Source: Octopus vulgaris (taxonomy: Eukaryota). From it: a stretch of DNA of 64,000 nt. The notes beneath the pieces were generated by a model that was not told the origin of the DNA, ran no database searches, and was given only the letters and a program-made list of their open reading frames with translations. The DNA is taken from the NCBI GenBank assembly GCA_951406725.2, contig OX597829.1, forward strand, positions 24,614,001-24,678,000, read 5' to 3'. Below, one piece after another: positions 1 to 64,000 of the stretch; positions within the stretch are counted from its first letter, which is position 1; each line of letters begins with the position of its first letter. The translations under genes and the position numbers were made by a program.

Positions 1-455
1 GTTGTTTCTATATTCTCCTGTCCATCTTCTAAGCTATTAGTCTTTTGCACATAGACAACATTCTGAGTACTGTTCTTTTTAGGATGCGCATCTACTTCTA
101 GGCTAATGGGGGAATTCACTCGGCTATCTTCTATTTTATTGGTTATCGAACCATAGTTCCTATCCTGATACCTAGTTGTGTTACTTATGGTTGGTTCACT
201 CATGTTGACATTGTTGCTATTTATTGATCATTAATTATAATTTTGCTTATTATTATTGCTTTTTGGTTAGTGGTGTTCTTCATATTATGCATACTATTTT
301 GATTATTGTCAGGATAGTCCATCCCACAACTTATATTATTTCTATTATTACTAATGTTAAAGAATTTTAATTTTTCTCTATACACCACCTTCTCTGATGC
401 TAAATTATAAAAGTCCTCATTAAGTTTAAATACTTTCACATTTCGGATTTCTATA
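1..455 (-). mobile_element. Penelope-like element (PLE) ORF remnant, RT C-terminus/linker
   Basis: VFKLNEDFYNLASEKVVYREKLKF resembles the PLE post-RT motif (F..A..YN.AL..SGY.EKL.F). It is followed by an Asn-rich linker with a frameshift near 225. Confidence 0.5.
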
Positions 456-493
456 TGTATGTACATATATATATATTTGTCTGTGTGTGTGTG

Positions 494-630
494 TGAAGGC
501 ACATGCCCCAGTGATTAGGATGTTGCACTCATGATCACAAGATTGTGGGTTCAGTTCCTGGACCAGAGGGCACATGGTATTCTTGAGGAAAACATTTTAC
601 TGCATGTTAAATTGGTAACCTTGACAGAAT
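494..630 (+). mobile_element. tRNA-derived SINE head (same family as 37929-38265)
   Basis: A-box/B-box-like segments (cagtgattag, ggttcagttcc) and similarity to the 38.2 kb copy. Confidence 0.5.
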
Positions 631-664
631 ACATACACACATTTATGGGCATATATAAATATAT

Positions 665-1092
665 ATCATCATCATCATCATTAACATCTCCTTTCCATGT
701 TGGCATGGGTTGGATGGTTTGAGTAGGACTGGCAAATCAGGAGGTAGCGCCAGGCTCCAGTCTGAACTGCCAAGGTTTCTACAGCTGGATGCCCTTCCTA
801 ACGCCAACCATTCCGAGAGTGTAGTGGGCGCTTTTTACATACCATCGGCATGGGAGCCAGTCAGCAGCACTGGCATCAACCACATTCGAATGGTGCTTTT
901 TATGTGCCACCGGCACAAGAGCTAGACAGCTGGCACTGGCAACACTAAAATGGTGCTTTTTATGTGCCACCAGCACAGGTGGCACTGGCCCCAACTATGA
1001 TTTCACTTGACTCAACAGGTCTTTTCAAGTTCAGCATATTGCTCAATGATTGAAGGGTTCTGTTAAACAGGCCAATTATGCAACACTAGCAT
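665..1092 (-). mobile_element. RTE LINE 3' end
   Basis: (CAT)n tail, TTTCTACAGCTGGATGCCCTTCCTAACGCCAACC motif and GGTGCTTTTTATGTGCCAC repeats. Confidence 0.85.
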
Positions 1093-1218
1093 CAAAACTT
1101 GTTTTATTCCGTTCATATTAACATTTTAGGGTCAACTTAATTCATAGTATTTTCCCATTATGCACCAGTTTGGCTGGGTAACATTACAAGCAAACAAGAT
1201 TCAAACTGACTTTTAATG

Positions 1219-1273
<55 letters not shown>

Positions 1274-1723
1274 TATACATACATACAGAAAGTATGGGGG
1301 GTTAGTTCACAGGTGATCTAAATGATTAGGTATGCTAGGTAAGTGCTGGAACAGATTACCAGGGCTCCAAGGTTATAGCTGAGATGGTAGTTATGGAGCC
1401 ATTGTAGACTTCCGATGCAGCAGATATATAATTGTTAAAGAGAACAACAAACATCTCAATACATAATTATTAGGAAAAATTCAGTGAACGTTGATAGGTT
1501 TGCATCCTTTTTCTCTGGATGTTTACAATATCAAGATTTTAATCCACATGGATCTATGCAGGATTGCACCTGAGGACTTATGCACTTGTTTCTACAACAT
1601 CGGAAAGTTGAACTATGAACTTTTATGCTTCTTTTGTCTTCTCTCACTTCAACTTCTTATTCCTTTACTCCCTTCCTCTATGTTGTCATTTCATTAATAT
1701 ATATACTTCTCATTTTCCCTATC

Positions 1724-1781
1724 TGTCTCTGATGATGGAATATCCCTTACTCTGGGATATCCCAGAAACAGCTGTAAGACA
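1724..1781 (+). ncRNA. Minimal type-I hammerhead ribozyme
   Basis: tgtct-CTGATGA-tggaatatccc(ttactct)gggatatccca-GAAAC-agct-GTA-agaca. Helix I, the core, a long helix II and a palindromic CAGCTG helix III are all present. Confidence 0.8.
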
Positions 1782-1864
1782 TTGAATTTTTTCTAATTAT
1801 AATAATCATGTATATGACTTGAGATGTTTGCTTTGCCTTAATGTTTGCTTTCCTCTTTAACAAT

Positions 1865-1908
<44 letters not shown>

Positions 1909-1912
1909 GATA

Positions 1913-2430
1913 TCATCGTCATCACTGTCATTTAATGTCCACTTTCCATGCTGACATGGGTTGGCTAGTATGACTGAGAACTGGCAAGCAGAGAGGCTGC
2001 ACCAGGCTCCAATCTGATTTGGCAAAGTTTCTACAGCTGGATGCCATTCCTAATGCCAACCACTCCGAGAGTATAGTGGGTGCTTTTAAACGGGCCAGTT
2101 ATGAGACACTGCTATGATCTCACTTGGCTTGTCAGATATTCTCAAGCACGGCATATCTCCAAAGGTCTTGGTGAGGCCTAACATTCAAAGGTCATGCTTC
2201 ACCACCTTGTCCCATGTCTTCCACATGTTCCCTCCACTGTTAGGGTGACAATTCTTCACACAGCTGTCTTCATTCATACACATCACATGACCATACCAGC
2301 GCAATTGTTTCTCTTGCACATCACATCTGGTACTTCTTATGTCCAACTTTTCTCTCAGGGTGCTTACACTCTGTTGTGTATGCACACTGACATTACACAT
2401 CCAGCGAAGCATACTAGCTTCATTTCTTTC
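1913..2430 (-). mobile_element. RTE LINE 3' fragment (ORF C-terminus plus UTR)
   Basis: MLRWMCNVSVH...LRWYGHV and the conserved 3' motif. Confidence 0.85.
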
Positions 2431-2573
2431 AAGCCAATGAATTGCTGTATAGGAGGACTATTTCGAAGATGATGTTAGAACTTCGGTAAATTTGCTATTT
2501 TTTACTAATCATAACTAGTCCAGAAACTTTTTAGTGGTATCATACCAAAAGTATGATACCACCACATGTAGAG

Positions 2574-2696
2574 ATATATATTTGCATACACACTACACAC
2601 ATATATATTTGCATACACATTACACACATATATATTTGCATACATACTATACACATATATATTTGCATACACACTACACACATATATATTTGCATA
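2574..2696. repeat. 27-bp minisatellite, about 4.5 copies
   Basis: Unit ATATATATTTGCATACACACTACACAC. Confidence 0.9.
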
Positions 2697-3129
2697 AACA
2701 ACAAATTCCTTGGTTAATAGTTCATTTTTTCTGACCTTTAACTTTTGGCTGCTGCAATTTGGAAGATTGTTTATTTCCTTATAACTTAAGAAATATTTAT
2801 TCTATTCACTTGAAATTTTCACGAAAGATAGATATTAGATATATTTCAATATGTTATTAATCTTCTATAATAATTATTTCAATACACTTGTTCTTACTGA
2901 CCCTTATATTATGGTCAATATTGTATATATACATATATAAAATGTAGACACACACACATACATCCTCCATACACAAAGTTTTATTGAAGCTGAAAATATC
3001 ACAAACTGTTACCCTGTGTTTCACATAACCAATCATCATACTGAAGTGAACTTTTAAAACAATACAATGGTTTTAAATGGTACCATAAGAATTAGATGGT
3101 AAATAATCAAATAAACATTTAAAATTGTT

Positions 3130-3360
3130 TGGACAAGGGTTGTCACAATCCACAATCAATAAATCTGTTAGGTAAAGACTAATGGATAGCACATTCTACA
3201 GAAGCACCTTGAAGGTTAGGTACTTTTGTTGTAAGAACTTTACCTTGGTAAACCAACACAATGTGAAAAGTCTCATCAAAGCTAATGAAAATGAACGAGA
3301 TCCTAAACGTAATTGTGTTGACCACAGCAGCTACCCATTTAATGGCAATTATTAGGCCAA
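3130..3360 (+). mobile_element. Degraded PLE ORF (pre-GIY-YIG region)
   Basis: KVRYFCCKNFTLVNQHNVK...RNCVDHSSYPFNGN parallels PLE KVSYSC..N...I..HN...CNC....CPL.G.C and the 34.7 kb copy. Confidence 0.5.
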
Positions 3361-4537
3361 AAGAATGAAATATAAAAATTCTTTTTATTCTTGCTCAAGT
3401 GTTTTAATATCTTGAATTTTTTGAATTCTTCATTTCTATGCACTTTTTTCATGTGTTTTTACACCATTTCAAACCATGTGTTGCCTGTTAATTTTGACCA
3501 GTCTTTTGCACCTATGTTGCCATTTTGTTTACAAAAATACAAAACAATCATATTAACCTTCCTCCACCACACTTGACCTCCCTCTGTCTTATTTCCTTCC
3601 TCCACGTCTTGAACCACTCTTCCTATCTGGCATACATTACATATCTCTTCCACCTATATGTGTGTGTGTGTGCGTGTGTCTCTATCTATCTATATTTTTC
3701 TAAAAGTAAGTAATGTACTGATATTACCATTGCATGTACAATGAAAGTTTTATAACTTTCATACCTTCTCTAACTACTCTTTCAATTTTTTCATCCTTTC
3801 CTTTTCTTACAAACGATCTCTTTCATTCCTTTTCCTGTCTCATCGCACTTGCTCTATAACAAATTTACTTCTCCTAAATATAACTATATAGCTCCTCTAC
3901 AACAAGAACCTGCTTATCCATCCTTCTTCCATAAAGCCGATCTATGTTTTGTTGTCTTGTGAGCTGCATGGCAACTTCACTAAAGCAGAGGGTTCAAAAA
4001 AAAAAAAAAAACATTCACTACATGCTACTAAGTGGTTGGTGATAAACAGGACATCCAGTCATAGAAATCATGCCTAAATAGACAACAGAGCACAATGCAG
4101 TTCTTGGACAATATTCAATGGATACTGTCAAACCGTCTAACCCATGCGAACATGAAATAAGGACATTAAATGATGAAGATGATATATTTATTTGCATATT
4201 TTATTTTTAATTTTATTGTTGACACAGTCACAGTTTCTTAAACTCTAAAATAGATTTGCCTAGGTTTGGCAACAAAAATTGTAACTATTTCCCCTCATCA
4301 AGACAGAACAGCCTTGATTTTATGATACAAACTTCCAGTTGCAAAGCAATCTAAATTAAAGCCTTCCACCAACATTCCATGTCAGTTTATGTTCCAAACA
4401 GCAACTAAATAAAGACAAAGATATTTTACTAAATTCTTCATTTTCAAAATTTCTTAAAATAAAGGCAGTTTATTTAAACAGAAATATCCTAGTCATATGA
4501 TTTAGCCGCCAGATCTTTCCATCAAGTCTATGAGAAG

Positions 4538-4758
4538 CCCTTCTGATACCAACCCCACCTAAGACCACTCAGTGATTCAAACATCCTGTTTTAAAGTGAT
4601 CCTAAATTAAATCCTTCCACCAAAATTCCATGTTAATTTATATTCCAAACACCAGCTTAATAATTATGAAGATATTTTACTAAATCTTTCATTATTTTCA
4701 GAAATAATTGAAACAAAGGCATTGTATTTCAACAGAAATATGGTAACAAAGGGATTAA
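4538..4758. mobile_element. piggyBac-like MITE (family of 60842-61366)
   Basis: CCCTT(C)TGATAC...GTAACAAAGGG-TTAA ends. The interior is the reverse complement of the 60.8 kb element, and a partial duplicate lies at about 4300-4490. Confidence 0.55.
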
Positions 4759-5006
4759 CATTCATATTAATTTCAAATTTTCATTTTCTAACAAATGCTA
4801 TTGATTTTTGACATGCGACAACCCTCTACCCAATCAACTGTAAGTATTTATTTGAGTATCTTCCAACAGATATTTAATGCAATATTTAATACCAACATAT
4901 TGTTCCAAAAGTTCAATTCTTGTTTGATGAAACTTGGAGTAATGGTTTTTGAAGAGTTTCTGTTTCACTAAAACTATATTTATTGTCTCCGGAATTGGTG
5001 TGTCAT

Positions 5007-5157
5007 TTTCTTCAGTTTTCGCCTATCAAATCCACTCACAAGGATTTTGGTTGGCCTCAGGCTATAGTAGAAAATACTTGTTCAAGGTACTATGCAATGG
5101 GACTGAACCCCAAACCATGTGATTGGAAAGCAAGCTTCTTACCACACAGCCATACCT
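5007..5157 (-). mobile_element. tRNA/CORE-type SINE 5' half
   Basis: Matches the head of 21737-22144. Confidence 0.75.
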
Positions 5158-5185
5158 ATATATATATAAATATATACATACACAA

Positions 5186-5268
<83 letters not shown>

Positions 5269-5405
5269 CAGATGAATATGGTACTTAAGTTGGGGTACCA
5301 GAATTTAGTAAGGTATTATCCATACAATTTAAAATAAGGTGATTAAAATCAAAAAGAGTAACAAGGATATCCTTGTTGCTTATTTTGATTTATATATACA
5401 TACAT

Positions 5406-5436
<31 letters not shown>

Positions 5437-5597
5437 GAGACATAATTTGCACACTCACAATCAATCCCATTCAAATATAATAGAGAAGAGGGAAAGAAAC
5501 AATTACAGAATTATGTAGACATAGTAACAATATCAACAACCTTCCCAACAATGCCAGCCCCAGTCACAACAACAACAACAACAATATAATAATAATA

Positions 5598-5745
5598 ATT
5601 CTTTCTACTAAGGCACAAGTCCCAAGATTTGAGGGGAGGGGGACTAGTTGATTACATCAACCCCGGTGTTTCACTGGCACTTAATTTATCAACCCCAAAA
5701 GGATGAAAGGCAAAGCTGACCTCGGCAGAATTTGAACTCAGACGA
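5598..5745 (-). mobile_element. Second SINE family fragment (family of 31417-31640)
   Basis: GAGGTCAGCTTTGCCTTTCATCCTTTTGGGGTTGATAAA core on the minus strand. Similar copies lie at about 12410-12552, 43647-43865, 45690-45890, 50390-50595 and 51190-51390. Confidence 0.7.
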
Positions 5746-6384
5746 AATACCATCAATAGCAAGAATAACAGCTCATAAATTCATAAATTCTCATAAATTT
5801 AAGGTCAAGGAATCTGGTGGTCAGCTTATTGTCAAGTATTTGGAGTTGGCTTCAAACAATCTGCTCTCCTGGCAGACAAACAAGGGGGTACTGATAGACA
5901 GTACACCAGCTACCCTTCACCCTATCACATGCACATATTAATATCTCATACACCACTTACATACATACACACACACACTATGCCAAAACTAAGTATTCAT
6001 ACACACATGCATATAGGTTCACTGAAGCATCAAGGCATGCTTATTTATATATATACACACACACATGAACAAACACTGCCAGCTTAGAGCAAACTGCAAC
6101 CACTTTCTTTAGTTACTCCTCCCACCACACACATACTGTATGCATACCAGTTGTTGCACACTAGCATATAATTTCATAGGTATTCACTAAACTATGGCAG
6201 ATTATTCAAATATGTTTTCTGTACTTTTATTAGTACTATTAGGTGGTTTGTATACCATACACCAGCCTATCATCTAACTGCACAGGATGTAGGATTGGAG
6301 AGTGGAACAGACGACTAATGAACCTCAACTTTGTTTACATGTTGCACTTTACAGAGCATATACACTCACACACACACATACAAA

Positions 6385-7990
6385 CAGTCACTAAAGAAAC
6401 TGGATGTAGACAAATAGCTTGTGAAAGCTGTACAAGCCATATATGAAGACACGGTAAAGTAAGAATCACTAGCAATTTCAGTGATTAATTTAGCATGAAA
6501 TTAGTCCATTAAAGCATAATCCTCAATCCTCTTCTATTCATTATTGTCCGGCAGACCATGTCAGTGGAATTTATAACTGATTATATTTGATAACCCTTAT
6601 ATGTTGATGATATCAAAATAGATGAACATCAATGGAATTTGTATCTTTGTGGTACCAGTGCCGGTGCACACAAGAAAACCATTCAAACGTGGCCGTAGCC
6701 AGTACCGCATCGACTGGCCTCCGTGCTGTGGGCACGTAACAAACACCATCCGATTGTGGCCGTTCACCAGCCTCATCTGGCACCTGTGTCGGTGGCACAT
6801 AAAAAACACCATCCGAGCGTGGCCGTTCACCAGCCTCATCTGGCACCTGTGTCGGTGGCACATAAAAAACACCATCCGAGCGTGGCCGTTCGCCAGCCTC
6901 ATCTGGCACCTGTGTCGGTGGCACATAAAAAACACCAGCCGAGCGTGGCCGTTCGCCAGCCTCGTCTGGCACCTGTGTCGGTAACACATAAAATCACCCA
7001 CTACACTCTCGGAGTGGTTGGCGTTAGGAAGGGCATCCAGCTGTAGAAACACTGCCAGATCTGACTGGCCTGGTGCAGCCTTCGGGCTCCCCAGACCCCA
7101 GTTGAACCGTCCAACACATGCTAGCATGGAAAGCGGACGTTAAATGATGATGATGATGATCTGGTTCACAAAGTTGGATCTGCAGGAAAATTAGAGAGGA
7201 AATTCTAAGCATGGAAACTAACCCTTGAGTCAACAGGTTGTAAAGTAAACTTAACAAAGACTAAGTTTTTAGTGAGTAGGAAAGACACAACCCTGATATC
7301 TTCAAGGAAATGTCCTTGCTCAATATGTAGAAAAGGACTATGTATAAACTCTATATGTTCTACCCAATGTAAACTACGGACACAGAGGAAATATAATGGA
7401 ATGTCAGGGAACTTCATATATGACAGATGCACTGGAACAATATACACAATGAGCCCACCAGAAGTAGACTCCCTTAGATGCCTGGATGACTTACTAAAAG
7501 TGTGATACCCAAGAAATGTAATAAGCAGGAGAGGTGGTGGCTTCAAAACTATAGTAGTAGCCAGAAGAAACCACTTCCACTACTGGTAACAAAGGTCTTT
7601 TCCCACAGTGTGAAAAGTAGACAGAATGATTGATGCCTGTGTTAGAATTGCAATACTGCAGGGTAGTGAGACATAGGCCTTAAAAGGAAGGGAAAGAAAT
7701 AAAACAAGGATGTTTTGTTGTGAAATGCAAGTGTGCAAATGTGCAGTGAGAAAAACTGGGAATAAGAGGAATTAAATGTAGCATGCAAGAAAAAAGACTG
7801 TGCTGGTACTGACATGACATGAACACAAATGAGGACAGTTGTATGAAGAAGTGCCAATGACTTAATGAAAATAGAACTTCTGGAAGAGGAAGATCCAGAA
7901 GGACATGGCACAAAGTGATGAAGGCTGGTCTCAGGATCTTGAACTTTATGGAGGAGATAAATAACCAATATGACTGGCAATATGCAATAT
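6385..7990 (+). mobile_element. Old degraded RTE LINE (RT to C-terminus), interrupted by a younger RTE
   Basis: RT remnants ending at YVDD (6600-6611) resume at 7161 and are followed by the CSIC...CTQC zinc finger. Confidence 0.75.
6612..7160 (+). mobile_element. Young RTE 3' end with 4 x 63-bp tandem unit
   Basis: 63-bp periodicity (CACC at 6744, 6807, 6870, 6933), the conserved 3' motif and a (GAT)n tail. Confidence 0.9.
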
Positions 7991-7994
7991 TCAA

Positions 7995-8700
7995 GAAAAC
8001 CTGCTCCACCTTCAACATCCATGCTAAGAGCCTTAAGGTTGTTTTTGATGGCATCCCTAAAACATTTCTCAGGCTTATGTCTCAGACATTTATCACCTTG
8101 CAACACCCTATAAAACAACAGCTTAGGTAACTTGTCATCCTACATCCTAGTAAGGTACTCAGCCCAGTGCAACTGATTGTGTATGAGAAGCATTTCAATA
8201 ATGGATATGTTGGCTTGCTGATGAAGAACAGTGTCTGATGTTAGACACTGTCATTTGATGTTTAAGATCTTCTTAAGGCAAGTTTGATGGAATTTTTCCA
8301 AAACCTTGATGCAATGATAATATGTAGTCCAAGTATCAGAACAGTATAAAAGAGCAGTTAAGACACACAATTCATAAACTCTGAACTTGGTTTTGATGAT
8401 GATACTGCTATCAGACTACACATGATTTTTGAACCTTCTAAATGCTTTGCTGACGTTTTTGATCCTCAGATTTATTTCAGAATCAAGAGCTTCATCTCTA
8501 GAGAGAGACTGCTGCTGATGTAAACAAAGGAGTCGACCACATCCAACCTTGTACCCGGGTTGAAGATGTTTTGTTTGACATAGGGCTGATGGTAAACCCA
8601 AATTCATGCTGAAGAGAAGAGGCCCTTTATAGCCTGCATGTCTTTTTTGGCGTGTGCAACATGAACTGTACCCTGTCAGCATAAAGAAACTCACAAAGAA
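7995..8700 (-). mobile_element. Degraded BovB/RTE-1-like LINE fragment
   Basis: LDSEINLRIKNVSKAF and KCFRDAIKNNLKALSMD resemble the RTE-clade C-terminal region. Confidence 0.6.
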
Positions 8701-9872
8701 AGGCCTTGAAAGTCTTCGAGTTTGTGTTGAAGTGGGTTATGTCAAAGACCTTACCTGTGATTCTGAAGCAAATGTAGATACTAGTATCGCATGCATGTGT
8801 GTGTATTTGTCCTCCACACCATATGACAACTGGTGTTGGATCATGTATGTCCCTGTAACTTAGAGATTCATCTAAAGACCTTGATAGGGTTAATACCAAA
8901 AATAAAAAGGAAAATATGAATGGGGGAATCAATTTATTTGACTAAAACCCTTCAATGCAGTGCCCTAGCAATGGCTTCAATCAAATGAACGAAACAAGAT
9001 ATATATGTACATGCATAAACCTATAAATATATATATATACATATACACACATACATATTTACACAAACACACACATATATACATCTAAATGACAATCACC
9101 TTATATTCTTTAACACTACTCCCAACTTCTCACACCTCTGTTTGCCAGTCACTACATTCTTATATACCTTAAACAACCCCATCCCATCCCTATCTCTATA
9201 TGTCTCTCATTCTCCCCCATAATCTTGCAGCATTTGCTTATCCATTCCTACTCCCATCCCTTCATCACTCTCCTCTCTACTACTATTATTCTGCTGCTCA
9301 TAATCTCCTGTACCCTGAACCATTATACAGTCAACCTTCATTTTCATCACAACAGCACACTCATATTTATCAACAGGCACCCACCTCTCCTATTAACCAC
9401 TTACTACATTCATCCCTACCCCTATTTCTAATCATCTCTCACACTCTTGCAACCTTTACATATCCTCCCACCCACACTGATCTTCTCACCTTATGCTCTC
9501 ATCCAATTACCTTTATGGACTTTGAGGATATGTTCTGAAACTTTGTCATCACCTCACATTATCTACAGTTCCACCTCATTTACTTCCACCCACACAAATA
9601 TAATATGGGGCAGGTGAGCAGTGTATCTCCCATACAACAATTTATGTTTCTGCCTGTTCAATCATAATTTCACCACTCAATACCTCACGCAAAACCCATC
9701 TTCTCCTCAACTTCCACTCAGTCAAGGGGGTCTCTTTATTCTAGCATGATGCACAGTGAATTCACTAATAATGTTAGTGCCATGAATTAAATGCACCAAG
9801 TACACTCTATAAAGTGGTTGACTGAAACAGATAAAGAAAAATGTATGGATATAAGTAATTATATGTGTATGT

Positions 9873-9940
<68 letters not shown>

Positions 9941-9952
9941 TGTATATATAGG

Positions 9953-9984
<32 letters not shown>

Positions 9985-10104
9985 GGTATGTGTATATATA
10001 TAGGTATGTATATATGTGTATATATATGTGTGTATATATATATATAGGTATGTACAAGAATGGCATCCAACAATGTACACCATTCCAAAATTAAGACAGT
10101 AGAG

Positions 10105-10373
10105 CAGTGTTTCTCAACCATTTTTTGGCTTATGGACTCCTTTGATTCCTATTTTACTCTACTGAATACTAATAAACATCCAATGCTTAAAAAAAAAAGT
10201 ACCATTATATTTTTACAATTAAATATCATTTGGAATTGAATGAAAAAAAAAACCGTTAAGATATTTTGTGTATTGTAGAAGTATAAACTAATTTATTACA
10301 GATAAATTCTAAAAACAAAAATCTTATGTGGACCCCCACAAGGGTAATATGAACCCCGGGTTGAGAACCACTG
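10105..10373. mobile_element. hAT (Charlie-type) MITE
   Basis: TIRs CAGTGTTTCTCAACC / GGTTGAGAACCACTG with an 8-bp TSD, cagtagag / ctgtagag. Confidence 0.85.
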
Positions 10374-13299
10374 CTGTAGAGCAGCACATCGTATTCTGAC
10401 TTGTTAAGCTCTGTCTAACCATGTAACCTATGCCAGCAGAGAAAAGCAGACACTGAATGATGATAATATATATTTCTTTACTACCCACAAGGGGCTAAAC
10501 ACGAATGATGATAATATATATATATATATATAATGCTAAAGTTGACTCTAGAGCTCGCCAGAGCATATCAAACCATCTGACCCATACCAGCATGGAAGGT
10601 AATTATACACACTTGCACACATGTACATATGAACATGCCTGCATACATATGCATATGTATAGTTATATATAAAATGCATATATATTTAAATGTAGATAGA
10701 TGTGGGTAGATGCCTACACAAACACACACACACACACACAAATATACACATACACTCTTACATACGTGGTTTCCCAACGGATGCTAGATTCTAATATAAA
10801 AATCTTGTACCTAAATCAAAAAACCTCTTTCTGCGTTGATGATAAAATTGAGATAGATAAACCCAGGAGAACACACACAGAAGAAAAGCAGTACTGATTT
10901 GTCAGTTATGTTGATGCAAGGTGGTGTGCTGGAATTAAAACAATTCCATTGTCTTGGACAGATCTATGAACCACAGAACACAGTCTTCCATGTTCGGTGC
11001 ATTCTTAAATATGTGAGCTCTTATTACGACGTCTCCAACGAATTATCAATAGACATTTATTTATAAAATATGTCATTAAAGAAAATGAAACAACGATTAA
11101 GAAGTTGGACCACATGCAAAAAATGGTAGCTAAAGCTACACATATAATCATGTCGAAAACGGGAAAGATAAATTGCATAATATAAATACCCCCCACTGAT
11201 AAAGCCGGAACGGTCACAGCTGGATTGTCTTCGATGATAGTTGGTCTGCTCCATTAAGTTTATGTCCCATAATGTAGTAGTTCTACGAATACGCTTAGAT
11301 AAAATTTGTATCACACAAAAATACGTACCGGATCGATATAATTGACTAAATTTCTGAAGCTAGTGCCCCAGAATGACCGCAGTCTAAATTACTAGAATCA
11401 GTAAAAAATACACAAATCGATGCACAAGCACACACATACGTCTATACATATATCTTTAATGTATACTGGCATGTAATTAATTATGTGTGAGTGTAATAGT
11501 GTTTGGAATAGTATCGGTAGTCAGGACGATAATGTCCGATGATATTGACAGTAAATAAATAATGCAATTACGAAGTGAAACCAATGTGGATATGACAATT
11601 TAAGGGGGCTTTTTGGTTTTAATAAACGATCTCAACTCAAGTTACTTGTCTAACTACAACTCACACACACACACGTGTGTGTATGTGTTTATGTATTAAA
11701 TGTTTATATATGCATACACATATACACATGGCTGTGTGTGTTTGGTATGTGTGTGTGTGTAGTGATGAAACTGACTTCAAATTCCCTAGCATTTACCGAG
11801 ATGGTGCATCGAAACTCCCAATGGCTTGGACGAGTCCAAAGAATTTCAGCAAGCTCAAATGCCAACACAAATACTCACAGCTGTCTTGTTGAATCAATGT
11901 AGACCAAGAATGTGGCCATAACATCGATAGCCACAGCTGGACCACAGAAGATGAGAGATCAATTCACTTTCGATACTACAACACTGTACATTTTTATAAA
12001 GACATACATTGTAGACAGACTATAAGTTAGTGTGTGTATATATATATATATATATATGCATACAAATATGCATAAACATACATACACACACACATATATG
12101 TGCATACAACATAATGGGTATATATGTATACATACACAAACGGAGAATATGTATTCATACATACGAGTAACATCATATATACACGTGTAAACATGCTTAT
12201 AAATACACGAATGTGTAAACATGCACACACACATATATACACACAAACACAACTGTATACATGCTTACATATATGTTTACATGAACACATGTACTCCTAT
12301 ATACATATATGCAAGGATGTGAATGTATACATAAATACACACGAATATATGTATGTATAGAAGCAAAAATACATACGAATATGTGTATATACACAGAAAT
12401 ATATATATCTTTATTGCCCACAAGGGGCTAAACATAGAGGGGACAAACAAGGACAGACAAAGGGATTAAGTCGATTACATCGACCCCAGAGCGAAACTGG
12501 TACTTTATTTATCGACCCTGAGAGGATGAAAGACAAAGTCGGCCTCGGCGGACAGTTATTCATACACTTAATACACATAGGTATTTCTATTTATAAACAC
12601 ACACACCTTTGCATGTCTACATAGCAGAAATGGTTAAGTGCACTATTGTATATCTGTATACACACTCGTCTGTATACATGTACACACACGTGTGTATACC
12701 TGTCATAATACACATATTATTCACTCCTACTTACATACATATACATATTTGTATACGAAATACATCTATGTAGGCAGTCGTTAGACATGCGATAAACAGC
12801 AACCAAATTTCCCTCAAATAAACACTCTACTGTCTAAAAGAAAAGGACACTGGTCTGTTACTCCTACGTATCCTAAATCGACTGGATGTTCACGGTAGGA
12901 GTATCGAATCGTTGATATCTGGGATGTGGAAAGGAAAAGAATCTAAACAGATATTTACGTATTCAGATCTTTATAGACATTTTGTACATAGACATTTGCA
13001 TGTGTGTGTATACACTATACACTCCCTCATAGCTATGTACATTACGTGTTTGAAGAGAGAGAAAAAAAATTAGTAAACAATGTATGTATATGTATATTTG
13101 AAAAGAAAATGAATTTATGTATGTACATATATAACTGAAAGGACAGTGTTGGTAAGTGTGCGGTAGAATATTGTTAATACAAGCTACTAACCAGGTTGGT
13201 AGGACGTTCCAATGTAATATTTGGGTATCGATGTATTTGGTAATTAGTGTCGATGCACTTTAGGATTTATATCGAAGGTTTAATAACATTTTTCCTCTT

Positions 13300-13510
13300 T
13301 CTTTCGCGATATACTGATGTCAGCAGCAGCAGCGGCAGCAACAGCAGCAGGTCACAGTGTGTGAGTACGGTGGTGGAGGCACGAGTAGGGGAGGGCACGG
13401 AAAAAGAGATGGTGAAAAAGAAAGAGACATCTGACGTAACTTCCTGCACGAAACCGACTTCCGGAACGAAACCGACTTCCGATGTCTTGACGATTTGCAA
13501 CTTACGAGAG
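13300..13510. promoter_or_regulatory. CpG-enriched promoter-like island with ETS and CRE-like motifs
   Basis: TGACGTAA at 13432, then ACTTCCTG, ACTTCCGG and ACTTCCGA (ETS-type GGAAGT on the minus strand) at 13439-13482. It has a (CAG)n tract and visibly higher CpG than its flanks. The associated gene was not identified. Confidence 0.55.
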
Positions 13511-14446
13511 ATTAAATAATAATTATTATTATTATTAACAATATAACAGTTCAATATAATAGGCCATGTCTCTCTCATCACCCTTAATTTTCTATCGTTG
13601 TTTGCAAATCTTAGAAGTTATTATTATTATTTGTATTATTAGCAGAGAAATTGTTGCAGCAGGAATGGTAGAGAGCCAAAACAGTTATTGCCTTAAGAAA
13701 ATTTTTCGAAAAACAGTAGCAGATCCAAGGTTACTAATTGCAGGTCGAACCTACTTGTTTATTCAGCGCTATCGAAGACTATTAAATGTTTGGTGTTTAT
13801 TATCTTTGAAAATGGTTTTGAGGTCATATCTTCATCGCCCTTTTCCAATCATACGACATTCGAACTTCGATTCTTGGGTTTCGTCTGTCTCCTTAGCTGT
13901 ATCTACAAATACCAAAAAAAAAAATTACCGTCTTCTTATTTTCAATTATTCCAAAGTCAATAAATCATTCACCAGAAATTCATTGTGGTTGATTGAATCA
14001 TCAGTTATATCCTATTTTCACTACGTAAAAAATTAAAGTAAACATGCTTACACACATACACACAAATATTCAACAACGAAATATTTATTCCCATTGTATG
14101 ATGTTACGCTACGATGCGAAAGTAGGATGTTACCCGATTCCTTTTTAAATTATTAGGTCTCTGTCACGAGAAAACAATAAAGCGCCAGGCAAATTAAACC
14201 CAGTTTCACCTTTTTCTATGTTTAATGTTAATAAAATACAGCCGTATTTCCACTGTATCATGCTTTATTCTTCGACGCTTGGTTTAATGAGCACTAGATA
14301 AATCCGTTTGCCTAATATTCCTTCCCTTTAGAATTAAGATTTTAGTAGAAACGGTCAACCATCAGTTTCACCCCACTAAGTCTGAATCCGAAACCTACAG
14401 AAGTTTATTTCGTCACTCAGACCCATAAGCCTCCTCTCTCTCTCTG

Positions 14447-14478
<32 letters not shown>

Positions 14479-15824
14479 TTAAGGTTTGGTCTGGTAGAAG
14501 AGCTGTGTCACTGGTTTTCGAAAGTTCTTTGAGACTAATGCTGTTGATATTCTTTTTGAAGAACTGCTAGTCAACAACTGCCCGAAGACCACAGACAGGG
14601 AAAGAAGAAACTTCAGAGAATCGACGTTCTGGGGAGGAATACTGGAAATAGTCTTCAGTGTGTGGGGACCTCATATGGGTGAATACACTTAGGAGGATGT
14701 TGCAAGTCAGATATGAGTAGAACTGATATAAGACCAGCCAGCTCCAAGAAGCAGTGGACACTGTGATAGCTGTAGAAAAGACAGCAAGGATACAGAGCAT
14801 GTTTCCCGGGTGTTGGACCACGACTTTAATGACTACTGATACTCAAGTTGAGTGTCTTTTCTTTTTTATGCAGTCTAGAAGATGCATATGAATAGTGGCA
14901 GCATTACCTCATACTGCTGCTATTCATAATCATTATCACTTTAATATCAATTTTTCCATACTTGTATGAGTCAGATAAATTTTTTTGAGGCAGATCTTCA
15001 ATGGCTGAATGCCCTTCCTATCGCCCAGTGTCACCTGTTTTCAAGCAAAGTGATATTTTCCCATGGCCATACATGTTTTCTCAGGATATTGAAAATGAAT
15101 GATATTCATTAACAACAATCACAGCTGTCAAGACAAGGAGATACAAACATTAACACACACACACACACACACTCACTCTCACACATATATAGGCAAATCA
15201 AAAATAACAAAACAACAAATGTCAAAAGGACATACACAGAGAATGTATTAGATTGACACTCAATTTTAAGACAGGAAAAAAGAACGGGGAGGGAATGTTT
15301 CTAGTGTAATTCTTCGTCAGAAAGAGGAGAGAGAGGAAAGGTCCAGAGAGAAGAAGAAAAGTTGCCCAAGAAAAGCATGTGTGTGGTTACATGGCTGAAA
15401 CAACCTGTCATATATAAGTATGTTTACATACATACATACACACTTATATATATACATACAACAGGCTCCTTTCAGTTTGTATCTACCAAATCTGCTCACA
15501 TGGCTTTGGTTGACACTGGGCTATAGTAGAAAACACTTATCTGAGGTGTCATCCAGTGGAACTGAACCCAAAACCATGTAGTTGGGAAGCAAACTTCTTA
15601 CTGCACAGCCACACTGTGCCTATATCGTGGATACAAAATCATCTGTGATTTTCCAAGGCATAGCATTTGTGGTGTCTTTAAGGGATTTAGGTGTGTTATC
15701 TGAGATTAATTAGGGTAGTGTACAACACTGCTAGCATGATATGAACAGTGATTGAGCCTTTATAATGTTGAAGATAAATATGAATACCAACAATATGGCT
15801 GAGGGAAAATACCATATATCTATC

Positions 15825-16145
15825 TATCTTATATACTAAAAGGCAAGTTGTCTATCTGTGTGTATGTGTTGTGTGAACCACTTCTACTACTACAATTTTC
15901 AACCAAATTTCAGCAAATTTGACATGTGTGCTCTCTTTGACTTAGGACACTTTTGCTTATAATATTTTCCTCGAAATTTCATGCCCCGAACATAAATAGA
16001 CTACTTTCAATTCACCTAGGATTTGAACCCACCACATCTATGCAATGGTATGTGTTTGATCTTCTATAATAAAAGGCAAGTTGTGTGTGCTGCATGAACC
16101 ACTTTTACTCTTACAATTTGCAACTGAATTTCACTAAATTTGACA
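15825..16145 (+). mobile_element. Two related repeat heads, possibly non-autonomous Helitron 5' ends
   Basis: TCTTATATACTAAAAGGCAAG... and TCTATAATAAAAGGCAAG..., each followed by CAATTT(T/G)CAAC..ATTTCA..AAATTTGACA. Confidence 0.4.
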
Positions 16146-19000
16146 GGGAAAGATGGCTGCTTATAAATGCCAAAACCTTCCCAGGCGAAGAATGTACCCC
16201 ACAACATAGACTGGTAGTTAGTGACTTCAGGATCAGGGCTAAGTGGATGACTAGCATGGAGGAGAAGGGTCTGGAAGCTTAAAGATCTTGCGAATGGACA
16301 GAGTTTTAGAGACTTATTACTCAAAGCCATTGACGAAATAGAAGGGGATATAGCTTCACACGATGTAGAAGACAACTGGAGGTTTCTACAGGACAACCTG
16401 TTGAGGGCCACCGACCAGATCTGTGGTTGGTGCAAAGTCCCCTCTCAACCCAAAATAACGTGGTGGTGGAACAATGTTGTTGACAGGGCTATTAGAGAAA
16501 AGAAACAGGCTTGGAAGAACAGTGGTGGCAGGGAATTGTATCAGACTGCCAGAAGGGAAGCTAGGAGACAAGTTTATTTTAGCCAGAGGGGAAGTAGATA
16601 AGAAAAAGTTTGCTAATGTTCTGTACTGTGAGGACCAAAGACTTTAGGTATTTCGTGTTGCAAGACAGCGTGTGAGAGAGAATTGTGATGCTGTAGGAGA
16701 GAAATGTGTTCGCATGTATGATGTTTCTCTTGCACTAAACAAGGCTGCAAAGAGAGAGGTCTGGAGACGCCACTATAAAAGGTTGCTCAATAAAGAAAAT
16801 GAATAGGAGATAGAGAGTCTGTCGAATGTCAAACCAGCTATCCGAGTTGACAATACCTTGGTAGGTAAAGCAATTAAGAGTATGAAGACTCCAGTCCATC
16901 AGGAATTACTGCAGAGATGCTTAAAATATCTGGCAGTGTCAGCTATAGCCTAGTCACCCATATAGTTAACCAGGTGATACACAAAGGTGTCATACCCAAT
17001 GACTGGTGTAGCAGCACTATAGTCAACTGCTAAAAAGGTAAAGGTGACACTTTAGATACAAATAATTACAGAGGTATCAAGTTGTTGGATTAGGTAATGA
17101 AGGTTACGGAGAGGGTCATAGCCCAAGTAATTAAGGAGGGAGTCAGTTTAGATGAGATGCAGTTTGGGTTCGTGCCAGGAAAAAGCACCACTGATGCTAT
17201 ATTTCTGGTAAGACAGTTGCAGGAGAAATACCTAGCCAAAGATAAACCTCTGTACCTAGCTTTCGTTGACATCTGGTGGTCAATGAGGAAACTAGGGATA
17301 GATGAATGGTTAGTGAGAGATGTGCAAGCCATGTACAGGGACACCGTCAGTAAGGTGAGGGTTGGCAACAAGTACAATGAAGAATTCTGGGTAGAAGTAG
17401 GGTTCCACCAAGGTTCAGTCCACAGCCCCCTCTTATTTATCATAGTCCTCCAGGCAATAAAAAAGGAATTCAAGACAGGATGCCCCTGGGAGCTTCTCTA
17501 TGCTGACGACCTTGCTCTAATTGCTGAGTCACTATCAGAACTAGAGGAGAAGTTTCAGGTGTGGAAACAAGGATTAGAATAGAAGGTCCTAAGAGTCAAC
17601 CTAGCTAAAACCAAAGTCCTAATAAGTAGGAAGGCAGGCAAACCACAAATCCCTTCAGGTAGATGGCCCAGCTTGATCTGTAGAAAAGGCGTTGGTAGAA
17701 ACTCCATAAGATGTACCCAGTGAAAGCTATGGACACATAAGAGGTACAGCAATATCAAAGGAAGGCAAACTGGGAAGATAGTTTTTGTATGTGGCAGATG
17801 CTCAGGAGCAATTAACACTGAAAATGTGCAGAGAACAACTTCCGCCACATTCCAAGGAGAAAAACTAGAAGTAGTTGATAGCTTCCATTACCTAGGTGAC
17901 CAAGTCAGTAGCGGGGGAGGGTGTGCTGAAAGTGTAGCTGCTAGAATAAGAATAGCCTGGGCTAAGTTCAGAGAGCTCTTACCTCTGCTGGTGACAAAAG
18001 GCCTCTCGCTCAGAATAAAAGGCAGACTGTATGATGCATGTGTATGAACAGCCATGCTACGTGGCAGTGAAACATGGGCCATGACTGCCAAGGACATGCG
18101 TAAGCTCACAAGGAATGAAGCCAGTATGCTCCAATGGATGTGTAATGTCCGTGTGCATACATGACAGTGTGTAAGTACCTTGAGAGAGAAGTTGGACCTA
18201 AGCAGTATCAGATGTGATGTGCAAGAGAGATGATTGCGCTGGTAAGGGCATGTGGTGAGAATGGATGAACTGTGGGAAAAAGTACCATACTCTAGCAGTT
18301 TGAGGGAACCTGTGGAAGAGGAAGACCTGGGATAAAGTGGTGAAGCATGACCTTCGAACATTAGGCCTCACCAAGGCAATGACTAGTGACCGAGACTTGG
18401 AAATATGCTGTGCTTGAGAAAACCCAGCAAACCAAGTGAGACCATAACCTCGTGGCCTATGCCAGGGATGTAACCAGCCCACTTATATAATGAGTACCTT
18501 TCCTTCATTGGACATGAAACTCTGCTTGCAAAGACCTGTTGAGGCAAGTGAAATCAAATTCGATGACTGGCATCCATGCTAGTGGAGTGCTAAGAACACA
18601 TCAGAGCGTGATCGTTGTCAAAGCAGCAAACTAGCTTCCGTACCAGTGGCACATAAAAAGCACTATTCGAGCATGATCGTTGCCTGCGTCGCCTTACTGG
18701 CACCTGCGCTGGTGGCATGTGAAAAGACATTCAAGTAAGGTCATTGCCAGTGCTGCTGGACTGGCTCCTGTGCAGGTGGCATGTAAAAAACTCCATTTGA
18801 ATGTAACCATTGCCAGTACTGCCCTCGTGCCAGGGGCACATAAAAGCACTCACTACACTCTCGGAGTGGTTGGCGTTAGGAAGGGCATCTCCAGCTGTAG
18901 AAACTCTGCCAGATCAAGATTAGAGCCTGATGCAGCCATCTGGTTTGCCAATCTTGAGTCAAATCATCCAACCCATGCTAGCATGGAAAGCAGATGTTAG
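16146..19000 (+). mobile_element. 5'-truncated RTE LINE (APE end, RT, PHD-like finger, repeat-containing 3' UTR), inactivated
   Basis: PQHRLVVSDF (APE end), QFGFVPGKSTTDAIF, HQGSVHSPLLF and ELLYADDLAL. Contains several stops and frameshifts. Confidence 0.95.
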
Positions 19001-19002
19001 AC

Positions 19003-19812
19003 ATAACCTTCATTACCTGATCCAACATCTTGATACCTCTGTAATTATTTGTATTGAAAGCATCACCTTTACTTTTGTAGCAGTTGACTATTATGCTGCT
19101 ACATAAGTCATTAGGTATGACTCCTTCATGTATCACCTGGTTAACTATACGGGTGACTATGCTATAGCCGACACTACCAGATATTTTAAGCATCTCTGCA
19201 GTAATTCCTGATGGGCTGAGGGCTTTCCCTGTCTTCATACTTTTAATTGCTTTATCTACCAAGGTACTATCAACTTGGATAGCTGGTTCCTCTGTTGAGT
19301 CGACATTCAGCAGACTCTCTTTCTCCCATTCATTTTCTTTATTGAGCAACCTTTCATAGTGGCGTCTCCAAACCTCTCTCTTTGCAGCCTTGTTTAGTGC
19401 AAGAGAAACATCATCCATGCGAACACATTTCTCTCCTACAACATCACAATTCTCTCTCACACTGTCTTGCAACACGAAATACCTCAAGTTTTTGGTCCTC
19501 ACGGTACAGAACATTGACCAATTTTTTCCCATCTACTTCCCATCTGGCTAAATAAACCTGCCTCCTAGCTTCCCTTCTGGCAGTCTGATACACTTCCCTG
19601 CTACCACCATTCTTCCAGTCCTTCCAAGCCTGTTTCTTTTGTCTAATAGCCCTGTCAACCACATTGTATCACCACCTCATTATTTTGGGTTGAGAGGGGA
19701 CTTTGCACCATCCACAGATCTGGTCGGTGGTCCTTAGCAGGTTGTCCCATAGGAACCTCCAGTTGTCTTCTACACCATATGAAGCTATATCCCCTTCTAT
19801 TTCGTCAAAGGC
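19003..19812 (-). mobile_element. Inverted RTE fragment (linker to RT start)
   Basis: ORF 18978-19532 (...NNYRGIKMLDQVMKV) is the reverse-complement homolog of about 16330-17105. Confidence 0.9.
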
Positions 19813-19819
19813 TTCGAAG

Positions 19820-20211
19820 ACGATATATATATAAATACATGTATATACACATACATGTATATATCATCATCATCATCATCATCGTTTAGTTTCCGCTTTC
19901 CATATATATGTATATATATATATACATACATGTGTGTATATATGTATGTATATATATATATATCTATATATATATTTATATACATGTGTATATATATATA
20001 TATATATATATATTATATTAAATTAGAGACAAAACCACTATTAGGCAAATCATACAATGAAAAACTTAAGCCAATACATAAGATTATTTAATTTATATTA
20101 TTTAAATATATAACAAAATTATTAAAAAACTATATTTGATATATCACTACGATCGTTTCATGGCTGTTAATTTTTCCCTGTAAGTTTGGATTTATTCCCT
20201 AATATTTATTA

Positions 20212-20264
<53 letters not shown>

Positions 20265-20370
20265 ATATATATATGTATATATACATATATATATATATAC
20301 ATATATGTATATATATACACATATGTGTGTATATATATATTTATGTATATGCATATATGTGTGTTTTTTT

Positions 20371-20410
<40 letters not shown>

Positions 20411-20490
20411 ATATATATAAGGATATATATATATACATGTGTATATATATATGTATATAAATATATATATATTTATATTTATATATATAC

Positions 20491-20529
<39 letters not shown>

Positions 20530-20565
20530 TACATGTGTGTGTATGTATATATATATATATATATA
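19820..20565. repeat. Complex (TA)n/(TATG)n microsatellite field with an embedded repeat
   Basis: Seen directly in the sequence. Confidence 0.9.
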
Positions 20566-20770
20566 AAGTTAATCCAAACAAGAAAACAAAAAAACACAAC
20601 AACGCAAGGACGTGGAACAAATAAAGTATTATTGGACGCTCATGAAAGAAGGGAAGAAGGAGGGTTTAACATTTCGAGCGGAGCTCTTCGTCGGAAACAT
20701 AGGAGAAGGAAAGATCCCGAGAAGGGAAGACAGAGGGAAAAAAATCGCCAGTGGTACTCACGAGGTCACA
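20566..20770 (-). mobile_element. PLE pLTR-like repeat with a degenerate minimal HHR (20664-20698)
   Basis: Minus strand gttt-CCGACGA-a-gagc(tcc)gctc-GAAA-tGTT-aaac. A related copy at about 15190-15380 has CTGACGA...GAAAC at 15294-15324. Confidence 0.55.
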
Positions 20771-21736
20771 TATATATTAATTAGAATTTTTAGATTTTGA
20801 ATTTAATGCAATTATAACTGTCCATTTGTTATAGATTAGAAGTGCATGGCTTCTAATTCCAAGAATATTATCTAATTCAATATTTATTTAATGTATAATT
20901 TATGTTATGTAAATGTGTGTATAGTCAAATAATTCTAATTAATTTATCTATCACGCTATTTGTAAGTATCCCCTTATATTTTGATTTTAAAAAAAAACAT
21001 ATATCTAGTCACTAATTTAAATCTTTAATAGATCTTCTATAATATTTAAAGGTTTTATAAAACCTATGTCCTCATGTTGAAAGTGCTTCTGATTGACAAT
21101 ACATTAAGTTCTTATGTTTATATAATAATATATATAGTGATTCCTTCATACAACAGTTATTGTTGTAGAGAAGTAATTTCACAGATGATGATCTGTGAAA
21201 TATATTAAAACAATTAACATTTAAAATTTATTTTGGCAAGCTTTTTTTTTTCTCATTTTGTACAAATTGCACATTTTTGTTTATATCAATGTTTTCTTTT
21301 ATTTTTATTTTTTCTTCTCTTCAACTGTAAATTGAAACTGCTCATTGCAATGTTAAGTGGCAAAGAAGTTCTTGTATCATATTACAGCACATTTGGTGCC
21401 AAATCTTGAGAGTTTGGTATTCTGATTTTTAAAAAAAATGATTTCATGTTGCAGGCAGTCACAGAGAATACTGAAGATGTAGAATTTAATAGTTTCAAAT
21501 GGTACCAGGATCAACAGAATAAGCAGCAGTAATATACAAGGAGGTAAAGTTGCAGTTTGAATTAATTAATTGTACTGTAATAAATGATTGTGTGTCTTAT
21601 CAAAAGAAATTAATTTGAATTTTGAAATGTTCCATTTCAAATTAAACAATAGTATAAGGAAGAAAAGAAGAGCCTTTATGTGATTACTTGACCAACTGGA
21701 AATAGTAGCCAAATTGCTTTCAAATTATATACTAGT

Positions 21737-22144
21737 GGCACAGGAGTGGCTGTGTGGTAAGTAGCTTGCTAACCAACCACATGGTTCCGGGTTCAGTCCC
21801 ACTGCGTGGCATCTTGGGCAAGTGTCTTCTGCTATAGCCTCGGGCCGACCAAAGCCTTGTCAGTGGATTTGGTAGACGGAAACTGAAAGAAGCCTGTAGT
21901 ATATATGTATATATGTATGTGTGTGTATATGTTTGTGTGTCTGTGTTTGTCCCTCTAGCATTGCTTGACAACCAATGCGAGTTTGTTTACGTCCCTGTCA
22001 CTTAGCGGTTCGGCAAAAGAGACTGATAGAATAAGTACTGGGCTTACAAAGAATAAGTCCCGGGGTCGATTTGCTCGACTAAAGGCGGTGCTCCAGCATG
22101 GCCGCAGTCAAAATGACTGAAACAAGTAAAAGAGTAAAGAGTAG
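21737..22144 (+). mobile_element. Full-length tRNA-derived CORE-type SINE
   Basis: A box TGGCTGTGTGG, B box GGTTCAGTCC, TTGGGCAAGT core, an internal (TG)n tract and a 3' (AAGAGTA)n tail. Confidence 0.9.
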
Positions 22145-23279
22145 TAAACACAACAAACACATTGGATAATGTACTTCAAGGCAGACAATGCTTGAGAAAC
22201 GAATGGGTTGGTCATGGCTGAAACATGTTTGATCATGAGTCAACTGAGTTAAGACTGTTCCGGGGCTAAACTCTGATAAAGAATATAAATAAATAAATCT
22301 GCTTTGAACAACAGAAGCAGCATTAGTTTAAAATAACAATCTATGTAACATGCTTAAAGCAGATATATTGAAAGCTTGATAAATTTCTGTATTTGTCTTG
22401 AGGTAGTGACTGAAGAGGAATTTTGCACTTCATCAGGCTTTTGATAGTGTTCTGCTCTGAGAATAATACACATATTGCTACATATAAATATATATGCCAG
22501 CCATTTGAAAAAATTAGTGAAGGATTTGTAGCAATAACAGATGAGATGGAAATTAATATAAGGATGAGTGAAAGCTTTGGAGTTGATGTCCTTCCAAATA
22601 ATTCAATGTATAAAAATTTAGGCAAAATACACCACTCTATATAAATATATAACACCATTAATATTACAATATAGTCTAGTTGATACAATGAGAATTATAT
22701 ATATATATACATATATATATAGAGAGAGACAGGGAGAGAGAAATATGATTTCATTAACGACTACCAGACTACAGAATGTGGCGTCTTGTCAAATGCTTAC
22801 TTCAGGTCAATAAGAGTTAATTATAGTGTCTTGCTCATAGCTAGAATCTTTTGCCTGTAGTTATCTCTCTAGAAAGGAGGTATCAGTATGACCCTGTTCT
22901 AGCACAAATCTAAACTGTTCCCTTTATAATCAGTTGTACTTCACACTGTTGTACTTCTCCATAACACGGTCCATCAGTTCTACACCTGTGTAGTTGCTTT
23001 TCTCTAGAGCATCTCCTTTGCTCTTGTAAAAGCAGGTGACAGTGATATTGCAATGTAGTCATCAGGAATGTAATTATCTGATTGATTATGTGAATGATTA
23101 GTGTATATTGCACTCTACTAGGTAATTTCAGTGTCAGATTTGGTCTGTTACAGTTTTTCACCTGGTTAATTCAGATCTCTTCAGCCAGTTATGGATATAC
23201 ATTTCCAGAATGGAAATATATATCACCCATCAACCATTTTTCATCATCATCATTATTATTATTACTATTATTATCATTC

Positions 23280-24772
23280 AGTAGTTTTATTTTTATAGCG
23301 TGCTTTCACTTCACTACCGAGCGCAGCTCTGTGTGCCTTGGGTATGTGCTGTGGTTTGCTGTGATGCTCTGATGGTTACTGTATTGAAAGTGTTTTGCGT
23401 AGGATGTGTGCAGTGCCTAGTAGTCCAATTTTCTGTATGTTGTATATATTTGTAAGTCCTGGTGTTTTTGTTATGTATTTGTCTGAATATTTTTTATCAT
23501 ACCTAATGTGCCCACTATGATAGGAATTGTTTCTGTTTTTAGATTCCACATTCGAGTTACCTCTATTTCCAGGTCTTTGTATTTTGAAAGTTTCTCTGTT
23601 TCTTTTAGAGAAACGTTGTCATCTGCTGGTATTGATACAGCAATCAGAAAGCATTTTTTTCTTCATGATCTCTGACAACTATATCTGGCCTATTGGCCCT
23701 AATTTATCTATCTGTGTGTATTGGAATATCCCAGAGTATGGCTGCTTTCTCGTTTTCTGTGACCTTTTTGGCATGTGCCTATACCATCTTTTTTCTGTTG
23801 TTATTCCATAGTGTTGGCATAGCTTCTAGTGTATGTAGGTCCCAGCTCTGTCGTGTTTGTGAATATATTCTTTCTTGGCCAGGACTGGGCAACCAGAGAT
23901 AATATGATTCATTGTTTCCTGTCCATCTCCACATATTCTGCAGTTACTTGTTATATTTCTTTTCATTATATGTTTTTGGTAATTTCTGGTGGGGAGGCTT
24001 TGGTCTGGTGCTGCAATTAAGAATCCCTCAGTCTCTGCTTTGAGTCCTGAGCTTCTCAACCATTGCTGGAATTTTTCTCTGTTTTTCTTTTGCATTTAGT
24101 TTAGTGCAGTATTTGCCATGATGGAGCTTTTCTTGCCATCATTTAATCATGGACCATTGCTGTTCTAGTTTTAGCTTGGATTTCATTTGTTTTATAGCTT
24201 TTGTTATTTCTTCTTCTTCTTCTTCATATTTGTTAGTAGTATGATTTTTTTTTTTTTGTATTTGTCGGCTTCCGTAAATACTGAAAACAGTTTTTTGTTT
24301 TGCTCGTGTTTTGTGGCTATTTGTATTAGTTTTCCTTATTTCTGAAGTAGGTATTTTTGCAGTCCTATGGTGGTTATTTTATGACAGTTTTCCAGCCGTA
24401 TGAGGCCTCTACCAGCTTCTATACGTTGTATATATAGCCTTTCTATGTCAGATTTTGGGTAGTGCATCCTAGATCCTGTCATTATTTTTCTTGTTTTCCT
24501 GTCTATTTTGGTCAGTTCATTTAGTGTCCAGTTAAGGATATTGTAGCTGTAACTTATAACTGGGATGGCTAAAGTGTTAATACCTATTATCTTGCTTTTA
24601 GCATTGAGCTCTGTTTTCAGTATTGATCTAACTCGTCTATAGTATTCTTTTTTTATTTTCTCTTTCATTTGTGTGTGTTGTATCGTATCTAGTTCATTGA
24701 TTCCTAAATATTTGTATGTATGTTTTTGGTCTAATTCTCTTATTTCATTGGTTTTATCTAGTGTGATGTTGC
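23280..24772 (-). mobile_element. R4/Dong-clade non-LTR retrotransposon, 3' part (RT end, CCHC knuckle, RLE)
   Basis: YKYLGI...ERLYIQRIEAGRGL and ETEGFLIAAPDQSL...CRICGDGQETMNHIISGC. Flanked by (TTA)n on both sides. Confidence 0.9.
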
Positions 24773-25103
24773 TATTCTTCTTATTATTATTATCATTATT
24801 ATTATTATCATTATCATCATCATCATTATTATTATTATTATTTTTTTTTTTTTTCCTTCTTTCTTCAAATTTTCTTCTGTTTCTCGCCAAATGTTTTCTG
24901 TACACCTAGGGCAGAGAAACTCACTGTATGCATTCCCAGATTACACATGGAAATTCACAGGTAAAATATGTATTTAAAAAATTAATAAATAAATAAATTC
25001 ATGAATGGATGTTGTTTTCACAGCGATAATGCTCTTCTCAGTACATGAGTCGTTCCAGTTAACACGATTTTTTGCACTTATTATTATTATTATTATTATT
25101 ATT

Positions 25104-25658
25104 AGTGAGTGAGAGAGCAGTGCATGCCATCAAAGTGACACTGGGGTAAAATATACGAAGCCCAGTATATCCATCATGACTACCTGTCTGATAAGGGTAC
25201 ACTAGGCACATGCATCACAACCATATGTGCATGACATGGTGATCTCATATCAAGATAAACAGCACATGACCTTGCAGGTGGGGCCCAGTTAGAATTTTCT
25301 TCTGGTCGAGTAGCCCATCCCACTCAAAAGGTCCCTGAATAAGGATTGATTAAGGATGTTGAACGAAACACCCATGTTTCCAGAGGTGAATTTTTTAAAC
25401 GCCAAAGAATCCCTCTCAACACATGGCTATGATGCTCCCCCACTACTTCTGCTCATGATCAGAGATGCACATATCAACAGCCACTAAGGGACATGCTTAA
25501 CTGGTTAAGGTCAAGCAACTGACAAGCAAATCTGTGGTATTGAGTAAAATATTTGCTGTAGCCCATCTTTTATACCAAGACAAAACAAAGTACATGATAA
25601 CACTTCCAATCAGTTAAGATCAGAAGCCATGAGAGCCACTGCCTGTACTGCATCAGGG

Positions 25659-25660
<2 letters not shown>
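25104..25660. repeat. Unclassified ~555-bp non-coding insert between (TTA)n tracts
   Basis: Sharp (TTA)n boundaries, higher GC than the flanks and no ORF. A second such insert lies at 24843-25080. Confidence 0.5.
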
Positions 25661-25698
<38 letters not shown>

Positions 25699-25700
<2 letters not shown>

Positions 25701-26600
25701 GCTACATGGCAGTGAAACATGGGCCGTGACTGCTGAGGATATGCGTAAGCTCGCAAGAAATGAAGCCAGTATGCTCCAATGGATGTGTAATGTCAGTACT
25801 CATACTCAGCAGAGTGTAAGTACCTTGAGAGAAAAGCTGGACCTAAGAAGCATCAGTTGTGGTGTGCAAGAGAGACGTTTGCGCTGGTATGGTCATGTGG
25901 CGAGAATGGATGAAGATAGTTGTGTGAAAAAGTGCCACACCCTAGCGGTTGAGGGAACCTGTGGAAGAGGCAGACCCAGGAAAACCTGGGACGAGGTGGT
26001 GAAGCACGACCTTCGAACTTTAGGTCTCACTGAGGAAATGACTAGAGACCGAAACCTCTGGAAGTGTGCTGTGCGCGAGAAGACCCGGCAGGACAAGTGA
26101 GTCCATAACCCGTGGCCTTCTACATGGGATGGAGCCAGCCTACGTATGCATACCTTCCCTTCTTGGGATACATAACTCTACTTGTGAAGACCTGTTGAGG
26201 CAAGTGAGGATCAGAATCGAAATTGATCAATGGAAATTGCAGATGTGTTACCAGTGCCGGTGGCATGTAAGAGAACCTTCCGTTTCGCGACCGTTGCCAG
26301 CACCGCCCCGTTTCGTGTCCATTGCCAGCCTCGCCTGGCCCTCGTGCCGGTGGCACATAAAAAGCACCATCCGTTCGTGGCCGTTTGCCAGCTCTGTCTG
26401 GCACCTGTGCAGGTGGCACATAAAAAGCACCCACTACACTCACGGAATGGTTGGCGTTAGGAAGAGCATCCAGCCGTAGAAACACTGCCAGATTTGACTG
26501 GGCCTGATGAAGCCTTCTGGCTTCACAGACCTCAGTAGAACCGTCCAACCCATGCTAGCATGGAAAACGGACGCTAAACGATGATGATAATGATGATGAT
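25699..26600 (+). mobile_element. Young RTE 3' fragment with intact ORF C-terminus
   Basis: MLHGSETWA...RGRPRKTWDEVVKHDL...*, UTR repeats and a (GAT)n tail. Confidence 0.93.
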
Positions 26601-26742
26601 TTTGTCTTCTTTGACAGGACAGGGATATATGTCAGTAGCTGCTACCACAAAGCAAAATAGGTAGTTTATCTACTCCCTTTTCAGTTAGTCTAAAGTATGA
26701 GACATTTTAAAGTTGAATAAGTAATCCTTTAGCCCTTTAGCA

Positions 26743-27060
26743 CAGTGTTTCTCAACCATATTTCAAAAAAAGAAAACCTTTGATTACAATTTTATTCTGG
26801 TGGATCCCCATAGCCATTCAATGTTTAAAAACTAGTTTTATAGAAACTTCTTTCAAAATTCCTATTTTGTTCATCATACATTAACTTTTGTAGGCTGAAT
26901 TATGTAAAACATCAGAGAAAGAGATTTGGTTGTTTATTGCAATAAATACATCTACAGCAAAATTCTTTCATTCACCCTTAAAATACAACTCTGGACTCAA
27001 TTTATTATTTCACTTGCATGAATCCCAAGGGATCATATGGATTCTGGTTGAGAACCAGTG
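26743..27060. mobile_element. hAT MITE nested in a piggyBac-like MITE (about 26725-27276)
   Basis: TIRs CAGTGTTTCTCAACCA / TGGTTGAGAACCAGTG with a perfect 8-bp TSD, CTTTAGCA. Confidence 0.88.
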
Positions 27061-27535
27061 CTTTAGCATTTAAACTGACCATATCCTCCCAAAATATTCT
27101 ACCTGTTATATGTTTAAATGGACCAGATTCAGCCTCTCACACCTACCATACAATATCATTTTAAACAGTCACGTCATTGAAATCTCAAAGCTACAAGATA
27201 ATGCATGTCTAATTCAAAACAATGTGAATAAATAAGCATTACATTTGACAGAATAATCTGAATTGTAAAGAGTTAACAGTGCCTCATTTTCTGCCAGTTC
27301 CTTGTACTTATTTTTTCTTCTTAATAAACCCTTACTGATACTATCAACTTGTACCATATATGACACTCAACTGACTGCATAAATATACATTGTATAACAC
27401 TCTTATCTGCATTATTTGTATTACTTGGTTGACTTTACAAATGTGAAAATATTTGTAATGTATAACATATTTTGTATAAACCTTGTTTTTATTAATAATG
27501 TAACTGAAAACTTGTCTAGGTTGTCTAATTCATCA

Positions 27536-27890
27536 ACATCATCATTTAACGTGTGTTTTCCATGCTGTCATGGGTTAGATGGTTTAACTGGAACTGGTAA
27601 GATGGAGAGTTGCACCAGGTTTCAGTCTGATTTGGCATGATTTCTATGATTGGATGCCCTTCCTAACACCAACCTGTCCAAGTGTGTAATGGGTACATTT
27701 TATATGCCACTGGCACCAGTAATGGCCATGACTATGATTTTACAGGTGCCATTTACATGACACTGGGAACAGCCATGACCACACTTTCTCTTGGCTTAAC
27801 AAATCTTCTCAAGCACAGCATATTGCAAAGGTCTCGGTCACTTGTCATTGCCTCCATGAGACCCAACATTCAAAGATCATGCTTCACCAG
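27536..27890 (-). mobile_element. Degraded RTE 3' end
   Basis: (CAT)n tail and TGGATGCCCTTCCTAAC motif. Confidence 0.75.
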
Positions 27891-28084
27891 CTTGTCTCTC
27901 TGTGAGACTCAGAAGCAGATCTTCATACTGGTGGTATGTAGAAAACAAAAAGCAATCTATTATAATTAAATTATCTCTGAACATCCTTATTTTCTACATT
28001 GGTGACTTTGTTGTAATTGAACAGCACAGTATATATTTGCAGGTGCATTTTGAAGCGATTGGGTAGCAAGTATCTATGAATTCC

Positions 28085-29123
28085 TTGTTTTTTATATGTT
28101 GCATATGTTAATGACATAGATGCCAACTTAAAGAATGCCACAGTGCTGAAATATGCAGATGACATCAAGCTGTACCTCAAAATAAAGAGGTCAAATCCTG
28201 TACACTATAGATCTCTATTGCAAGCAGACCTGGACACAATACAGCAGTGGATCATGGACTGGCAACTCAAGCTGGCTGTGGACAAATGTACCACCATGCA
28301 TTTTGGGAGGAGAAACCCAGCGTCCACCTACTCCCTCCACAACACTAGTCTCAAAAAGTCTTCATGTGAACATGACCTGGGTGTTATTGTTGACAGTGAT
28401 TTGCGTTGGACAAAACACATCGCTAAAATTGTCAAGAAGGCTGAGGGTGTCTTGGCATTACTCACCAAATCCTTTGTGAGCCGCTCTCTGGCTATCTATC
28501 TGCGGCTTTATATAGCTATGGTAAGACCTCACTTAGAATTTGCATCACCGGTCTGGAACCCCTATCTTGCCCAGGATATCAATCGTCTGGAAGCTGTTCA
28601 GCGACGTGCAACCAAAAGAATACCCTCCATCAGGCATTTGCCATATCCTGAACGCCTTACTTCCCTGGGCATGGATACATTGAAACTCCGACGTCTGGCA
28701 GCTGACTTGGCAGACACCCATAAAATTATCAACCATCGTACAAACAATAACTCTGAGCACCTTTTCAAACTCCACCCATCTAACACCCGTGGACATATTT
28801 ACAAAGTCAGAAAACAGCACAGCTCCCATGAATTCAGGAAACATTTTTTTCACGCTGAGAGTTGCTGAAGCATGGAACAAACTGCCAGCATCAGTTGTTA
28901 GTTGTCAGAGCACTGCATCCTTGAAAACTTCCATGCTTTCTGAGATTCACTAACACTACACCCGATTTTCTCCCCTCCTTACACACACAAGCATGTATCT
29001 GACTCATACATTGTTCGCTTTCCAGACATTTTTACATTACTGCATGTACTTTATATGCACTTTCTGACAAGTTGTGGTGCACCTGAGCACTGTATATAAT
29101 AATTTCATTATTATTATTATTAT
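28085..29123 (+). mobile_element. CR1-clade LINE 3' part (RT C-terminus)
   Basis: KYADDIKLY, HDLGVIVDSDL, VRPHLEFASPVWNP, LEAVQRRATK and TRGH, followed by an (ATT)n tail. Confidence 0.92.
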
Positions 29124-29299
29124 TCTACACTGTTCATCCTGAGTTTTGATCAAGTAGCCTTATTTCTGATAAAAAAAAACGCATTTTACTTTGAAAGTAC
29201 AAATACACGTGTATAACTTTATTTTTTAAAATGCATTACTTACTCCCTATAGAAGCCCTCTGGTACCACTGCTCTATCTTGAAAAGCATCAGATGGTAC

Positions 29300-29690
29300 C
29301 ATCATGCTTTCAACAAAGAATTGCATGTGTTTATGCATCAATCTGCACCCTCCCACCTCATAGCTATCCATCACACGAACTAGTGTAGACATGTCCTCTG
29401 TTTCCCACTAGATCATCCTACCAGGGCTTTACTCTCATTTGACACAGTAGCTACAAGCTGGAAGAGGCCTTGAAATAGGCTCCACACCAGATGGCTGGAC
29501 GTGGTTAAGGAAGATCTCCAGAGGCTCAACATCATCTTGGAGGATGCAGAGGAACTGGCATGGGACCACCAGCAATGAAAAGCACCGGTGGACCTGGCCA
29601 CCTCTACATGTGATGACATCTATGAGGCCACTAACCTGAGATGACTCCAGCCCCATCAAGCAAAAGCACGAAGCAAGAAGCAAGCAAGAA
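29300..29690 (+). mobile_element. Different RTE-clade 3' end with (GCAA)n tail
   Basis: WKRP*NRLHTRWLDVVKEDL...AEELAWD, then an aagcaagcaag tail. Confidence 0.65.
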
Positions 29691-29994
29691 TTTATTCAAT
29701 TCACTTCACTCTACAACACATATGTATAATACTTTCCCAATGCTTTATGTCAAATATGTTTTCTTTTACATTTATGCTGTTCATCTTTGTATCTTAAGAT
29801 AAGTTTCACTCATTTCATGTCTTATAATAAAGTTGGTTATGTAGGAGAGACATTGGTTGTGTGTTCCTTACTCATCTGAATTACATGACCAAGCTATCTA
29901 AGTGAAAACTGGATAAGAAGAAAAGCTTCAATTCTTGAGACACTATAGAGCTTCCTGGTGACTCAATGGGTTATAGGTAGTCTAGTCTAGTCTA

Positions 29995-30030
<36 letters not shown>

Positions 30031-30179
30031 ATAGAAACAAAATGTTATACAACTGAACAACTATTTCAATGCAGGATAATTTTTTAAAATCTTCTAGAAT
30101 GTAATCTGTGATCCACTTGTTGTTGTTGTTGTTCTTCTTCTTCTTCTTATTATTATTATTAGTAGTAGTAGTATTCTTT

Positions 30180-31357
30180 TAACTCAAGTTTTTCTTGGAA
30201 CTCCTGGGATCTTGCATGAGGAGTGGGCTTGCTAGTACTATGCTATTTATTCTTTTCGAATATCTAATACTTTCCTGATGATTCTGGCTGTGTGGAGGAG
30301 GCAAACGTTTTGCAAGAGCTCTACCTGGTACTATTTTCCTATTTATTTTATATTCTTCTTGATATCTTTTAATACTCTTCCCAAGGCCCCAACAATAATT
30401 TGACATTATCTTCACCTTTTTCATCTTCCACAGTCAGGCTCTCTCATATTCAAGAGTATTGTATACATTATTTCACCTTCCTTCTTAATTATTTGTGGGT
30501 CAAATGGGTATGCAACATCAATTATAGAGTACACTAAGTCTGGCTTGTGCTCAAGCACCTCGTCTGTTCGGAGTGGGAAATCCCACAGGATTTTGCAAGT
30601 TTCTTACTCAACTGCTCTCTGTGGTTTGTGTTTGTACCATGCCTTGCCTCTGAATAACCCTGACTTTTCACATAGTTTCCAATGCTGCCCTTATCCTTCC
30701 TCATCACATTGCTACAACTTATATTGGTTTTGGGTAAGTCTAGAGTATTCCTTTACAATATGAGCAGTGATTTTGTCAAAATCAGCACTTGCTTCCTTCT
30801 AAGGTTGACCCTCCAATATGTAACCAAAGCTTGGTCTTGAACTGCAAGTATGACACTCTCAGTCTCTTTTTAAGTGTCCCTCTCTTTAAACAGTCCAATC
30901 TATATTCTCCAGCAACTTCAGTTATGGCTACACAGAATTATGTAATCCCTTGTTGAGTAATGCTCCTTCATGCCCTTCCTGTACATTTTGCTTTCTTGTT
31001 GTTTTTCTTGCTTTCACTTTCAATATGCCTTCATCTATAACTGCAACTAGCAAGGTTTCCTCACTTTAGGTTAGACATCTCAGCAAGTTCCCATGTTTAA
31101 TATACACATTATTATTATTATTATTATTTTTTTTTTTTTAGTAGTTTTATTTTTATAGCGTGCTTTCACTTCACTACCGAGTGAAGCTCTGTGTGCCTTG
31201 GGTATGTGCTGTGGTTTGTTGTGATGCTCTTATGGTTACTGTATTGAAAGTGTTTTGCGTAGGATGTGTGCAGTTCCCAGTAGTGCAATTTTCTGTATGT
31301 TATATATATTTGTAAGTCTTGGTGTTTTTGTTATGTATTTGTCTGAATATTTTTTTG

Positions 31358-31358
<1 letters not shown>
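30180..31358 (-). mobile_element. Degraded R4/Dong fragments (30180-31105, plus a 3' end at 31140-31358 near-identical to 23280-23495)
   Basis: KETESVILAVQDQAL-like and LWDFPLRTDEVLEHKPD-like remnants with (TTA)n flanks. Confidence 0.7.
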
Positions 31359-31415
<57 letters not shown>

Positions 31416-31416
31416 A

Positions 31417-31640
31417 GGCAGCGAGCTGGCAGAATCATTAACATGCTGGACAAAATGCTTTGTAGTATGCAAAATGCTTTTGTCCATCACTACATTCTGA
31501 GTTCAAATTCTGAAAAGGTCGACTTTGCTTTTCATCCATGTAGGGGTCAATGAAGTACCAGTCATGTACTGAGATAGATGTAATCAACTAGTCCCCTCCC
31601 ACAAAATTTCTACCTTGTGCCTTTAATAGAAAGGATTATC
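31417..31640 (+). mobile_element. Second tRNA-derived SINE family, near full length
   Basis: GAGCTGGCAGAA head, GAGTTCAAATT B box, GTCGACTTTGCTTTTCATCC core and an (ATC/ATT)n tail. Confidence 0.75.
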
Positions 31641-31834
31641 ATCATCATCATCATTATTCAACTGTTCAGCCCATGCTAGCATGAAACATGGTTGTATAAT
31701 GATGAAGATGAGAAATACAAGGTAATTGTGATGTTAAAATTCACCAGAAACTCTAACTTTATATATATATATGTATATATGTTTGTATGTGTGTCTCTAT
31801 ATACTTAGTTAGATAAATAGATAGTCAAATATAC

Positions 31835-31883
<49 letters not shown>

Positions 31884-33526
31884 TATATAAAGATAAATGT
31901 ATGTGTGTATGTGCATGCATGTGTGTGTGTGTGTGTGTACAAATGAAAGAGCATGAAATATATTCTGCACAGATAATATATTCGTTTGACATTGATACAA
32001 AGTATGTTTTTGATCTTTCAGCATCAATGCATGAATAGAGATGGGTAAAGTTAGTGCTCATTAGTTATGGTCGGTTCTATTAGATTAAGGTAGATAAAGA
32101 TGTTTACAAATTTTATCAGTAAATTGTAAGGGAGACTACCGGGCTAAGGTGTATATTCATTGGTAAGGGAAATTACTCTACATAGTTTGATGGTGAAAAT
32201 TAATCATCAATTTTGCTTGGTTCAGAACATACAACCAGCTGAAATTTCTCCAGGAAAAATGGTGTTTGTGACAGTAGTTAGACAACATCACAGATTCTTT
32301 ATTGAAGGATATTACGAGTTGTTTCAGTATCTGATATTTTTCAGACTGGCAAAGTGTACAGTTACATGATCCATTGGCAAATGGAGTAGATCAAGTTAAA
32401 GTAAGGGTTTCACATACCACAAGAATGGGCTGTTTTCCTTGTTCCTAGAACTAAAGAGCAGATATTGATTGTAACAGCTTTCAGGTTGTTAGCATTGAAC
32501 TTGATGTGGTACCTGCAGAAATGCAAGATCATTTGGGCAGACAATGTGACTGATGTCAAAAATTACAAGATAACTCTTGGGGAGAGAGCTGTGAAAATTC
32601 ATGTTTCTAACTAGTCTAACAATGGAAGCAACGTTGTTTAGGCATGAATAGCTAACCTAAACATTATATGCATTAATGAGCTTAAGGTATTTTGTTTGTG
32701 GGTAGTGAAACCTTACAAGGGATACAAAATACCTAGATAAATTCATGGAAGCATCAATGTTGTATATATGTATGTGTGTATGCAGGGGTGGAGAAACCAG
32801 CTTACTTTCCTTTCCTTAGCATTCTTCTAATATAGAGTTCTTGATGTAAACAAGCTTTTCACTGAGTTAGCTTTTCCTGGTTTGCAACTCATTATAAAAG
32901 AATATTTTGTTGAGAATTGCTTTGTCTGAATATAGACTGGAGATTCTCCTCATTATACCATCAACCAAGTTGATAATTATAGCTGGCAGAAAAGAAAGTG
33001 ATTGTTTGTATAATGTCACCTAATTTGACTTTCTGTAGGGGCGTTGCTTATCTGTCTTAAAATCTCAAGTAATATTTAGAAAGTTAGCTGTTGTTAGGTT
33101 ATCTAACGGATACTTTCAAACTCTGTTCATGATGTGCATGTATATATTGTAAATGATTGCCAGGTTATTGTCACTGAACAGACTAGGGTAAAGGTCACTT
33201 TCAATAAATATCAAGAATGAGTAAACCCCCAATACTGGACACTACAGACTATTAGAGTTCTGCTTGGAGACATCAAAAAGCGAGTCTCCTTCTTACTTGA
33301 CCCACAGAGCATGTCATGGTAAAACAACTTCCTGACACTCGGCACTACTCTCATGGCTATTCATTGTTCAATCAAAAAGAACAAGCTTTATTAATGACCA
33401 AGGAGCAGTTTTACCAGTGCCCCATGTTTACATCTCCATTTAAGAATCACATTTGAAAAAATCACGGATGTACATTATATATGTGTGAAAATTTAGATAA
33501 GGTTTCTTTCACTGGTGCATTTTTAA

Positions 33527-33917
33527 TTACTCTTTTAATTGTTTCAGTCATTTGACTGTGGCCATGCTGGAGCATCACCTTTAGTCAAGCAAATCGACCC
33601 CCAGGACTTATTCTTTGTAAGCCTAGTACTTATTCTTTTGCCAAACTGCTAAGTTACGGTGACATAAACACACCAGCATCAGTTGTCAAGCGATGTTGGG
33701 GGTGCCAAACACAGACACACAAACATATACAAACACATACATACATATATATACGACAGGCTTCTTTCAGTTTCCTCTACCAAATCCATTCACAAGGCTT
33801 TGGTCGACCCGAGGCTATAGTAGAAGACACTTGCCCAAGGTGCCACGCAGTGGAACTGAACCCGGACCCATGTGGTTGGTATACAAGCTACTTACCACAC
33901 AACCACTCCTACGCCTA
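33527..33917 (-). mobile_element. Full-length CORE-type SINE
   Basis: Reverse-complement homolog of 21737-22144. Confidence 0.9.
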
Positions 33918-34709
33918 TAATTGTACAAATTTTTCAATCATTGTTGTTTTGTTTTGTATTTCTATTCTATTCTTGGTATGTGTTTTGCTTCTCTAACTTG
34001 AAGAATTATTTGGATATTTGTCTCTTTACCATATAACCTCACTTTTTTTGTGACTTATTTATCACCCTCTCTCTCTCTCTCTGTATATATACACACAATC
34101 ACCATGTGTTTATATGTGATTAATATCTGATAGAAATGATTTGTAAACTGGTATTTTTCAATGTAGATAACAATTGCTAGAATCACTGAACTACTGGTGC
34201 AAAGGAAGTACACACAGCATACAAAAAATTTTGTCTTGAATGTATGCATTCAGAACAACACTTTTGGATGAGGCAACAAGGGAGCTTCTCTATGATCACC
34301 TGACTTGCAAGAAATAGCAAACTAATCTTCCTTGAATTACATTGCATAATTATAAAAATAACATCAATTCATGCAAAAAGAAAGGAATACTTAAATGTAT
34401 TTCAATTTCTGGTGGCATGCCAAACACTACTACCACTTGATGTTTTTCTTCAGAGAAGTTAACACTTCTGCAAGCATTCAACCTACCCCTCTGTTCTCAA
34501 GATAATTTGATATAATATTGAGTTGTTTCCTGCTGCTCCAACTAATGAACCATGGGGTTTTTTATTTTGTATTTTTCTGCACCAGTCAAGGTTGACCTGT
34601 AAACAGTAACGGTTGCAGCTCTTCATGCCTTAATCAAATCATAAAAATAATATATATATCCCAGTGATGTAACATAACTTATAATTAAAAATACAAAGGC
34701 TAAAAATAG

Positions 34710-35330
34710 ACCTTTCTTTGAATGTTAAGACAAACGTAGGTAGAAAATTCTTGGCCCTAATAGAGATTTATTTTATAGATAACCATAGATACAGGAAAAG
34801 TTTTAACAGACGTTCAGTGAAAGTTTTACACAGATGCTGCCACAATATGCAAAGTATTAACACTCACAGGTTACACCAGGTGCACACTCCAAGTTGTAAC
34901 TGTTGAGACCTAGAGACTTATCCAGTCAACTAGGTATGCATGATTAGCTCATTGGTTTATGAAGCTGAAGTTGCTTCAGTGCTCCAAGATAATGAAATTC
35001 AAAAGAAAAAGTATATTGGTATATGTGAAAGTGATTTGAAGAAAAATACAAGAATGACCAGTTTTCTTTCCAAAACATAGATAAGAAAATGTCCATGAAG
35101 TTAGCTAGCCATATCTGAGACCTAAAGGCCAACTATACACTACACACCACACATCCCAAGTGAAGCATCATGGAATGATCACTGCCATGCATTCATGGAT
35201 AAGAGATGCAGGCTTTGTTTAACCAAGACCTCATATCCTTTTTAAATTCAAGAACTCTACTGACTAACTAAAGTCTAGATCTGAAATTTTTATTAAATGT
35301 AAGCATCTGGACAAGTTTCTTTTATTGAAC
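34710..35330 (+). mobile_element. Penelope-like element 3' ORF remnant with GIY-YIG endonuclease
   Basis: NVKTNVGRKFLALIE...FNRRSVKV, CNC, SSLVYEAEV...KYIGICE, RCRLCL and SEIFIKCKHLDKFLL. In-frame stops are present. Confidence 0.85.
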
Positions 35331-35547
35331 TTGAAAACACAACCATCTCGTTCTTTCCATTGAATTAATTTACACCAATGATATTAATTCTGATTTGAAG
35401 GATGTAGCTTGTAATTTTTTTTTTTCCCATTCTACATATTTCTTTTCCCTGCCTATTTTCCTTTCTCATTTTTTTCTCAAAGTGCAACCATCTTGTATAT
35501 TTGCATCTGAATCATTGCCTGGAACAACATGGCACAGCATGCAAGCT

Positions 35548-35590
35548 TGTCTGACCATCATCTTTTCACAGCATGAAACTAATATTAACA
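35548..35590 (+). ncRNA. Degenerate HHR remnant downstream of the PLE ORF
   Basis: gt-CTGACCA-tc...gcat-GAAAC-taat-att-aac at the position where PLE pLTR ribozymes are expected. Confidence 0.35.
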
Positions 35591-35892
35591 CAAATTTAAA
35601 TCCTGTTGCATGTGTGTGTGTGTGTGAATATGTAATTATGTATCCCAGTGATGTAATACTGAAATCACACTTCAAATGTCAGTCAGGATTTCTGTTCTCC
35701 TACCTAAAAAAAAAAAAAGAAAAAATATTCAAACAAAGTTTTGGAGTGGGATTTGAAGTAATAAAACACTTTGTCTTGAATTAATAGAAACATTATAATT
35801 AGGGTAAGAAGAGAAAGAAGGATGAAATACAAATGGTTAAAAAAGGCAAATCAGTAAAGTATAAAAGGCAATGTCTGATGAGATTAAATAAA

Positions 35893-35923
<31 letters not shown>

Positions 35924-36264
35924 AGAAATGGAAATCAAAACAATAAATTCATTAATAAAACCAAGTTTTATTAGTGGAGTGGAAACAGCTGTAATTTATA
36001 TGAGATGTGTTATTTGTTTGTATAAAATAATTAAACTGAATTGAATTTATCATTTAATGATTAAATTATTAAATTATTTAACTGTTTGATTTATTGTTTT
36101 GGTTTCCATTTCTTATTTATATTTTTATATTGATAAACTGTATGTTTATTTTATTTATTTACCTATTTGTTAAGAGCATTAGTTCATAACATTGTTATTG
36201 ATATAGGTAATAAAAACCAATAAATTCTTCAGATATTTAATATCCTTTAGGTGGTTATTTAACA

Positions 36265-36762
36265 AAATCAAAATCGCCGATATGGCCGATGACACTACCG
36301 CCTGATTGGCACTCCTGCCAGTGGAACATTAAAAGCACATCCAAGCATGATTGCTGCCAGAGCCGTGAATTGGCTCCTGTGTCAGTGGCACATAAAAAGT
36401 GCCATTCGAGTGTGATCATTGCCAGCGTCGCCTTACTGGCACATGAAAAACAACATTCGAGCATGGTTGTTGCCAATACCACCAGTCTGGCTCCTTTGTA
36501 GGTAGCACATAAAAAACACCTTTTGAGCGTGGTTGTTGCCAGAAACCGGCTGATTGCCCTCATGCCGGTGGCATGTAAAAGCACCCACTACACTCTTGGA
36601 GTGGTTGGCATTAGGAAGGACATCCAGTTGTAGAAACATTGCCAGATCAGATTGGAGCCTGGTGCAGCCTTCTAGCTTGCCAGTCCTCAGTCAAACTGTC
36701 CAACCCATGCCAGCTTGGAAATCAGACATTAAATGACGATGATGATGATGATGATGATGATG
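36265..36762 (+). mobile_element. RTE 3' UTR with about 5 diverged repeat units
   Basis: GTGGCACATAAAAA units, the conserved 3' motif and a (GAT)n tail. Confidence 0.85.
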
Positions 36763-37410
36763 ATATATATATATACATACATAGTCATCTAGGCAATAAC
36801 AGAAATCATCTATGCTGATGACCTTGTTCTTATAGCTGAATCACCACCAGAACTTGAAACATTGTCTATGACCCATTGCTTGATTGCCATAAGCTTGCCA
36901 AAGCATGCTCAAACTTCCCAAGTTTCACACAAAATTTCCCATTGGCTGTTTTCATCCATGACAAAATTACAGACTACAGCATACATGTGATCTCAAATGC
37001 ACAAATTTCACAATTTACAACATAAACACAGCAATGTCACTCGGCACACTGCCTCATGAAGATCACTGCTAGTTGTCACTGTGCATGCAGGAACTTTTCG
37101 ATACCACCATGTATCTTCTCTTCATTTTCTTTCCCATTCTCCCCGACCTTTTCATGACTTTATATCTGTGCCACTCCTCATTACCATCTCTTTAATATCT
37201 TCCCCAGCCTTACTTTCTCTCTCCAGTCTCACCCTTCATTTTTATATCCTTCTATTAACTCATTCTTTTAGATATCTATTTCTGACTCTGTATCCTTAAA
37301 AAAACCCATCTGGTACATTTCGTCAATATTTCTCCCTATTCTAATTGGACCATTGATCTATCTACCTCATTATCTAGACACATTCTATTTTCCCTGCTGA
37401 TTTATATCTT

Positions 37411-37511
37411 CTTCTGATGATGATAGGATGGATTTCTTATAACATTCTGTGGTAGGCAAAATCACACAGATCTGCTACTAATATGCAACCTTCCTAGAAA
37501 CAGCTGTAAAG
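37411..37511 (+). ncRNA. HHR-like motif with long helix II (family of 1724-1781)
   Basis: ctt-CTGATGA(tga)-taggatgg...ccttccta-GAAAC-agct-GTA-aag. Confidence 0.55.
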
Positions 37512-37894
37512 TACTACCTGCACTTTCCTATCCATCATTTGCAAAGTTTTCACCAGAAATTGTATGGATTTTACTTACCTATTATAGTCACTAAGACCTT
37601 CTTCAATTCTCTTCTATCTCATCCTGGTATGTGTGTACCTGTCTATGCCGAATTTTCACCTTCCAGATCTTTCCTGGTTTACTGCTATATTTTTGTTCTC
37701 TCTTCAATATGTTATAAAATGATTTGATACCTTGTAACTGCTTGTATATATTTTGGCTTATTATACCAACCTACCTACCTGCATCTATGTATCTGTCTAT
37801 GTAGCTACATAGGGGCAAGTGTTTTCTACTGTAGCCTCAGGCCAACAAAAGCCTTATGAGTAGATTTGGTAAACAAAAACTGGAAGAAGCCCAT

Positions 37895-37928
<34 letters not shown>

Positions 37929-37929
<1 letters not shown>

Positions 37930-38265
37930 TGATACCCCCTTCAGTCATGACTGACCATGGGATTGTACCTAGAAAGTTACCTTCCGAGGCACAAGTCAGG
38001 GCAAGGTTGTTTATGAAGGACCAGCAGTCACCCATGCATACTGGCCTCCCCTCTCCATGCCACCAGTGTTATCCAAGGGAAAGGTAAAGGCCGATACAGC
38101 TTGGCACCTGTGACGTTGCAACTCATTTCTACCGCTGAGTGAACTGGAGTAACGTGAAATAAAGTGTCTTGCTCAAGAACACAACACACAGCCTGTTCCG
38201 GGATTTGAACTCACAACCTTGCGATCATAAACTTGACGCTCTAACCACTGAGCCATGTGCTTTCA
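37929..38265 (-). mobile_element. Third tRNA-derived SINE family
   Basis: Minus strand TGGCTCAGTGGTTAGAGCG ... GAGTTCAAATCCCGG ... TTGAGCAAGACAC. Confidence 0.8.
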
Positions 38266-38909
38266 CACACACACACATATATATATATTTATGAAGGCCA
38301 ATGTATGTGTATTTTTATGTTTTTGCCTCACCACTGCTTGATATCCAGTGTTGGTATGTTTACATCCCCCGTAACTTCATGGTTCAGCAAAAGAAACCAA
38401 CAGAATAAGTACCAGGCTTAGCAAAAAATTAAGTAATGGGGTCAATTCATTCAACTAAAAATTCTTCAAGACAGAGCCCCAGCATAGCTGCAGTTTAATG
38501 ACTGAAACAAGTGAAAGATAAAAAATAACAGATACATATATGAATATATATATATATAGATAGATAGATAGATAGATAGATATAGATATAGATATATCAT
38601 CATCGTCGTTTAACGTCCGTTCTCCATGCTAGCATGGGTTGGACGGTTCGACCGGGGTTCTGGGAAGCCAGAAGGCTGCACCAGGCTCCAGTCTAATCTG
38701 GCAATGTTTCTACAGCTGGATGCCCTTCCTAACGCCAACCACTCCGTGAGTGTAGTGGGTGCTTTTTACGTGCCACCTGCACATATGCATGTATATATAT
38801 ATATATGCATATATATGTACACACACACATATATATATATATATATATGCATGTATAAATACATATACGTAGATACTTACATATATATATATATATACAC
38901 ATGCATATA

Positions 38910-39240
38910 TGGGTGCAGGACATCATTGAACGTAAACAACATGATATACAAAAACATGGAATATGAACTCTTATGCAAACAATGAAAGGAACAAATGGAA
39001 AACAAGACAAGCAACATAAAGAACAACCCTCCATCAGTTGTCGGCTGTTTTATCTACTCCACATTTTGAGCATTTACGACAAGATGTGCTTTTGTCAAAA
39101 ACAGTTACTCCTGCAAAGCAAATTAAATAAAATTTGGTATTTGCAGAGGGTTAAAGTTGGTAACAAAAACAGGACAGTAAAAACAGTAAGGGCTGTTAAG
39201 CCATGATAAGGTGAGGTGGCTAACACTGGAGAAACATGTT
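38910..39240 (-). mobile_element. Microsatellite-embedded repeat family (also about 40470-40715, 55100-55210, 56130-56385)
   Basis: Shared AAATTTTATTTAATTTGCTTTG...AACTGATGAAGGG...TTTTCCATTTG segments next to (TA)n. Confidence 0.7.
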
Positions 39241-39595
39241 TTGACATAGCACCCACTACACTCTCGGAGTGGTTGGCGTTAGGAAGGGCATCCAGCTGTA
39301 GAAACTCTGCCAGATCAGATTGGAGCCTGGTGCAGCCATCTGGTTTGCCAGTCCACAGTCTGGAAAGTGGACGTTAAATGATGATGATAATGATATATGT
39401 GTAAATATATATATATATATATATATTAATAGTTATCACCATACTAATATGGCAGTCTATAAATATAAGACTAAAGCTGTCGCTGATTAGCTCCAAGAGG
39501 CCACCGCCTCTAGCTAGTTATATGACACACGAACCTGCGTCCATTACAACCTTCGAACAGGGGAGGTCAGCTGCTTCACCTTGCTAGTCAGACAC

Positions 39596-39636
39596 CTGCA
39601 GACATGTTTCAGGGTTGTTGCCCTTTATCAATGCAG
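39596..39636 (-). ncRNA. Minimal type-I hammerhead ribozyme, U3:A8 variant
   Basis: ctgca-TTGATAA-aggg(caacaa)ccct-GAAAC-at-GTC-tgcag. Confidence 0.8.
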
Positions 39637-39955
39637 CGTAGCCAGAACCAGCAGGTGTTGCTACTGAGCATCTGTTCGAAGATTTTATTTACCCAGTTAC
39701 AGTGGAATACATCCACTTGTTTTCAATAATAGAAATATTAAAATTACTAAGTCTCTCTAAAGGAGATTACGGCAGCGTTACTGGGTATTAATAGTTATCG
39801 CCATACTAATATGGCAGTCTATAAATAAGACTAAAGCTGTCGCTGATTAGCTCCAAGAGGCCACCGCCTCTAGCTAGCTATTTGACACACAAACCTGCAT
39901 CCATTACAACCTTCGAACAGGGGAGGTCAGCCGCTTCACCTTGCTAGTCAGACAT

Positions 39956-39996
39956 CTGCAGACATGTTTCAGTGTTGTTGCCCTTTATCAATGCAG
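39956..39996 (-). ncRNA. Second HHR copy, one helix II mismatch
   Basis: ctgca-TTGATAA-aggg(caacaa)cact-GAAAC-at-GTC-tgcag, exactly 360 nt from the first copy. Confidence 0.72.
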
Positions 39997-40077
39997 CGTA
40001 GCCAGAACCAGCAGGTGTCACTACTGACCGATGTATTCCACTGTAACTAGGTGAATAAAATCTTTGAACAGATGATT

Positions 40078-40110
<33 letters not shown>

Positions 40111-40125
40111 ATATATATATATATG

Positions 40126-40191
<66 letters not shown>

Positions 40192-40921
40192 TTTATTCAT
40201 ATGTATATATATTTACACACACCCACATATATATATTTACACATATTTACAAATCAACTTAGTTTGATTTGAAAACCCCACTAGAATGGGAGAAAGCGCT
40301 AATGATCTAAGTGATATGATATGTATATATATAAATGTAATATATAAATAAATATTTGTAAATATAAACCATCCGATCTTCTGATTACCTCATTTCTTCT
40401 AATATATAATACCTGTACATCATCTCCAAACCTTCCAATATATATTTACACATATATGTCAAAGCTTGTTTCTCCAAATTTTATTTAATTTGCTTTGCAG
40501 GAAGGACTGTTTTAAAGAAGTCGCATCTTGCTCCTACCTTCGAAACGCGTCGTAGATAAAATAGGGGAAAACTGATGACGGGAATATTCTTTATGTTGCC
40601 TGTCTTGTTTCTCTATTTGTTTCTTTCGTTGTTCAAAAAAAAGTTCGTTTTCCATGCTTTTTCTTTTTATGTTCTCGTTTCTCATTTTGCTCACATTTCT
40701 TTGACATCCTATACCTATATATGTATGAAGGCATGTACATGTATGCGTGTACATATGCATATACATATATGTGTAAATATATTTATATATATAAATATAT
40801 ATGCACATACATACGTGTAAATGTATATATATATATATGCACATATACACATGTAAATAAATATATATGTATACACACATATAATATATATATATATATA
40901 TATATTCACATATACATATAC

Positions 40922-41435
40922 TCTGATAGGTTTCAGCCTGTATTGGCCCAGGCCATGTCTAACTTAATAGCACCACCAGGCAAAGTCATTCAAATAAGGA
41001 ATTGGACAACATAGCTCACTCGAGTAGAGAGTTATTGTTTACAGGGACATATCCGGGTGTAGGAAGTTTATCTGGGATTTCTGGAAGGAATTTCTCCAAA
41101 GATTTCTTGAACTTTATGGAGTCCGTTTCTGTTTTAATGTTTTGGTGTAATGTTAAAGAGAGCAGGGCCAATTGAGGTGAAATAATTGTGCCATATTTTT
41201 GTTGTGTGATGCAAGTATGATTTATGTTGTGGGTGGATAGCACAGGGCCCAAGTCTTGGGTGTATCTTAAAGGTGATGCCAACATCATTTGGACAATGAT
41301 GATGGAATATTTTCCGCATCATGCAGATAATGTAGCACTCATGGCGGCACTGGAGAGAATAGAGTTTGAGCTTTTCTAGTTGACCTCAATAGTCAAGCCT
41401 GTCATGCCAGCTATCACTTTTTGTAATTGACCTTT
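40922..41435 (-). mobile_element. CR1-like LINE 3' end (second family)
   Basis: FTSIGPALFNITPK and FKKSLEKFLPEIPDKLPTPGYVPVNNNSLLE. Confidence 0.7.
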
Positions 41436-41442
41436 GAGGTAC

Positions 41443-41478
<36 letters not shown>

Positions 41479-41716
41479 CATTACAGATATAGGGTAAAGA
41501 ATTATTAATTTATTAATTTCACTCCCTGATAGCAAACTGCGGTTTTCTTTCTGCGCTATCTTGTGACGCACATGGTAATCTTGGAGGGAAAATATGAATC
41601 CACTCGTGTATATGAATTTGGATGTGCTGACTACCTTCTGTTATGTTTCTATGGCGCTCAGTCAAAGATGCAAAGGGTAGGTTTTCTAGCATTTTCAAAT
41701 TTATAATTCTCGAAAT

Positions 41717-41774
41717 ATTATGTTGATGACAGAAATGAATTTTTATAATTCTAATCCAGAAACGCGTCCATAAT
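41717..41774 (+). ncRNA. Minimal HHR-like motif, partly decayed helix II
   Basis: attatg-TTGATGA-...gaatt(tttat)aattc...-GAAAC-gc-GTC-cataat, with a perfect 6-bp helix I. Confidence 0.6.
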
Positions 41775-41949
41775 TAATTGAAGACTGTTTGATTTTGTTA
41801 TTTTTTCTAATTTTTGCCTATGTGAGTTACAAATATTGTTATATGTGGAGTCATATCTGTAGTGAAAAGAATTAGCTGTCTTTGGCTGCTATTTCTAAAT
41901 TTTCGGTATGTGGTGAAGCAACTTGTTGCTAAACCCTTAATTATATTTA

Positions 41950-41990
<41 letters not shown>

Positions 41991-42474
41991 AATATCTACA
42001 AAGCCTTGGTTTTTTATCTTATTATGCAAAAAAGTCTTATATACACACGCTGACATAGAACCATCGTTGAATCTCTTATTCGCAAAATTACCAAATCTAG
42101 AACTTAACTATGGTCTCTCTGTAGCACTTATTCAGCATTACCTGACACCTTTAGGTCTCAAAGAAAAACTTTTTTTCTTACCTCAACTATATATACATAT
42201 ACATGTATGTATATATATACGCACACACATATTTTGAAATATATATACACACACATATATATATATATATATATACACATACATATATATACATACACAC
42301 ACACATATATACATACACATATACACACACACACATAAGAATAAAAGAAGGACAGTAACAACATTCTGCAAAAACAAGTAATTTATTACAGTATCCAAGG
42401 CTTTACTACAAACACTTAATGCAACAACTAAATGTAATAACATGGGGAAAAAATGGTTAATCGTCAAACTAAAT

Positions 42475-42479
<5 letters not shown>

Positions 42480-42550
<71 letters not shown>
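42480..42550. repeat. (GA)n microsatellite
   Basis: Seen directly in the sequence. Confidence 0.95.
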
Positions 42551-42553
<3 letters not shown>

Positions 42554-43912
42554 GAAGTTAATGTAAAATAATGATTTGACAACAGATGCAGCCATTGTCC
42601 ATATGAAATTATAATGGACACCCTATTAAAATGACCACATACCTTCTATAACAACATTGCAATCAGCAGATAATATAATATTTCTCAACAATGGAAATGG
42701 CAGCTGCAAGAGGAATCTATTTTGATTTGAATTTTCTGAATAACAGAATTAGTTTTCATGTAAAGAAGATATTCTGTCTTGATTTTAAAATAAATATCAG
42801 TTAAAAAAAACATAAAATAAATAAAAAATAGAAAAAAATTACAAAATTAAGTATATTATTAATTGCTATATATATATATGTATATATACATGAAGGCATA
42901 TTAAGCTCTATAAATATTTTTAAAAGGATGCTTATAAATCTGCACTGCATGCTGTCAGTTTTGGCAAGGACCATTTTATGGAATTGTTAGTAATTCAGTG
43001 ACCTTTCACGTGGACACAGTGTTTCAGTGTTAAAAGCAACACCTAATAACAAATGTTTGTTCTATAAGCTTTTGAAGAATGTGTCGAAGGAGTTAAGTTT
43101 AAGTCTAATGATGGATGGAAGAATCAACTTTGGAAAAAATTGGTTACCAACAAACTTTATAACAGAGCCAAGAAAACTGGATTACTGAATGGAAATGGAT
43201 ATCATTGTCACATATACACACCCCTGTGTGTGCACACAGACAGAAATGTGGAAGAAAAAAAAAGGGGGAAAAAGATTTTTTAAAAAAAAAAGAAAAAGAG
43301 AAAAAAATGACCAAACAAAGAAATCCATCAGTACCTACCTGAAATTCTCAAGATAGTTAAAATGAGGAAAAACAAATTTAAAAGAAAAAATCATTTTAGC
43401 TTCAGAATGTGAACTTGAATGAATACTACCCAAGTATATTAAGTCTTTAGGTAAACAGGGTTTTCTTCTTTTAAAGAAATAAAGATATTAAACTCTTATT
43501 ACCTGAAATTTTTCGGGAGACAAAGACATTTGTTTTTCACTTTTTTCCTCAATATTATTACTATTACTATTATTATTATTATCATCATTATCATTATTAT
43601 TATTATTTTTTTAATCATCATTATCATTATTATTATTATTATTAAAGTGGCAAAGTAGCAGAAACATTAGCATGCTGGACAAAATCCTTAGCAACATCTC
43701 GTCTGTCTTTTTGTATTTTTGAAGTTCAAATCCAACCAAGGCTGATTTTGTCTTTCAATCCATTTGGGTGTCAATAAAATAAGTTCCAGTTAAGTACTGA
43801 TGTTAAAGTAATCGGATAGTTCCCTCCCCACTTTCAAGCTTTGTGCCTATAACAGAGAGGATTATCATTGATAATAATAATTTTTAAAGATTGACTCTTC
43901 ACAAAGGTAAAC

Positions 43913-44205
43913 AGACAATAAGAAGAGCATGGTGTGATTTGTAATGGATTGTCTATTTAAACAGTTTGAACAATATTTGAACAGATTCTTCTGGTTCAAA
44001 AGGGAAAATAGACAAAACTACAAACTGAAGCAACACAGAAATTCAAAATATAAATGCAGGATTTCCACATTCGTATTTTGAATTTCTGTGTTTCTGCAGT
44101 TTTTCTCCATTTTCCATTTTGAACCTGAAGACAGAGAATCTGTTCAAATATTGTCGAAACTGTTAAATAAATAATCTATTACAAATCACATCACTCTTAT
44201 TGTCT
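43913..44205. repeat. ~290-bp imperfect palindrome containing an HHR remnant
   Basis: Arms AGACAATAAGA...GAAATTCAAAATA and TATTTTGAATTTC...TCTTATTGTCT. CTGAAGA...GAAAC lies at 44125-44160. Confidence 0.75.
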
Positions 44206-46143
44206 ATTGTTATTATTATTATTATTTTAGATGCTGTAGAGTGACAAAATCATTTATCAAAAAATTGTCTTGCAGCATTTGTCCTGGCTCTTTACGTTCT
44301 GAGTTCAACAGTAACTCCCATTCCACAAAGATTGCCTCTGTGGATTTAATTTGACTAACCCTCTTCCTTCAAAATTGCAGGTCTTGTGTCTAAATAGAAG
44401 TTACAAATTGTTATCATCATCATCACCATGTTTAAAATTTTATTGCAAGAAAAAAAAATAAATAAAATAAAATAAAAAATATAAAACATAGAAGAAAAAA
44501 CTTAGGAACATCTAATGAAATAATGGAACTAAAATAATAACAAACACAATGATATAAAAATAATGTTATTGCAAAATTGTAAAAGTTGCTCTCATTTCAT
44601 TACAGTAAAGAATTACAGCATATTTCAAACACTGATTAGGCAAAACATTACTTAGACAAAGACACAGATATGTGAATAGGGTTTTTAGTTGATCTCTACA
44701 GATATATCACTGTATCACTATATCATCATCATTTAAAGTCCATTTTCCATGCTGGCATGGGCTGGACTATTTGACAGGATCTAGTAGTAAGCCACACGGC
44801 TTTGCTGAATTCCAGTGTCTTGTGACTCAATATCCTTCCTAATGCCAGCTACTTTATTATTGTGTGTGCTAGGTGCCTTTTGCATGCCGCTAGCAATAGT
44901 GAAATCAACAAGTAACTTGAAAGATCAGGGGAAAAGGAAAAGGAATAACCCCCACCATCACCGCTAAGCAGAAAGAGTGCCGAGATGGGAAGGTGGTTTT
45001 ATGCCATGTGTTGAAAGGTAAACTATGAGAGGAGAAAAAGAGGGAGAAATGTACAGATGTATCTGTCACTCTATCTCACATAAACACACAGTGTTCCCTC
45101 TAACTCTCATTTTATTATACATATACAGACTTTGTCCCACTGCTTTTCGACTCTGTCATATACAGTCAACCTTATCCTCCCCACTTTGCAGCTGCTTTAT
45201 GGCAGTAAGAGCTATGTCTAAAGACCTAATGCTTGTTGACCCAGAGAAGGCCTCTGATAAGGTACCCTAATCTACAGTTTAGTGGTCTTTGAGGAAACTA
45301 GGTACAGATGAATGGCTTGTGTGTTGTTGAGGTATGTACAGAGATGCCATCAGCAAAGTGAGACTTCGTAAGGAGTTCAGTATAGAAATTAGTATTCCAG
45401 GAAGTGTCTACTAAAGTCTGGTTAGCTACCTCTTATTCATCGAAGTTCTTCAAGCTAAAAGTAGCTGTCTGCAGGAATTCTGCTAAAGCTTCACATGTTG
45501 AAGACCTACTATTTAAGACAATACTCTGTGTGTGTGTGTAATATTAATACATGTATACAAAATATATTTATACCAATATACAATATATAATGAAATTGCT
45601 TGTATAGTTAAATATATACTAAACATGCACTGAATAAAGAAATTAATATTGATTTTATCATAATAATTATTATTATTAATACTGACTAAAAGATAGTGGA
45701 TTGACAGAATCATTAAAACACTGCACAATATGCTTTGCAAATTGGCTCTTTACATTCTGAGTTCAAACCTTGCCAAGGTCATCCTTCAGCAGTCAATACA
45801 ATAAAGAATCAGTCAAGGGCTTGAGTCAATGTAATCAACTAACCCACCTCCCTTCAAAGTTACTGGCCTTGTGCCTAAATTAGAATCAATTATTTTTAAT
45901 ATGAAATGTTTGACTTTAAATCATCACTTATAGTGGATTCTTTAAACAGTAACTGCTTTGATGAAAGTGTCCATGTTTATAATTCTTTTTATTTGGTATC
46001 AATGCTTCAGTAGGAACTCTGTTTAAATTAGATTTATTTCAATTGACATTCTTCACCTCCTGTTCCATACCCCTATCCACCCTGGTACTTTTTCTTTATC
46101 CATTTTTTTAACCCCTGTATTTGACTGCATTTATTTCATACAT

Positions 46144-46177
<34 letters not shown>

Positions 46178-47327
46178 TCTTTTATCTGTTACATGTTTCA
46201 GTCATTGGATTGCAGCCATGCTAAACCCTTCAAGGTTTTAGTTGAATAAATCAACTCCAGTACATATTTTTAAGTCTGATACTTATTCTATTGGTCTCAA
46301 AAAGTTAAAGATTGGAGTTCAACTGTATCGAACAGACTGCAAACTGATGACTATCCACAGGTGCAATATGGTATATATACTTATATAGGCCAATGCTTAT
46401 TCATATAGTGGTAAATCTTAAGCATACTCATTGTTTACAAATTATTTAGATGTCCATATATTTCTATGTATTTACATATGCTAATGAAAAAAAAAAAAAC
46501 ACTTTTCTAAAAACAAAATCCCTGACTGAAAAAAATTCTTTGCATCACAAACCTTCCTCTTAACTGCAAATGCAACTCAACATTGTTACTATTTTAACAA
46601 AGCATATTCAATATTTTCTCCAGCCTCTTGTTTGTTTACTTCATCTACACCAAACCTTACTGTCTCATGCCACTACCTTCCTTCATCAACTACTATATAT
46701 AATGAAAATTTCATCTTGGCAAACACTGCTTTAGAAACCAACAATCATCATTATCATCTTCATCATTGTTTAACATCCATGTTCCATGCTGGCATGGGTT
46801 TGACAGTTTGATAGGATCTGATCAGTCCAACAATGACTGCATCATACTTCAGTGTCTGTTTGGCATGCTTTCTACAGCTGGATACCCTTCCTAATGCCAA
46901 CTTTACAGCATGTGTTGGGTGTGTCTTTCATGCCATTGGCACAAGTCAGGTCACCATGCAGCTTGCAAATCCAACAAAATTCGAAGTGGATTCTTATATG
47001 AGGAACTGAAGGGTTAAAGTGTGAGAGGAGGGAGGGAGAATGAGCAATTTCTTGTCATAGAAGAGCTATATGGCTACTCACATTTAGGAAAAGTGTGAGA
47101 ATGATCAGTAGAAGCTGCAATTCCAGGTACTTCCTCGAGGTACAAGGTGAGTTGAAGTATGTTGGAACAGAAGAACTATGACTGTGGGTGGGTGGGGGTC
47201 AGCAAGAGTATATATAATCATGTGTGAAAACTGGAGGAAAGGTTTCGTCAATTAGACTGACCTCTGTGCTAAGCTAGAACTTTGCCAATTCCTCACTTTA
47301 CAGTGATTATTATATTTTTTGGGTCCA

Positions 47328-47366
<39 letters not shown>

Positions 47367-48212
47367 TATACACACACACAAATTGCATGATATGGTGCCT
47401 TCTTAAATTCAAAAATGAAATTTTTAGTCAGTGCTCTGATGATAGAAAATTTGTGCTGGAAACATGGGCTTCCTTGCTTGCTGACTAGTAAATGGAAAAT
47501 ATACATAACCTGACCCTTTTCCAACACACCTGAAACCATTCAAAGGACAGGCGGGGGGGGGGGTAACTCCATCTCTCCTAGAAGGGCTTTCATTTTGCAT
47601 AGACTTTTTGTTTCAGGGATTTTTTTTCCACCACTGAGACTGTATTTTTACCTCCATTAGTAAAGAGGATATGCATCCCAGCCAGCAGGTCTGATGAGTC
47701 ACATATATTGCTAAGTGTAATAGTAGACATGAAACCAATGGTAACTTTCTGACAAGCCATAACCAAGAACTACATATATTTTATCGATATAAATATAACC
47801 ATTTTAATATCTACTTTTCCATAGGTCAGATGGAATTCAGTGTGATAGATTTTCAACAGTTGGATACTCTTCCCGTTGTCAAACCTCTCCTGTTTTCAGG
47901 CAAGGTAAAACTTTCCCCATGACCAGACATGTTTTTATGGAAAAATTTAGAAACAAGTACACAGCTTGTCCATAATTATCACATGATGTCAAGACAAAGA
48001 GACAGAAACACACATAAAATATACATGCTGGACTTTCAATTTTTGTCTATGAAATTTACACAAAAGTCTTTGGTTATCCTAGAGTTATAGTAGAAGACAC
48101 TTGTCCTAGATAATAATGGAATAAACCCCCAAACCTGGTTAAGAAGCAAACATCTTGTATATATTATAAATGTTATGACAGTCTTATACATACAAACATA
48201 CATACATATATG

Positions 48213-48254
<42 letters not shown>

Positions 48255-48259
<5 letters not shown>

Positions 48260-48436
48260 GCTTTTGTATACAAGAATAAATTTTTAATATAAGTTCCAGA
48301 GAAAAACTATGTATGTCTCTCTTTCATTATATATATTATATATATAATCAAAGAGAGACATACATTTATACACAAAGGGAATAGTTTTTCTCTGGAAGTT
48401 ATATTAAAAATTTATTCTTGTATACAAAAGCTATTT
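48255..48436. repeat. Nested palindrome next to (TA)n
   Basis: Outer arms of about 55 bp (AAATAGCTTTTGTATACAAG... / ...CTTGTATACAAAAGCTATTT) and an inner ATGTATGTCTCTCTTT / AAAGAGAGACATACAT pair. Confidence 0.85.
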
Positions 48437-49229
48437 CATATTTCCATATTAGTTCTTTATGCTTGATTTAGAACATTGTTCTTGAATCCATTAATATTTC
48501 AAGCCTTAGTCCATTCATATGAATGACCTATTGTACTGCCATGTTTCTTTTTCTCTATGTTTTGAAGTAAAGGATCATAAGAATAATGTAAGTAAAAAAA
48601 AATCATCACCAGAAATTAAAGTTGTTTAACTTCAAACTCTTGATTTATTTAATGTTTTACTTTACATGTGTCATATCTGTGGTTGTTTTAGTTTGTATTT
48701 TGTCTTCAATAAAGCTTCTACAGTTAACTTTTTTTTTATTTCATTTTATTTATTTGTGTATATTTTGTTGTATTATATGGTGGTACTGTCATCTAACGTT
48801 TTCACACCAGGTTTTATTTTGCACAAAAAAAAAAAAAAGAAACCCAATGGGTTTGTGTTCGGTCCCTTGGTGTGGCAATCTGGACAAGTGTCTTCTAATA
48901 TAAGCCTTGTGCACAAGGAACTGCATAGCGAACCAAATCTGGAACTATGAAATTAAGTTCATAAAGTGCTTCACACACACACACACAAATATGAGAATGT
49001 ATGAATAAGAGATTTGGAAATAGGGTCAGAAGAAAAGAGGCCCAAAAGAATCAGTTAAAATGTAATTTTTAAAGGAATGAATAGCTAGTTTCCAATGTGA
49101 GCAGTAAAATATGCTGTAAGTATAAGCATCTGGTCAGGTGGGAAAATGTGTGTGCACATGCATGTATTGTTAAATATATTTATACTTTCAGTAATGAATC
49201 TGAACTTTTGAAAATAGAACTACAGTGGA

Positions 49230-49552
49230 GAGGAGACCTATTGAGTCAAGTACATTAACATCAAAATAAATATCAAATGGAAATTGTAGTTGTGATACCA
49301 GTGCCGGCAGCACGTAAAAAGCACCATCTGAATGTGGCTGTTCCAGCGCCACCTTGACTGGCTTCTGTGCCGGTGGCATGTAAAAAGCACCCAGTACACT
49401 CACAGAGTGGTTGGCATTAGGAAGGGCATCCAGCTGTAGAAACACTGCCAGATCAGACTGGAGCCTGGTGCAGCCTCCTGGCTTCCCAGACCCCAGTCAA
49501 ACCGTCCAACCCGTGCTAGCATGGAAAAGGATGTTAAACGATGATGATGATG
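49230..49552 (+). mobile_element. RTE 3' end
   Basis: Conserved 3' motif and (GAT)n tail. Confidence 0.85.
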
Positions 49553-52149
49553 AAATGTCGAAAACTTTTATGCACTTGATGCAATATGAAGCAGTAAGAG
49601 TTCATTTCATGCTTATCCCAAATAAGAACAGGAAGTAAACCAATATTTTGGTACCAACAATTGCATATTACAATAGAACTATTCTGCGTAAATGTCATGA
49701 AATAATCTGAACTATTATATTTTAAATCAATCATCTTTATATATTTGTATCACCATCACCCACCCACCTACCCACACACACACATGAAATAAACAGAATG
49801 ATAGAAACTAACAAATATATTGATTTTGTAATAGAGAAATTGTTTCAAGAATTTAAGCAATTTATGACTAAAATTCAAATTCGAAAAATCTCTTGTTTTG
49901 ATGCTTTATATTTATATTTATATAAAGTGTTTATATTTATTAAGCTGGAATTTGGAATATAAATATGAAATTTTGATGGAAGTCTTTTAATTTACATTAC
50001 TTTAAAACAGGAAGTTTCTACCATAAAATCAAGGATGGTCACAGGTGGATTGGTACAAAAAGGATTAACTTAAAAATGATAAAATTAGGTATTTTATTAA
50101 ATCCTAACACCAAAGTCTTGATTAGTCTTCAAAATTAATTGGGAAACACATAAGAGGTATTTCATTATAAATATTGACACAGAAATGTTCAATTCTGAAA
50201 AAGTAATTTTCTTTTTGCTCTTACTTTCCCCTCCATTTTGTCAAGACTAAGTTCAATTTTGTTGAAACCATGTTGTTTTAAAAATTAAATGTCACTTTTG
50301 AATTTAAATAAGACATGTTTAGTTATTCAGGAAGACTGATCAAAGAATAGTTAAATAATGGTCTCCAATTAATAAAAACAGCTGATAACTTAAGCATAAG
50401 GCCAGAAAATTTGAGAGAGGGTAGGCTTAAGTACAGCAAAACTAGTACTAGACCAGTATTTTATTTTATTGACTCCCAAAGGGATAAAAAGCAAAGCTGA
50501 CTATAGTAGGACTTAAACTCAGAGAGTAAAGAACTGGAAGAAATATTGCAATGCTTATTTTTTTTTTGACACTGATGATTCTGCTAGCTCATTGCTCTTC
50601 TATAAATAATAATAACAAAAAAAACAAAAACAAACACAAACATGCACTTATATAAATGAGTATAGGTAGAATATTCCATTAGAAACATGGTTATGACAGA
50701 GCTAACTTCATAATTACCTAATTTCTACTGGAATGTACTATCTATATGTTATAATCTATTTTGAAGTAACCGAGAAATAGAAGCAATTTAGTAAAATAAG
50801 TTTTTCAATTTAAGTTGATGTTTGCAACTTAAATGTATTGAAGGTTCTTCAATAAAATAAGAATGGAAGGTTTTTAAAGTGAAGTCATAGTCTTGGGTAG
50901 ATTGGCAGCAAAAAAATTAAAGACAGATGTGAAACCAACAAACTATCAGAATAATTAAGAAAATAATTTTTCAAATGAATCTAGCTAAAAATTTGATTTC
51001 AAAAACGTTTTAAAATAAAGTTTAATCCATGATTAAAACAAATAGTATCTTTATGAGATTTTAATTGTGAAAAACAAATTGTGTAATCATTGAAATGAAA
51101 GTAAATATTTAAAGGCAAGAAAGAAATATGAGCTGCTTCTGCAATAAGTATTAAAAAAAAAACCCAAATGATATTAGTTTGGAATTTTAACAAAGGCCAG
51201 CAATTTCGTGGGGAGCAGCTAAGTCAGTTACAGTGACCCCAGTGCTTAACTGGTACCTAAATTTTATCAATCCCCGAAAGGAAGACAGGCAAAATTGACT
51301 TTGGTGGAATCTGAACACAGAATATAAAGATGGAAAAAATGCTGCCAAGCATTTTGCCTGGCATGGTAACAATTCTGCCAGCTTGCTGCCTTAATACATC
51401 CAATAATATTAACACAATATTGACTAAACTAATAACATACACAAAATTATTTTGATAAAAATAATTATTTCAAAAATAGGTACAAGGCCAGAAGTTTGGG
51501 GGAGATGGTTAGTCGATTAATAATAATGATAATAATAATAATGATGATGATAATAAAGAAAAGCAATGATTCATTCAGAACTATTATTACTTGCTCTTTA
51601 TCATACACACCTAATAATTAATGATAAAAATTTATAATTTTCTCTCTCTTTCTCTCTTTCTCACACATCAGATATTTTCAGGAAGTTGCAAATAATAACA
51701 ACAACAGTAATAATACAGTAGCTTTAAAAAAGAAAAAAAAGATGAATTTCTTGTTTCAATAGCATAAAAGCCAAATTGGTATACAATCAATAAACAAATA
51801 TTTCAAACGCACAGATGCAACGATATTAATCTTGATCCTATAATCTGCTCCTCCTTTAATTAAATAATTTAAATCCATTTTATATCAGTAAACTGCTGGC
51901 CATTTGTTATATATATATATTTGTTTTATATATATATACATACACACACATACATACATGTGTGTATGAGTGTATGCATGTGTATGTCCTATACAGACAG
52001 GGTACATGTATGGCACCATATGCAAAACAATAACCAAAGATAGATAACATACAGACATAAACACACACACACCTTTAAAGGATGTCAATGCATGTAATAA
52101 ATAAAGAAATGATAAGCTTCAAGAAACACAATGAGAAAATTTACTTAGT

Positions 52150-52469
52150 TAACATTTTATTGGCGTCTGAGATAAAAACAATTACAGCAATACGTGTAAA
52201 CCACCATTTCTACACCCCAGATCTATATAGATGACACTCAGTAAGTTTCTCACATTAGAATAGATTTAACTTCCTATGTGAAGCCAACTTTAAAAGTAAA
52301 GGTGAAAAGGAAATACAGTAGGTAATTAAGAAACTCTCGTTCCTTTATTAAGCTAAGTTATGCTGTGTAAATTTTGACTTCTTGTTCAGAGAAACACATT
52401 CGATTAGTGAGAAAGGGAGAAAAATCTGATTTGTAAGAAATCCAAGACTGTTAACAAGTTTTATGAAAT

Positions 52470-52504
<35 letters not shown>

Positions 52505-53701
52505 TATTATTAACTAAGCCAGTGTGGCGATAACTGTAATGGTTTTAAAAAGAACCAAATGTTGGGATGAAGAGATAGATGTAATATGAAACAAAAATAC
52601 AGAGATTTTTCACTTGACATAAGGTGATAAAACTTTGGTAAATTTAACATCTTACTTGAAATGATCAAGCATAAATTAATATTTTCCTTTTATTCTGGCA
52701 TTCCACTCAATATTCAATCACCTAAACAGAAGAAACAGGCATTGCCTTCTTAAGTTCTAATCTTACCATGATATCACAAATGTTGCATCTTTACAGTATT
52801 TAAAAAAAAAAAAGACACAAATAAAGAAATATATATATAGATATATCTTTTGTTTTCTTCTAAAAATGGGAGAAATTTTTGCTTTCTGCTTCAAACATTA
52901 AAAGAGAAAATTCTATTCCAATACTTCTTTTAAAATCAACAAAAACATAAAACAGGTTTTTCTAGGTTCTGCTAATTATCCAAATTGTTTTCCCACTTCA
53001 TTAAGTTAAAACATTCTCCGAAATTTCCATAATATATTTAAAATTACAAATAGCATACACACTGTGGGAGTATCAGACCTTATATATATATATATATATA
53101 TACACACACATACATACATACATATATACATATATGTATATATATATATATATATATATAAATATAGACACATACACATATCACCCACACATATGTACAT
53201 ATATATACATACATATGCGCAAGTACCACATGCATGTACCACACACACACACACACACATATATACACACATACAGATACATACACATGCAGAAGTACCA
53301 CATGCATGTACCACACACACCCACACATACACACATATATATATACACATATATATATATAGATAGATAGATGGATATATATGTATATGTACACACATGC
53401 ATATGGCATGAGAAAAAAACAGAAAAGGGATCAGAGAACGATAGAACAGAAAGAGAGTAGAGATAGAGAGCATCTGAACGAGAAAATGTGCTGTGTGTTT
53501 GTGTGTGTATATGTATATATATATATCTTATAATATATACAAATACGCTTTACATGTATGAATGAATGTATATAAAGAAATTATATACATACATATATAT
53601 TTACACACACACAGAAAGAAATTCATACTCGTGGATATGCTAACGTGTATTAAAGTGAAAGATATATACACATTATATATGTAGTTTTTTGTTTTTTTCT
53701 G
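52150..53701 (-). other. Probable RAD6 3' UTR (end uncertain)
   Basis: Follows the stop codon, is U-rich on the minus strand and contains microsatellites. Candidate AATAAA signals lie at 52689-52694, 52344-52349 and 52156-52161. Confidence 0.4.
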
Positions 53702-53854
53702 CTATGACTGTTCTTCCTCCTCTTCCTCCTCGTCCTGTAAGCTTTCCTGAACAATAGCTGCAACTTTTTTCTCATATTCTCGCCTATTTTCTTTATACAA
53801 CTGTGCTGCTTCATTATTAGCAGGGCTATCCGGATTGGGATCATGTAATAACGA
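53702..53854 (-). CDS. UBE2A: RAD6/UBE2A-B terminal coding exon with acidic tail
   Basis: Polypyrimidine acceptor ttcttttctttttcag| in phase 0, then [50 protein letters not shown]. It continues in frame from the 63098 exon and keeps the RAD6 PNPxSPAN motif. Confidence 0.94.
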
Positions 53855-54239
53855 CTGAAAAAGAAAAGAATGTATCTGTCAGCATGTCCACACACACACA
53901 CACAAACACACATGTGCAAAAAAAAAAAAAAACGTATATAATATATGCATGTGTGTATCATGTTTGTTTTGTGTATATATATATATGTATATGTATTTTT
54001 GCATGTGTTAATAAACAGGATGGGCCAGTCATGAAATGATGTGTAATTTTAATAAATTCTATCACATTGTTTTTATATTTTCCTTCGTAACTAGAATACA
54101 TTTATTTCCTATATATACTATATACAATGCTATAGTATTGAAATCTTAAAAGAAAAAAATAATGGAATTATTAAATATTGAAACCTCATTCATGACCTTT
54201 AGCCCATCCTCTGTGTGTGTGAGTGTGTTTGTATGTTGA

Positions 54240-54833
54240 TCTCTAACTGTGGAGAGAACCTGTGGTAGAGGTAGACCCAAGAAGACATGGGACGAGGTGG
54301 TGAAGTATGATCTTTGAACGTTAGGTCTCACAGGGGCAATGACTAATGACCAAGACATCTGAAGATATGCCATGCTTAATACACATCAAGCCAAGGGAAA
54401 TTGTAGTTGTGGCTGATGCTGGTGTCACATAACTGGCACCCATGCCAGTGGCATCTAAAAAACACCTTTCAAGAATTGGGCCTCATGGAGGCAATGTGGC
54501 CAATGCTGATGGCATGTAAAAAGCACCTTTCGAGCATTGGGCTTCAGAGAGGCAATGACAAATGACTGAGACCTTTGGCAATATGCTGTGTTTGAGAAGA
54601 TGAGAAGACCCATTGAGCCAAGTGAATTCTTAGACATGGCAGATACTGGTGTCATGCAACTGGCACTTAAAAGCACCCATTAAACGCTGAGATTGGTTGG
54701 ATTTAGGAAGGGCATGCAGCTGTAGAAACCACATCAAATCAGACTGAAGCCTGGTGCAGCCCTCCAGTCTACCAGCCCTGGTCAAGTCATCCAACCCATG
54801 TCAGCATTGACAACGAATGTTAAATGGTGATGA
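54240..54833 (+). mobile_element. Older RTE 3' fragment in the RAD6 intron
   Basis: RGRPKKTWDEVVKYDL plus the UTR. Confidence 0.8.
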
Positions 54834-55207
54834 TATACATATATGTAAATAAATATATATTTATGTATATGCATATTGTGGTATCTCCTCTACAGTAAGA
54901 GGCCTGTTTCTGTACCTCTATCATACTTTAACTCCTCACCTGGCACAACCGAGTATGAAGTGGCTGGCATCAGGAAAAACATCCAGGTGGAGAAACCATG
55001 CAAAAGCAGACATTGGAGCTTGATGTAGTCCTCTGGCTTGCTAGCTCCTGGCAAACTATCCAACTCACATCAGTATGGAAAACAGACGTTAAATGATGAT
55101 TTGTTCTGTTTTCCATTTGTGTCTTTTGTTGTTGAAAGAATACTTCATGTTCCATGTACTCGTGCTTCATACTTTTTTGTTGTACATGTTTCATGACATC
55201 TTGTGCC

Positions 55208-55265
<58 letters not shown>

Positions 55266-55310
55266 CATGTATAGATGTAAGTATGTACATATACGTATGT
55301 ATATATATAT

Positions 55311-55639
55311 AATTAATTGTTATCGCCATATTAATATGGCAGTCTTATAGATATAAGACTAAAAGCTGTTGCTGATTAGCTCCATGAGGCCATCGCCTTA
55401 AGATAGCTATTTGACACACAAACTGTGTCCATTATAACCTTCGAACAAGGGAGGTCAGCCGCTTCACACTGCCAGTCAGACAGCTACAGACGCGTTTCAG
55501 GGTATTTGCCCTTTGTCAATGTAGCGACAGCTTTTAGTCTTATATCTATAAGACTGCCATATTAATATGGCGATAACAATTAATTTCCAGTAACGCTACC
55601 GTAATCTCTTTTAGAGAGACTTAGTAATTTTAATATTTC

Positions 55640-55643
<4 letters not shown>
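55311..55643 (-). mobile_element. Second locus of the 360-nt HHR element, with inversion
   Basis: 55311-55525 is homologous to 39786-39998. 55523-55643 is an inverted copy of the region at about 39728-39844. Confidence 0.85.
55483..55525 (-). ncRNA. Minimal type-I hammerhead ribozyme, U3:A8 variant, sense to the RAD6 pre-mRNA
   Basis: gctaca-TTGACAA-aggg(caaata)ccct-GAAAC-gc-GTC-tgtagc. Confidence 0.82.
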
Positions 55644-55683
<40 letters not shown>

Positions 55684-55724
55684 GCATATGTATATATGCA
55701 TATACATATGCATATATATATATG

Positions 55725-55771
<47 letters not shown>

Positions 55772-56388
55772 TATATTATTATATGATTGAATGCTACGCA
55801 TCCTCTTTCAAGTAAGTTTTATCTTAATAATTCTGATGCGCACTCTATATGATCTTTTTACTCTTTCATTTTTCTCTATCTTATTCTTTTGCTTCCTCTT
55901 CTACCACTATTCTATCCTATTACTCTGTCACTCACTCTCCTTCACACCTCCTCCGTTGCTCACGTGGCTCCCACTTGACCATTGGTCATTTTTCTTTCTT
56001 TCTTTCTCTCCATTGTAGCTGGAACAAGGAAGACGTGTTCTTGTATGTCTCCTGTCCTAGCATGATTTATGCGTTTGCCACCACAACCTTGTTTAGGTTT
56101 AGCAGTCCTTCCTGTTTGTGTTACCTACTTTGACCCTCCACAAAATCCCAAATTTTATTTAATTTGCTTTGTGGGAGCAACTGTTTTATCAAAAGTATAT
56201 ATTTTTGTTAAATGCTTGAAATAGGAGTCTAGAAAAACAGCCAACAACTGATGAAGGGTCGTTCTCTATGTTGTTTGCCTTGTTTTCCATTTGTGTCTTT
56301 CGTTGTTCAAAAGAATAGTTCATGTTCCATGTACTTGTGCTTTGTACTTTTTTGTTGCACGCGTTTCATGACATCCTGTGCCTACATA

Positions 56389-56740
<352 letters not shown>

Positions 56741-56743
<3 letters not shown>

Positions 56744-58351
56744 TTATCATCATCATCATCGTTTAACGTCCGGTCTTATCTGGCAATGTTTCTACAGCTG
56801 GATGCCCTTCCTAACGCCAACCACTCCGTGAGTGTAGTGGGTGCTTTTTACGTGCCACCTGCACTGGTGCCAGGTGAGGCTGGCATCAGCCACGGTCGGA
56901 TTGGTGCATTTTACGTGCCACCGGCATGGAAGCCAGTCGAGGCGGCACTGGCTTCAGCCACGATCCGGATGTGCTTTTTATGTGCCACCGACACGGAAGC
57001 CAGTCGAGGCGGCGCTGGCATCGGCCACGATTTGGATAGTGCTTTTTCATATCTCCAGTCCAGGGGTCCTGGCATCTGCTGGGTGCCAGTCATAGGATTG
57101 GTTCAATTTCGATTTCGATTTCGATTTCACTTGCCCCAACAGGTCTTCGCAAGCAAAGGGGGGTTGGCATAGGTGCCTGTCGCCGGATGAGGTTCGATAT
57201 CGACTTCGCTTGCCTCAACAGGTCTTTGTGTGTCCAAGGGAGGAAAGGCATGCATAAGTGGGCTGGACTCACTTGTCCTGCCTGGTCTTTTCACGCACAG
57301 CATATTTCCAAAGGTCTCGGTCGCTGGTCATTTCCTCAGTGAGACCTAAAGTTTGAAGGTCGTGCTTCACCACCTTGTCCCAGGTTTTCCTGGGTCTACC
57401 TCTTCCACGGGTTCCCTCCACTGCTAGGGATTGGCAGGTAGAGGCCACGGGTTATGGCCTCACTAGTCTTGCCGGGTCTTCTCACACACAGCATACTTCC
57501 ATAGGTCTCGGTCTCTAGTCATTTCCTTGGTGAGACCTAAAGTTCGAAGGTCGGGCTTCACCACCTCGTCCCAGGTTTTCCTGGGTCTACCTCTTCAACA
57601 GGTTCTCTCAACTGCTAGGGTGTAGCACTTTTGTACACAACTATCTTCAGCCATTCTCATCACATGACCATACCAGTGTAGACATCTCTCTTGCACACCA
57701 CAACTGATGCTTCTTAGGTTCAACTTTTCTCTCAAGGTACTTACATTCTGTCGATTATGAACACTGACATTACACATCCATCGGAGCATACTGTCTTCAT
57801 TTCTTGCGAGCTTACGCATATCCTCAGCAGTCACGGCCCATGTTTCACTACCATGTAGCATGGCTGTACATACACATGCATCATGCAGTCTGCCTTTTAC
57901 TCTGAGCAAGAGGCCTTTTGTCACCAGCAGGGGTAAGAGCTCTCTAACTTTGCCCAGGCTATTCTTACTCTAGCAGTTACACTTTCAGCACACCCACCCC
58001 CGCTACTGACTTGGTCATGTAGATAGCGGAAGCTATTCAACTACTTCTAGTTTGTCTCCCTGGAACGTGGTAGAAGTTGGTCTCTGCACATTTCCAGTGT
58101 TTATTGCTCCTGAGCATCTGCCACAGACAAAAACTATTTTCCTAGTTAGCCTTCCTTTGACATTGCTGCACCTCTTATGTGTCCATAGCTTACACTTGGT
58201 GCACCTTATAGAGTTTCTACCTACACCTTTTTTACAGATCGAGCAGGGCCATCTACCTGAAGTCGTTTGTGATTGGTCCACCTTCCTACTTATTAGGACT
58301 TTGGTTTTGGCTAGGTTGATTCTAAGGCCCTTCGATTCTAATCCTTGTTTC
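56741..58351 (-). mobile_element. Two abutting RTE 3' fragments (junction at about 57437)
   Basis: The ORF end occurs twice in different variants. WKQGLESKGLRINLAKTK, the PHD-like finger and LHGSETWA are present. Confidence 0.9.
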
Positions 58352-58401
<50 letters not shown>

Positions 58402-58657
58402 GTATATTTATATATATGTATACTATATATACAGGAGATGCAGATGTGGGCAGCAGCATTGAACTCCCTTGTTGATCAAGTGCCACGTATCAGAGGTGGA
58501 TTCACATATTAGTGTAGCTCATTCAGCGGTGGTGCCCCAGCATGGCCGCGGCCTTCAGGCTAAAACATTTGTAAGGATTTAAGGATATATATATTCTACA
58601 TTTCTGCTAAAACGAACAGGTCAGTAAACAAGCTCGCCTTGAATTCATAATATTCTG

Positions 58658-58702
58658 TTACTTTTGACAATCTTTTTCCAAAGAGTGAAACCGGTTAAGT
58701 AA
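58658..58702 (+). ncRNA. Minimal HHR-like motif, U3:A8 variant, separate family
   Basis: ttactt-TTGACAA-tcttt(ttcc)aaaga-gt-GAAAC-cg-GTT-aagtaa. Confidence 0.6.
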
Positions 58703-58740
58703 ATAAATATCTTTTAAATTGCATTTTCAAACCTTCTTTC

Positions 58741-58772
<32 letters not shown>

Positions 58773-58813
58773 CATTTATATATATATGTATATCATTTAT
58801 ATATATATGTATA

Positions 58814-58859
<46 letters not shown>

Positions 58860-59136
58860 TATATATATATGTGTATATTATTTTATATATATATATTATT
58901 TATATTTTATATATACATATATATATATGTATAAACTTTGGAAGTGTCAAATGTGGTTGATACTTTACAGACAAGCAGGTAAATTTTGAATGCAGTATAG
59001 CTGTAAGAACAGCTGAGAAAAACTGAGTATTTACCCTTGTAAGACGGAAAAAAGTTTCCAGCAGGTAGCTACAGGAGTAAACTTGTACCCCTTAGATACT
59101 GGCTGAGTGCTCAACCATTAAGCTAAACAGCCCCTA

Positions 59137-60272
59137 TCATCATCATCATCATCATTTAGCATCCGCTTTCCATGCTAGCATGGGTTGGACGGTTCAACTG
59201 GGGTCTGTAAAGCCAGAAGGCTGCATCAGTCCCAGTCTGATCTGGCAGTGTTTCTACGGCTGGATGCCCTTCCTAACGCCAACCACACCGTGAGTGTAGT
59301 GGGTGCTTTTTACGTGCCACCCGCACAGGTGCCAGATGGAGCTGGCAAACGGCCACGGACGGATGGTGCTTTTTACGTGCCACTGGCACGGGGGCCAGGC
59401 GAGGCTAGCAGCGGCCACGATCGGATGGTGCTTTTTACGTGCCAAGGCATGGCTGTTTGCTTAAGAAGTTCAGGACTTCACTCTGGAACTAGGCATCTGG
59501 TTCCATCATGTGGAAGCAGCTGATGTTCTATACAACAGCTATGGGTATCAACATCATTATCATCATCGTTTAACGTCCGTTTTCCGCGCTAGCACGGGTT
59601 GGATGGTTCGACCGGGGTCTGGGAAGCCAGGGGCTGCACCAGGCTCCAGTCTGATCTGGCAGTGTTTCTACAGCTGGATGCTCTTCCTAACGCAACCACT
59701 CCGCGAGTTTAGTGGGTGCTTTTTACGTGCCACCGGCACAGGTGCCAGGGGAGTCTGGCATCGGCTACGATCAGTTGGTGCTTTTAATGTGCCACCGGCA
59801 CAGAAGCCAGTCAAGGCAGCGCTGGCATCGGCTACATTCGGATGGTGCTTTTTATGTTCCACCGGCACAGAAGCCAGTCAAGGCAGCGCTGGCATCAGCT
59901 ACATTCGGATGGTGCTTTTTATGTTCCACCGGCACAGAAGCCAGTCAAGGCAGCGCTGGCATCGGCTACATTCGGATGGTGCTTTTTATGTTCCACTGGC
60001 ACAGAAGCCAGTCAAGGCAGCGCTGGCATCGGCTACATTCGGATGGTGCTTTTTATGTTCCACCGGCACAGAAGCCAGTCAAGGCAGCGCTGGCATTGGC
60101 TACATTCGGATGGTGCTTTTTATGTTCCACTGACACAGAAGCCAGTCAAGGCAGCGCTGGCATCGGCTACATTCGGATGGTGCTTTTTATGTTCCACCGG
60201 CACAGAAGCCAGTCGAGGCGACGCTGGCATCGGCCATATTCGGATGGTGCTTTTTATGTGCCACTGGCACAG
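59137..60272 (-). mobile_element. Two RTE 3' ends; the second has a 67-bp tandem array (about 7.5 copies, 59775-60270)
   Basis: GGATGG recurs at 59840, 59907, 59974, 60041, 60108, 60175 and 60242. Confidence 0.92.
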
Positions 60273-60841
60273 GTATCATCAGAAGAAATTGCTAAACAAA
60301 TGCTGAGGAGTAAGAGTGAGCATGTGTGTGTGCATGTATGTACATACAATCATGTGCAAATGAGGCCGTATTTCTCCTCACTGTTCACATTAAATAAAAG
60401 ATTGATGTTCTTACATGTTGCAGTGTTTGCTTATAGCTCACTGCAAAACCATGTCTGAGTTTCTTGACATGTTGCCTCTTCTTTATAAAACAAAAAAAAG
60501 GCACGTTCAAACTGTTGTTTGTGTCCAGTTCTCTGTGTAAACATGTGTGGGATGTCGACAGTTTGATAGGGTAGTGGATTATTTTCTTGCCTGGAACAAG
60601 TAAAGGTTGGTGACAGGAAGGTCATCTGAATAGAGAAAATTCCACTGCAACAGTTTTATCATCATCAGCAACATTTTAATGAATGCAAGGCTCTTAAAAA
60701 GTAGATGTCAAAATGATGATGATGGTTACGATGATCTACATGCGTGTGTGTGTAAAGGTCAGGACAACTCCACTATCAGCATGAAATCATACCAAAAAAT
60801 GGTCAGTAGTTATTCTAACAATTGCATTAGAACAAAATCAC

Positions 60842-61366
60842 TTAACCCTTTTGTTACCATATTTCTGTTGAGATGCTCTGCGTTTCTTTCAATTAATTTT
60901 AAATATAAGAATTTAGTAAAATCAAGCATGATCATTGCCAGAGCAACAAACTGGCTTCTGTGCCGGTGGCATGTAAAAAGCACCATTCGAGCATCATCGT
61001 TACCAGCATCGCCAGGTCGTTGCCAGTGCCGCTGGACTGGCTCCTGTGCAGGTAGCACATAAAAAAACACCATTTGAGCATGGCCGTTGCCAGTACCGCC
61101 TGACTGGCCCTCGTGCCAGTTGCATGTAAAAGAACCCACTACACTCTTGGAGTGGTTGGCATTAGGTAGGGCATCCAGCTGTAGAAACTCTGCCAGATCA
61201 AGATTGGGGCCTGATGATGATGAACTTAGTTATTATTAAGCTAGTGTTAGGAACATAAATTGTGACTAAGGTTTGATAGAAGACTGTAATTCAGAACTTT
61301 TGAAAACAAGACATTTATACTACAGAACCAGAGGCGGTTTCAGTTGGAGTAGTATCAAAAGGGTAA
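60842..61366. mobile_element. piggyBac-like MITE with a nested RTE 3' fragment (about 60922-61222)
   Basis: TTAA-CCCTTTTGTTAC ... GTATCAAAAGGG-TAA ends. Confidence 0.7.
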
Positions 61367-61381
61367 ATCATATATATATTT

Positions 61382-61518
61382 ATTATTCTTATATAAAAAT
61401 GTTCTTGACAGAGACTTCAAAGTTTTAGCCAGTTAAGCCATTATCAGACTACCTGACAATTGCTTAACTTGCTGAAACATTGAAGTCACTATCAAGAACA
61501 TTCTTGTATAGGAATAAT
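61382..61518. repeat. Palindrome made of two back-to-back degenerate HHRs
   Basis: Plus strand CTGACAA-ttgcttaacttgct-GAAAC-attgaa-GTC-acta. Minus strand tagt-CTGATAA-tggcttaactggct-AAAAC-tttgaa-GTC. Confidence 0.6.
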
Positions 61519-61574
61519 TTGTACTCAACAAAAATATTGAGTAACCTATAAGATTAATGTAAAATTATTTTATT

Positions 61575-61970
61575 GTAAAAAGCACTATTTGAGCATGGTC
61601 GATACCAGTCCCACTGAACTGGCTCCCATGCAAGTGGCATGTAAAATGCACCATGGGAATGTGATCAATGCCGCCTGACTGGTCCTGTGCTGGTGGCACA
61701 TAAAAAGCACCATTCAAGCACGATCATTGCCAGTATTACCTGACTGGTTCTTGTGCCGGTGGCATGTAACGAACACCATTTGAGCATGGTCAATGCCAGT
61801 ACTGCCTGACTAGCCCGTGCTGGTAGCACATAAAAAGCACCCACAACACTCTCAGAGTAGTTGCTGTTAGGAAGAGCATCCAGCTGTAGAAACCTTGCCA
61901 GTCCTGAGTCAAACCATCCAACTCATGCTAGCATGGAAAGTAGACATTAAATGATGATGATGATGATGAT
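61575..61970 (+). mobile_element. RTE 3' UTR repeats and tail
   Basis: GTGGCACATAAAAAGCACC units and a (GAT)n tail. Confidence 0.85.
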
Positions 61971-63097
61971 GTAACTAATCATAAACCCCCCCACACACAC
62001 ACACAAAACCACACAGATGGGTGCTTACATGTGTATGTAATATTCAAACACAAAAGTGACTATGAACTCAAAATAATAAACTTTTGGCCCACTGACAAAT
62101 CCAAAATTATTACTACAGTGTTACTACATTATTTCAGTACTGCTATATTATAGCTACATTATTAGTTCAGATATTACTTTCAATTGCTGAGCAACAAACA
62201 AGAAGTACTTGGCTGACCTCCAGGTAACTCTAATCCCTCCAAGATAGAAGAAACATCATAAAAATAATTGTTTCAACATAAGTCACTCTAACCATTCCCA
62301 AGATACGGGAAAGAAAGAAAGAAAAAAATTTAAATAACAGTAATCTAATTTTGAGACCTTATAATTATAGGTCTGGTGTTCATCTCAATTTAAGTAGATG
62401 AGATAGAAATGACATATTGGATAGTAAACTATTATATCACACTGTGGTACCTACTTACAGCTCGGTAAACTGGACTGCTGGTAGTTAAGTGTGCTGGTCA
62501 CAGAGACAGTACAGTGATCTATACCACTATATCACAATTACTTAAAGTATTCTCATATGTTTCTGAAACTAGTTTGTGTTTTCCTTTTTCTCATCATCAT
62601 CATGATGACATCCATGTTTCATACTGGTATGCGTTAGACAGTTCAAGGACTGCATCATGCTTCAATGTCTGCTATTGTAGGGTTTCTACAGCTGGATACT
62701 CTTTTTAACACCATCCACTTTACAGAGTGTACCAGGAGCATTTTTTTTTTCTGACACTGACACTAGTTTGAATATATGTGTGTGTGCGTGTATGTGTGTT
62801 TGTATGTGTATAAATGAATGTGCATGCATTTGTGCCTTAGCACTCATATATGCGTGAGTCAGAACATACAATTCTTGCAAGCACACGAGTACTTAAATGC
62901 ATAAACATGCATTTGCACAGATAGGTTAACATTTTCATGAATGAATGAATATCTGAATACCTGTTGTGTGCACTCAATAACCCAGTTGTACTATCATATA
63001 TGCGTTTTGTACAAAGTTATACATACATTTAAATACCATATACTTTAGATGTTTATGTGAAACAAAAGAATAAAAAGAACTTGTAAAAACTGTTTAC

Positions 63098-63186
63098 CTG
63101 AATGGATGTTAATATCGATGATACATCGTATGTTGGACTCCATCTATTCTGAAGTATATCCAAACATATGCTACCATCAGCGTAGA
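63098..63186 (-). CDS. UBE2A: RAD6/UBE2A-B ubiquitin-conjugating enzyme E2, internal exon containing the catalytic Cys
   Basis: Minus strand reads ctag|TC TAC GCT...ATT CAG|gtaaac and encodes (V)[29 protein letters not shown], matching the RAD6 active-site region. The exon is 89 nt with canonical AG/GT ends. Upstream exons are not seen in the window. Confidence 0.96.
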
Positions 63187-64000
63187 CTAGCAGAAAAAAA
63201 CAAAGACAACTTTATATTGCAGTTATTAATTAATAGGTTGGTTATTTAATGAGAAAAACTGGTAAAAATCAATTTCTTTCACGCATACATAGACAATTTT
63301 ACAAAGAGGAAAAACTCTAGATGAAATCTGAAATTTCAACATACATTTTATTATGCTCAATGGAGCATGAAAGACCAAGATATATCTGTTGAAATTTGGT
63401 CTTGGAGTAGGGAGAGATGAAAACTATCTTTAATTACTATTAAATGTCTAATTATATTCATTTGTTCAATATCTGTCTTCCCATGCTGGTTCAGATTTAG
63501 ACAGAGAATTATTTCAGGTAGGATTTTGTAACCAAATGCTGAACCTATTTCCAACTTTTGCTTGTTTTTCAAGTAAAGAATTCTTTCTTTATCCTTGAGG
63601 TCTTCAAATTTGCAGCATAACTGGTTATAACATAAATAAAGAATGTTACTTACATCAAAACTGCAAGTGACAAGTGAGGAATCTAAGAACATTAACACAC
63701 ATCATCATGTACACACACACACACACACTTGGCAGGCTTCCTGCAGTCTTCATCTAACAAGTCCCCATGCAAGGCATTAATTTGGTCAACCTGGGAAGTA
63801 TTGTATAAGATACTTACCATGGTGTTGCAAGGTGAAACTGAACTAAAAGTCACGGTTATGAACCAAACTTCTTGACCAGATAGGAAAAAATAAACACCAA
63901 CAGTCATAGCAGTGTGGTAAGAAGCTAGCTTCCCAACCACATGGCTCTGGGTTCAGTCCAACTGCATGTCACCTTGTCACCTTCTACTATAACCTACTAT

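Follow-up and report, generated by a model that had tools for sequence, protein, structure and literature searches.

The window, a stretch of 64,000 nucleotides from Octopus vulgaris (contig OX597829.1, positions 24,614,001 to 24,678,000), includes two loci that hold copies of one non-coding repeat. Their features are given below with the subfamily (F0 to F7) to which they belong; the hammerhead at 55.5 kb is numbered by standard hammerhead nomenclature.

39424..40027, minus strand: head-to-tail partial tandem of F1, about 1.7 units at 360-nt spacing, ending in (TA)n
39595..39637, minus strand: F1 hammerhead, helix I CTGCA/TGCAG, loop III ACATGT
39955..39997, minus strand: another F1 hammerhead, in which one helix II pair is broken (G·A; CACT for CCCT)
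40030..40074, plus strand: short piece of the element in inverted orientation, at the tandem's 5' end
55312..55526, minus strand: 5'-truncated copy of the element, unit positions 88-302, 98% identical to the F3 majority
55483..55525, minus strand: F3 type-I hammerhead
55525-55520/55488-55483, minus strand: helix I of the F3 hammerhead
55519-55513, minus strand: core U3-A9
55512-55499, minus strand: helix II with loop CAAATA
55498-55496, minus strand: GAA
55495-55490, minus strand: palindrome ACGCGT
55489, minus strand: C17, with the cut predicted between 55489 and 55488
55523..55645, plus strand: inverted piece of the element, unit 242-362, that stops in (TA)n at the second fixed 3' end

The minus strand reads CTGCA TTGATAA AGGG CAACAA CCCT GAA ACATGT C TGCAG at 39636-39596 and CTACA TTGACAA AGGG CAAATA CCCT GAA ACGCGT C TGTAG at 55524-55484. 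The core common to both regions, TTGA(N)AA...GAAAC NN GTC, is that of a type-I hammerhead, and both hammerheads carry the U3-A8 core variant, a point absent from the preliminary description. All seven differences given there are present: two in helix I, one at N7 (T versus C), two in loop II and two in the helix III loop, where AT is replaced by GC and the palindrome is kept, as is the AGGG/CCCT stem. Across the 41 nt, each of these two copies is identical to its subfamily majority, and the seven differences are thus fixed between subfamilies, none being private. Not all differences are Watson-Crick compensatory: helix I has a sixth pair, beyond the 39.6-kb range given in that description, which is G-C at 55.5 kb, G·G at 39.6 kb and G·A in subfamily F1.

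The copy at 55312..55526 starts one base before helix I and thus lacks the distal rod and most of loop 1; its 3' end is the first of the two fixed ones and lies in (TA)n. The inverted piece at 55523..55645 meets its 5' end with an overlap of 4 nt, and (TA)n lies at both outer ends of the 55.3-55.6 kb locus. Having lost most of loop 1 and having no partner in cis, the 55.5-kb copy is probably inert; the signal seen in it dates from its source copy. Elsewhere in the window, mutually related GC-rich tandem repeats of 63-67 nt lie at 59715-60272, 6731-6993, 56880-57047, 59302-59444 and 61674-61841. ORFs that by eye resemble non-LTR retrotransposon reverse transcriptase fragments lie at 17094-17582, 18978-19532, 24336-24905, 25633-26100 and 28080-28868.

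Searches with Rfam gave no hammerhead match in the whole window (E<=1) or in 55310-55640 (E<=10), and the canonical CTGANGA pattern had 10 matches in the window, none at the 39.6-kb or 55.5-kb sites. Both approaches probably miss the motif because of its U3-A8 core and, for Rfam, its short helix III. Since Rfam misses the element, similar U3-A8 families may be under-counted.

Genome-wide, the unit is non-coding, 357-362 nt long, with a GC content of 0.417-0.460 and one type-I hammerhead. At least 2,308 copies with an intact core are found in the 2.8-Gb genome, the four helix-I patterns taken together. An exact pattern of core plus stem II gives 694 matches against 0 for the reversed control, so the motif is not due to chance, and a 22-nt anchor outside the ribozyme gives 1,339 matches. 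No longer, ORF-bearing version of the element is present among the loci looked at. In the loci found with the anchor, the 3' ends of 79 of 96 segments lie at two sites 60 nt apart, and 61 of these 79 are followed by (TA)n. The 5' ends are spread out and do not pile up at the predicted cut (2/96 at unit 125-126). Both orientations are present in 31 of 60 loci, and target-site duplications are hidden by the (TA)n found in most flanks. The features of Penelope-like insertion are thus present: fixed 3' ends with a tail, variable 5' truncation, inversion and a microsatellite target. In two loci (L029 and L080), a related 1.3-kb coding-like sequence (71% identical) adjoins the copy upstream, which suggests insertion at the end of another repeat.

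Tandems reach 5.5 units within 3-kb loci. Units diverge by 0.56% within arrays (35 pairs) versus 3.25% between arrays (493 pairs), which fits either rolling-circle copying or local duplication; the array units look like rolling-circle products. The predicted circular fold has a z-score of -5.4 to -8.6 in all eight subfamilies (40 shuffles each). Compensatory changes also occur beyond the ribozyme, at pairs 84-134, 187-200, 215-230, 255-271 and 258-268, and the whole 360-nt unit covaries. Non-LTR retrozymes have a monomer of 170-400 nt, GC below 50%, head-to-tail tandems and a highly self-paired circle, and all of these are seen here, the circle as a prediction. The element is best read as a non-LTR retrozyme that likely cleaves as a dimer and is likely mobilised by a Penelope-like element (PLE).

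Segments covering both the ribozyme and its flank numbered 161 of 352. Of these copies, 151 were assigned by hand to eight groups; the other 10, intermediate or without a place, were set aside. The preliminary description had recognised separate subfamilies, which they are, but had counted two where there are at least eight. A tree built from non-ribozyme columns and rooted at the midpoint gave a ladder in which the order of the three old groups is unsettled. Median decay is 5.4% in F7, 6.0% in F6, 5.8% in F0, 2.7% in F1 (the 39.6-kb type), 1.3% in F2, 2.8% in F3 (the 55.5-kb type), 1.4% in F4 and 0.7% in F5. The 64 copies with ACGCGT group together in a derived clade (support 0.97) that sits inside the series of ACATGT groups; of the latter, the oldest is 5.8% decayed, as against at most 2.8% for the ACGCGT groups. 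The change in loop III thus ran from AT to GC, a gain of CpG. The youngest subfamily, F5, also has the longest tandems, with 13 of 28 F5-assigned segments exceeding 1.2 units. Many arrays, for example L149-L153, contain the same F5 variant, whose helix II is GGGG/CTCC (one G·U).

The helix-I pair that had been reported to change from G-C to A-U does so, but by way of G·U, which is itself the commonest state. Genome-wide, the pair is G-C in 560 copies, A-U in 563, G·U in 1,170 and A·C in 15, counts in which copies of one subfamily are not independent. In the tree without ribozyme columns, two copies with G·U (L073 and L162) are placed between G-C and A-U subfamilies, F2 and F3, and N7 is A (subfamily F5) in 96 of 100 G·U copies among the matches listed. 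The 15 A·C copies sit on mixed backgrounds and none was amplified as a lineage. Source copies with G·U have thus spread, and those with A·C never did. Decay alone would give G·U and A·C in equal numbers; the 15 A·C copies are at the level expected from decay, comparable to the 18 copies with C3-A8 and none with C3-G8.

Covariation was judged by counts, shuffles and simulation. It is present across many copies at further positions: pair I.2 is C-G or U-A, pair 10.1-11.1 is G-C, G·U or A-U, and pair 10.2-11.2 is A-U or G-C. In 13 hand-picked copies, 98.7% of cells are paired, compared with 24-53% for slid partners. Twelve pairs compared across the eight subfamily majorities contain 19 substitutions, eight of them double changes (seven independent, as F4 and F5 share one). 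None of the 96 resulting pairs is broken, against a mean of 18 in simulations at flank rates (probability of no broken pair, 0.00055); pair I.6 lies outside the 12 pairs simulated. Helices I and II are thus supported by covariation with the exception of this terminal pair, G·A in F1. A G10.1-C11.1 pair is usual in canonical hammerhead motifs. Here it occurs in 3/8 subfamilies, G·U in 1/8 (F6) and A-U in 4/8, including both window types. Selection, which a comparison of just two copies could not establish, is shown by the genome-wide counts. These counts also support the earlier proposal that the subfamilies replicated under selection for a dimer-type hammerhead, the cleavage itself being predicted.

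Between subfamilies the core does not vary. Its boxes (the 3-8 pair, G12-A13-A14, U16.1-H17, and ends joined in helix I) are found in all eight majorities, with U3-A8 as the pair. Among these majorities, 0/14 columns of core plus helix III differ versus 92/318 elsewhere (rough P 0.008), and none of the 12 unpaired catalytic positions varies; for F5 and most F7 copies, which were fetched with core-fixing patterns, this invariance is partly circular. The 98 copies retrieved with the flank anchor include no group that has a core change in common. Private changes, in contrast, hit the core at 9/724 sites versus 258/14091 non-CpG sites elsewhere (63 anchor-locus copies; Fisher p 0.31). The core is thus fixed between subfamilies but decays neutrally after insertion, and selection acts on source copies. 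Loop II does differ between the window copies as described, but it is not free: its first C is kept in 156/161 copies and its last A in 155/161. The U after helix I is kept in 158/161, and this U and the last A of loop II match a loop-loop contact of the Schistosoma hammerhead, so that a similar contact may form here.

Helix III is too short for a monomer and its loop is palindromic, as in dimer-type hammerheads. With loop III left free in the search patterns, it is palindromic in 416 of 433 copies among the matches listed (count by eye). The dinucleotides in use, AT, GC, TA and CG, are all four self-complementary ones, CG being a minor group (9/100 among the matches listed for one pattern). 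The intermediates GT and AC occur in 40 and 24 scattered copies genome-wide, with no clear wobble preference between them (32 versus 23 after dropping nine distant motifs). The same four dinucleotides rank as the top 4 of 16 for a predicted active dimer in 4/4 backgrounds. The predicted minimum free energy dimer has a shared helix III and an open core in 5/8 subfamilies; in F0-F2, which include the 39.6-kb type, its core is partly mispaired. Predicted hexamer duplexes have energies of -6.0 to -8.9 kcal/mol for like pairs and -1.6 to +0.3 for unlike pairs. The palindrome might thus act as a self-recognition code, whereby lineages that have switched would dimerise and cleave with themselves and poorly with older subfamilies, and competition would drive double switches. 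We regard this model as speculative and rather unlikely. If true, the family would amount to a mutational scan made by nature, from which it follows that retrozymes need both dimer cleavage and rolling-circle copying to be spread by a Penelope-like enzyme. In predicted monomer folds, G5-A6-N7 (within 55513-55519) pairs with the GUC before the cut (55489-55491), and the change of N7 to C came in step with the GC loop. N7 may therefore not be neutral, and its pairing could keep monomers switched off.

We searched the genome for Penelope-like elements, scoring 150 of 6136 GIY-YIG candidates. A young, high-copy family (L121-L129, L131 and L132) has an intact ORF encoding a 781-aa RT plus GIY-YIG protein:

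L121 2245-4587, plus strand: Penelope-like ORF, one example of the family, with hammerheads at 779 and 5566

Its hammerhead, with a U3-A8 core and the loop ACATGT, has a helix I that is very rich in AT; a (TA)n end follows after about 70-80 nt. The protein linker, CxxxxCxxC, is of the Neptune type as described in PMC8557442. This family is a candidate mobiliser of the element. Using blastn, the element has no match in 20 GIY-YIG loci (L101-L120) save one separate adjacent insertion in L119, and none in 12 longer stretches (L121-L132); the loci compared gave no sign of an autonomous PLE whose pLTR is homologous to the element. Conversely, tblastn of two PLE proteins against the element loci gave short fragments only, in two distinct loci. 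L130 2582-4303 (plus strand) belongs to another Penelope-like family, whose linker is different; the hammerhead pattern was not found in its 7 kb. Older, diverged U3-A8 hammerheads with other helix sequences and no blastn match to the element are seen around base 3500 of each of L214-L222; several of these loci share flanks with each other, and L221 holds two more AT-rich motifs. Nine distant U3-A8 motifs have no adjoining PLE ORF, one weak match aside. The genome thus likely holds several U3-A8 hammerhead families.

Taken together, the two stretches of the window are, with good probability, hammerheads of two subfamilies of a repeat of about 360 nt, whose paired differences were fixed in source copies that could likely be copied only by first cleaving themselves as dimers. 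In the proposed cycle, a tandem array would be transcribed, and two of its hammerheads are predicted to pair via their 6-nt palindromes into a shared helix III. As in known retrozymes, cleavage would free a monomer that is ligated into a rod-like circle. The insertion anatomy points to a Penelope-like RT/GIY-YIG protein that would nick (TA)n DNA, with RT starting internally at one of the two fixed sites and copying round the circle. Such a cycle would yield 5'-truncated, tandem and inverted insertions.

Three other explanations have to be weighed against dimer cleavage. Selection may act on the shape of the RNA, a rod with a three-way junction that serves a retrotransposon protein or stability, the hammerhead being carried along as a fold. 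Compensatory changes all along the unit, the absence of a build-up of 5' ends at the cut and the finding that hammerhead mutants leave PLE insertion in vitro unblocked (PMC11167929) are in its favour. It leaves the invariance of the unpaired catalytic positions unexplained, as well as the restriction of C3 to scattered copies that lack G8; moreover, a self-complementary 2-nt loop is useless in a monomer fold, yet all four have been chosen. We consider this explanation improbable. Still less probable is that each paired change was made at once, and without selection, when reverse transcription switched template (quasi-palindrome correction). The element does often switch template, as the loci with both orientations indicate, and no loop III intermediate survives as a subfamily, but the loop III palindrome is just 6 nt long and templated repair cannot keep unpaired core or loop residues. 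Single-change G·U states were amplified as subfamilies, both at the helix-I pair and at 10.1-11.1 in F6, and A·C never was; this asymmetry largely refutes template switching.

The least credible explanation is neutral drift or independent CpG decay, with ACGCGT turning into ACATGT. Formally, ACATGT is the double CpG-decay product of ACGCGT, and the single products exist, but decay products amount to tens of copies in a family of over 2,300. The direction is wrong, as the ACGCGT clade is derived and the oldest ACATGT group is more decayed than any ACGCGT group; the changes in helix I and at N7 lie outside CpG. CpG decay was therefore rejected on direction, context and counts. Selection for self-cleavage as a dimer remains the reading that we favour.

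The phenomenon itself is already published, with regard to retrozymes of this kind, the U3-A8 variant and family-level covariation (PMC4209133, PMC7229834). U3-A8 cores, a palindromic loop 3, action as a dimer and families with compensatory changes are reported in PMC4209133, non-LTR retrozymes are defined in PMC7229834, and retrozymes are tied to PLEs in bioRxiv 2026.07.22.740005. Searches of the literature on hammerheads, retrozymes, Penelope elements and cephalopods found no account of the present family or of a dated series of subfamilies of this kind; Repbase, Dfam and the supplements of papers may list the family. The evidence of selection in this family is unusually clear, and comes from within one genome: the successive sources all passed a filter for an intact core, helices open to wobble pairs and a loop III that is self-complementary, and copies decay freely once inserted. 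The family also links a retrozyme in detail to PLE-type insertion, and its very young subfamily F5 offers natural variants ready for bench work. These results bear on whether PLE and retrozyme hammerheads are needed for spread. The function of PLE hammerheads is called unclear by Craig et al. 2021 (PMC8557442), and catalytic mutants of an anole PLE did not impair insertion in vitro according to Frangieh et al. 2024 (PMC11167929). In bioRxiv 2026.07.22.740005, cleavage is reported to be absent from 8 of 9 retrozyme dimers of Xenopus.

The element resembles several known systems, here compared as the cited papers present them. With Neptune-type PLEs (PMC8557442, PMC11167929) it shares 5' truncation, partial tandems, an inverted 5' piece, an optional tail between two fixed 3' ends and AT-rich or (TA)n targets. 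It differs from them in having no ORF, a tail of 60 nt versus 30-40 and no sequence match to the PLE loci examined. Compared with the minimal hammerheads associated with PLEs (PMC4209133), the ribozyme has canonical helix sizes, loop-loop residues and no extra base at the foot of helix II, and it belongs to a non-coding element, not to the pLTR of an ORF-bearing PLE. The likeness to the Schistosoma Sm-alpha hammerhead (PMC2632901) concerns the ribozyme. It includes loop II CAAAUA in 4/8 subfamilies, U-R-C before helix I, the U after it and the 3' A of loop II, with a putative tertiary contact; the U3-A8 core is different. Animal non-LTR retrozymes (PMC7229834) differ in having C3-G8 in place of U3-A8, and A-U at 10.1-11.1 in half of the subfamilies sets the present element apart. 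It is mostly found as dispersed insertions of 0.5-2 units with PLE-type tails and inversions, not as long satellites. It shares with these retrozymes a non-coding tandem monomer (357-362 nt here, about 350-390 nt in mussel), a GC content of 42-46%, a highly self-paired predicted circle and coexisting PLEs, together with a type-I hammerhead that has a 6-bp helix I, a 4-bp helix II and a short palindromic helix III.
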